DNA from: Podarcis pityusensis
Lineage: Eukaryota
Direction: 5' to 3' (one strand)
NCBI GenBank assembly: GCA_964106645.2
Contig: OZ067039.1
Length of the DNA: 64,000 nt
Positions 1 through 64,000 of the stretch are shown here, piece after piece (position 1 is the stretch's first letter; each line of letters begins with the position of its first letter). Under the pieces are notes generated by a model. That model searched no databases. It was not told the DNA's origin and saw nothing but the letters and a program-made list of their open reading frames with translations. Position numbers and translations under genes: made by a program.

Positions 1-105
1 TATCTTGATTTCATAGTTTTCCAGTAAATTTCACCATTTAGTCATATTCCATAAGTTTTTGTATCCATTTTTCTTTTGCTGGGACGACTTCTTTCCATTT
101 CCCCC
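1..105 (-). mobile_element. L1-clade LINE ORF2 C-terminal fragment (degenerate)
   Basis: The minus strand reads about WKEVVPAKEKWIQKLMEYD*MVKFTGKL*NQD, homologous to the L1 peptide WKEE..EEWQTKLMYYAEVAKLTGKFRNQED at about 27140-27240. Confidence 0.7.
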
Positions 106-1978
106 CAGCTTTTCCTTGTTTGATTCCTCCTTTGATATTGCAAGTGCTTAGGTGTAATATAGTTGTACTACTTTGCAACAGAGGGAGACAAGTTTCTCCT
201 CCGTTAAGCACTCACACTTTGTAGTAGACTCAATCTGTTTTGGGGGCGGGGATTCCCTAACCTGTTTGCCTATTATGAGATATTTAGATAGACTGAATTA
301 AAAAGCTAAATAAATTATATGTTCCTTGTGCTGGATAAAACACTTCTGGTTAAGACTTTTGCATTGTGCTTGGGATACAAGGCAATGCTCCCCAAGTTTG
401 ACAAGGGATTGGAATTCTAGTCAAGATAGCTTGCTTTACTTGAACAGGGATTATTTCCAGGGCAATAACAATAGCAATAAATACCTCAAGTGATATGCTT
501 TATTTTTTCTTTAGGTTGACTGACTGTATGTTTGCTTCAACCACATATAATTACTGTGAGAGGGGGAAGTTGACCACAGTGTTTGCATGTGAATTCAGTG
601 TAGCACTAAGGAGATTGCTCAGTCATCACAAGCCTCTCCGCTTGTCTAATGGAACAATCTTCTTCCCTAGTACATTGTGCACAGTGTTCAAAACTCCCAT
701 TGTTCTAGGTGCAGTACTGTGCCTAAGATTTCAGATTAAAGTGAAAGGAAAGGAGGAGCTTTTTCTGCCTCCCCACTTCCAGCTACTCTCTGAAGACTGG
801 AGAAGAGACCCTCTTAAGAATATTAGGGGGTGGGTAAGGGAAGGACTAGACCATGTGAAAAATGAACATAATATTTTAGCTGCAGTTCATTCATTTTCAG
901 CTTTGTTTGTATTCTTATAAAAAAGTGTGCCTAGACATTACATCGTTTTGCCCATAATCTAGGTTTAAGGTGCCATTTAGCTCCTAGCTTTCATATCTCT
1001 TTCAAACACTGATTGTACATTGTTCCAGGGATTCTCTTGACCCATGAGCAGATTTGAGAGGTGGGGCCTTGTTGCCCCCTAGGCTCATTTGGAGGAAGGG
1101 TGGAATAGAAATAAAATAGCTTACCTTGGTGCTGTTTATGAATTGTGACCGTGTGCTAAAAATCCTCAGTGGTGTTTTAGCATCCTGTGTCTTGTTACTT
1201 GCTAAAACTTGGTGGCAATTAATATATTGGCTTCTCTATAGGATGTTTGTTGGGTTAGCTTCTTTAGCTATGCTCTAAATTTGGAGGAATTATTTTATGT
1301 ATAAGCTGTCCATATTTGTTTTATTTCTTGTTTCCATCTATAGACTGCTTTACTACCTAAAATACCTGAAAGCAGTCTACATACACAGTATGTTCCACAA
1401 ACCACATCCAATGATTTGCACCACAAAATACATTTAAAAATCCATAAGCATAATATAAGATCAGAGCGAACTACTAGGCAGTATAATATAAAATTTCAAA
1501 CAGCACAGCATATGTGCAATCATTCATTCAATCTCACTCACCATCAATTTCACACAACCACTACAACCATTTGCTACACCAAACATTACCTCTATCAATT
1601 ACTCATACTTTCAACCCACACACAAAAGGTCATTGCCAAGCATACACAATAAGATTACACTTCTAATACATGAAGCAGTATTGGACTTGTGTCCCACTCT
1701 CACTGAACGATCTAATACTTATCTCCCGCCTCTCCCTGGAGTGATCCCAGGCTCTCATCCTGGAGGGTATAGAACTATTTCTGTCCATGCACTGCCAGTT
1801 ATGGAATCATAACATGCATGGTACTGCATAACCTCAAAACCTGATACAGAAACAATCAACTTGACTTGAAATAGGCATCTTTACGGGTCGAGGGGCAGTG
1901 GTGAAAGATTGAATATTTTGATGAACAATAAAGGCAGGAATGTATGTATATTAGTTAAAATATATTAACTTGTTTTAG

Positions 1979-2078
1979 GTTGTCGATGTATGAATCCACT
2001 TGCCATACTGCCCAAGAGGTTGCTGAAAAAATTCAAGAACGCAATCGATGTCAGAGGAATGGTGAAAGTACAACTAAG
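1979..2078 (+). CDS. STX8: Syntaxin-8 coding exon 2 (100 nt): (W)LSMYESTCHTAQEVAEKIQERNRCQRNGESTTK
   Basis: Acceptor ttgttttag|G and donor AAG|gtactg. The translation resembles the recalled human STX8 N-terminus (WFSTYDSTCQIAQEIAEKIQQRNQYERKGEKAPK). Phase 0 end joins the next exon. Confidence 0.96.
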
Positions 2079-4822
2079 GTACTGCATAATTCATGGACCA
2101 CCTTCCAGCTTTGCTTTACCTTCTCTTACATCTTTTAAGATCAGCAGCCAGTGTCCTCTTGACTGAGCAAGCTGTGTGCACCTGAAATCTATTGAAAGGT
2201 AATCTTGGTAGCTGCCTTATAACACTGGAGCTTCTATCCTTAAAAGACTCATCAGATTCTTTGAGGCTGAGTGCTCTAACAGACCAAGCTTGTAGAGATT
2301 AGTAACTAGCTATTTTATTCTGTCCCCACTCCTCTGCATTGGCCTGGATTTGTAAATTATAGTTACCTATTTTAAGTCCTAGTGACAGTGAGATAAAAAT
2401 TGGAATAAATATTTTTGAAACAATAATATTTTGTTTGGTTTTGTAAGGGTAGAATACAGACTATGATATCAGTTGGAAAGAGGGTGCTCTTGATGTAAGA
2501 TAACCACCTCTGACTCAGAACATGGACATGGCACTTTGAAACTGTATTGTTGTCAGGTAAAATGAGTGAGCTGGACATTTGCTGCAGTTCTTTTACCTCT
2601 TAGTCAAGTCATTGCTTTCAGTTGTCCCCTGAGAGAAGGCAATAGCACCAGAACAAACCCAGTGTTGGGACAAAGCAGAGGTTCTCATTTCCATAGTATT
2701 GTTAATCCTGAAATAGGGAAGCTAAGCCCTAGCTGTCAGGTAAAGGCCCAGCTCAGGTCAGAAAATATACAATAAGCTGGACTGAAATGACTTGCTTCGT
2801 GTAAAATTGAAAATTCCTTTACACTTTCAGATGATAGGAGAATCCAGAAGGTATGATGAGCCCTAATAATTTAGGGCTACTTCACATGCAGCATTTGTTT
2901 CACAAAGCTGTGTTCACTTAGTAGATACCTGAAGTATGAAAGAAAGATGCACATCTTGAAATGTGTGTCTGTGACTAGAGCAGTGACCAAGTGCAGATGT
3001 GTCAGGGCCACCTATTGTTCCTTTGCGCTCTCCCTGTACTGTAGGAACAGTGGTTCATGTTACAAAATACACTGCTCAGTAGACGAATGGTTCCCTGAAG
3101 AAAACTTTCCATGTTTGTACGTGAGTAGAATTGGAGGCACTTGCTCAGTGAGCAGGTAGGAAGCCAGCATTTGAGTCCAGTGTAAACAGGCTTCCAACAA
3201 TTGCAATATTTATTGCCATAACAACTGATGTTATGGGCTGATGTTGAAAAACATTAAGCAGCTCAGTCATGTTGTCTGTGGCCAGGGAATGTTTTAATGA
3301 AGAAAAATGTTCTTTTCCCATGTTTGCCAAGTAGGGGAAATGTCATCAGTGTCTTGTTTTTCTGGCATTTTGCCACTTTCATGCGCTTAGACGTTTTTTT
3401 TTTAAATGTAGTGAGAAAATCAAGCATTTCTATTGTCATTCCGAATGAGAGACAAAAGAAAACTTAATCTTATTCCTAGTCCTTCCCCTCCTCATCTCTT
3501 TGCTTTGTTGGTAGTTAACGCTTAGTGTGAAAGATTGGAAACATTCCTCAGTAAAATGTATACATTTTTTTAAAAAATGTGGAAAGCAAATGTAAGTCCA
3601 CACTGGATGCAAATCTCTCAAGAATGTTTCCCTTATGAATTACAGTAACATAAGAGCACAGTTGGGTGGTTGCACAAGTCCTATAGTTAAAACTGGTCTT
3701 GTTTTGCAGAAATGAGCTAGTGGATTGTGACTTCAAACTGAAAATTGTTTGTTTTCTTAACCTCTTCCAACCACTTTGCCCTGATGTAGCAAGTCTGTAT
3801 TCCTAAGAAGTTAAGATTTATTTGGAAGTACTGTAAATCCCATTTTAAAAAATCAGTGGGTATTACGTCCAAGTAAACATACTTAGTGTAGGGGCATTAG
3901 TGAAATTTGCCATCCACCCCTTTTTTGCTTTTAAATCAAATGTGTACATGAGAGAGGGCTAATGTTTCCATTGTTGTGCTACAATATAGTGGATGGTCGT
4001 GGGAGCTGCTAGTTCTCAAGGAATTGTCACCTGGGAAAGGTCCTGTATTGCTTCATTACCTTGGATTAAAGTGACATGAAATTCTGGGGAGTTCCTGGAC
4101 TTTAACAGGGTTAGCTGTCAGCTTATGTCACCTTAGCAATACTTGCTGCTCTTTGACTTTCAGTAGATTGCCTCAAAAGTGCGCTTGAGATTCTGACCAG
4201 AATGAAGTCCTTGATGAATGCTTAGCACCACATTCCCCACAAATTACCAGTTCCCTGTGGATGGATGTAGTGTAGCCCTCTTCTGGTCATTCTCTGTTCC
4301 CAAGATGGCTGGCATTCTTTGCCAGGCTGTGCAGGGTCTACTGCGGCTCCTTGGCACTATAGTATTGTTACAAGGACTGACTGTTGCTCTTTGATTAAAA
4401 TGGATAGGGTTTCTTGCTGGATCCTAAGGTTGGGGGAATGATCTAACTTGAGTGCTCTTTTCCAAACCTGTTGTGTATAGCTGGCTTCCTTTTTCATGAA
4501 TGTCTTGCTTTTTGAAAGCTGTAGAAGGCATTGGCTCACAAAAGCAGTAGTTTAACTGGAAATCAGTGGGCCAAAAACAACTCAGATACATGAGTAAGTT
4601 TGTAAGTGCACCTTCTGGTTAACTGTCTGGAGTTCTAATAGGATTTTAAAAAAAACTATCCTACATAGGTAACTCTTCTCTACTTTGATGCAGTAATAAT
4701 GAGCTATACTCTGTTTTTATTTGCTTATTTCTATGTGTTTCTGGATGGTCTCACCTGCTAATTCATTGCAGCACTGATGAGCTGATCTCACTTATTTCCC
4801 TTTTGCTCTTGTCTCCTTTCAG

Positions 4823-4917
4823 CTCAATGTTTCCATCAGGTCACTGTTGCAAAACCTCAAAGAAAAGACTGAGCGTCTGAAGGACCTCTTGCTTCACTCT
4901 GTATCAACACGTCAGAT
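4823..4917 (+). CDS. STX8: Syntaxin-8 coding exon 3 (95 nt): LNVSIRSLLQNLKEKTERLKDLLLHSVSTRQ(I)
   Basis: Pyrimidine tract with ctcctttcag| acceptor; donor AT|gtatccat (U12-like). Resembles human LTVTIRALLQNLKEKIALLKDLLLRAVSTHQI. Confidence 0.96.
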
Positions 4918-6052
4918 GTATCCATGTAAACAGCTGTATACCAGGAAGGCCAGTGAGACAAGAGTGGGTCAGCATTCTGTTTTGGAAAAGGAACGAGACC
5001 ATTAAATTATATATGTGTGTTTAGAAAATCCCCAACAACTTGGGAAAAACCCAGATACAAAAGAAATGTTTGCAGTCTTCATTTTATTTCCAGGGTTTGT
5101 TCTGTATGTGCAAGCACTTCTTCAGGACACTCCTAACTACCGTATTTTTCGCCCCATAGGACGCACCGGCCCATAAGACGCACCTAGTTTTTTGGGGGGG
5201 AAATAAAGGGGGGGGGAATTATTTTTCCCCCAGGTGCGGGGCTGGGGCGGGGGAAACCCGAGCTTCCCCTGACCCCAGCCCCCAGAACAGGCAGCTCTCC
5301 GCAAGCTGTGGGAGCCCAGCGCCGGGCTCCCACGGCTTGTGGAGAGCTGCGCAAAGCCTGGAGAGCGAGAGGGGTCGGTGTGCACCGACCCCTCTCGCTC
5401 TCCAGGCTTCAGCGAAAGCCTGCATTCGCCCCATAGGACGCACACACATTTCCCCTTCATTTTTGAAGGGGAAAAAGTGCGTCCTATAGGGCAAAAAATA
5501 CGGTAAATGGGCTGCAGCAAATGTTGTGTCAGATCCAACTGGGGCCCACTTTACACACACAACTGAATGGGCTGTGTAAAGCTGTGCCCATGTGGTTGTA
5601 TTACAAGTCGATGCCCACTTAGGTAGTTGCATGTGTGAGTCTGAATTCTGCTATAAGTAGTTGCACAGTTATGACTTTTGCCACCTTGCTGTTTGTTTTT
5701 AAAACGTTCCATGTGTCTTATAGACTTATAAAATGAGGTAAATGTTGTAAAGTACTTTTTACACATGGAAAAGTGTTATAAAAATGATAGTAGTCTGTCC
5801 TCAGTTCTCTGGCTAGGACAAGATAACCTCATATCCTTATTTAGTCATAATAGAACTTAGATATTTTTTAACTCTGGCCTCTCCGGTATAGATCTAGTAT
5901 GGTTTTTCCTGTACTGATAGGTACGCATGTGGTTCTTCCTGATTGGATAAAGAAGTCATAACTTACTTGATTTGTGATTTAATACCAAAAGTATGAGGTC
6001 TAGATGTTCAGTCATTTGTTTCTGGCAATCAACCTTAACCCAGTTCCTGCAG
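4918..6052 (+). other. STX8: U12-type (minor spliceosome) GT-AG intron, STX8 intron 3
   Basis: 5' site GTATCCAT (consensus GTATCCTT), branch CCTTAAC at 6033-6039 ending 13 nt before the intron 3' end, and only a short pyrimidine stretch. Confidence 0.85.
5140..5503. mobile_element. Non-autonomous Tc1/mariner-superfamily MITE inside the U12 intron
   Basis: TIRs of about 27 bp (ccgtatttttcgccccataggacgcac / gtgcgtcctatagggcaaaaaatacgg), TA on both flanks, GC-rich interior with intact CpGs. Confidence 0.9.
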
Positions 6053-6163
6053 AACACAACTCGAAGGGGACAGGCGGCAGAACTTAGTGGATGACCTCCT
6101 CACGCGACATCGTCATCTTCAGGCATCTTTCAAAAATGAGGGGACGGAACCGGATGTGATAAG
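6053..6163 (+). CDS. STX8: Syntaxin-8 coding exon 4 (111 nt): (I)TQLEGDRRQNLVDDLLTRHRHLQASFKNEGTEPDVI(R)
   Basis: Acceptor ccttaacccagttcctgcag|; donor AG|gtacag. Resembles human TQLEGDRRQNLLDDLVTRERLLLASFKNEGAEPDLIR. Phases are consistent. Confidence 0.97.
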
Positions 6164-6244
6164 GTACAGTTCTGCCACTTCTAAATGAGAAATGCATGAG
6201 AGTAGCTCTGTCTTGAGCTATGAAGCACCAGTGTACCTGTACCC

Positions 6245-6327
6245 CAGGAATCATCCTGATGACTGGTCATATTGGCTGGGGCCTGTTGGGAGTCCAACAA
6301 CATCTGGAGGGCCACAGGTTCCCTGCC
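6245..6327. mobile_element. Partial small hairpin hAT-type MITE
   Basis: gggagtccaacaacatctggagggccacaggttccctgcc is shared with the copies near 12850, 33625 and 51700. Confidence 0.65.
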
Positions 6328-9300
6328 TCTGCTGTACCTTATTTTCACACAGACCCCTCCTGTTTTGTGTGTGATCAGTTATGCTCCCCTTCAGGATATT
6401 GTTTTTCATGTATTCTCTGAGTACCTTGACCAGGTACCCAGACTTGATGGAGCATCTGCACTCAGAATCAAATAAAAAAATTGGAGTTGAAGGTTGCATC
6501 AAAGCCAGTCATGCTAAAAGGCTGAGTGTCTTAAGTGGTTCAGAGCCAAGGTCAAGCCAAAGCAGACTTTAACAGAGATGGGCTCAGAAGCCATGCAAGA
6601 CAAAACATCACATCACAATGGCCACAGAAAGCAAGCGTGTATTGGAATTTAAGAGTCATACGGTGTCAGGGATGGATGAGGGAGATAGATGAGAAATAAC
6701 AAGATAGTTGCACATAGTTTGTCTAGGCAGGGTGGTTTTGCGTTCTTAGGGCACAGGCCAGGAAAACTGGCCAATCAAAAGAAAGGCAGTTACATGGTCC
6801 AGAGCTACAGGGGGATTTATGGAGTGGAATTTCCCAGCAGTGCATACCTTGTCCTTGCAGTGTTGTTCTGGACTGTCTGAGTAAGGGAACTGTAGAGATC
6901 TATGCCTTAAGAAAACCAGTCACACTAGAAATTTGGAAGGAGTAGGGTGGTGGTACAAAGTATTGGTCTTGCAAATTGGTTCAAGATGTACTTTTTACAT
7001 TACATTGATGCATCTTTTAGTAATATTTAATGATTATATGCTAACGTTAATGATGATATTCTGATTAATTTCCCGCTTGTCCTAAGCTAAAGGAAAAAAG
7101 AAGCAACATAAATTTTCAAAACGATTCTAGCTGCTGGTTGGATTTTGATGATCTATCCCATTCTCTTTTTACCTCTTCTACACAGAAGCTTGAAATAGTT
7201 AAAGCATATATGTATCACCCAATACATTTCAGGGGGAGAAAATGTGTTTTGGATTGCCTGTGTTGTTGAAAGAGGAAACTCTGGAAGAATGTCTAATCGA
7301 TTAATTGTTTTTCTGGCCTTGTAATCCCTTGGCAAGCAGTGCAAATCCTTCCAGCTCTCCTGTGTGCTGGATTTTGTATTTAGCTAGTTTAACTCAGCAT
7401 GAGAAATCAGTCGGGCAGTGCTTTCCATGTTGATGGATTATCTGAGTTGAGTCGTCGTTTATTTCATGCTCCAGCGACAGCATAAAGTGAGCCTATGCAA
7501 CATTGTCTTGGGAATTTCAGTACTACTGAATTGCCACCAGGAGGAGCATGCAACTGTTGCTTCCTCTGTCCCTGAACCCACAAATACAAATTGCACCGTA
7601 AACAGGATTCCTCTTACATTTCAAGTTTTTTATAATTTCCTTTCCTATCCTCACCTTTCTGAAACAAAAATAAATGAAATATTGGGGACGTTAGTGTGCC
7701 AAAAAAGGTGGATGGCGGTTAGAAACTGCTAGTGCTAGAATTATTGTTGGCTATGGAAATTTCTGTGGATTTCTCTTGGCCAGCCAAGAATCTCCAAAGC
7801 TGTAACTCTTAGCTTTGCATGTGTATTTTAAAAGAAAAGATATTCCAACTTGTACCTGATAGTTAGATCTTTCCAATCTGGCTGTAGTTGCTGTTGAGCT
7901 ATGGCTCCTCCCTTAGGGGTCTATAATTATTGCTATTTTTTCCCTTTAAAAAGGCCAGCCATTCTATATTACAAGCCAAATTCTATTTCATCATTCCCAT
8001 GCATATTTCTATTTTCATATTTTCTTTTCAGAATTTAGAAGTTGTGTGATGTGGGTGTGGTTGGATATAGTGGGGTCATGACAGTTTGGTCTGACTGTGA
8101 GTAGGCATTTTGTTTCTCTCTTCCTGTTCCTATATGCAGGCATCACTTTTCTTTTATCTGATCCATCCTTAAAGTACACCCCACGTTTTCAGGAGCCTTT
8201 TTCGCACTTCTCCCTCCACCCCCACCCCCGTCCTATACCGTAGTCATCCCCTTCATTAACCTTCTTGCATCAGTGATCACATGTCTTATTGTCCTCATGG
8301 TGTGCAATTGTGAAAGCATTCTCAAAATTAATCTCCGTTTACGTTTGGTCACCATTCAGTGAGTTTACATCCTTTGAAATCTGCTTTAATGCGAGTGCTC
8401 TTGGTGTGGTACAGTGGCCTTAGTACTTCTAATTCTTATTTTAAGTGACAACCTGGGCCACGATACAGATCAAGGCATTGCTTTATGAGGCACCCAAGTA
8501 GCTTACCTTCCGGTATTGTCAGACTTAATTAGGACACAGCTCTCAGTATCCGAAAGGGTTGTGCTATTTGCATAGCTGCTTCAATGCAGTTATTTCTCCT
8601 GACCCAAACCATTTTATTAAATTGCCTTTAAATTAACTATGCAATATCCAAATGTGAAGGAGACTTGTGTATCTTATATATAGAATGTCAATTGCATGAA
8701 CCATCCTAGAGATGTCATTATGGGTAAAGCTGAGGTCCAGATATTAAACTTAATATTTTCCTTGCATCCAAGGAGACCGTGATCCCTTTGCTGGACTCCT
8801 AATCAGAGACTCTATTAAATGGATGAAGTTGTAATGAAATGGAGATTGATATCCTGTAGCAGAGTAGAAGGCAAAAAGAGCAAACCCACCCACTTCCTGC
8901 AAAACTAATAATGCAGCTTTTGCTAATGCCGAGAGTGAACCTGTATGGCAGGGCATTTATAATGCAGTTTGAGAAAAGTCCCCATCTCTAGCTTTCAGTA
9001 GCTGCAGTTGTGGGAGGTGTCAGTGGAAGTATGGAGAGTGTATTGCTACCCTGGTAAAAGGAAATAAAATGAAGAGGGTGATGAAATGATGCATGTCACC
9101 TGTAGGAAGCTAGCATCTTCCTAATCTGAAAACCCTAACTAATGCTAGCCGCAGTCGTTATTAAAACCATCTGCATGGGAGCTTCCTTCTTCTTACACAG
9201 CTAGCATAGAACTGTAGAAGTCTCTTCCACCCTTGGACCCTTGCCAGACCCCAAGCTGAGCTTCTTTCAGCAGTGCTGAAAAGGCTTCCTTGTAGCTGGC

Positions 9301-9437
9301 ATTTTTCTGGCTACAGGTAGAGCGCTTAATATTTGTATCATGTCTCTTGAGTTACCTATTGTGTGTGTGCTTGTACATATACTAAAGAGATGTAAGCAAT
9401 TAATGGTTCTCAACAATCTGATTGCTAAGGACACAGA

Positions 9438-10222
9438 TCTAGATTCAAAATTATCTTGACATGCTGGAGCATGACCAAAACTGACAAGAGAGATACATGT
9501 AAAGTCCTGCGTTTGGGTTTAAAAATACATGTAAAAATCAAATACACTAGTTACAGGATGGGAGAGATTTGGCTTGACAGCAAGACATGTGGAAAGGTTC
9601 TGAGTGTCTCTGTGTGCATTGTAAGCTGAGAGAGCCAACAGGGCAATGCAGCCACTAAAGAGGCAAATGCAGTTATGAGTTACGCTAATCAAGAAAAGTA
9701 ATAGTGCCACTCTGTCCTGTGCTGGTCAGGCCACATCTGGAGTACCACGTCCAGTTCTGGGTGCCACATTTAAAAAAGGAATTAGCATGTCCAGAGGAGG
9801 GTGACTCTGATAGTGATGGGTCTGGAAACGTCCTGTGAGGAACATTTGAATAATCAGGCTACGTTTAGCCCGGAGAATAAAAGGGGAAGGCATGGTTGCA
9901 GTCTTCAAATAACTGAAGGGCTCTCTTGTAGAAGATGGAGCAGACTTGTTCTCTTTTGCTCCAGAGGGCAGGACTAGAAGCAGTGGGTGGAAATAGCAGG
10001 GAAACAGATTTTGGCTGTTAGAAATAGCTTCATAACAGTACATGTTGCTCAACAGTGGAACAGACGGTCTCAGGAGGAGGAGGGCTGTCTTTTGCTGCTG
10101 ATATTTAAGCCGAAGCTGGGTAGCCCTCTGTTAGGGATGCTGCAGTTACATCCTGCATGGCAGATCCTGCATTGAGCCCAAGGGTTGGACTACATGGCCT
10201 CCAGCATCCCTTCCAGTTCTAT
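9438..10222 (+). mobile_element. CR1 LINE 3' fragment (end of ORF2 plus 3' UTR), degenerate
   Basis: Remnants of CKVLHLG and [15 protein letters not shown] (ctggtcaggccacatctggagtaccacgtccagttctgggtgccac), and the 3' end gggttggactacatggcctccagcatcccttccagttct. Confidence 0.85.
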
Positions 10223-11628
10223 ATCCTCCTAATGCCACCTGTTGCACCAATACAGCAAATAAAATGAAAGCAGCACCCAGTACTGGGGGAAGAATGGGGA
10301 AATTCACTATATTGCCATGCAGACTGTTCCAAGGGCCTCGTATCCAATGTTTTTCGGAAACCCCAAATCACATTTTACAGCAATTTATGAATCCAGATTG
10401 AAGTACTCAAAACACTTCAAATATTATTACTGTACTGCCATATTCACAAGGGGAAATGTGATTAATCACATAGACCAATGTCACATGACCTGGGTTTTTG
10501 TTTTAAAATCACTCACGTTGATTGTTCTAAGGCTTGAAAGCCTTCATGTGTGGCCGTGGTCTAGGGAAAGGTCTGTTTGACTAATTTGTGTTTCTTGGGA
10601 AATTTTGTAAGAATTAACCAGTGAAACAATGCAGTTGGGAAGATAAGCTGCTGTTTGTTAAGTAGAGGCACAACCCTTGATTATAACCCAACCAGCTTCC
10701 TTTATATTTGGGCACATTGCTAAGCCTTTTAATTAGTTAAATCTGCTCCTATAATCAAAAGCTATCTGCACACTCCACTGTGCTGTGACAATTTCAAAGA
10801 TTTAAGTGATTAACTTGGCAAAAGCAGTGGGTGGCTAATTGGATAAACTTTAATCTTCACACTGCCAAAATGAAACAGAGGAAGATCAGAAGAAAGAGGA
10901 AGTTGGGCTGCCCTGGGTGGGAAGAGAGCTACCAAACATGTCAGAAAGATTATTTTTAAAATGCTAGCAGGTCACTTGCCGCAACCAAAACTAGAAACCA
11001 TGGTTGGGGGTAAAACTTGTGCCACTACACGACACCCCCCCCCTCTCATTGACATTTTCAAATGGCAAAAGGTTTTTCTCATTTGAGCTAGTGGAGCCAC
11101 AGCTGTGAATTTTGGAGCAGAGGATTTGGCTAGACCATCTTCTCTTGGGAAGACTCTGATGAGAGCTACACCTTTTTATTTTGACAATGTTTAATGGGGA
11201 CTTGGGCCCCTTACAGGAGTAAAAATGTCCCCTATGGGAGTTGGCTTTTTAAAAAACACAAATGTCCCCATTATACTGTATTACACAATATTCTTGTTGA
11301 AGCCAATGGGGGTTGTTTTGCTAAATATAAATATATTTTTCCTGCATGTCACATGGCTGCCTTGTTTGCTTATTATTACTGTGAGCTCCTGAGGCACACA
11401 GTAATAATATGGCTGGTGAAGACCAGGGGAGTGCTTTGGCAGTCATTTTGTCAGTGCAATCTCTTCAGCTTGCCAGCTAGAACGACCCCCCTCTCCTCCC
11501 TCTGGGTGCTGTTCTGGAGTTACTCCCAAACCCCCCCAGAGGCATTTTTTCTTGTGGGTGTGTGTCCTCTGAGGAATGCTCTGTTGCGCTAGCTGGAGCC
11601 CTTCAACTGTCTTCTAGTGAAACTAGAA

Positions 11629-11686
11629 TAATAGAATCACAGAGTTGGAAGGGACCGCAAGAGTCATCTAGTCCAACCCCCTGCAG
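11629..11686 (-). mobile_element. CR1 extreme 3' end
   Basis: atagaatcacagagttggaagggaccgcaagagtcatctagtccaacccc is the reverse complement of a typical CR1 3' terminus. Confidence 0.75.
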
Positions 11687-12204
11687 TGCAATTGAATCCT
11701 GCCCTACTTCTTCTTTAGTAGTTTTAATTCAACTACAAGTGAAGATGGTTTTAATTAAAGACAAAACAAGCAGGTAAATGACCTTTAGGCTCCTTCTGTC
11801 CTAGTGAGTGCGGCTGACATTTGTAACAGGTGACAAATTGAACGGCCAACTTAACCAGAGTGGATTTAATACAGCTGCTTCCTGGGTTGTTTATTAGCTA
11901 GGGATCAATGCCTTTGGTCCCCCAAATTTCATTTTATTTGGATTTGTAAACGAAGAACTGTTCTCTTTGCTAAAAAAAAAAAAGACCAAGAAGATGCTGT
12001 GGCATCTTAAGGCCTTGCCAATTCGTAGTAGCAGGGCCTGTCCACTTCTTCATATACCATCAGATTTGATCAGTGTAAAAAAATACAGGTATCTGCTAGC
12101 TAATTGATGTGTCTGGTGGATACCGAACAGGTGAGACGGCAGTTGACTATAGAACATGGAAAAACTGCCTTATACTAGGGTAAATCATATGTTCATCTAG
12201 CTCA

Positions 12205-12602
12205 GCAACCCCTGCCGTAGACAAATACTTGTTTTTATTTGGCCCGAGAGCCACATTGTGGTAGACCACCCCACTGAGGGCCACATGCTGGGGTGGATGT
12301 GGCCAACACACACTTGCATGCACAGCCAGCAGAGGAGCAGAGGTCCCTCCGCACTGCAGCTCTGGTCTAAGAAGAGAGGTTCCTCTCCTCTTCCTTGGAT
12401 GGGGAGGAAAGCCCTTCAAACATTGAATGCCTCTTACTACCTTTGGAAAAGTGCTGCTTCTCCCTCTGGTGTGGCACCATTGTTAGAAGGCCTTAGAAAA
12501 GCACAGCAAACAGTTTTGGAAGCATTCGGTTTTGGAAAAGAGCTGTGGGCTACTAAAAATAGCTTCACAGACTGGGCCGAGCCACAGGTTTGCCACTTCA
12601 GT
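12205..12602. mobile_element. Degenerate hAT-type non-autonomous element
   Basis: Subterminal motifs ggcccgagagccacatt, gagggccaca and gagccacaggtttgccac. No clean TSD is visible. Confidence 0.45.
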
Positions 12603-12851
12603 AGACCTTGGAGGGCCAATGTTGATATCAGTCTCTCCCAGCCCTATTAGGAGGTGCTGGGGACTGAGTCTGGTGTTTTTTCCATGCAAAGCAAATGTGC
12701 CAGTGACCCATCAGTCCTTCCGTAAACTCTAAGCACTAACATGTAATTCATTTGGTAGACAGGTTTGGTGGACAGGGCACTCTTTCTAGGTAAAGTGATC
12801 CCCCCCTTTTTTAGCATGGCATATGCTTATAGTCAGTGGTTAAATGTATCT

Positions 12852-12965
12852 AAGGCATGGAGAACCTATTGCTCACCCAACTCTCATCATCCTTGACCAT
12901 TGGCCATGCTGCCTGGAGTTGATGGGACTCCAACAGCACCTGGAGAATCACAAATACCCCAGTCT
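12852..12965. mobile_element. Small hairpin hAT-type MITE (degenerate)
   Basis: caactctcatcatccttgaccattggccatgctgcctggagttgatgggactccaacagcacctggag, the same family as 51700 and 60528. Confidence 0.65.
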
Positions 12966-13617
12966 TGATGTATCTGAAGGGCTTGTGCAACTTGCGTTTT
13001 TAGCCAGCAGGTGTCTCTCTTATACTGAAAATCCACACATTTTCTGTAAGCTGCAGAAATGAATTTGGTAGAGATCCTGGTTTTCATCCATTACACCTCA
13101 TTCCTCTTCTGTTGCATAGATGCACTTCAACAAAATATAAGGGCCTGTCTCTGTCTTTCATTTATATTAATATTGCTGTGCTGCATAAAATCCTACCTCC
13201 AGGTTAAGTGCATGCCTGTGCACTATTCTGCATGCAAGTCCCTCTGAATTCAGCAGGAGTTCTCCCAAGTAAGTGGGGAGTGGGGAACCCCTGGTCTGCT
13301 GGCCAGATACCACTGCAACCACCCTGCAATATATTTTAAACGGCTTCAGTCCAGTATTCCCGAAGGAGCCGTTTAAAATATATTGCAAGAAGAAGAGTGG
13401 GGGTATGTTTCACAATATACACATGTTGTGCTCTTTGCAAATATGCAAAAAAAGTCATTCATACATTTTGTATGTGTGCAATTTTGGAGATGCAGTTGCA
13501 CTTTTTTATATTGAGGCTTCAGACAACTATGGCAGGCTTGCTGGTCCCCCCCCTCCTTTGAATAAATTATTTTAAAATGTTGAAGCTTGCATTTTTAAAA
13601 TATATATATATTTTCAG

Positions 13618-13742
13618 GTCTAGCCTAATGGCTGGAGGGGTCAGACAAGGTGTCGTAAACCCATGGCTTGTGGAGGAGCCGGAGGAAACAAGAGGGCTTG
13701 GCTTTCATGAAATCCAGCAGCAGCAACAGAGAATTATAGAAG
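13618..13742 (+). CDS. STX8: Syntaxin-8 coding exon 5 (125 nt): (R)SSLMAGGVRQGVVNPWLVEEPEETRGLGFHEIQQQQQRIIE(E)
   Basis: Acceptor ttttcag|, donor G|gtaagt. Contains the NPWLxEEPEETRGLGF motif of STX8; visible inside ORF 13577..13786. Confidence 0.97.
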
Positions 13743-16158
13743 GTAAGTCATCCTTCTTGGTTTTTAAAGCCTTAATCCTATCCTAGAGCCTCATGGTTGA
13801 TAGCCACTGGTGTTGATTGCATCCTTTTACTCCAGTGACCTAGGTCAGAAAATCTTCCACCTTCACCTTCTTTTGTATAGGATGGAGGTATTCATTTCTG
13901 ATGTCCAGCTTGTTTTGTCCCTGACCATCCAAAACATTCGAGCACTTTGTTAAATGTTTGTTTTGAATCCAGGGGGCATTTCTCTGCTTAAGTTCACACA
14001 CTCGTCATTTGAGAAACAATTCTGTGGGTAACTAGGAGCTGGCTTGTCAAACCGGAATTCCTTAAGATGCCTCAGATAATTAGGCACCAAGCCTTAAGTG
14101 CCAGCGGAGTTTCACTTCCTGAATTTTCTAGGCTCCTTGGAAGATATCAGTCTTCTGCATCCCTTGGTTGCTGGTGGAAGGTCTTGGACGTACTTCACAC
14201 TAATCAGGCTAACGTATGTCAGCGTGTAGATAGGGAAACCTCATTCTTATCCAGGCTTGTTTGTGAGGGATGAAAATCCTTACTGGCCCACTTTATCTTT
14301 CTTAGCCTGAAACAACCAGAGTCTGGCACCTTGATCTGGGCTGCCTCATCATTATGAGCTTAGAACTGGCTGGTGTGGCTTGTGTCCCACCAAGAAAATG
14401 TGGCTTACTTGGGGCTCGGTAAGCCTTTGCTGTAGGTGTTGAACCTTAAAACAGAGTTGTCAAGCAACTGGCAGGCAGCAGCATAAGCCCAGCAGGCTGT
14501 ATTGGCATAGTGAGCCACAGGTTGTGCAGATCTAACCTGGTCTCTTGTTTAAGGAGATCAAGTCCTTCCCCGTGCCCAGGCTTCCATCTCCATATAGCCT
14601 AGGGATGGGGTACTTCTGACCCACGGACCCAATTAGGTCCTCTGGGCTTCCCTGTTTGGCCCTCAAGGCCATTTTGGCCAAGAGCCATCTGCCTTCCCTA
14701 CACCCAGGTGTGGGGCAGGTAAAATCCTGGCTCAGCCAAAAGTGGGTCTGTTGGCACTGCCAATCAGCTTTTTGGCAGTGCCTACAAAGGGCTTGGAAGA
14801 TAGTGCTTTGAAAGGGGCTTCTGAAGACTGATTGTCTTCAGGGGCCTGTTTCAAATTGCTGCACGAAGACCCCTGATAGCAAAAAAGGCCACCTGGTGTC
14901 ATTGCCAGCCAGACCCAGTACCCCACGCAGAATATAGCCCTTTCCTGCTCCTCTCGTTGTCATCATTTCTGTCTCCTAGGCTCTATGCTTTTTCCTTGAA
15001 CAGTGATTTTATGTGAAGTAGTTGTGAGGCCTCTTTTGCTGATTAGGTTCTACGTCCTTCTCCCTCACGGTAGCAGGAGTATTTTTGGCCATGGAAGCGC
15101 TCTCCCATGCACCAGCAGTCATACCGGTGTGGTGCTTGGCTATGCCATCTGTATGGGAAACAGTGCCTTGATGCCAGTAAGCCAGCTTTTCCACAACAAC
15201 TTTCTGCTCCTGTAGTGCTTGTCTTAAAACCTCGTGGACACTTTGGGGGCATTTCAAAGCAATTGTATATGCTGTCAAGTAGGGAGTTAAAAAAAAAAAA
15301 AAAAACGGCTTCTGCAGAAAGATCTATTGAGCCATCAGTTAGCCATTAATCTTTTGCCCTCTTTGCTTAAACAGCCATTGGCACACAACTCTCCCGCTCC
15401 GGCACCTGTAAAAGAACCCCCTCCCCCTTTGCAAAACGCTACCCACAGTAGTTGATTGTGCTGTCTTTGGAGGACCTCCCCAAAAGCAACTCTCCAAGAG
15501 GGCTCCAGTACAAAAGAGAGCTGTGTACGACTGGAGTGTAATTCAGTGCCATTGGGACCAAGGGTGTGGTAATGCCATGTGCTCTGGATTACAATAGGGG
15601 GCATTTTGTAAGACTAGAGGGAGACTTCTATTGCGGCTGTGCTGGCTGCAGCTCCCCTTGCCAAGAGTTGGATTATCTCCCCCCATAAACGCCACATTTA
15701 CACGCAGCTTGAGAAACCCTTTGGATTCCTTGGTGCTTGCATCACCTATTTGTTTCTCAGTCATGTTAAACCTTCCCTGGAAAATCAAAAAGGCTTAATC
15801 AGGAAACTATACGAGTGTGCCAAAATAATAAAAAAAAGACATCCAGTGCTCTTACGATGGAGGAGCAGCTGCAAATCCAGTTTCTGAAGGGTTTGGGACT
15901 CTTGGCTAAACTTTCTTTTCTAAGACACTACTCAGCACTGTCACTTTTACCCTAGTTTCTTAAGATCTGTCTGTTTTGGAATTCATTGTCATGCCATTGG
16001 TGAGGTCTTTGGGTCATTAAGTTTTTAACACTTCAGTTGCAGACTTTTCATAATATTGCTCAGCTGTCGTGGGTCATAAATCTGGGGTTTAGCATCAGAA
16101 CGCTGGAATTTAATTTGATTCATTTTTTCTTTTTGTTTTTTGTTTCTCCCCTGCGCAG

Positions 16159-16251
16159 AGCAAGATGCTGGTCTTGATGCTCTCTCTTCTGTCTTAGCCC
16201 GTCAAAAACAGATGGGGCAGGAAATTGGGAATGAGTTAGAGGAACAGAACG
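16159..16251 (+). CDS. STX8: Syntaxin-8 coding exon 6 (93 nt): (E)QDAGLDALSSVLARQKQMGQEIGNELEEQN(E), N-terminal half of the SNARE motif with the zero-layer Q
   Basis: Long pyrimidine tract with ctgcgcag| acceptor; donor G|gtaagg. Qc-SNARE heptad pattern. Confidence 0.98.
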
Positions 16252-16944
16252 GTAAGGACCGTCCTGCTTTCAGAGTTTGATGGGTTCAAGAGAGCACACA
16301 GTCATTATTTTCGGTGTTGTACCTTCTCATAGTTCTGTTCTACTGAAAACCTTCGACGCATCGTCTTTGCTGCATCATTATTAACCACTCCCAATGATAG
16401 TTCCCCCTCCTCCCCGAACAGTAATAGAAGAGCCACAATAAATCATCTCCATTTCTAAGTGTGATGGTATAAAAGTGAATTGACAACAGAGTTTGCTTCC
16501 CTCTCCTAGCATTGGGTTCAGGCAGAGCAATGGGAAAGGGGGAGTGCTGCATTTTTAGGTCATCAAAGTACAGATTTTAGAGAAGTTTTAAAAAGTGAAG
16601 AATTGTTTCAAAACTGTTACTCAATCTGCCCATGTCCACCTGGATCATTATGTCATGTATGGTGTGGTATGGCCTAGATGCCACTGTGTCATAAAATATT
16701 TACTGTGCCTCCCCTTCTCTCCCATCAGTTGCAAAATTAACCAGAGTACATTGGTGTGGATGCCCCTTGGACATAGAATTGGGCCTCAGGGTACTTTTAT
16801 TTTGGTCCCTGTGCCTTCGTTGGGGGTTTGCCTTTTAGATCTAGAAAATGAGCTGTAAAAGGAGGACAGATAATTTACAGCAGTGTCCCAGGAACAGTAG
16901 TCCCTTTGCTCAAGAGGCTACAGTTTCTGTTTGTAGGTAGGTGT

Positions 16945-17165
16945 AAGGGAGGGCCTTTCAAACTGTGTGTCGGGATACATTAGTGTGTTGGCTGCAGTGT
17001 GTAGGTGTGTCGCACGAACACTCCTCATGTTCTCCCAGGGCTGGAAAGGGCTTAGTTTAACCTCCGATTTGCTAGTAAAACTGAATTATTGTGTTGTGAA
17101 ATGATGCAAAACTGAATTACTGTGCCGCGAAATGGTGCATGTCTAAAAAGTGTGTCACCAACATG
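16945..17165. mobile_element. Probable DNA-transposon (hAT-like) fragment
   Basis: The terminal-like motif ttcaaactgtgtgtcg and repeated gtgtgtc subterminal units. Ends are not resolved. Confidence 0.4.
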
Positions 17166-18714
17166 TAGCTCTGGTGCAGGGTGTTTGTGTGTCAACTCAA
17201 GGGAGCCTTCCATGAGAGGAGAGAGAGACCTAAGCAAGTTAGGTACGGTTAGCTGTTTGATTATTCCTGTCTGAGCCAGTAGGTGGCAGCACAGGACAGA
17301 AAAATGCCTAGTGCATGATTGGTTCTTGACCTTGAGGAGCGCATGATTGGTAGTTTTTCGTTTTTTCCTGGAGCTGTGCAATTCACCTTTTCCAGTTTAG
17401 CATTATTTTTACCTATAGTTTGCCCTTTGGTCTGGGAGTATGCTTACATATTCTTTTTTAGTTTAAATGATCACATCTAGGGCTGACGATTAGAGCAGCC
17501 TTGCCATTATAAGCCCTGAAAAGTTGCTAGTCTGACTTTAAAAAAAAAAACACGAAAGAAAAGTAGCCTCTTAGCTGCCATGGCCTCAGCCTCGAGCTCA
17601 GAGTTGGGAGGGTGAACTGGTTGAGTCTACGGCTTTTGCACCACCCACGGGCTGAAAAAATGAACAATACTGAACTTGAGGCTAGCAGTCAGAAATGTGT
17701 GGACCCTGAGCCAGGACCTTCCCAGGCACCTCCCCCCCCCCCAGCGTGATTTGCCAGAGAAGTCTAAGTCCTCCTGTTTCACATAGTCCAGGAGGCAGGT
17801 CTGGCAGGAGACCACAGAAAGGAGCGCAAGCACTCTCCTTCAGGACAGGGTGTTGGCATTTTAAAAGTTTTGGCCTCTTTCACCTTAGCGCTGCTTTCTT
17901 TGCATGGATCACAACATTTGCAGGCTAGGTATTCTTATGATTATAAAGTCTCCTAACAAATGAAACAGGGGCAGTTGTCTCTGCCCCTTGTCTGCCAGCC
18001 TGCATGGTTTTCATGGCTTTATCCTCTACCAGTCCAGCATGGAAGCTCACTTGGTTTCACTGCCAGCTGCAGAGGAAGCGATTTGCTTTCCTCCAGCAGG
18101 GGATATGCAGGAAGCTCCTTCCTCAGTGCCTAGGAAGGAGAGCAGCAGGTTCGTGAGTGAGGGATAAGAGTGATCAGTCTTTCCTCCACTGAGCGGCTGT
18201 ATTTTCATTCTTGCTACAGAGGTAGACACTTCACTTTCTCCGCCACCAGTCTGCTCACTCACCTGATCGGAATGCCTTGTTTTTCCTTGTGGTGTCCCAG
18301 GCAAGTAGCTGTACACAAACACCCAGCTGTATTTTACATCCTGAAGTTTCAGTGGGATCAGTTGGATCCTGCATTAATGTAGCTTGTAGAAGTCTGGTGA
18401 TGCACACCCTTTTCTTTTTCCTGGACTAGTATGAGAGACAGATTTGAAGTTAAACCATACTGTAGCACTCAGTTGTTGAGATGACCCCATGGGAGCAAAT
18501 CTATAGATTTTGGAGCTTTTCTTTTTTCTTACAGTATGGTAGAACTTTGAAATGTTTCCAGCTGTGTGATCTCTGCAAAGATTTGATCCATCTGGTCTGC
18601 TTCTAGAGAGGGTTGCATGAACATTAAGTGACTGGAAGGCAGCAGCTCTGATACTTCCCCATTTGCTGAGCACTTTCTTCATTGAGAAGGTGTCACTGCC
18701 AACAACAAAACAAC

Positions 18715-18810
18715 AAATTTATACCTCACTCATCTGGCTGGGTTTCCCCAGCCACTCTGGGTGGCTCCCAACAGAATATTAAAAACATGATAAAACATCA
18801 AACATTAATA
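18715..18810 (-). mobile_element. LINE (L2-like) 3' end
   Basis: tttatacctcactcatctggctgggtttccccagccactctgggtggctcccaac resembles the reverse of a common lizard LINE 3' terminal stem-loop plus tail. Confidence 0.55.
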
Positions 18811-21644
18811 CTAGTAGACTAAGGGTCAGGTGGACATATTGTATCCTCATGCCCTGTTTTTCACCCTTTCTGCTCCTAATCTGATCCTGTTTCCCCCCCC
18901 AGGGTTTCTGAGGTGCATATTCAGTCCTGGCAAGCATTGCACAAAAGTTAACAGACTTGCCTGCTCACATGTCCCTGGGTTTATTAATTTGTTACGTACC
19001 GCGGGAATGATTGGAGATCAGCCTTGAAAATCAAAATTCACAAAAGTTGTCCTAGCCTACAACAACTTTACTTGCCTGCCAGATTTGAAATGGGAAACTT
19101 TTTTTAAAAAGAAAAGCATTTCTCTAATCTCAGTCCTCGGAGAAAACAGATTAAAACCCCAGCTGTTCTGAGATTACTAAACTGAAGGCCTTAGGAGGGA
19201 AGAGATGTGGAGACTTTAAAAAAAAAAAATCTGTCTTGACATAACTTTAAAAGAGCACCATAGAACAGCATTTGCAAAAAGAGCTGGGGGGAATGTTCCA
19301 TTGCTGGTTTCCCATCACAGATTTAAAATGACAAAAGAACAAACAAATAAATCAAGGTAAAATGATTATGATCTGCCCACACTGATACCAATTCTCACCA
19401 AAACTTCACAGTACATAGCACGTGAATACCTTCTGCTGCTCATGTGTATGTTTGTTTAGTCAGAGTTGAAGTTGCTGAACTTCAGTTTGGGTCTATTCCA
19501 TGACTAGTGCTGAGAACTCCCATTCCTTGGCAATATAATCAGAACTTTGCACATGGGGTCTCTGATTAGCCTCGTGTGCGATGTGGAGCACATATTTTTC
19601 CAGAAGTGTTCCGCCCTTGATTAATATCAACTCAGTATCTGCACAAATTATCGTTCAGTGATCTGTCTTGGACAGAAGACACAGTTCCCTCATCTGTGTA
19701 TTTTTGGTCTGTATTGAGGCCATTTTCATAATATGTAATCTCTGAGAAGTGTACAAGCAACTGTGAGTGTTTGGAGCCAGATGAATTTGTAATGGTCTGC
19801 AGGAAAGCAGCATTGCTGAGCCTATGAAACTAGCTCCTGTAGATCTCGTTGCTCCCCAAGAGCATGGTAAATGACTGTAATGCAAACTGCAATGAATCGA
19901 ACTACCCATCATATTTCCCTATCACCACCGGAGTTGGGAGAGCCAGGTTCAAACCCCCGCAAAGCTCACTATGTGCCTTGTTCTGGTCACACACTGTCCC
20001 CCAAGCTACTGATCAGCGTTGCTGTGATGGTACAAACAATAGTGTTTACTACTCCGAGAAGGGTGAAATAGAAATGAAATTAAAATTAATTAATAGTAAA
20101 TTAATGTTGTGGACAATAACAGCATAGGAAGCAGGTGCTTTTTGATTTTTGTTTCTTTGAAGAACAAGATTGTCACCAAAAGTGATTTGCAGAGTGTTGC
20201 AAACAATATCTTTCTAAAGAGTGAGCTTTAAGTACATTCTTGATTCTGTGAATGTTCTAGTTCCTGTGGTATATTTAATGTTTTTCTCCTTCGGGAATGG
20301 CTGAAGTACGGTTCTGTTGCCCACGCGTCCTTTTTTTACAGCTTTGTGACATGACCTGCATTCTAAGCCATCAGTTGTGCCCCTGTGACATCTTGCTATG
20401 CCCTTAGTTATAGGAAATTTCATTGCCATGATGACACAATTCTGAAGTAAGCCGTATCGTTCTTGGTGGGAGAGAGGAATATCAAGCCTTCCTTCGTCCA
20501 TCTTGAAGATATGCAGCTAAGCAAAAGAAATAAGAAGTTTTAAATACAAAGAGAAAAATGAGCATTAAAAAATATTTCTCATTTGATTTTACTTTAATAG
20601 CAGGTCTGTCATATCTAAGCTCTAGTCTCATGAAAGGCTGACATTTAAGTGTTAAATAATTTAAATGGGAAATATGAAATATTTGCAAGTGTCTTCTGGT
20701 TTTTATTTTTAATGTAGCTTATCTGTCAATCTGTTGAAGCTGGAATAGGTGTGCTAACTCTAAATTAATTCCAAACATAAATCCACTGAATAAAAATGTC
20801 CCACATCCATTTCTCCTGCATTATATCACTGCTACCATTGCATCCCTTTATCATGTGCAGAGAAAAACCAAAATGAATGGGAAGCAAATGATTAATTTTG
20901 AAGAGGAAGATACGTTGCCAGCTGAATTTTTTACCTCTACCTTTTTTCAGAGCACCTTATAAATTTAAATCCACAAAAAATGTAAATTCTGAATTCCTGT
21001 TCACCTTGTCCCAGTTGAAGAAAGCAAATCCATCAGCACCGTATCACCAGAATTGACCCTTCAAATGCCCCCCCCCCAGTATTTTGTAATGATGGGTAAC
21101 CTATTTTTTGCCCCAGTACTGGACTTTGCATGCCAAAGGCTAAGAGTTTGACATACTGAGAGTCGATTGCATCCTAGTGATCTCATTGAAGAGGCTTTTG
21201 CCTGTTCCTAGTTTACTTAATGCTTTTCCAAGAGGATGTGTAACCTAACCCAAGCATGAACAAACGTACCAGAGACAGGCAATGGAGCCTACATCCTTGG
21301 GCTGACTTTTGCCATGAGGTGTTACAGGAACAATCTGGGCACTCAGAATCCAGCAACCACAAAGTAATGAGTCACTTAGTCACATCCTGTCATTTACAGT
21401 AACTCAGGGTGATAAAGATATTTGTGTGTAATATCTAAGGAACATAACCTCAAGTGGGACACCCTAAAAGAGTACTGTTCTATTTTGTAATAGGAAATAC
21501 CTTGGACAATACATATTCTAGTGGTGGAGAAGAGTCATTGGTTGCTGGCATCAATCTTGCATCTCAAGGAGTTTATAAAGCTGATAATTCTAAATACCTC
21601 AAACATTTCGTTTCCTTACACGTCTAGGAAATGACTAATTTTAT

Positions 21645-21764
21645 ATGGGTTTGGTATATAGATGTGGTTATTTCTTTTGTGAATCTTTTTTTGCCTATTT
21701 TAATGTTAAAATAGGCAAAAAAAGATTCACAAAAGAAATAACCACATCTATATACCAAACCCAT
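21645..21764. repeat. Near-perfect 120-bp palindrome (59-bp identical arms, 2-nt centre)
   Basis: 21645-21703 is the exact reverse complement of 21706-21764 (checked base by base). Confidence 0.95.
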
Positions 21765-21807
21765 CTAGCTGTTTGGATTTTTAATTCTCCATGAACTATA
21801 CTGCCTT

Positions 21808-22512
21808 CCTTGATATAGTATACTTGGACTTTCAAACAGCTGTCATCGAAGCAACTCACCAAAGACTTCTCAATAAGCATTAGCCATCAAGGAATAAAAG
21901 GAGAGGTCCTCTTGTGGCTCAGGAATTGGTTAAGTTGCAGAAAGCAAAGAGTAAGAATAAATGGACAGTTCTCCAAGTGGAGAAGCCTAGAAAATTGAGT
22001 CCTCCAATGATCAGTATTAGGGCCTGTGCTTTTTAACTTGTTGATAAACGATCTAGAGCTAGGAGTGGGCAGTGAGGTAGCCAAGTTTGCTGATGATATT
22101 AAATTGTTTGAGTTTGTAAAATGGCAAATGCAGTTCAGTGTAAACAAGTGCAAAGTGATGCATATTGAGGCAAAGCATCTTATTTTCACATATACGTTCA
22201 TGGGGTCTGAACTATCAGGAAAGAGACCTTGGGTAGCTTCATTAGACAGCTCAATGAAGATGTCGACCCAGTGTACAGTGGTCGTGAAAAAGGCAGATTC
22301 CATGCTAGGGATCATTAGGAAGTGACTTGAAAATAAAACTGCTGTTCATAATATCATAATGCTGTTATTTAAATCTGTGTCGCGACCACATTTGGAGTAC
22401 AGTTCTGGTTGCCGCATCTCAAGAAGGATGTTCTAGAGTTGGAAAGGGTTCAGAAAAGGGCAACTAAAATGATCAAGGGGGTGGAGCAACTTCCCTATGA
22501 AAAAAAGTTGCA
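21808..22512 (+). mobile_element. CR1 LINE reverse-transcriptase fragment, disrupted
   Basis: DIVYLDFQ, SVLGPVLFNLLINDLELGVGSEVAKFADD, KWQMQFSVNKCKVMHI and LERVQKRATKMIKG (ORFs 22026..22325 and 22409..22600), with stops, frameshifts and an internal deletion after FADDIKLF. Confidence 0.95.
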
Positions 22513-23192
22513 GAGTTTTATTCTAGAGTTTGGGAGACGTAAAAATATCCTATGGTACTTTTTAAAGAACTCTAATAATGTTTTAATTGGGCCCAAGTAA
22601 ATTTTAAAGCTGAAGTTTAAAAACAAGCTGGTTTTATTCATCATTACTGTATGGCTTCTTCCTACTAAAAACATATTCAATAAGGGAAAAATAATTATTC
22701 GTCAGCTGTATCTTGTAAAACACTTTATATAGCAACTACAATTATTGACATTAGCAAGAGATTTGTTTTTGGAAATAGAAAAGCTTTTGAATGGTTCCTG
22801 TTAATAATAATTACAGGGGGAAAGGAAAGTTAGTTACTTTAAAAAAAAGGTTCCTTGCAACAAAGTCTTAATCCTCACGTTCTTCTCTGATGGTTTGTAG
22901 AAAGTCTTTTGCTTGTACCAAAAGCTTCAGTTGACACTATCAACCATTTAATTGTAGAGTTACAAATGGAGAGTTCAGATTGCTTTTTAATCCAGAAGTA
23001 AAAAAAATTAGGAGCTGAATATGCTGTGAATAATCTTTTATCTCTATTCAGGCAATGATGTTAAAAACTAGTCCTCCAGGGAATATATTATTTATGTAAA
23101 ATGGGATATTTTGTTTTAAAGTTAATTTTTTAAAAAATCTTTAACCTTTCCTGTGATATTGCAGCAATTTTCTCCATTGAGCTAATCAATTA

Positions 23193-23684
23193 CAGTGGTA
23201 CCTTGGTTCTCAAACTCCTTGGTACTCAAACAACTTGGCACCAGAACGCTGCAAACTGGAAGTAAGTGTAAACTTTTTTCAGAAGCTGAACGTACTCCAT
23301 TTTGAGTGTTACACTTCTGATTTGAGTGCCACACTTCCAATTTGAGTGTTATGCTGAGGTCTGTCTGTTTTTGCTATTTATTTTGCATTTTTGTTTTTGT
23401 AGCGTTTTTGTTTTGTTTTTGTGACTGCACGGAACCCAGTTCAGCTACTGATTGATTGATTGATTGATTGATTGTGTGATTGCAGTACATTGTTTATTGC
23501 TTTCATTTCATGGATCAGTGGTCTCATTAGATAGTAAAATTCATGTTAAATTGCTGTTTTAGGAATTGTTTTTAAAAGTCTGGAATGGATTAATCCATTT
23601 TGCATTACTTTATATGGGAAAGCACACCTTGGTTTTGGAACAGACTTCTAGAACGGGTTAAGTTTGAGAACCAAGGTGCCACTG
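23193..23684. mobile_element. Tc1/mariner (pogo/Tigger-like) MITE
   Basis: 23-bp TIRs (cagtggtaccttggttctcaaac / gtttgagaaccaaggtgccactg, 1 mismatch), TA TSDs, an internal (ATTG)n run and short ttgagtg tandem units. Confidence 0.9.
23448..23474. repeat. (TGAT)n microsatellite within the MITE
   Basis: tgattgattgattgattgattgattg. Confidence 0.9.
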
Positions 23685-23769
23685 TATATGCATTTCTAGT
23701 AAGTTCATTTATGTGTCAAAATCAAGATTTTATATGACAGCTAACGTACCATAGTGAATAGAGTGAGCT

Positions 23770-23915
23770 GGAAAGGCCTCTGGTCAAATGTTACCTCAAC
23801 CACAACTTTTCTAGATGGCCTTGGATGAGCCACTATCTCTCACCCTCAGCTCCCTATATCTGTAATATGAGGAGAATGAAAATTACGTTCCTTACAGGAT
23901 TGGTTTAAGGTTTGT
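23770..23915 (+). mobile_element. Degenerate MIR/CORE-like SINE
   Basis: ggccttggatgagccactatctctc...ctcagctccctatatctgtaatatgagg...ccttacaggattggtttaagg resembles a CORE domain. Confidence 0.5.
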
Positions 23916-24249
23916 GGAGATTGGCGGTGCAGAAGGCTTCTGGTAAAACCCTGTGTGAGATACTGGAGAGCTGTTTTCAGTCATTGTAGACAAAGCTGAA
24001 CTAGCACAGCTTCCTATTGTGTTCCTATTGTGCATCCACAGTGGTAGGAGGGGAAGTGGGTTTCATAAGTGCAAAGTGTTATGTATTATATTCTCAGAAG
24101 GACTGATTATCACCTGTCCTACTTTTCCTTCAACTTGCGCGCAGACAGTTTATAAATAGTGCATTAGAGCTGTATGCCACTAGTGATGGTGTCATTTACA
24201 TATAGCTTCCATCTGGTTCCAGTTGCTTATCTTGCTCATTCTTCACCAC

Positions 24250-24461
24250 AAAATAAAAAAAATCCTTCCAGTAGCACCTTTAAGACCAACTAAGTTAGTT
24301 CTTGGTATGAGCTTTCGTGTGCAAGCACACTTCTTCAGATATTTCGTGTGCTTGCACACGAAAGCTCATACCAAGAACTAACTTAGTTGGTCTTAAAGGT
24401 GCTACTGGAAGGATTTTTTTTATTTTGACTATGGCAGACCAACACGGCTACCTATCTGTAA
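24250..24461. mobile_element. Penelope-like element (PLE) terminal fragment in fold-back form, with 13-bp TSD
   Basis: Perfect 82-bp inverted arms (24249-24330 and 24346-24427), a PLE-type terminus cagaccaacacggctacc, and the direct repeat cattcttcaccac at 24237-24249 and 24462-24474. Confidence 0.8.
24306..24341 (-). ncRNA. Minimal type I hammerhead ribozyme motif (PLE-associated)
   Basis: The minus strand reads UAU-CUGAAGA-A-GUGUGCUUGCACAC-GAAA-GC-UC-AUA: both catalytic core boxes, stem II, a palindromic AGCU minimal helix III and a 3-bp stem I. Confidence 0.7.
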
Positions 24462-25600
24462 CATTCTTCACCACTTAAGTCTTAAACGTTACAATGATTT
24501 TAACCGCTCGTACAGCCAGACTTTGGCATCTCCCAAATGGGGAGAAGGAAGGGATGGGCAGTTGAGAGGACAGGCATTTCGCCCTTTTGCTTTCACAGCT
24601 CATGATGGCTTATTCCTTAATGAGCTTTTGTGCTCAGTTGTTAGAAACTTACACTGCTCCCTGCCAATGTATTACCTTAATTTTATTCAGACCCCATATC
24701 ATTGGTCTCCTCCTCTTTAAGTGGAAACAGTGCATGTGAGATGGGGGTGGGCCCTGGTCTTCAGTGCTTCCTCTTCCATCACCCTCTCTGCTTCACTTTG
24801 GGGAGGAGATCCTAAGTAAACCAAGGAAATTCTGGTTTTGAATTCCCACTATGATCCTGGGAAGAAATATTATCCAAAATGACCCACTGATATTTCTTTG
24901 TGGAAGAGGATTAGCCTCGCACAGATATTTATTCTGCAGCTTAGCCACTTAGCATGCTGCCAAGGGGACTGAACCCACCTTAAGGTCAAATGCTGGGTTT
25001 AATGTACTTTGCATGGGCAGAATCTGTGTTGGGGGCATTCAGTGTGCATCTGATTAGCAGATCTGTGCCAGTACAAACATGCTTGGTTTTACGTGAAGAG
25101 TGAATGGTAATAAACACTCTTAAATTCTAGCTGTTCACACCTCAATAATGAGGTAGCAATTCCCATAACCACTGAGATCGTGCTCTATTTCTAGCCCTCT
25201 GAGAGTACATACTGATAAAGCTTGAGTAGCTGTTTATCTTGCGGCGTGTGTTCTTTTTTCTATTCACAATGGTGCCGGGGCTTGAAGGGTATAAGCTACT
25301 TATACCCAACAGAAGACACACATTCATTCCAGAAGAGATGCTCTCTCTGCCTTGTAACAGTGTGGATGAGCTCACAGGAAAACTGGAAAACCCAAGCAGT
25401 GACCTTTGAGCTATTTGCTTTGCAGAGGTATGCTCAGTGAGAAAGAGCCCTGACACTGAGCTGGAATAGAAAAGTTTTTCCTATTTATCCAAGGATTTAA
25501 CGAGTTATGGAAAGGGACTATATCTTATGATGATTTGCCTTTCTAAATGCTGGATCTCATTAAAGATAGGGACCCCTTAAATATAATTTAAACCATTCCT

Positions 25601-25725
25601 ACAGGGGTAGGAAGCTTGTGGTCATCAAGAGATTTTTGGACTACAGCTCCCATCACCCCTGACAGTCAGCCATGCAAGTTGGGCCTCATGGGACTTGGCA
25701 TCCCGACGACGTCGGAAAGAGTCTT
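25601..25725. mobile_element. Small hairpin hAT-type MITE (degenerate)
   Basis: caggggtaggaagcttgtgg...ggactacagctcccatcacccctgac. Confidence 0.6.
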
Positions 25726-26864
25726 CATCTTTGCCTTATCCTAAATTAAAACTTGAAGGCAAAAGAAGGTCTCCTTCCAGTTTTTCAGGAATCTGTAATG
25801 CTTTATAAATTCAAGAGGTATTTAAATATTCTCATTGGAAGCAGAAATGGTTGTTTTGAGAGTGAACAGCCGTTTCATGCAATCTTAATTTGTCAGTCAC
25901 CACCCTTCCTCCCCACACAATCCTTCATCTTTTCCCTCAATTAGCAGAGGTTATTTGAAATAAAATGCTTTGAGGAGGAGAGTGGCAAATATTTTCTTTC
26001 CAGAGCCTTTCTTATTTTTCTTGCTTTTAAACACCACATACAATACTTATCTTCTGTTTTATAAGCACTTTTTGGAATAGAGGATGCCATACTGGCCAGA
26101 GTTGTTGGTTTGTCCAATCTATTATTCTGTCATTTTCAGCATGCAAAATCCTCCCTTCCAATCCTTCCATTTCCTCAAAAAAAAACCACCCCTGCATTCA
26201 ACTATACAGTTCATTAGGGATGAGTGAGGAGGAGAATGTGTCCTTTAACTTGAATATTTGAAAACTCAACCTTGCAGTGAAATCCTATTATTCATGGTAC
26301 ATTGTTACCAACTTACTTTCTTCCTAGTAGATCAGTTCTTATCACTGGTATTTTTGAAGAAAATAGTCGATAGTTCTTGTCTAGCTGCAGATGGCGGTGG
26401 AATGTATATATTATATATTTGCACTTTGATCAATTTGGCTGCAGGGATCCCATCGCAGCAGATATTTGTGGTCTGCGTTCACTGTTGATCTACTCCTTGG
26501 TGCAATTCAAGGAGTGAGTTCAATTTGCAAAGCAGAATATGGATAGTTAGATAGTTCTTTATGCCATTGTGTCTGGTTGGGTGTCTGCATTACTCATTTG
26601 TTTCAGATCTAATATTTTCTAACTTCTCTTTTGTATATGTCTAATTGTAGCATATAGGACATTGCACTGGGTTTTAAATTTTATGCTGGGGATTGCCTAG
26701 AATTTAAGAGGTAGGGGTTGACTGAGAGTTGCATCTTGTTCTTGGGAACGTCACTTTGGACAATTGTAATCTAATATTCATGAGCACGTGTGAGCCTGTA
26801 GTTAGCTTGGCCTTTGTGTTCCCAGATCAGGAATGCACAATCTACCACCCTCTCAGCTTTTCTT

Positions 26865-27545
26865 ATATACAGACATACATACATACAACAAAAAAACAAT
26901 TCAAGATCCAAATATCGAGATTACTCTGAATCGCTTGACTTCCCCCCATCCCTCCCATGGGTCCTAATAATATTTACAACTGCATATCAGTACTTGTCCA
27001 AATTTTTATCCTTCCAAATTGTCTATACTTTCCATTACTTTACAAGTGGTGCTAAAATCCTGCCAAAGTTTTAACCTGTTTACAATGGTCTTGTAAATAA
27101 ATTATAAACGTTTTCCCATTCTTTTTAAAAGTTCTTATCTTCTTGGTTTCTAAACTTCCCAGTTAATTTCGCCACTTCGGCATAGTACATCAACTTGGTT
27201 TGCCATTCTTCTCTGGTAGTGGTTGTCTCTTCCTTCCATCCCTGAGCTAATAGCATCCATGCGGCTGTTGTCGCATACATAAACAGTCTTTTCTGGTCCT
27301 TTGGTATCTTGGTACCTATAATTCCTAATAAAAAAAGCTTCTGGTTTTTTAACAAAAGATATTTTAAACATTTTTTTCATTTCATTATATCTCATCTCCC
27401 AGAAACTTTTAGTTACTTTACACATCCACCACATATGATAAAAGGTACCTTCTTTTTCTTTACATTTCCAACAAGTATTTGGACTTGTTCTGTACATTTT
27501 TGCTAACTTAACCGGGGTCAAATACCACTGGTTTTCAATATACAT
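26865..27545 (-). mobile_element. L1-clade LINE 3' fragment (ORF2 zinc-knuckle region plus 3' UTR), 5'-truncated
   Basis: WYLTPVKLAKMY..CWKCKEKEGTFYHMWWMC (C-x2-C-x8-H-x4-C) in ORF 27150..27686; continues after a frameshift into ORF 27125..27355. Confidence 0.9.
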
Positions 27546-29599
27546 TTTCAATATACTTTTTTTTGGTACTGTACTGGTTTTCAATATACATTTTTTTGGT
27601 ACTGTACTGGTACCTCCTGAAAGGTGTCTGTTCTGAATCATGGTTAAGGCATTCTGAGATAGGTACCAGCTCTCAGGGATGGGCACTATGATCTTTTCAC
27701 ATGGAAGACTGAACTATGGATGAAAATGGCCCCCAAGGTAAATTCCTTCCCTAGTATTCTCCATATGTGCAGGAAAGGGAGTCTCTTTGTGCCTAGTGAG
27801 GAAGTGAGGCCAACAAATTGCAAAGCTCTGCATTTTTCACTTACTCCCAGTGGATGCTGCACAAGATGATTAATATTTTAACATCTTTGTGTTCTCTGTT
27901 TTACTTTTAACACTGGAGCACTTTAAATCACTTGGGAAGAAGAAGGTCTGTCTATTCTCCAGTTACATAAACAATTGGGGGTACTAGGATGAAAAAGGAA
28001 AATAATTTGGGTGGAGTTAGGAGAGAAGGTAGGATGAAGAAAACTGTTTTACATGTAACGTCAAAAACTTAAATTTTCCAGCGCCTGGTGTGAGTGTGGA
28101 GTTAGATTCCTATGTTCTGCTGGAATTGAGTTCTACAGAACCTCTGAAAGTGTCTTGTAAACAATGTGTTGGAAAATAGAGAGAATATTCCAGGTCTTCA
28201 AACAAATGCCTGTCCTGTTTTTCCACCCATCCCCATGTGGATAGGCCTCATTTATTAGAGGATGAAAAATGAGTCAATGACCTTGTCCACTGCCCTTCCC
28301 ACATTTTATGTATTTGAGTCCTGTTTACTAGAGATGTAAAATTTATGGAACTGCTAGCAGCATTGATAAACCTCCCCCCCCCTTTGTGGGTAGGATGGGG
28401 GTAATGATGAACATTTTGTGAAACACTGAAATATTAGTGGTATGTGCTTGAGAGTTCATACTGCATTTGATAATAGCCATTGGGGTCAAAAGTACTTTAA
28501 GAATAGAGATGCCCTTAAAATACAACAAACTAATGTTTGAAATAAGGAATTGCAAAGTTATATTGAATTGAATTTCCAAAATATAGTAACTGCCACCAGA
28601 TGTTAATAAAATAATACTGACAGTGAACCAGCCATTTACATCAGTGTAACCATTTCTATTGTAGCTTTGAAAAAATGGTTCCCCCCCCCCCATATTCTAA
28701 AACCGGTATTTGAAGACTCCATGGTTTGTCATCTTAACCCAACACACTGTTATTTCTACAAATTGATCCTCTGTACCAATTGGTCAGGATCCTTAGGGTT
28801 GGGGTTTTTGTTTTTTTACACTTAACTGCCAATCCCAATTTGCTTTTAAAAGTCTGCCAGCCTTCAAAAGCGGCTTGCCATGTGTATCGGAGGACCGCTG
28901 CTGAGATTACAAGCCCCGGTCCTGAAGTGGTTGATGAATCTCTCTGGAATGTGGTCCTTGAACTAGCTTCAAGCCTTTCACATCTTGGTTTGATGCTTAA
29001 CTTTTGTGCATTTCCAAATGTACCTGATAGGCCGTAATCAGAGAGGATTCCCCCCCCCTTTTAAATTGCTCTTAATAAAATTAGAACAGGTAAAAAATAT
29101 TTAAAATCAAAATAGTGGTTGGATATTAAATTTTAAATACTCCCTTGTTTATTTATTTGTTTTTGGAGGTAAGATTTGAAAGATAGGCTTAACTGTGGGG
29201 TACAGACCCGTTTGAATGGAACTAAAAAACACCTGACAGGCATGCCACATTAGTCCTCTTGCCATTGTCAATGTTTCTCTGTCTTAAAGTGGATATATGT
29301 TGACAGCTAGTGCAATTGCCATTTCACACAGCTTCCTTGTAAAAGACCTGTTGCCTAGCTTAACTTGCTTCATCCCAAAGGGTTTTTTTAAAAAAAAAAT
29401 CTTTGAAATTACCCAAATGAATGATTCACATAAGTATATGTAATTATCTATGGAAGAATGAATCATCTTGCAGCTGCTTCCAGTTAATGTCTATCATTTA
29501 TGAAATAGTTCAGATACTATTTGGGAGAAATTGACACTCTGTAACTATACTGTTTGGGTCCCCCTCTGCATGTTTGTACTGCTCTCCTGGCCTGCCATC

Positions 29600-29855
29600 A
29601 TCCAAAGATTTGGGTATTTGCGCTACCCTTATGCGGATGACACCCAATCCATCTCTCCATTCTATTTGAATCAGTAGTAGCAGCTGTGCAGTGCTGGACC
29701 AGTGTCTGGAGGAAGTGATGGGCTGAATGAGGATCAGTAAACTAAGGAGCTGGGATGGACAGGCAATCCCTGTGTCTGGAAATTAGGAGGACAACCTGTT
29801 CTGGAAGGGTGTGCACTCCCTTCTCTAGAGGAACAGGTTTGTAGTGTGTGCTCTT
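29600..29855 (+). mobile_element. L2-clade LINE RT fragment, degenerate
   Basis: tatgcggatgacacccaa (YADDTQ), followed by remnants of LDQCLEEVMG(W)MR.SKLK and PVLEGCALP. Confidence 0.75.
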
Positions 29856-30312
29856 GAAGTAGTATAAAATACTTGCATTCTGGCTATTTTGTGATGGCTG
29901 TGGATCCGCTGACAAAGCTCTGAAATCTTAATATCTTTCTTTGTGTTTCTTCTTGTGTACTAATACTTTATCCCTTGCTCCAGCCCTTCAGGGTGGAGGA
30001 AGCTACTCATCCAGTGGAAATGATTTCTTTTTACCAGAAAGAAGCTAAAGAACAGTTTTGGAAATGGCAACATTACCCTCTTTGTTCTTACCCCAGCACA
30101 GAATCAACATTGTGTCATTTAAATTTTTTTTTAAGGCAGTTGCTACTTCCTCTAGAGGTCTATATTGCTGTTTTAATACAAATCACTCTCTTGATGATTA
30201 CCAAATCCATTCCACTGCATGCTTGCAATAACTTAGGCTTTTTACTATTTTGCTTGACTGCTAGTGATATATTGATGTGATCTTTAGAGAGGAAGAGATG
30301 ATTGAGCTAGAA

Positions 30313-30643
30313 CAGGGGTCTGCAACCCACGGCTCCGGAGCCGCATGTGGCTCTTTTACACCTTTGCCGCGGCTCCAGGGCGGATACTAGCGAGGGGAGG
30401 AGGCGCATTGTGCGCCCCGACACTCCCCACTGTGGCGGGCGCTGTACTGGCTGTGACGTCGCATGGGGGCGGTGCGTGCGTTAGTCATGCACCGTCCCGA
30501 CGTCACCTTCCCGCCCGCTGTCAGATCGGACGGCAGCAGCGCGCATGCTTTAAATGTCGCAATGGTTTTGCGGCTCCCAGGTTTTTTTTTCTTCGGAAAT
30601 GGGTCCAAGTGGCTCTTTTTGTCTTAAAGGTTGCAGACCCCTG
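30313..30643 (+). mobile_element. hAT (Charlie/SPIN-like) MITE, 331 bp (orientation arbitrary)
   Basis: TIRs caggggtctgcaacc / ggttgcagacccctg; 8-bp TSD agctagaa (30305-30312 and 30644-30651); CpG-rich. Confidence 0.93.
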
Positions 30644-33624
30644 AGCTAGAATAATAGCAGGGAATCTTAGGAGATTGCAAGGAAGGACATTTTTTCATAT
30701 TCTTGTGTAGTGGGAAGTAGAAATGTCCTAGGTGACCATTTAAGGGCAAAACAAAACATTACCTGTCTTGCCTACCACCCTATTTTGCCTTTTTCACAAC
30801 AAGATCTTCATTGAGCTGTTGACTCATGGTCAGTCACCATCTGTTAGGATCCGGTTCACATATATGATTTTATTTTATTTAGAAGATTTATAAACCGCTC
30901 AATTGAAGAGCTCTCTAAGCAGTATACAATAAGTCGTATCTTTGGTCTCAGCTTTAAATCATAACCAACTGTGCTTTGGATATCTTCTCTGTTTGAGTCC
31001 TTGCATTCTTGAATTTTGGGACAGTGCCATCACATATGGAGATCATCAGCTGCTATTTGTCCACATTTTCAACATCCGTATGTTTTGTTCTTATCAGTTT
31101 TATTTAATTTATTTAGGGTTAAATGCCAGCTATATTACAGTTGATAAAAAAGCTAAAACTGACACAGATGGCATTGCTTGCTGTGCCAGTAAAAACAGAT
31201 GTCCATCTGCATAGAAGTGTCAGTCATATTTTACCCATCTCTTTCTAAAAAAATTCCTTTTTCTGTAACAGTTATTTCATTAGAGGACGGTATATTTTTG
31301 ATGGTAACCCCTTAGTATTGTCTGTTGTTAGAACTTAGTATTCAAATCCTGAATACAAGGTTCCTTTTCTAAGAATTTCCATGGTTACATTATTTCCCAG
31401 TTGACAAATTTGGAACCGGTGGGGGTGATAAGAATGGCTTTTCACAATGTCATTGACTCTTATAATACTGTTTTTTTACTCGTAGAGCACTCCATTTGCA
31501 GTGCTAAGTGTTTCATTACAAATAAAATATGACAAAAGGGATATAGAAGGACTTTAAAATATTTGTGCAAGATGTTAGCGTTTTTCATATTGTTCAAGAA
31601 CTCTGACATTTTAGGCTTCTGATGTTTCTCAAACTCACTTTTAAACCCCAAGGTAGGTTAGTAAATGGCATTTTAGCATTACCCGGTTCCATCACATACT
31701 CAGGATCAGTTTGGTGCTCTTTGGCAATTAAATTCTGTGTTAGACATTTATATTGCAGACTACATGATGCAGTTGCAGCTAACTAACCCCCTTTTATGGC
31801 AGGAAAAGTGAAAACTGGTTGTTCTGGAGCAGTAAGTAAGTAGAAGCTGCTTTTCTTCCGTTTTTCACAGTTTATGCTTCTGGGATGAATAATCTGTAAG
31901 TAATTTGCCCACGCAAATTAGGCAGTCTGTACTGTAAAGACTAGGCACTAATAGCACCTTCCCCATTCTGACTGCTCATTCACCCATTGCTGCCTCTGCC
32001 TCTGAAAAGCTGCCTAGCATTTGTTTATGGAAGTCCAGAGCATGTAGTGAAAAAGCTGAGTAACAGTCCTTCTTCCTTTTCCCAGAGAGAGTGCAGGGGA
32101 AGATGCATTGGGCTTAATATGACCTCAGAAATAACTTCCTTAATCACAAGTTTGTAGAGGGGGAGTAAGCTTGTTGCGCCACCTGTATCGCACTATTCCC
32201 TTTTCATATGTTAATCAGTAATTAATCTTGATTTTTGTTGGGTTTAGGAGTTTTACTCTTGGCACATGTGCAGAACCAATTATATCGTAAATCACCCGTG
32301 TTTCAGCAAATGTCATTCTGATAGTTCCCTACTGCATAGAGCACTACTAGTAAAACATTTGAGGTCAGGAACTTGGATTCCTCAACCACTGTATTCAAGG
32401 AAACCCATTTATTGTTCTGTCTCAGTAGAAAAGGTTCATTTCTCTTAGACTTATATCACATTGGCAGCCAATCAAGGAAAGTCATAATTGCATTTATGCA
32501 ATTGGGGGCGGGTGAGCTGAGGCCGCATTAATCTGTCTTAATGAATTAATACCACTGGCCTCTTTTCACCCCCAATATGAATGTGGCAGATTCTTAAGAA
32601 TACAGTATTTTACGTTCTTTATTGAGCAAGAATTACGCTTTGGGCACTCAAACAGAGTGCTTGACCTGCGTCTCTCGCACTGTAAAATTGCTAAATGTAT
32701 TCTTTGTACTTGATTCTGCAGAAGGATTTAGAGAGACTTGCCATGGATTGCATGAAGCAGTATTCATCTCAAATTATCCCGAGCTGACTACTGGGCCTTT
32801 TTGATAGCCTTCTTGTGATGATTTGTGCTGTGGATGATAAAGATGGATGATTTTAAAAAATCAGTTAAAAGGATCTTTCAGGCTAACTATTAAATTAGGT
32901 ATATGTAAACTGGAGGGAAAAGCAATCATACCATGTCCTATTTGGGAAATGAGAATTGGCAGCTTTCTTCTTGTCATCACATCAGCTGCTTGAATTGTGC
33001 AGAGTCTAATCATATCTCCAGGTTGTTCAGAGAGCATGTTGATTAGATACAATATACAAAAGTGCTTATAAGAGCACCCTGCATTTAAGGGAATTGCTTT
33101 TGCGCTTGCCAAAATCAGGGATGTGAGCTCTTTAATCTTGCCGCCAGCTCAGTGGGAAGAAGATGGTGCATCTGTTTCAACATTTTCAGTGTCCTTGGTG
33201 CTCATAAATGTGTCCAGCTCTCCTTCTCAGGGTGTCCTAAATGTGCCCCAGCTCTCCTTGGGCTAAATTAGTAAAATCATGACTCAAAGGCTGCATCATA
33301 GATAATCCAAATTAGATTTTCTATTTCTGTAACAATGTTTTGGCAATGGCTCGTGAAAGGCAAGGAAGGGCATGTGTTGGGCATTAGACAGGGCAACAAA
33401 GATAGGAAGACACTTTGAGACACATGGACCCAGAAGCTCAGCCCCGTGACTGGAATGCATATCCGAGTCCTGTATTCCAGTTTTGCTCCACACTATACCA
33501 TATACAAAGGTAAATGAAGTATTTATAGCTTGGAATTCTTCTTGTTATGGCCCACACTCAGGCAAGCATCAACAGCCAATGCAATTTAGACAAATGTTTA
33601 TTAACACCAACTCAAGGATGAAGA

Positions 33625-33727
33625 AGTTGTTGGACTCTAATTGTTAGTAGCCCCAGCCAACATGATCAGGGATGATGGGAGTTGTAGCCCTCCAACATCT
33701 GGAGGGCCACAGGTTACCTATTCCTGC
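33625..33727. mobile_element. Small hairpin hAT-type MITE (partial)
   Basis: gggatgatgggagttgtagccctccaacatctggagggccacaggttacc. Confidence 0.65.
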
Positions 33728-35139
33728 TTTAGATCCCCACTGTGCAAACCAGACCTATTCATTCTTGCAGCCCTCTCCAGAGAGAGGATTTTAAATGTAT
33801 AACTTCATCACAAGTCTATAATTCCATCTTTAGTTGTGCTCCTTGACGTGTCCTGACAAGAGCTGGTGTCAGGGTTTGACTCCAGTTTTTGCTAATCGGC
33901 CATTTATAATTAATGCTGGTTTTTGTTCCCACAGTTATTTAGAAAGAGCTTTCACGTATTCTAGGAAACAGATAGTGGATCCTTTTGTAGAACTAAGGGC
34001 AGAGTAAGGCAGTTTAATCAGCAATATTTTTTGTAGATGACACAAGATGGACAACTCTGACTAAGAAAGTCTTCTATGCATTATTATCCCAGTTTCAAGT
34101 TCTAGCCATGTGGCACACTTCAAAACCTGATTCCATCCTGGCCCAGAATTACCATCCTTCCACACAGTGCTGCTGTCCTGGCTGCAGAGTGGGTTGTTTC
34201 TTCTGGTTCTTATTACTTAATGCAGCCTCTGTATCTGTATGTATGCATAGCTTTCCTGTTTCCATTATTGTGTCTGGAGCAGACACAGCCTGACATACTT
34301 AGCATTACCTCCCCTGGTGCTTTCCATATAATCTGACTGGATGGGGAAGGGTGAAGAGAGTGAGGCTGCTGAGTGACTCTGCTGGGAGCAATGGAGCTTT
34401 TGGCTGGGGCGCTGTGGTCCTCCCCACATGGGCCAAATGCACGGCCATACTTGCCGTTCCATAACGATCCCATTCACATTGGCTTAGCATTAGCGCCCTG
34501 GTTCCCAGCAGGAACTCATTGGAAACTATTTATCATTTCTGACACAGAAGGTAAAATCCCTCTTGTTTTATTGAAAATACACTCTTCAAGTTTTCATTTA
34601 ACAGCTGCTATGAGGAGTCTGCCGAGTGCTGGGAACTGTTCTGTGAGAACCGCAGCAATGCGCCAGAGAAGTTAGCAGTCAGAACTCAGTAAAATGAGGC
34701 AGTATGGTCGTTAATCATATCTGTTTACTGACAGGAGGCTCATGATATATCACTTGGCCCACCTGTTGGATTAATGCTTTTCCTGAATGTTTGCAAATGT
34801 TTTTTTGCTAGACAGGTGAATGTTATCTTTTCCTCATTCTGGGAGACGTGAGGTGCAGAAGTATGAAGCCAGCGTAGTCAACGCGGTCAGTGACAAGGGA
34901 AGAGTTTCTTTGAGCTCCTGATATCTATGGACATTGATTATGCTCTATAATTTCTTATTTGTTTCCTTCTGATCTGGTCTAGAACTCTTTGTATGTCAAA
35001 ATGTAGGATGCAGGAATGGACAATTGGGCATACTCTGCCTCTTTTATAGGTTTTGCCATTTATGGATACCTTTCACCATCCAGTGGTTGAAATCAAGGCT
35101 TGAGCAACCATGATTGTGTTCTTTTCATTTTATCTTGTA

Positions 35140-35380
35140 CAGTGGTACCTCTGGTTACAAACTTAATTCGTTCCGGAAGTCCGTTCTTAACCTGAAACTG
35201 TTCTTAACCTGAAGCACCACTTTAGCTAATGGGGCCTCCTACTGCCGCCATGCTGCTGGCGCGCAATTTCTGTTCTCATCCTGAGGTAAAGTTCTTAACC
35301 CGAAGTACTACTTCCAGGTTAGCGGAGTCTGTAACCCGAAGTGTTTGTAACCCGAGTGTTTGTAACCCGAGGTTCCACTG
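35140..35380 (+). mobile_element. Tc1/mariner (pogo/Tigger-like) MITE (orientation arbitrary)
   Basis: TA|cagtggtacctc...gaggttccactg|TA; same family as 37144-37369. Confidence 0.9.
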
Positions 35381-35399
35381 TATGAGCAGTTTCTTTAAA

Positions 35400-35728
35400 A
35401 TTTTTGATGTATACCCCACCTTTCCTCCACATTGCTCAAATACATTGGTTTTTCTCTCCCCATTTTGTCCTCAATAACCCTGTAAGCAGTGCTTTTTTTC
35501 AGGGGGTACTCAAGGGAAGGGCACTCAGTACCAGCACCTCTTTTTTTGGTTAAAAAGTTGTGACACTTACTGTAACAACTTCGTGGTGAGTACTGGCACC
35601 TATTTTTCTAGAAAAAAAAGACAGCCACTGCCTAAGGTAACCCAGTGAGCTTCATAGGTGAGTGGAGATTTCAACCCCGGTCTCCCAGGTCCTAATACAA
35701 AACTCTAACCGCTGCACCACACTGACCC
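35400..35728 (-). mobile_element. tRNA-derived SINE interrupted by a hAT-like MITE (about 35487-35630)
   Basis: The reversed tRNA-like head with A/B boxes gagatttcaaccccggtctcccagg...ctctaaccgctgcaccacactg and the body tttgtcctcaataaccctgtaag are split by an insert starting cagtgctttttttc and ending gaaaaaaaag...cactg. Confidence 0.65.
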
Positions 35729-37143
35729 TTGCACTGTTTCTGCTCTGAAAACGTGAACCAAATGCTATGTAGTTGAAAATGATCTAGGTGCAAGTAAGTC
35801 CAGTCCAGCTCCCTAATTCCTGGAGGACTGCCACCAAAGGATGTCAAGCCTTGCCATATGCACCTCGTACAAAGCTGAGATGGAAAATCCACTGAATGTT
35901 TCTGGGATGCACCCCTATGAAAAGAATCTCCTTGGCCTAGGAAGGAGCCCATTCCTAGCAGCAGCATTTGAGAAAATCTAGAGCTGTGCTCCAGGCTTGC
36001 AAAGCAGCCGGCATCTCAGCTTCATATCCTGTAATATATTTAGGGAGAATTGGCTTCCGGAAGGATGCCCCTGGTTTACTACTTTTTCATAGACTTGGAT
36101 CCCAAAGTGCATCTCAGGGCTCTTTTGGAATGACTTGATGCATGTTAATTTAATGGGAGATAGAGACATGGGATGAATGCAGATGATCAACCTGCCAAGT
36201 AATAAATGTGGGGAAGCTTGTTTGTTTCTTTAAAAGTGGGTTGAAGTGCAGCAGTAAAGATGACCATGGCTGGCTTAGTAGGATTCTGTGGTTGCTCTTG
36301 CTCCACCCCTAATTAGTTAGTCAGTCAGTTGTTCTGTTGCCATGGAGTAAAGACGAACTCCACCATGCATCGCTGCAGTGTCTTGTCTCTAATTCCCAGC
36401 TCTTTGTTTCGGAAAGTAGATACTTAATATATCCTCACCAATAAAGCATTCTCTCTTAGAGGATTTTTTTTCTGGGGTGGGGAATTTGGGACATTTAAAA
36501 AAGTAGATTGTGCTTTAAGTAATAGATGTGAAGGCATATGCTCTGTGTACTTTTGCATCGTAAAAGCAATATTTTGTATGCACATCCCACAGAGACTCTC
36601 AAAACTGACCTCGCAAAACCATCAGGATTTCACAGGGGTCTTTCCCAGGCCTATCAGGAAATAAATTGGGACCTTCTGCATGTAAATGCTGTACCCCTGG
36701 CCTGCAGTAATAGTTAGGTTCTGTTCCCTAAGGGGGAAAATACAGTAGTCATGAGATTAGCTCGGAGGAATATCTTCCCCCTCTCAGTGTCACGTGCCAT
36801 GGATTCGGCTCACCAGTTTACCAAATGGTAAATGTGGGAAGTCTCATTGAGAAAGGGCTCTCATCTTTTACCCCACAGTCAGATGTGTGACAGAAAAAAC
36901 TGCACCACATTTTAGAAATTCTGTAGGACAGGGATCTCACATTAATGCCATTAAAAAGTGTATCACATGCTTAAAACAACTACATCAGCATAAACATTTA
37001 AAATTCACAGTGAAAAATTACAAATAAGCAATATCGCACAAAGAGCAGATAAAGTAAAAGTAGCCAGTTAAACATCTTTAAATTCAAAATGCACACTAAA
37101 TAAAATTGTCAAACAGCTTAGACGAGTTACCCTATTAGCTCTA

Positions 37144-37369
37144 CAGTGGTACCTCGGGTTACATACACTTCAGGTTACAGACTCCGCTAACCCAGAAATA
37201 GTACCTCGGGTTAAGAACTTTGCTTCAGGATGAGAACAGAAATCATGCAGTGGCAGTGCAGCGGCAGCAGGAGGCCCCATTAGCTAAAGTGGTGCTTCAT
37301 GTTAAGAACAGTTTCAGGTTAAGAACAGACCTTCAGAATGAATTAAGTACTTAACCCGAGCTACCACTG
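37144..37369 (-). mobile_element. Tc1/mariner (pogo/Tigger-like) MITE, inverted relative to the 35140 copy
   Basis: TA|cagtggtacctcgggtta...taacccgagctaccactg|TA; the interior is the reverse complement of the 35140 copy (ccccattagctaaagtggtgcttca versus tgaagcaccactttagctaatgggg). Confidence 0.9.
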
Positions 37370-40084
37370 TATATTAAATTGGAGATTATATTTCTGAAGC
37401 TTCCTGTATAAAATAGGACTTTAATAGTCCTCCTTTTCTCTTCAACGCTCAGTTTGTTTGGTTGTGCATTGTCTTTTCCCTTCTAATTCCAAAACATAAT
37501 AAAAATGACACTTTACAATAAAAATGTTTCTCTGCCTTCCTCCCTCAATTATTTGACTGTTGAAGAAGGAATATCTTTTTGGTTCCATCTGTGTCAGGTA
37601 ACTACCCTGGCAGCCATTATTGACTACCTCCAAACCCATGTCTTCATGTATTCAGACAGCTAAGACAAAGCATGGTAGAAAATTCTTTACCACTTAGTAA
37701 GTTGGTTGCCTGTGTGGAGCTATAGAATTAGAAGATACTAACCTCTTTTCAGCTTAGTAGCCAGAAGTGCAATCTTCTGAGTTTTATCAGACAAAAAATT
37801 AGTATTAATAGTATATAAGGGTGGCTTAGGCGCTTACACTCTATACCTGAGGAGGCATGCCACTAAATGGTTTCTAGAATATTGTTGCACATCGGGGGTC
37901 AATGGTGCTCCATAGACAATTGACCAGCTGGACCACACATTGCAGTCTGTCTGTGAGGGGACTTCTACACCTTAGTTATTCTAGAACTATAGAAAAAAGA
38001 AATTCTATTTCCATATCCTACAACAGTTAAGCTTCTTAAATAATAATTAGAATCTTAAAAATTAAGATTGACACTTCAGTATCTTTTAAAGCATGTTGCT
38101 CATTTCACAGCCCTCAACCCCGAAAGAATAGAAATATGTGACCCAACTTGAAAGTGTGGAGGCAAAAATGTGTGGCCTTGTTTCTTCAATTCTTGCTGAG
38201 TCTGAAAGTGCTACCCTTTCTTCTCTTCCACTGCCAGCTACCTTTTTACAAGGAATCTTTTGTTGTTGTATGAATTCATAATACAGACACTGTTTCTAGC
38301 AATACATCAGCAAGCCTTACCATAGTCTGAGCATAAATGGGGGGAAATGTGAGACACTAGTCTGAAATTCCACTTTTCAATGTGGCTGTACTGTTTGAAG
38401 ACTGAAATCTATGTGCCATGTTCTGCCTGTGTAATGAAGTTTGCATTGATATTCTGTTAATGCTGATGCCACTCAAAGTCCCAAACAACTGCATTTAGGC
38501 AGCACATCTTCTTGCATGGGATGATCTTGCTTTTTAGTTGGGTTAACAGCCCGATGAGGTCACTTCTTTGCATATCAAGCTGGTGTGCATCACCTTTTGT
38601 TCCTAAAAACAAACTTCACAAAACCACCACACAAAATCATCCTTTTTTTATTTTCCCCTATTGATCTTCAAAGGATTGCATTCTAAACAGTATATTGTGG
38701 CCTGTGAATGCAAGTTTCCCTAATTTAGGACCATTTCCTCTGCTGATAGGCAGAAGTTGTAAGGATCATTATACTTTTCACTTAAGCTGTAATTATATTA
38801 AATGGCATTTGTGATTGGTTTGTAGCACATAAGGGATGTTTTATGTTGCACTCGTTATCTGTACATAAAATGGGCAAGAATTTGGAAATGGTGTGTCTGC
38901 AGAATGAGACGAGGGAGGGTGGTCCCACTTTATGCAAGTAAAGACAAAAGTCATAGCATGTGGTTCCAAAGTGGTTGAATAAGAGGTACCAACATTGCTT
39001 TTAATGAGGAGTTTCCAATACTAGGTTATTATGATCCAAGTGTTAAATTAGATAATCCTACCTAAAAAATTAGATTCTACAACTCACATCTATTATTCTC
39101 TAATGAAGAGGATATTTGCTTTATATATGCCAAGACTTAGAACCTCTCATTAAATCACATTTACTTACAATTTAGATTTTAGTTTCTGTAATGGTAATGT
39201 TGGAGGACAAGCCCACCCCATCTAACCCAATTTTCCAGTGAAACCAAGGGGTGCTGGGCTTGTGAAACAGTGTCAGGGATAAGAGCTGTTCTCAAGCTTG
39301 TGGCACAAGCAGTCTGGAGCCCTGGGTTGCTTGTGGGAGATGAGCTTTATCAAGACTGCATGCCAAATATCAGTTTTTCCTTGCTGTAAAAATAATATGT
39401 GAAAGGGCTCTTGAGAAATCAGCAGTGTATATATTATATGAGAGTGGGAATGAGGAGGAATATATGTGGCATTCATTCAGCAACCAGATGTAGAGGTCCC
39501 GAGCTTCATTTTTTCTTATTATAAACCTGTTGCGAATTAAAAACAAGAAAGAAACAAGCTACCGTGAGATCAGATGTAGCGTTACTGATGTCAGGTGCAG
39601 GATTTATTTTCAAGAGCAAGATTTATCTGCGCAAGTCCTTTGGAGAAGTTGTCCCAGGGAAAGCTAGCTGTACTGTGAGTTTTATCTTCTTTCCAAACTA
39701 CACTTGTTTTTAAGTGCACGTTTGCTGTTTTCCATGACCAATCACCCTCTTCCTAAAGATTTATAACTCAGCTGTTTCAATTTGTGATGGGCCGAAACTT
39801 TGGAATGCAGATTGTCAGTCCAGATGTCAGACCTTTCCTTAAAAAAAAGAAAATGAAGGATTAAATTAGGTATGTGTGATTTCCCCCCCTTTTCTTTGAA
39901 GGCTCAAAATGTCACTTGAAGTCCTAAACTTATTTCCTGTTTCCTTTCAGATGTGATGGTTCACTTTTAAAAGGGAAAACATATTGCTGAGCACCAAGTG
40001 CTGAACTATAAAAAATAAAGTTAACTAGAGTCCTGTGGCTAATGTGTAGACTTAAATGAGAATCTTATAGTATCATCATATGTA

Positions 40085-40385
40085 GTTTGTTTATTTATAA
40101 TAATATTTATATATCACTATTTCATTTTTTAAAAAAACAAAGTAGTTAACAACAATAACACATAAAACCGTACAATTAAAACCATATGGAAGTTAAAATC
40201 AGACTTCAATTAACTGTTGTGGGAAGATGTGTTCTTCATCGCCTGCATAGGCTTCGCAGAATAGAAAAGTTTTCAGCAGGCATTTAAAAGTTGAAACAGA
40301 AGGTGCCTGCTGAATCTCTGTTGATAGAGTACCCCACAATGTCCTCTCTTTCTTGTTATCAAATGAGCCTCACCAACTTGGGAAA
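40085..40385 (-). mobile_element. L2-like LINE 3' fragment
   Basis: An AT-rich reversed tail followed by aaaagttttcagcaggcatttaaaag...gaaggtgcctgctgaatctctg, resembling a reversed L2 ORF2 end (F..LLKTFLF). Confidence 0.55.
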
Positions 40386-43300
40386 CTACTAGTGACACTC
40401 CTGAAGATGAAGTAGTGAGATTTATGCCACATACTGTTCAGGCCTTGCCCATCTGTTTCAGCAGCAGCAGCTCCTCAGTATACCAGGGAGCAAAATTGGA
40501 CTGCATAGTGCCAGAGGGGGCCTCCAGGAGCACAGATAGTTAGATGGCTTCCCAAATAAAGCAAAGACCTTCAATAGTCATGTCGTGATCGGTGTCACAG
40601 AATGAATTTGGGGGCCCAACCACCTCCTAAAGCTTTTAAGCACTTTAAACTGTCTGTGTTTCCATTTTGAGCAAATAGGAGAGGAAAACAGATATTATAA
40701 GTAAGAATAAACACACTCGATAGGGGGGTGATCTAGCATCTGGTTACCTGAATATTAAGCACTTAATCCCTTTAGATATATACTAGTATCTGTAGCCTGC
40801 CTTCTAAAGCTGGGACATCCCTTGCTGCCACTGGATAGTCCCCTATCAGTCTGAGGATTGTTAAAGCACGTGAAAGAGAGAGTTTACCCAAAGGTGCATA
40901 CAGCTTGCCCCATTTTCAGATTTGCTTTCCTGCTTTCACTAAAAAACAACAACAATCCCCTCCCCCAGAAAGAGGTTGATTCCAGTGTCAGTCATTGCTT
41001 TAGGAGCTGGGCTGGCATGCTGCCCACGGCTGAGACAGACTTCATATCCCCAAGTTTTGAGGGGGAGATGTATGAACTTCCTTTCTGACTTTACTAGCAG
41101 TCAGGGTGTTTTGGAATATGTGAGCATGAAATTTCAGCTTTCTGTATGTTCAGTGGCATATCAAATGTGGTCCAATCCATTTTTATATAGAGATACCCCA
41201 GTGCTTGTTTAAGTCTGGATATTTTTTTTAAAAAAGAAAATTAGTTCCCCTCTAATTTTTCAGGAATTCCAGGTTTATTCTTACTTGTCTTCACCTTTGT
41301 AATTCAGGCATTTCCAGAATCTGAGACTCTTCTGAAAGTGGAGGTATTTAAGTTTGGTTTCTCTTCAAGCACAGATAATTGTCACAGTGACTTTTCTTGC
41401 ATGGAAGAATAGTATGAGCGCTCTGATCAGTGACTTAAAGCTCTTGGTTCTGCAACTAATAGTGTTTACTTTGATCTAGTTAAAGTAAACTGCTTGCAAG
41501 GTGTTTGAGATGCTATTGCTGTACTCCCATGTGGCAAGGTCTTTGTATTGCAGCAGGATTCCTGCCTTTTGTGAGTTATCAATCAGTGCATAGCTTTCAT
41601 CACTCAGTGCCAAGCAGGTCAAACAGAGGAGTTCACATCTGTGTCTTGCTGACCAGTGAGTGTTTTCTAATGGTCCTTTCACTGGTGATATATTGCCAAA
41701 CAGCTCAGAAGGGCAGTGGGGATTTATTGGGCTGAATCTCTTGTTGCCCATTGAAGTTTATGTGTGTATTGGCTTTGGGGCCACCTTGTTTCATAGTTCA
41801 TGAAGGGCTATCCAGCAGGAGACAGTATCATTTCAACATAGATTTAATGGCCCAATGACTAAAGGATTACATGTACATCTCTATTCCCTACTTACCAGGG
41901 TCCAGTAGTTCTTCATTGGGATGTAATATGCATATATTCTGTCCAGTGTAGGAAATACGGACAGAATATATTGATAGTAGGTGCTAATTTTATTCCAGGT
42001 CCAAAGCCCAGAGTTTTGCACAATGCAAACACACCTGTGGTTTAGATTCATACACACGCTACAGCAGGAGGGAAATTAAAGGTCTTGAGGACATAGACAG
42101 GACAGTTATGCAAAACTAGGAAGTATCAGAAGATCCGTTGTCATTTCTTACCTGTTGGCAGATGTTATTCATGTTTTCAAACTGGCTTCAAACTAGCATT
42201 AGAATTATTCATATTTTGATTTTGTTTTTCATCAAAATGACTTCATGTCCCAGTTTGGGGTAAGCGATGCTTAGAATAGAATGCAGTCAAAGTTAAGGTA
42301 TCCACATCCCATTTGGGATGGAAAAAGGATTGGAGCAGCTAATTCCCTTTGATTCTTTAGCTTAAACTAGATTAAATTACTTTTGTTGCAGCTGCTGTTT
42401 GTATTTGTCTGTGTTTTGATTTGTGTGCCCACAGTGGGAACAGAGTGGAACGGAGAAATGATGCACACAGAGCTGGAAAGAAAACAGGCTGCAGCTTTAC
42501 TATAAATGTGTACAATTGCTTGAAATAGATGGCAGGAACCAGAGACTGACAGTACTCAGGCCAGTGGTTCGGTTTAACTTTTCAGCTGGAAGGAGAATGG
42601 CACCAGGATGATGGCTGCTGCCCATAAACAAATTATTGAGGCTCAAACTGGCCATGACTTTAAACACATGGTTTTAAACTGTGCTCAGACTAGCCATGCC
42701 TCTCTGTTTGCAAAAAGGTCCTTATCAGGGCCATGAAGTGGTGGGAAGATGGCTTACTTCTTCTCCCATGCTGTTTTCCTGCCAAAAACAATACCCTCTG
42801 AAAATGCTCTTACCCATAACTTCTAAAAATGTGGGTAAATAACAGTTGGGGAGAAGGAAGTTATCAGCAGGAGAATGCCCCAAATTGTTAGCCCTCATCC
42901 CGTGCAACATCTTCCACTACTTTTTGCTTTTTTGTAGACAAGATGTGACCAGTCCAAGCACCTTCTTACATCATGTGCTTAAAGCCCCATCTAGTTAGAT
43001 CTTGAGAGGGTAATTGCTTTCAACTCTGCCAGTCACAGAATGTATTTGTGTGCTAAAAACCACCAAGGTCCTTTAAGGAGCCAGCCTTTGAATTTCATGC
43101 AACTCCTATCCGGCTTCCCCATCTCTTTCCAAGCCTCTTCCTTAATGTAAAACCTTCTGTGTAACAACATAGGCAGTGCTTATATTCACCACTCCTCTTA
43201 GGTATATTACCCCTGCCACACCCTTCACTGGCCCTGCTTTGCATCCTCCTCAAGTATGTATGTCTGACTAGATTAGAACATATCCCTGATAATGCAGCTT

Positions 43301-44655
43301 GCTTGCCTGGATGGGAATAGAGAGGAATGTGCATAAAAGATAGTCTATTGTACAAAGGCAAGCTTGACATTTATTGTTCTGTTCACTTTGGTTTCTGGTC
43401 CGCCCAGCATTGGCATATGCCCCCCTGAAGGTTGCCTAGAAGAGAATGTGACCTGACCTAGCATGTTGGAAAGCCACTTTGGTCAAGTCATGTTCTGTTT
43501 TACCCTAAACCCTAATCAAGTACCAAAACTGCACCACTGCAGTCCTAATTCTGCTTCTGTTGAACATCTAAGGGCCAAACTAGATGTAACATTGCATGCA
43601 TCTTTTCATTTAATATGTACATTTTAGAAATTAAAATATCACCTGAGGGGGGCTTCCTGTATATTTTCGGGATCATGGAAGGCAAGGATGTGAAATTTAA
43701 CCTATTCCTCCACTGCATTCATGATAACCATTTTGCTGAAGCTGCTATTTGCATTGGAAAGCAATTCTCCATTGGATCCAGGGTGACAGCCGGGGGGGGG
43801 GGAGTTCCCTCCCAATACAAATTGTGATCATTATCAACTAGCCTTTCCTATTTGCATTTTTTAAAAAAATAATGTGCAGAGATGTCTAATTTGGCTCATT
43901 TGCTTTGAGGAGTTACATAAGGTGACACGACCACAACATTTTGCCCCCATGAGTTGGAGTGGCCCATGCAATGTTTCTTGTTAAGGTCTTTCAGATTGCA
44001 GATGTTCATGTTTTTATGATCTGCTGCTTTGCTAACTGTTGGTCTGCCTCACATTCAATTTTAATGAACAGCAAAGCAAGGAAAACTTTAAGAATGAGGG
44101 GGAGAAACAAGTGACCTCGCTTTATATTCAAATGCTTCCAATTAAGGGGTCTGTTATCTTACCCAAGATAACTGGAAAAGGATACTCAAAATACTACCTT
44201 GTGTAAATACAGCTATTGCCTGCATTATATCACCAGGAGTTCTCAACACATCTGGAACGAAAGTAGTTCCAGTAACATTAAAGCATCCTATTTTGGTTGG
44301 CACGCAGATGCTGTGGTATATGCCAGTCAGTAATGGGTTTTGGAAACAAGCTGCTCTAAAACTCTCCTGAACTATTCTCCTGGGAAATTATTCAATTAAA
44401 TACAACTAAAATTAATGCTTGTGTGTTTTGTTTGAATAAAACAAAATAAGCAGCTGGAAAAGAAAATCCCTGGTGCATGTTGGAGAGCAAGGGCTCCAGT
44501 TAATATTCATGGATTCTGAGCTCAGTTCTTGCCCCACTACTCTTTCCACCAAGTACTCATTCTAAGTGATGATTATTGCTGTAACTGATGGTGCGTAGTT
44601 ATTCTTTCTTCATTCTCTGGAATAATTTTGCAAATATAAATAATTTCTTTAGTTT

Positions 44656-44805
44656 CAGGGTAGAGAACCTGTGGCCTTCGATATGTTACTGTACTTCAGT
44701 TCCCATCACTCCTGACCATTGACTATACTAGCCAGGGTTGATGGGAGGTGGAGGTTTTTAAGCAGAGGTTGGATGGCCATCTGTCATGGATGCTTTAGCT
44801 GAGAT
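44656..44805 (+). mobile_element. Truncated small hAT-type MITE joined to a CR1 3' fragment
   Basis: cagggtagagaacctgtggcc...gatgggag is followed directly by gaggtttttaagcagaggttggatggccatctgtcatggatgctttagctgagat (CR1). Confidence 0.6.
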
Positions 44806-45014
44806 GTAGTTGAACAAAATGTTCAGGGCGATATTCGTTCGTTCATTCCTTCATTCATTTGTAGATTTGTATACCAAAAATCCTAGGGTGGTTCACAACA
44901 TAAAAATACAAAAGGAGAACACAAAATACATAATGGAAACAAGAACAAAAACAAATGAACAACCCCCTTTCCACAAACATTTTATTATTTGCTAAATTTA
45001 GTAAATAGTCAGAT

Positions 45015-45515
45015 GGAGAATAAAATCAAGGAGACATTTAAAAGAGGAAATGTTGTAGTAACAGGTGACTTCAATTACCCTCACACAGACTGAGTGCATA
45101 TGTGCTCCAGTCATGAAGAAAAGATAAAATTTCAAGATACCCTAAATGACTGTGCCCTAGAATAGTTGGTCACGGAGGCTACCAGAAGGGCAATAACCCT
45201 GGGCTTAATCTTAAGCAGTTCTTGGGATCTGGTGCATGATTAAATGTTGTTGAGCAGACTGGGAATAGGGGCCATAGTGCTATCACATTCAATATATATG
45301 TAAATGGACAGTTGCCAAGAAAACCTAACACACACATTTGACTTGAAAAGAGGAAACTTAGCCATTACCAAGATGTTCTACCCCTCCACTGTCAGAGACA
45401 GTATGCCTCTGAATACCAGTTGCTGGGAATCACAATGGGGGAGAGAGCTGTTGCACTCATGTTGGATGCTGAGCCAGGTGGGCCTTTGGCCTAATCTAGC
45501 AAGGTCGTTCTCATG
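45015..45515 (+). mobile_element. CR1 remnants: APE endonuclease region joined to a CR1 3' end
   Basis: ggtgacttcaattaccct (GDFNYP), QLVTEATR-like and LGNSDH-like remnants up to about 45360, then tgcctctgaataccagttgctggg...gggcctttggcctaatctagcaagg (CR1 3' UTR type). Confidence 0.75.
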
Positions 45516-46928
45516 ATGTCAAGACCATTGCCTCTAAGCATTTGCTGAGGAAAGCAAAGTTTATATCAGCACAACTTGCTTCCATTTATTATTATTTGAG
45601 ACTAGCTCTTGTGTAAAGGGCTGCTTATAGGTTGCTTCCTCTTAGACATTTATGAAACTTTCCCATTATTTGGGCATAGATGAGAATTTATGGCTTCCAT
45701 TTGCTTTGGGTTTTAAATTTTTCTTTGGGCTTTAGATTCCATTTGGTGCTCAGTATTAAAGCGCTCTGCTTCGCATGTGCACATTGGCCACAATCTTTTT
45801 CATCACTGGCATGATACACAATGTTTGCTTTCTTCTGTTGAGCATAGTGTTGCGTTGTTTTGAAGTGTGTAGCCTGGTGTTTTGCGTGATTCATTTCCTT
45901 GGCATTTCACTCTAAGTTGCTCCCTTGGATGGTGGCAGTGGCTATGGAGACTGGGTTGCCTCCAGATTAAGCTTCGTCATATTGTAATGTTCTTGGTATG
46001 ATATGAAATGTTCTGGGCTTCAGGTTTTGAGATGTTTTTCTTCAACCCGGTTCCAGTATACATACATTTGCCATGTCCCATGACTAATTTTGTGGTGTAT
46101 ATTTTACAGATATACATTACTCTGTTGATATAGATCTGTTTGGAGAAGCTGGGTTTTACACGGTGTACCTCCAGAATAAATATAAGGGATTTGAGCGAGG
46201 AAGCTACTGGGAGGCTTCCAGGCATCCTGATTCAAGCTAGCCAATGCCATCCATGCAGAGGCTGGCTGCATTGTCACTCATTGGTTTGCCAGCCAATTTA
46301 TTTGTGTACTCCATCATAACCAAAATGGTAGGTGTGGGGTGTTCTTCTCTTGCCACTATACTAGTACAATGAACCCCTGGTACTAATGTAGTCTTAATCT
46401 CTTTCACATGCTCATTTGTTTCTCAGTCCACATCACCCAGACCTGCAATTTGTCTATATTAGGATGGGGAACCTGCTGAACTACAATGCCTAACAGCCCT
46501 CCAGCCAGCATGGTCAAGACTGAAGGGAGATTTGGTCAAACAATATGTGGATGGTCAAAGATTTCCCACACCTGCCTCTATACATACTATCTGCTTGTCT
46601 CATGTGATCTTTTTGTCTCTCAGGTATCTCTCCCTCAGTCTTGCCTCCCTCTGTGCAGATTCACATCTCTAACTGCCTGACTTTTTAAAATATTTCCCCC
46701 CCATCGTTTTCCATCACAGATGGCATCTTCTTGCTCTTCCAGGACATTTATTCATTTCTTTTTATAATTTATAGTCCCCTCTTCATGAAACAGAGGCCGT
46801 TTCTAATAATGAGAATAATGCACTTTAGCCACACAACAAAAATCAAATCAGTCCATTAGAAATGGCTAACATTACAGGTGAGAGGAAGGAAATCTGTGAC
46901 AGTTTTCTCAAACAAGAATATCCTAGTT

Positions 46929-47423
46929 CAGGGGTCTGCAACCTTTAAGACAAAAAGAGCCACTTGGACCCATTTCCGAAGAAGAAAAAAAAGGGAGCCG
47001 CAAAACTCGTCATTATAAAAATAACTTTTTTGTCACTTTTTTATTATTTCTTTGTTTGACCCCTCAGAATTACTCCTCCTCATAGAAATAAACGTTAAAT
47101 TAACAAGTTACCTTTTTTTGTGTGTGTGTTCGTCACTCCCCTTCAAAAGTGACCAGCGTACATGCCCCCTTTCAATGCAGTGACCAGCGTACATGCCCCT
47201 TACAATGTAGCGGGCGGGCGGGCAGGAAGGTGACGTCGGGACAGTGCGTGACTAACGCACGCACCGCCCCCATGCGACGTCACAGCCAGTACAGTGCCCG
47301 CCACAGTGGGGAGTGTCGGGGCGCACAATGCGCCTCCTCCCCTCGCTAGTATCTGCCCCGGAGCCGCGGCAAAGGTGTAAAAGAGCCACATGCGGCGCCG
47401 GAGCCGCGGGTTGCAGACACCTG
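46929..47423 (-). mobile_element. hAT (Charlie/SPIN-like) MITE, 495 bp, inverted relative to the 30313 copy
   Basis: TIRs caggggtctgcaacc / ggttgcagacacctg; 8-bp TSD tcctagtt (46921-46928 and 47424-47431). ORF 47200..47391(-) is nearly identical to the start of 30345..30644(+). Confidence 0.93.
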
Positions 47424-49139
47424 TCCTAGTTCCTCACCAGACTTGCTACTATGTACCTGCTTGTCACCAGTGCCCATCTTCTTCTACTTCTGCTGCCACC
47501 TCCTGCAGCTCAGTATGCATAGCAGCAAATCATATGCGGGACCTAGATGCAGCTGTTCCTCCACAGCTGCTGCCATCTCCAGATGGAGAAAACTTAAAGG
47601 ATTCTGCAGAAGCAATGAGAGGCTCACCCAACCCTGATACAGCATGCCAGCCAGATGGTAGGAGGACATGTTGAACATGGTCCTCCTCCTCCTCCATACA
47701 GAACTCCAGAAGAGTGACTAATTTCACCCCCCCCCCCAATGTTATGTCAAAGGGTGGTTTCTGAGGTTCTGGGGCAATAACTTTTACCTGCAGGAGGTGG
47801 CAGCAGCAGTAGAAGAAGAAGATGGGAACAGTGGCATTCTTTGCTTCGGTTACCTGTTATGTCTAGTGCTGAGGGCGCTGCCTTGCCCTGCCTTCGTCCA
47901 CTATCATTCCTTCCCTTTGGAACAATGTGTGTTTGCCTGCACTTAAATCATAGGCGCCATCTCTCTGAGTGCCAGGGCTCCCACAAAATGTTAGTTATGT
48001 GTGCCCGTGGGTGCCCAGCCTTCACCTCTGCCTCCTCCGCAGCTGCCACTGCACACTGGGTGCCACCGCCACTGCCTTACCTCTTGCACAGCCACTGGAC
48101 CTGGGCTTCTGCCTCTGCCACAAGGCCCTGATCCAGTCCCCACCACGGTACAGGCCCCGGTCCAGTCACCACCATGACGCTAGAGTGCAAGAGGTAAGGC
48201 AGTGGCCGTGGCACCTGGTGTGCAGTGGCAGCCTGGCGTCACGCTGTAACATCATCAAGTTCGAATAAAAGCCTGGCTTGGAACCTCACACATGGAAGAA
48301 AGGCTGGGTGGAAATGAAATAAAGGAAATCCCGCTCTCCTGTAGTCTTATTAATCTGTAGCTAAGATGCGATTGTACCTAGCACTGCTGCTAAATCCATT
48401 CCCCTCTTCATTTTGCAAGTGCAGTTTGTATTTGGCTTACTCAGTGGGCAGGAACTGTGAAGCCTGTTCTTTAAGGCAGCTGCCAAATCCAAGTAAGGCT
48501 TTTACATATTTTAAATAAATCAGAAAATCAATTAGTACAAATACGAGGAGGTTATATGGCAAGCAGCCTGCTTTTCTTCTGAGTGCTTTAGGAATCCCGC
48601 CATGCTTGGGACTCTGTGTGTGGTTCAGAAGTATAAAAACTCTCAAGCCTCTTGGGAGAGGGCACACCTGAGTAGCATACAGACAGAAACTCTGATTCAG
48701 GATGGGATGTAACCAAGTAAATCTTCCTTCTCCCGTGGGGGTGGAGAGAAGGAGCATTTTACTTGCTACAGAACAAAAATGTTATTTTCTTAAGCTGAGC
48801 AGTTTCCAGTTTTCCTTCTTCATTGCCCATCTGCCCTGAATTTCACAGAGTTCTCTTTCCCTCTCTACCCATTTCCCCCTCCAAATTCTTTCCTGGTGAA
48901 TTCATGTTAAAGAAGAGTGATGGAAGGGAAGGCTGTTTATTTTCCTTTTTCTTAACATTTTGTAATGTCCTGGGTTCCTGATCAGTGCCTCACACAGACT
49001 GCATATTTTGGGCTCATAAAGATTAGGGACTTCCAGGCTTGGTCTACCTGGAAACCTCAGTGGCGCCTTGCCATGAATGACAGCTTTCCTATACAATGTA
49101 TAGTATACATGGAACACTTCAGGAATTCACTACACTTCA

Positions 49140-49310
49140 CATAATCTCAGCAGTCCTTGCTACACCCCTGTAAGGTACAGCAGTATTTCCCCTCTCTATT
49201 ACTGATGGTAGGGCTTAACACCGAGAAGAATGTTAGCTTGCCCAAGATTATCTAGTGAATTTGTGGATGAGGTTAGCAGGCAACTCACAGCTCACACTCT
49301 TGGCTACTGA
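49140..49310 (-). mobile_element. Degenerate MIR-like SINE
   Basis: cacccctgtaaggta...ttactgatgg...gcttgcccaagattatctagtgaatttgtgg. Confidence 0.45.
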
Positions 49311-51205
49311 AATACAATAAAGTACAATATCATTTGTAAGGTTGGTATTCCAAATGTAAACCATCCCCATAGATGTAACTGTTTATAAAGTGAAGTGTTT
49401 ATAATGTACAAACTACAGGGGTGGTTTAAGCAAGGAAGCCTTGAAAGTACTGTGGTTGCTCAAGAAAATGCTGTACAATTCCTCTTTTTTGTTGAATGTA
49501 AATGGACTCAAAGTGGGGCATGGTCAATTTATACACTTGGCAGTTGTTCTTTCTGGAAACAGTTTTCTGCTTTGTGCTCCAGAAGCCAGAAAAACATAAT
49601 TCAAAGACAGTGACACTATTTTTTGTTTTAAAAACTACTTTAATGTGACTGTGTAACTTGTGAAAGTCATCAGTTTTGAATTTTCATCGTTCGAACTGAG
49701 CAAAGGTACTAGTAGAAACTTTTTCTCATAAATTACTTCATAACCTACCACCTGTCAGTTGGCCTCACCCCTGCCACACTGACTGTATATGTGAAGACGG
49801 AATTGAATTTACTAAAACGTTGACCTAATATCCAAGAGCAGGAGGCTTGCAACTGGAAGACAACATGTTGAAACTTCACTCGGATGTTGGCAGCTTGCTA
49901 ATTTTTGTACTGCTTAATAATTTTCCTTGTTTTTTTCCACTCTGAATCCACTGCGAGGTCTGTGATGGAAACCACCCATTCTGTAAGGAGCTGTTTTATA
50001 CAGAGTCACCCTTGTGAACCTGATGAGTTTTCAGTGGATGTATGGCATCCTTAGGAGATGCTTTTCTCTGCCATTATCTATGATCTCTTCACCTGGATAT
50101 GCCATCTCTGAAGAAACTGGAATGTTAACCTCTTTCTATACATATTTTTATGTTCTTATGCTTCTCAGTGCAAGTGGGACCTGTGCTAAGTGTGGAGTGC
50201 CAGGCAGCTGTTCCTTCTTTCCCCTCTCATTTCACTTTATCCCTCTTCCCTACAATGTTCCATTCTGCCCCCTGCCTTCCTTCAGCAGTCAGCTAGCCTT
50301 CTGTGTCCACTGAACATGCTCAGTCTCTCCCACTCCCCTGCACCCCCCATTTTGGGGGAATACATGTGAATCCAGATTTGGAGAGTGGAGTTTGCTATTC
50401 ACATATATCAATAACTGCACCTTGAATCTCAGCTGGAAACAAATAAGCAAGTAATGTTTTTTTAAATGCCAAAGTGCAGTTAGCACTTGCTTATAGTCAT
50501 GATGTCATTATTTGTGCTGAAAAATGGAATATTGGTGAGAAGAAGCACAACTGTAAGAGAGATATTCTATAAGGAAGCTATTTAAACAGGATCATGCTTC
50601 AGTTTTTATTCTCAATTATAACTGAGCCTTAGAAATTGTATTTATACCAATATTCAAAGGTACAAAAATTTTCCATTTGCAGGTTTGGACAAAATCTTTG
50701 GGGCAATAGAGTGCAGTGCAAGTAGCATGAGGGCTGAATGTGTGGGGCCAGTTTCTAATCTCTGGTCATTTGCAGGTAGCTTTGGGGTGATCCTTGCCCA
50801 TTGCAAAAGTGGAGGTTCTGTGCAGCCACTCCAAACAGCCCAGATAAAATTTTTACCCTTCTTCTGGTCTAAATTTATAAAGCATTTTGTTCTAACTACT
50901 AACCATGGGCCAAGGAACAGATGTGTCTGCACGTTCTTAATCCGTTATGCTAGCTAAGTGCAGCATCTACATGGGCTACACCTACCGTGATGCTTTTGGG
51001 TGGCTTCTGCTTGGCTTCTGTCACATTTAAAACAGCTTTCTGTCTAACCTTCCTCAGAGGGCTGCCATGCCAATAAGTTAGATCAAAGCTGCAGAGCTCT
51101 TGGTTGCTGGAAGGGTGCCATAAAATGATAACATTGCATTTGTTTGGGTGTGATGGTGGAAAACCTGGATATTAATACTATATAACGATATCTCTTTTTT
51201 AATAG

Positions 51206-51307
51206 AAATCATCGACGATATCACCAATTTAGTAGAAAATACCGACAACAAGCTGCGCAACCAAACCAAGCGTGTAATGACAGTGGACAGAAAATCATCT
51301 TCTTGTG
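51206..51307 (+). CDS. STX8: Syntaxin-8 coding exon 7 (102 nt): (E)IIDDITNLVENTDNKLRNQTKRVMTVDRKSSSC(G), C-terminal half of the SNARE motif
   Basis: Acceptor ctcttttttaatag|, donor G|gtaaga. Resembles human EIIDDLANLVENTDEKLRNETRRVNMVDRKSASCG. Follows an intron of about 35 kb. Confidence 0.97.
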
Positions 51308-51699
51308 GTAAGATATGGTTTGACTTAAAAGTCTACTTTTTAAATAATTTTTTTAAAAAATAGCTGCCATTTTGTAGCTTCTAATTACTGGCCTGAAGCA
51401 GTCTAAATAATTTTTCACTGTCATCTTGTAATGGTTAGTGGCAGTTAATTAAGCACAGTTTAAGCAGCTACTACTTTTGAGAAAGAGAGTGAGGAGAGAA
51501 AAGAAGACATGATAGAAGAGGAGTAAAATTAGTATCCTCATATAGAGAAGGGGAGTTATTTGTAGAAGTGATTCCATTTGGTAAAATGTCTGTGCCTACA
51601 GATACCCTACAAAGCAGAGAGTTCTCTTATGTGAAGGCCACCAATGTTGCAATTTGTGTTTCTACTATTGCACTTTCCATATTGTCAAACATAATAAAC

Positions 51700-51835
51700 C
51701 AGGCATAGGTAAACTCCGGCCCGCCAGGTGTTTGGGACTACAATTCCCATCATCCCTGACCACTGGTCGTGTTAGCTAGGGATGCTGGGAATTATAGTCC
51801 CAAACATCTGGAGGGCCGGAGTTTGCCTATGCCTG
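51700..51835. mobile_element. Small hairpin hAT-type MITE, full length
   Basis: caggcataggtaaactccggccc / gggccggagtttgcctatgcctg; 8-bp TSD taataaac. Confidence 0.92.
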
Positions 51836-51960
51836 TAATAAACTGTATGTTGCCAGTTAAGCCACGTGTGTACATAATTTTAAATCTTTATTTTCTTGGC
51901 ACATGATAGGTATAGGATATTTAGCACCATTTCGTTTCCATATAATACGTTGGTTTAGTG

Positions 51961-52081
51961 CAGGGTTTCCCAAACTTGGGCCCCAAGCTGTTTTTGCACT
52001 ACAATTCCCATCATCCCTGACCACTGGGATGATGGGAATTGTAGTGCAAAAACAGCTGGGGACCCAAATTTGGAAACCCTG
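51961..52081. mobile_element. Small hairpin hAT-type MITE, full length
   Basis: cagggtttcccaaacttggg / cccaaatttggaaaccctg; 8-bp TSD gtttagtg; near-perfect fold-back. Confidence 0.92.
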
Positions 52082-55000
52082 GTTTAGTGCAAAACAGTAT
52101 GAAACACTGGTCGGGCTGATAAAACACAACTGAATACTCTTCTACGATTCCTTGATGTTTCAGATAACTGCATGTGTTAAATTTCAAAAGACTTAGATGT
52201 AAAACCAATTGTGTGGGGCAGGGGAATCCTTGATCTTTATTGTTGAGTTTTGTGTTCACAGTGCACTTAATTTACTGAATGTCTTAATACTGAATGTCTC
52301 TTAAATGACTTAAGCAAAAAAGAAGGAAGGCCATCAAGTTAGACTCTTCAACTGCACTTAGAAAGAATAATCCTGTGTTTGTTAGAAGTATTTGTATCCC
52401 TCCTTCTGTCTGGCAGAAAAGACTTCAATGCCGCGGACAGTAAATGGAAATTAATATTTAATAAACATAATATACTTGGTTAAGATAGTGGTGGTTCATG
52501 ATGGCTCTGCGGGGAGGAGGGGATGATGATGGAAAATGTCTGATCTCCTGGCTTTAGATGTTGCTATAAATGTTGTCGTTGTTATTTATTAGCAACTTTA
52601 CCATGGTACCGGGGGCGGGGGGAGCTTCAGAAGCATACAGTTTGTGCTAGCATTATTAGCATTAACATCTTAGGCCTGGTGGCAGTCAGCCATTTGATAT
52701 TAAACCCCTACAGATTGCTGTGTAGTTGAGTTCTGAATCTGAAAGCAGGGATTTGCACCCGTATCTAGTCATGAAATCATATAGTGTAGGCTAGTGATAC
52801 TTTTTCCCCATCATCAAGCAGATGGCAGTTGCTTTTCAGATTGATTCGATTTTACCTAGGAACCTGGCTCTATGAAATGCTAAGAGTCAGAGAACAAAGG
52901 TATATTTCACCTGATATTTCCAAAGACAATTAAAGATGACTTAGTCTATCCTCCACGCTTTCCCCTCTTTCCCCGCCAGTTCTTCCAGCTCACTAGAAAT
53001 GCATATGAATGGTAAGATATAGGAATGGGTTGTATTAAAACCTCCCATTTTCTTCTGTTCCACAAGGTGGCATCGCAGCGAGATGTCTCTTTGCTTTTAG
53101 TTTTTATGGTGTCTTTAGGGGAGAACAAAAATCATGGCTTTAATTTCTATCACCTAAATCGGTATGTGCTGCGCTGTATTAACTTCTCACAGGAATATTA
53201 TTTTTTTACGGTGTTCCTCAGACTTTGCTGCAAACTTTAAATAAATCTGCGGGGTTTTTAAAATGTGGATGACATCCTAAAAGAATGTCCCTAGAAAGTA
53301 GGAGTATGCCCCCAGCTCTCACCTTATTCATCATTCTGGTGCAGTACCCACATTCTTTGGCTATTTTTCTCAGAAAGTCAATTGGCTTGATAAATTCAGG
53401 GCTGCAAGTAATCAGGTTTGTTCAGCTGATGCAAAGTAAATATATTTTGACGAGTGAAAGTTCCATCCGCTTTATTTTTAGTATTGCGGGGAGCTTAGTT
53501 CAGTGTGACATGAAGTCAGCCTTTCCTGTGGCCGGTTTGCCAGAAGATTGTGCCAGCGTTCTTTCCAATAACTGCACGGACAATTGCCTTGGGTCTGAAC
53601 CAAAAGATGATTCCCCTGAAACAACTTTTTTCCCTGGTTTATGAGCTGTTCCATTTTTCTCTTTGCTCCTTTTCATGTTCCCTAAGCCCAGCTATCTGGG
53701 TATTTGGAATCACTTTCCACAATGTTACTACCATTTGGTTTGTGATGTTGGCAGATCTTATGCCATGAAGTGTGTGTGACACCTCATACCGATAGCAGAG
53801 CAATGGACCAAGTTTGGAGAAGGGGCATAAAAACATAGTAACTTCTTTTTGTAAGATGGGAGGTGGGTTCTTATTTCAGCTGCTATTTACATAATAAAAA
53901 TGTGCATTAATTTCATTCATGAAGTTAAGATCAGTCTAATTTGGCCCTGGGACATAGAGATAACTTGTCTGGATGGTGGCCAACAGTGGCCTTTGGCTGC
54001 AATGGGGCCCTGTAACTGCTGAGCTGTCATTTATTTCAGATTCAGACGCTGGGACTGCTGCACTCATATATCATCCCCTTATGCCTGTCAAAATGTTTGT
54101 GCTTTTTGAGGACTTCAACTGCTGTGGCATGTTAATCAGAAGCTCAGATAATTGTGCCCAGCATGCTATGATTTGCAGAGTTCAAGACCCTAAGCAGCAG
54201 TGGACGCTCGCAAGACAGCATCGTTTCATACATATTTTTTTCTTCTTTATATCTTGTCAAGAGCATCACAGATCCTAATATGCTCGCCTCCCACCACCAT
54301 CAGATGCGCTCTCTCCTTTTCCCATTCTCCTCTGGTGAAGTGGAGTAAAGGATAAGTTGCTTGACTTGCCAAGGTCACCCAAACAGCCCCATGGCATGGC
54401 TATCATTAAACCTGTATCTCTGGAATTCTATCCCAATGCTTTAATCACTGAGCAACCTCTTTGTCACTTGGCAGAAGTCCATGGTGAAAGCATTCAGAAA
54501 GAAATAATCTGGACAGTAAAATCCTTCCAACTCCCACAGTCTCCCCAAAGAAAAATAAACCCCAAGCTTAGTTAATATTTTGTCTCGTTAGGCTTCCAAG
54601 AGCAGAAATCTAAAAATTTAGAGTGATAAGACACAGGATTGTGAGCTACTCTGGTAGGCAGTTTGGATCTGATACTCATAATTATATCCTTGTTATTTAC
54701 TCTTTCTTGAAACTCAGAAGAGGATTTGGCATGTCTAGTGAGAAAATGCTGTTGTGTGTGTGTCCCCCCCCCAAGCCTTTCACCTTAAAGCAATGGGTAA
54801 GGGGGGTCTAGCATGCCTATGCAGGCTGGGTGAGCGGAAGAGGTCAGCAACACCTAGTTAATTACATTTGCATATGCAGCTGTTCAAATAGAGCCTCTCT
54901 GGTGCCTGCTCTCACCTCGTGGGGGATTTGGAGCAGCTGTTGCTAGACCCGGCAATCTGGCTCTGCCATTGGAGGGCTGGGGTGCGTCCCCGGGACGCCC

Positions 55001-58000
55001 CCTCAACCATCTATCATTTCAAAGGCCAAGTAATTAGTTATATTTGAATACAAAGAGGGGAAACCTGGCATTGTGTGAACATCCAGGGGCAGCTGCTTAT
55101 AGTTTGGTTTCCAAGGATACGTGTCCAGGAGTTAAATCACTGCTTGATATTTCTGGAAAAAGTGCAGAAATGTGATAATCAGAATTTGATGCCTGCTGTT
55201 TATTTTATAGCACATCCTGCAAGTCGGTGGAGGCTTCCCTGTGATTTTAGGTGGTTGTTTAATTTTCCTTTAAAAACAGAGAAAAAAAATACAATTGGCT
55301 ATCGTGCTGAGGTTCTGTTGAGATCATGACTTAGTTTGTTTTGTTTTGTGGGAGCTGGGTGAAAATCATATGTGGCCCGCTTTCCTGATTCTGCATGCGT
55401 TTTTTTGAAGCTCTTTAATTCCCTTCACCAGAAATATGGGTCTTTCAAAAGCAGATGCTAGGCAGCAGAAATATAGGGTGCAGATAGTAGAAGGATGGTG
55501 GAAAGGTCCAGGATAAAGACTTTCCCGCTTATAAGGGCAATCTTAAGGTGCACGTCAGCCTCCAAAATAGAGATGATAAGGATTCATAGTATTTCATTCC
55601 TAAAAGCAGGGACATCCAGGGTGCTTTTTCTCGGTTAAAGATACCTTGGTTAACATACCTTGTTCCACCTGAAAGATTTCGCATATCCAACCAGCCAGTC
55701 TGTTGCTGTTGCTGCTTTTCCTTTCCCTCCTCCATTTTTGTTTTCATATCTGAAACAAAACTGAGAGAGCCATTAGGAGCAGTGCACACATCTTTCCCTC
55801 CACCACATGAAACCATGTGCAGTGTGAACTGGCCCTTACTCATGAGTGCCTGATCACATGCAGGACTGATCTGTAGCATTTCTGAACTTCAAGAAAATGG
55901 CGCGACAGTCACATAAACCAATAGTTTATGCAGTTGGCCATTCATGCTGAGGGCCTGTTTGTGTAGTAGAGGAGAGGGACTAGCTCATGTTTGCTCTTCA
56001 TCCAACTGCAGCCCTACTGTTGGGCTATGATCTGGGGCTGAGGCATTGACCATTTTTTCAAATAAAATGAAAGTGAAAAGTTTATTTTTCAAATAAATGA
56101 GGAGGCCAATCTTGAGGAAAGCATCTGAATCCACGGTGTTGTGTGGTGGATTTCACTGTCTCATTGCTGCTGTAGATGGTGTTCAGTTAACTCTATCCTC
56201 CCTTAGGAGTCCTCAAAAAGAAGGAAGGGTGGAATAAATCCCCCCCCCCGCTGCTTTCACTAGAGAAATATAACTGCAAAGTAATTGATTGCCAAAACAG
56301 TGGTGAGTGACATTGTGGATCTGTGATGCCTGTCCTGTAGATGTACATGGGACTGTAATGTTTGGAAATAAGGGACACGTATCATTTCCCTGTATTCATC
56401 CTGGTCTGTGGAGTCTGGGCCAGAGACCTCTGTGGTGCATATGTGTTTCATGGAACGTGCCATAAGCCACACAAATCCCTGGTTACTCGAAAGGTCTTCT
56501 CTGTTGCAGTTTTCAGTCTTCCCAGTCGTATTCCTTGATGGCTCAATATAACATTTGATGGCCTTTTCATATTTGCCTTTGAAATGCTCTCCAAATTTCT
56601 GCGGTCTTTCTCTCCCTTCATTTCGAGGGTTCAGATTTGCTCCTTGTCTCTGCTCTCCGTGGATTCTCATCGTGGAGCAGGAGATACTGCTTTAGGGTGG
56701 GTTTATTTACCTAATAAACTGGCTCTTGTATCGTCTAGGAAATGCTGACATTTTTGAAAGAGGAACTCCTAGTAACAGGCAAACAAAGGTCCAGCAGTTA
56801 GGTCTGGTGAAACAACGAAATGAAGGTCAGCGAATATTGCCCTCAGCCTCTTTCCCGGTGGCCATGACAGCAGCGGAGGTTTATTTGAAGATCCCAGACT
56901 CAGAGTCATTGCTTGCATTGTCACCCATCTGAGCGTTCGAGTCTGTGCCAACAGTTTGGGATATTAATGTATTCCACAGATCAGTGAAAAAAGGAATTCC
57001 TCTGCACGTCTTTCTTTTCTTTTCTTTTCTTTTCTTTTTTTTTGTTTTCCCTAATTTCCCCCCCCTCTCACTCCTTTCCATACACTTTGTTTGCAGTGCC
57101 TTTGTCTGGCGGATGTTGCTGGGCATTTCTAATGAGAAAGCAAAGAATTGTGGAGAGGGAGGGGGAGGGGTGTGTTAGCACTTTTAAAACATAAGGTGAA
57201 AGTTTTTTACAAGCTAGTCAGGTGCATAGAAATTCGTATTCTGGTTGGGATTGTGAATGCAAATATACAGTAGAAAGCTCCCTTTCTGACACATAAATCT
57301 CATTGATTTGCTTCCTGGAGCAAGAAAGTACTTTAGGAAAAATTAAACACTGCTGCTCCACAGGATGCCATGCCTCAGTGCTTCTTTAGTATTCATCCGT
57401 GCTTCATTACCACAGCCACCTCTCAGCCCACCCTGAGCAGCTGCTAAAAGGGGCAAAATTACAGCAATTCATACTGCGGGTGACTTACTGCCAGGGAATA
57501 ATTGGTTTCTGTTTGCAAGGGACATTATCACAGCGAAGCTTGGAAAACAGAAATTGTTTGCTGGTTTTGGGGAGGGGGGTGTTCAATGGAATGTATTTAT
57601 CAAGATTTTCACAGGATTTGTAGAAAGGGCAGCTTAATGGAAAGAAAAGCTGTTGTTGTTCTTGCGAAGAGACAATTATCTAATAAAGAAATGGGTCAGG
57701 CAAAGGAATTTGCACAGGTTTCTTAAACGTATCTGTTTATGCGGCTTCCCTAGCAGGAATTGTACTTAATACTTAGATATTTTTTTAATATATTCTTTGA
57801 TCCTTCATGGAAATGTTAATGAGACGAAATGGGCTAAAGAGCTCTCCAGACACTGCCTGGAGAGGGAGGAATGAAATGCAGACCCTCTGGAGGGCTTCTG
57901 ACACACAAGAAGTCCCTTTGTTTCCTGTTTTACAAACCAGAGACATGTCTAAAATCAGCAGCAAAAGAGAGCAGGCTGAAGAGGCAGTGCCGAAGACTAG

Positions 58001-60527
58001 GCTTTCTATATTTTAAAGGGGGGGGGGTTGTTTGTTGCTGGCTGTGAATGCCTTGGCGTGCTTGATGGGCAGTGTTCTGTGGCTGTTTGAAGTCCAGAAT
58101 GAAGGTACTCGGAAGATGTGAGCAGGATGTGGTTAGGCCGTCTTTCACTTAGACTTAATTAAGAATCTTGCAGGCTTTGTCTCTTGGGGAGCCTGTTTCT
58201 GTGAATAGGGAGCTTGGCCCCAAAATTGTATATACCAGGCCCACTGCCTTTGTGTTGGGTTGCCAAACTGAAGACAGTAGCAAGTGCAGGCCCCATGTTG
58301 CTGGAGGTCATCCTCTTGTTCGGAGAAGTGAGCCCACATCCCCAAGAGAAAGCGAGAGGAGCTGGAGGGAGTCTTTCTTAGGAACCGGAGAGTAACCAAC
58401 CTTTATATATGTGTGTGTGCGTGTGTATAAATAAAAAGCCAGTGGGAGGTAGAAGAGGTTTTGTAACACTTTCCAGCGGATGATTGTTTAGCCTTAAGGA
58501 AGGTCAGAGGCTAAACCACAAAGGGCAAACACTTTTCCTCAAGGAGTCAACACTGGGTCCATTTCTGTATGTGGGACTATATCTGGGGTTTCATACCCAG
58601 ATATTAATGAGTCCAGGTATACAATTTATAACCTATGATGTTCCCTTCTAGAGGAGTCAGATTTATTTTTAATACTTTAATGATTAACAAAAAAAGATTC
58701 ATTGTTATTTTGGCTTTTCACAGGAGAAATCCTAGCACTTTGAGAGTGTTGTCCAAAGCTTAATGGCTGGCCTTCCATTTTCAGCAAAAACCTAAACTCC
58801 TGGTTATGGTTTTAGATAAGCCATAAGGTCAGGTCTTTCTATTCATTTGCATGAGAATTAATGCCTATAGAAGTGACCTTTGCCTCTCATTTCATCAGAG
58901 GTCTTGGTAGTTGTAACTGTGTTTAGGGGAGAGAAGTCGAACAGGTGAATAGTGAGGTGGCCTGGATAGGCACTTGAAGGACTCTCTATCCTCTATCCCA
59001 TAGGCTGTGAACATGATTGGATGAGGTAGGTCAGGAGCAGCCGCTGTGTTCCCCTCCAGATGTTCTGACCACCCTGCGTCATTGGCAATGCTGTCTGTGG
59101 TTGATGAGTTGCAGTCCATAACATCTAGAGGGACCAGGTTAGCTACCCTCGAGGTAGGGGTGATGTCTCTGCTAGAAAAGCAACTGAGAAGAAACTTGGA
59201 CCATGCTCTTAACTTGCCATTCATGGGGCACAACGATAGAGAGAGTCTAACTCTGTGCATTCCTGCATGAGACTGGTAGTTTTAAATCTGTTTCATTCTG
59301 GCTTTAGGCCAGATTTGGGCCCAGAGACTTCTCTGCTTGTAGTGGACAATCTCAGCTGTTGCTACTATACCTGCTGATGCCATTTGACAGTAGCATCCTT
59401 CTGAATCATATTGCGGGGTTGAGGTGATTCTGCTTCCTTTTTGACTGGTATAAGAGGGTATTATTAACAGCTGTTCAGTCTATTTCCCCACCATTCTTGT
59501 TTCTGTTTTGGGGAGTGGGGATCCACTTGTGAATCAGCATCTAAAAGCTCTTGTGGTTAGATAAGGTGGAATAGACTTTAAGCAGAAGGCAGACAAGACT
59601 GAAGATGCAGTGCTTCCTTCCATTCATACTCATTTAGAAGATCAGATACCTAACCTAGAAATGTCCCTAGTGGCCATGGGTGCTTTTTTCACTTACACTC
59701 AGTATTAGCTGCTGCAACTCTTATTGGAAGGTAAGACCTTCCTGGTGCTGGGGCGGGGGTGGTGGTCATCACTCATACTTGAATTATCTTAAGAATTTGA
59801 TTTGTATAATATGCTCTGTGTGAACATGCCTGGAAGCTTAGCTTATGCAAAACTTTACTTGTATGATGAGGTATGAGACACTACCTGCATATTTAAAAAT
59901 TCCACTGGTTACATGCTTGCTTTTTAAGAACAATTCATGGTGGTTATTTATGAAGCCCTGCATGGCTAAGTCACAGGTATCTCAATAAACACATGCCATA
60001 TTAAAGTATTCCACGTGTTTGGATCTTAAGGAGAGTTTCCTACTATGTATATTTCTTTTTCCAAAGAGAGGGAGGCATTTAGTGGAGGCGTTCGTATTGA
60101 GGAATTTTGTTCTTTCATAGCAATATTAAAAATAGAACATCGGGGGTTGGAGTTTCTAAGTTTACTCTCAAGCTGAGTTGCTGTAGCCCTTCATTCTCTC
60201 TGCTGATACTTGTGCACACAGAAAAGAGAAAAACATTTGCACATGGATTAACATTTTCTAGAACTTATTGCCATTTGTAGGGCAGGGAGAAAACAACAGG
60301 ATTAGGCAGAGATTCGAATTAACGAACAGTCATTTTGGATTCTGGTTTATGAGGTGAATTCATAGGTTTAATTTGCTGCCATGCAGTTTCCACAATGAGT
60401 TGCATTTGGAATGAGTTGCAGTTAAAGTTCTTTTGGGGAGAGAAACAGTCAGACTTCTGATTAACTGAGGCAACCCTAGTTAAAACTAAGGGTGAATGCC
60501 CAAAACAAAATCCCTTATACTTTATAG

Positions 60528-60645
60528 CAGCCTCCCTCAACCTTGGGTCCCCAGATGTTGTTGGACTACAACTCCCATCATTCCTAGCTAGCAGGACCAG
60601 TGATCAGGAATGATGGCAGTTGTAGTTGAGGGTTGAGAGAGGCTG
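60528..60645. mobile_element. Small hairpin hAT-type MITE with a right-arm deletion
   Basis: cagcctccctcaacc / ggttgagagaggctg; 8-bp TSD ctttatag. Confidence 0.88.
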
Positions 60646-60964
60646 CTTTATAGGTATTGGAGTATGACTTGGGACCTTGGGGTTCATTACTACTACTACT
60701 TCTAATGTTTTTCAAAGTTTTAATACATACATTTTCTACATATTTTCTTCCATCCATTCTTGTTGAATCCATATGAGCATCTTTCTGTCCTCAGTTACTG
60801 CAGAGCAGAGCAAATCCTTCTTTAAGGATTTTTCAATGCAGAACTGAGATTGGCTTTGCTTAAATTGTACGAGTAATAGCAGCTTCCTACTTTAGGGTTT
60901 GGTTGCTTACATCTCACTGTGTTTAAATCCCTTTCCCTCATAAGCTAGCTCGTTCAACATCACT

Positions 60965-61095
60965 GAACAAGGTGGTTCAGTGGATTAAATGTTGGACACC
61001 GGAAGCCCTTCGGCAAGTCACTACCTCTTGGCCTTCTTTCTCTATATCTGCAAAAAGGGGATAACCCAGGAGTGGATGTTCGTGAATGAATGAGG
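60965..61095 (+). mobile_element. Degenerate tRNA/MIR-like SINE
   Basis: ggtggttcagtggattaaatgttggac...ggcaagtcactacctct...atctgcaaaaggggataa. Confidence 0.45.
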
Positions 61096-64000
61096 TATGG
61101 AAAGTTCAATTGCAAGTTTAAATAATCAGTTTGCACTCTTGTGGCAGTTTTATAACAACTATATGATCTACTTGTGGAAGCCTTTTGCTTATCTTTTGTT
61201 GTTGATCAGGCAAGGCTCCCTTTTTGGACTCCTGCAGCGCTTGTCCTTAGCAGTTTGCACCAAAGGACTGAGGAAGTAGCTTAGGGTTGGTTGTTTAGGT
61301 TTCCTCTCAGTAACTTTATCTGAGCACTTTCTGTTCCTATCTACTTTCTCATGGATAATCTCCTTTCATTTTGTTGAACTCTTCCTGTAAAACAGTTTCT
61401 GCTGAATAGCACATGAGTAGTGGGCTATTTTCACATCATGCTATGCTTCAAGCTTCCTTCTGTGCATGTAAACCTATAAAGAGGCTCATCATTTATTCAG
61501 CCACAGGTAATTCTCATGCACGCTTAACATACCAAAGAGAAAAGTGTGTGTAAGGAAGGAAGTAGGCTGAGAGGAAAGAGGCAACACTCTTCCCTTATTT
61601 TCTCTCTTAAATGAATTTGATAACCAAAGCTACTGAGGACTGTTGAAAATTACAAAATCAGGAAAGGGAGGAGAATATTTGGGCTCCAGTTTGTGGGTGA
61701 TAATGTTCAAGACTGAATTATAAGGAGGAAAGAACTGGTAAAATCAGACAGTGTAACTTGGTGTCAAGACAGCCGCAGAGTTTTTTCTATGTATGTGTGT
61801 CTTTAGTGGGCATGATCTATCAGAGTGATTTAGCCAGAGATGCATCTGCATTTTTGAAAAGGCTGTTTTTGCAGCAGCTAGCGATGAAGCTTTCTTTTGC
61901 ACAAATAAGTGTGTTCTTTTCCACCTGCCATACCATTGGTAGAAGAGTATTGGAAGCTTCTTTAAAGGTTCTTGATAGCAGATTATCCAAATGCAGTTGA
62001 TGAATGTTCACTGTCAGGAGCAGGAGATTTGGAGTCTGCATTTCCCAGGGTCTAATCATCTCATAGGGCAGCTGAGTGTGACTCCTTCCCCAATAATCTA
62101 CTTAACTCAGTAGTTTTCCCCTCCTGTTGCCTCACAAGGAGAAAGAGGCTCCTAGGCTGTTTGCATGATAAGTAGCTTCAGACTCTCCAAGCCTTTGAAG
62201 GGAAAGCTGAGAGTTAATTGTGGCAGCTTGAACTAATGGTTTCCCATGTTTACTGGTAGGTTAAGTGAGAAAGAGAGCTTGAAAAACACCCTTCATTTAA
62301 GTGCAGTAATGGGCCTTATAGCGAATTTCAAGAGACAACATGTTAATAACTATTCTCTGATCTGGGGGAAAGTGTTCGCCATGTTCTAAGGCTGATGGAT
62401 TTGCAGGAAGAGTATGATTAAGTACATCAGGGTTTTCTCTTGGGGAAAATTAACTGGGAGATACTCTTGTTTAACTTTTTAAACATCTGCATAACCACTG
62501 TGGAGAGTTACCAGCAAGCTGAGTGACCTTTAGGTGGTAATTGATCATGTCTCACGAAAGTCCAACTCACTGCATGTAAAAATGCCTACCTTTGTATGTA
62601 GGAGATACACATACCCACAGGACTCATTTTACAGGTAAACCAAATATATGCTACTCCATAACTATTGTACAATTCTGTGCTTTAGGTTTGTGCTGTTCAT
62701 TTAAGTTTAGAATCATGGTTAGAAGCATTGTATTTGTCGTCAAACGGTAAAATAATTCCTGCATTTTCATGCGAAAAGCAGCCAAAGAAGTGTTAATATC
62801 TTCAGCAGATTTATTAGACTGCACATAATCACGATGTCTGAAAACTTTACATAGAACTTAAATGCTTAAAAATCATCCCAGTTTCCAGGAACATTACAGG
62901 ATGGTGCACCCTGGGCCACATCATAATATACAGAACTAGCACTGGTTTGAGTTACTTAGGTATTCTGGAAACCAATTTAAGGTGAATTATTTCGAGACAC
63001 TCCATTCAGGTGCGCAACATGAGCATGGAGCAATTCTGGCAGTAGACTTGTAACAGCTGTTACAAGCTGTTAGGCAACTGCGATCAAATTTGCAAGCTTA
63101 AAGGAATGACGCAAGCAACTGCGGCTGAGTGTATCATTTGTATCCCTTTTTTTCTAATAAAATTGTGGTGTGTTCTTGGAGTCCCAAATGTCTCTAAATT
63201 GCATTGTTACCCATTTTATAGATCGGTGATTCCTTAACATGGATTGATGATCTAGTAACAGGTCACAGGAGGCTTGTGGTGCTACCGCCAAAGTTTCAGC
63301 AATGAGCCTTGAAGACAAGCACAGCAAAAGGTGCTAATGGGGCTTCACTTTAGAAAGTTAGGCATGTGTTGGTGGTTCTCCAGTAGGGCTGCAGGGGTGC
63401 GACACAGAGTAGGATATATTTGGTCTTAAGTCATCTACCTGTAAAATGAGTCAGAGAGGTGTGAGATCATACTCGTGATGTGAGCTGGGAAGGGGTGACA
63501 GAGGGACCCCATTTTTTGTTTTATGGTATGAGGACAACATGCCAGCAATGCCTGATGCAATTAAAACTTAATAAAGATAAGGTGCGAGCTCATATTGGCT
63601 AGATTGAGCTCTATGGCTCTTGAAGCCAAGTTGGCATGATCTGTGCATTCTTTCAGCCCTGATGAAATGAAAAGTGAAGGAATGCTGCATGAAACAAATC
63701 AGCTTGGATACTTCAGCAAAATCTCACTTGTGTGCTTTGAGGGTGGAGGGGAATGCATCCCAGTCTGTTTGATTCTCATTGCCAAGTATTCAGTCAGAGA
63801 TGCTGGAGTCCCTTGCCTCTCTTGCATTAGGCTTGTGTTGGAACTGATGGACAAGGGTTCACCAATAGTCGCAGGACTGGAAAAGAAATGTATATCCTCC
63901 TAACTATAGGATGGCTTGAGTTGCTTAAATGAGGATTTAGGAACATAAATACTGAAGGTTCGATGATGCACTTGTGTTCTTTTGCTTTGTATAATACCTT

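Follow-up and report, generated by a model that had tools for sequence, protein, structure and literature searches.

The insertion studied here lies in a 64,000-nt stretch of Podarcis pityusensis DNA (contig OZ067039.1, assembly GCA_964106645.2; hereafter the window), deep within an intron of STX8, because the syntaxin-8 SNARE-domain exon is located about 8 kb upstream and the next STX8-like exon near 51.2 kb, about 27 kb past the insert. The two exons bear out the intronic placement made in an earlier note on this DNA, which had been written from the letters alone; a genome-wide search with Pfam SNARE models found nothing inside the window. Two arms of 82 nt each (24249-24330 and 24346-24427) are 100% complementary and separated by 15 nt, the right arm is extended by an exact 34-nt tail, and exact copies of a 13-nt direct repeat flank the unit; sequence comparison confirmed all these elements as the earlier note had described them. 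One base serves both as the end of the left duplication and as the start of the arm, so a true stagger of 12 nt is possible. The hairpin and its flanking duplication are not the product of chance, because the RNA fold has a z-score of -21.3 (equal stability in 0/100 shuffles) and no repeat longer than 8 nt arose between random flank pairs in 150 trials; the perfect 82-bp duplex that had been expected thus holds in silico. The apparent 15-nt spacer consists of 11 further nt of the left arm, which is element DNA as far as 24341, and a 4-nt insert. The features are as follows, with element positions numbered on the parent element described below.

16158..16250, plus strand: syntaxin-8 SNARE-domain exon, matching PDB 1gl2_D (E 3.5e-13)
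24237..24249: left target-site duplication, 13 nt, its last base common with the arm; single copy at the empty site
24249..24341, minus strand: inverted, tail-less arm, element +97 back to +5; 93/93 identical to the parent
24304..24341, minus strand: minimal type I hammerhead motif, read against the motif excerpted from PMC4209133 and from the fold
24342..24345, plus strand: 4-nt junction insert, mirroring the 4 bases that lie past helix II
24346..24427, plus strand: direct arm, element +16 to +97, without the hammerhead CUGA core
24428..24461, plus strand: 34-nt tail, element +98 to +131, holding the parent ORF start codon (24431) and first ten codons
24462..24474: right target-site duplication, its first base also matching the element

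By following copies that continue past the tail, a parent element was reached at 17.79 Mb on contig C9 (L151, C9:17788214-17794500), where 3,010-bp units with an open 910-aa ORF stand head to tail, forming pLTRs, with an inverted truncated copy upstream of the tandem units. The ORF combines a reverse transcriptase (RVT_1, E 4e-12, above cut-off) with a C-terminal GIY-YIG domain (E 2e-4; at 22 bits, marginally below the 22.6 cut-off) and contains the motifs YIDD, DKG, and YIG, as in endonuclease-bearing (EN+) Penelope-like elements (PLEs). The insertion unit described for EN+ PLEs comprises a pLTR, an adjacent inverted 5′-truncated copy, a one-sided tail of 30-40 bp, and a target-site duplication (Pen2a_Av, PMC3846280; scheme in PMC8557442, both in excerpt). 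The insert shares with it the head-to-head arms, a 34-nt one-sided tail overlapping the ORF start, and the target-site duplication, and TATA and Inr-like motifs are likewise present in the pLTR; it differs in retaining only ~130 transcribed nt of the pLTR and no ORF body. A CX2-5CxxC linker upstream of GIY-YIG marks Neptune and Nematis elements (PMC8557442, in excerpt). With a CX4CxxC linker at residue 770 and YIG at 822, the parent would be of Neptune type, sharing this linker with Nematis. Neptune is preferred over Nematis on our assumption that it is the vertebrate clade. The parent locus is apparently intact and a candidate active source; pairs of promoter matches 3,010 bp apart were also observed at C1:45759354 and C1:75242235.

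Element positions are counted from the predicted transcription start, an A 30 nt below the parent TATA box (thus at -30); this +1 was placed from the TATA spacing and the DNA ends, and the same bases can also be read as a splice acceptor. On this map, the hammerhead occupies +4..+42, its cut being predicted after +37, and the start codon lies at +101. The insert runs from +97 back to +5 in inverted orientation, then through the 4-nt insert, and from +16 to +131 in direct orientation, and its DNA is that of the first ~130 nt of the parent's predicted transcript. That it is a Penelope-like stump, as had been proposed from the fold-back layout, is near certain.

The locus was examined via contigs in 8 of 24 listed public runs, the 8 bearing six species labels. 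A site with a single copy of the repeat, for which the earlier note had advised looking, was found in contigs of 8/8 runs: 24236 is joined to 24462 with a 225-nt skip, 13 ambiguous letters, and one repeat copy. One run (X1) additionally has a contig across the tail/flank junction (24440-24517, no other letters, depth 13) beside its empty joint (depth 15.6). Because X1 holds both, the insertion is derived and segregating, and it is probably heterozygous if X1 is one animal; the flanks of this run are also free of other letters, and the assembly may derive from it. The filled junction was seen in this 1 of 8 runs, where contigs show presence only and the other seven may also carry the filled allele; among the listed contigs, none spans the entire insert. 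The junction contig in X1, together with the empty-site contigs in all eight runs, rules out an assembly artefact, and the expectation of a very recent and polymorphic insertion is borne out by the two alleles along with the exact arms and duplication.

In the genome, the tail motif has 4,008 exact matches and the arm motif 4,595. From the former, 97 loci were fetched, which account for 99 of the first 100 matches in the position-ordered list (that of L026 was skipped), and 96 distinct tail-bearing loci remained after one segmental duplicate was dropped; the top 30 BLAST loci, being biased to the insert's junction, were excluded from proportions, and 3/40 junction-selected loci without the exact tail motif were left out of parsing. 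Arms stand head to head in 73 of these 96 position-sampled loci and are direct only in 23, giving an estimated 3,000 head-to-head copies in the genome (73/96 of 4,008 tail matches). The short inverted form (≤260 bp) is the majority product (55/96). A target-site duplication of 12-17 nt flanks 62 of the 71 fully seen inverted copies, with a mode of 12 (33/71). The inverted arm starts at +84..+108 in 66/71, and the direct arm ends at +129..+134 in 58/71. Four loci (L023, L063, L073, and L199) have the mirror layout, with the tail on the inverted arm and a direct arm that stops in the T-tract.

Inner ends (n = 167) are clustered, with 54 at +1..+7, 13 at -4..-1, 20 at +8..+16, 3 at -60..-13, and 31 far upstream in long copies. 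The hammerhead cut site was rejected as the turning point, since just 2/167 inner ends lie around it (+35..+41). The tail-less arm reaches more than 5 nt further upstream than the direct arm in 37/73 copies, the direct arm does so in 10, and the two agree within 5 nt in 26; these arm ends come from BLAST and can be displaced by a few chance-matched bases, which leaves part of the 37 asymmetric cases borderline. For arms ending at +4, the preceding base is G in 59, C in 22, and A in 19 of the first 100 of 667 matches, which were read by eye and are not all independent loci; the parent base there is T, and the excess of G has a binomial p of about 1e-7 against an expectation of 1/3. When 30 loci were examined and the bases attributable to the partner arm or the duplication were set aside, G preceded +4 in 11 of the 14 remaining cases. 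Ends at +2 are mostly preceded by T (22/23 in the unbiased set), a bias that is only partly explained.

Between the arms of one insertion, 36/39 cores are identical, compared with 39% between insertions, and T-tract lengths match in 45/51. Such identity may reflect the copying of one RNA twice, but copying of one arm from its partner or gene conversion would account for it equally well. Among L031-L120 and L158-L164, at least two young subfamilies were distinguished (22 and 12 of 39 arm cores), and no subfamily mixing was found between the arms of any insertion in this set. Two pairs of identical insertions with the same flanks or junctions, each 10-12 kb apart (L040/L041 at C1:3.02 Mb; C1:104286884/104297061), are local segmental duplications or assembly duplicates.

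The insert is a very recent, polymorphic, non-coding stump of an abundant PLE, and its arms were probably built on site by two reverse transcriptions, one from each nicked DNA end; double priming of this kind is also the likely origin of the arms in this family. This explanation draws on the identity to an intact parent, the empty site, the fixed outer ends, the clustered inner ends, and the variable junctions. The GIY-YIG endonuclease would nick both strands 12-13 nt apart; cDNA synthesis would then begin near +131 of the element RNA from one 3′ end and near +97 from the other, the distance of 34 nt between the two priming sites corresponding to the tail. Both cDNAs would extend as far as the capped 5′ end (+1 to +4, immediately before the hammerhead) or be cut back from there. 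In the present insert, the tail-side cDNA would have stopped at +16 and, after snapping back on helix II, been extended by 4 nt; head-to-head joining of the two cDNA ends and fill-in would have followed. In L1 insertions, an extra G is a mark of cap copying (PMC11702581, in excerpt), and by this likeness the extra G at +4 points to cap copying here. A lizard PLE protein has been reported to cut and extend both strands in vitro, with two internal starts that bound the tail, and the anole enzyme is predicted to be a dimer; counting against the model, no difference in start site was seen between the strands, and the element belonged to the Poseidon clade (PMC11167929). In its available text, the same study calls the completion of PLE integration unvalidated. 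No twin- or double-priming account of PLE inversions was found in the literature searched, which did not cover subscription papers or Repbase/Dfam.

Single priming followed by fold-back, in which the cDNA (or an antisense RNA) copies itself and one arm is shortened by an endonuclease or by repair so that the tail remains, is the most serious competitor, though an unlikely one. Such a model, with antisense RNA, was proposed for rotifer Penelope (PMC3846280), and the tail has been ascribed to endonuclease resolution (PMC8557442; both sources in excerpt). The match of cores and T-tracts within insertions is what it predicts, and the snap-back inserts indicate that cDNA ends do self-prime. In 37/73 copies, however, fold-back of a tailed cDNA is excluded because the tail-less arm reaches further upstream; by the same logic the present insert is asymmetric too, each arm having sequence absent from the other. 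Junctions with loops of 0-1 nt are common, so annealing of two like 3′ ends fits better than hairpin priming, and the position of the inner ends, like the extra G, suggests the 5′ end of a sense RNA rather than the 3′ end of an antisense one.

Much less probable is the reading of the inner ends as sites at the hammerhead where reverse transcriptase stalls or RNA is processed (the helix I edge or a splice acceptor) instead of a transcript start. Helix I has its outer edge at +4, a splice acceptor can be read in the bases before +3, and in D. virilis the end of an intron maps to the 5′ end of helix I (PMC4209133, in excerpt). Against this, the cut site itself is nearly devoid of ends, no constant upstream exon precedes +3, about 1,900 arms read through the site unhindered, and the extra G at +4 and the TATA spacing favor a transcript start.

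The junctions themselves bear on whether the insert belongs to a family with fixed breakpoints. A gapped pattern for young fold-backs has 1,112 matches, the first 100 of which fall on 62 loci, giving an estimate of about 690 loci. Among those first 100 matches, the commonest junction occurs in 6/62 loci (by eye). Perfect palindromic junctions with zero loop recur; the helix II snap-back class comprises 11 junctions genome-wide, 9 of them different. The exact junction of the insert has 2 occurrences genome-wide, and at the second locus the outer ends are 1-2 nt apart from those of the insert. Each insertion therefore appears to make its own junction, in place of many copies with a shared junction and shared ends. 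A small non-autonomous fold-back family, whose members are transcribed as hairpins and retrotransposed in one piece, could draw on that second locus and on the commonest junction, but it has very little chance of being right and is already largely refuted by 2 copies among ~690 estimated fold-backs of the subfamily, the diversity of the snap-back junctions, the lack of a promoter in the unit, and the absence of clustered A-to-G scars in 105 arm pairs. The tiny non-autonomous family suggested by the earlier note is not supported. That note had also held that copies with differing breakpoints would be ordinary truncated PLE debris; the breakpoints do largely differ, but they are tightly clustered, for a mechanistic reason.

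Other copies join the RNA start to the ORF start region (about +170 to +200): 53 junctions were found at 47 loci, of which 37 are distinct by eye, and a junction is shared in 14/1,081 locus pairs. Among them, head-to-tail repeats of ~181-190-nt units occur at L152, L154, L155, C14:15597699, and C15:6274873, none of which uses the hammerhead cut site; in 5/5 of these loci, the 2-3 repeats present share one junction, and that junction changes from locus to locus. This pattern suggests that the repeats may have arisen by repeated copying of one short RNA or of a circular template. Duplication after insertion may also have produced them, although the three units of L155 differ at three sites. Double priming could be extended to these copies in a more tentative proposal, which we hold to be possible rather than probable: a PLE dimer would prime from both ends of the 12-nt stagger at two internal sites of a single capped RNA, run off the cap, and then either join the products or recopy a ~185-nt 5′ RNA. 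Recopying would be telomerase-like or would proceed on a circle not made by the ribozyme, and head-to-head joining of two cDNAs would be the commonest product. For PLEs, no reiterative or circular copying account was found in the literature searched, subscription papers not being covered. Two further arrangements were seen: a fourfold repeat of a 557-bp chimeric unit that combines the pLTR/ORF start with a piece of the ORF end (L153, C12:45672650-45674900), and a tandem array of 59-bp units derived from the tail and ORF start, beside another 59-bp array (L148-L150 and L157, C3:108157279-108157601).

The closest experimental system is Poseidon_Ac of the green anole (PMC11167929), which likewise has two internal reverse transcription starts bounding the tail, cutting and extension of both strands, and no ends at the cut site. 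It differs in clade (a CX4CxxC linker is found here) and in the hammerhead, which overlies the start codon in Poseidon_Ac and lies in the 5′ leader here; inverted copies, target-site duplication length, and joining are not explained in the available text of that study. Twin priming of L1 (PMC11702581, in excerpt) shares a second reverse transcription from the reciprocal DNA end, a discrete target-site duplication, microhomology joins, and the extra G, which in L1 marks complete 5′ ends. In contrast, L1 arms copy adjacent non-overlapping parts of one RNA, whereas a single stretch is copied into both PLE arms here, starting from two fixed internal sites and without poly(A). Non-LTR retrozymes (bioRxiv 10.64898/2026.07.22.740005, in excerpt) are also non-coding, PLE-derived, and equipped with type I hammerheads, but they form head-to-tail arrays with a complete ribozyme in each unit, while the insert is head to head with one complete motif and so falls outside that group. 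Pairs of hammerheads on opposite strands, 100-700 bp apart, are known (PMC4209133, in excerpt), and PMC12602865 provides context only. The architecture of the insert has already been published, and this analysis adds the empty allele, the cap-like G, and the tandem repeats with an insertion-specific junction. As a single insertion it is minor, one deep intronic copy among the estimated 3,000. The family, by contrast, combines intact parents with polymorphic insertions and bears on how PLEs finish integration: nicks staggered by 12 nt, a separate start site for each DNA end, cDNA synthesis that runs off the capped 5′ end, and reiterative copying are its predictions.

A minimal hammerhead in the pLTR was recognized by motif reading, its cleavage being putative. 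In the insert, the motif on the minus strand was read by eye as a CUGAAGA core with a bulged A, a long helix II, GAAA, and a palindromic AGCU; the predicted cut is between 24309 and 24308, and the outer base of helix I is absent. No hammerhead family matched in an Rfam scan of 23800-24900. The nine matches obtained there (E up to 1) lie far below gathering scores, are mostly generic miRNA hairpins, and were set aside as non-specific. The description of the unit as ribozyme-bearing in the earlier note stands for the minus strand only and fails for the STX8-sense arm. In any read-through RNA, the hammerhead would sit within the long predicted duplex. Self-cleavage in STX8 pre-mRNA is unlikely, because no ribozyme core is found in the arm read as sense, and the one complete motif lies antisense within the duplex. 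Neither a TATA box nor an ORF is present in the unit, which is most likely an inert intronic passenger.

Intronic inverted repeats are often edited, and by analogy the duplex, which the earlier note took for a likely ADAR or Dicer substrate, could be edited in STX8 pre-mRNA. Among related copies, ADAR scars were not detected: 81/105 arm pairs have no mismatch, and the polarized changes, comprising 6 and 6 of A-to-G type by strand vs. 15 of C-to-T type, show no A-to-G cluster. The polymorphic site offers a presence/absence marker, as well as an allele pair for the effect of an 82-bp duplex on the host transcript. No further family copies were found in the window besides the insert. Nearby, at 23191-23686, 26-nt inverted repeats lie 444 nt apart and enclose internal 16- and 20-nt repeats and a TGAT microsatellite; this is probably an unrelated non-autonomous DNA transposon.
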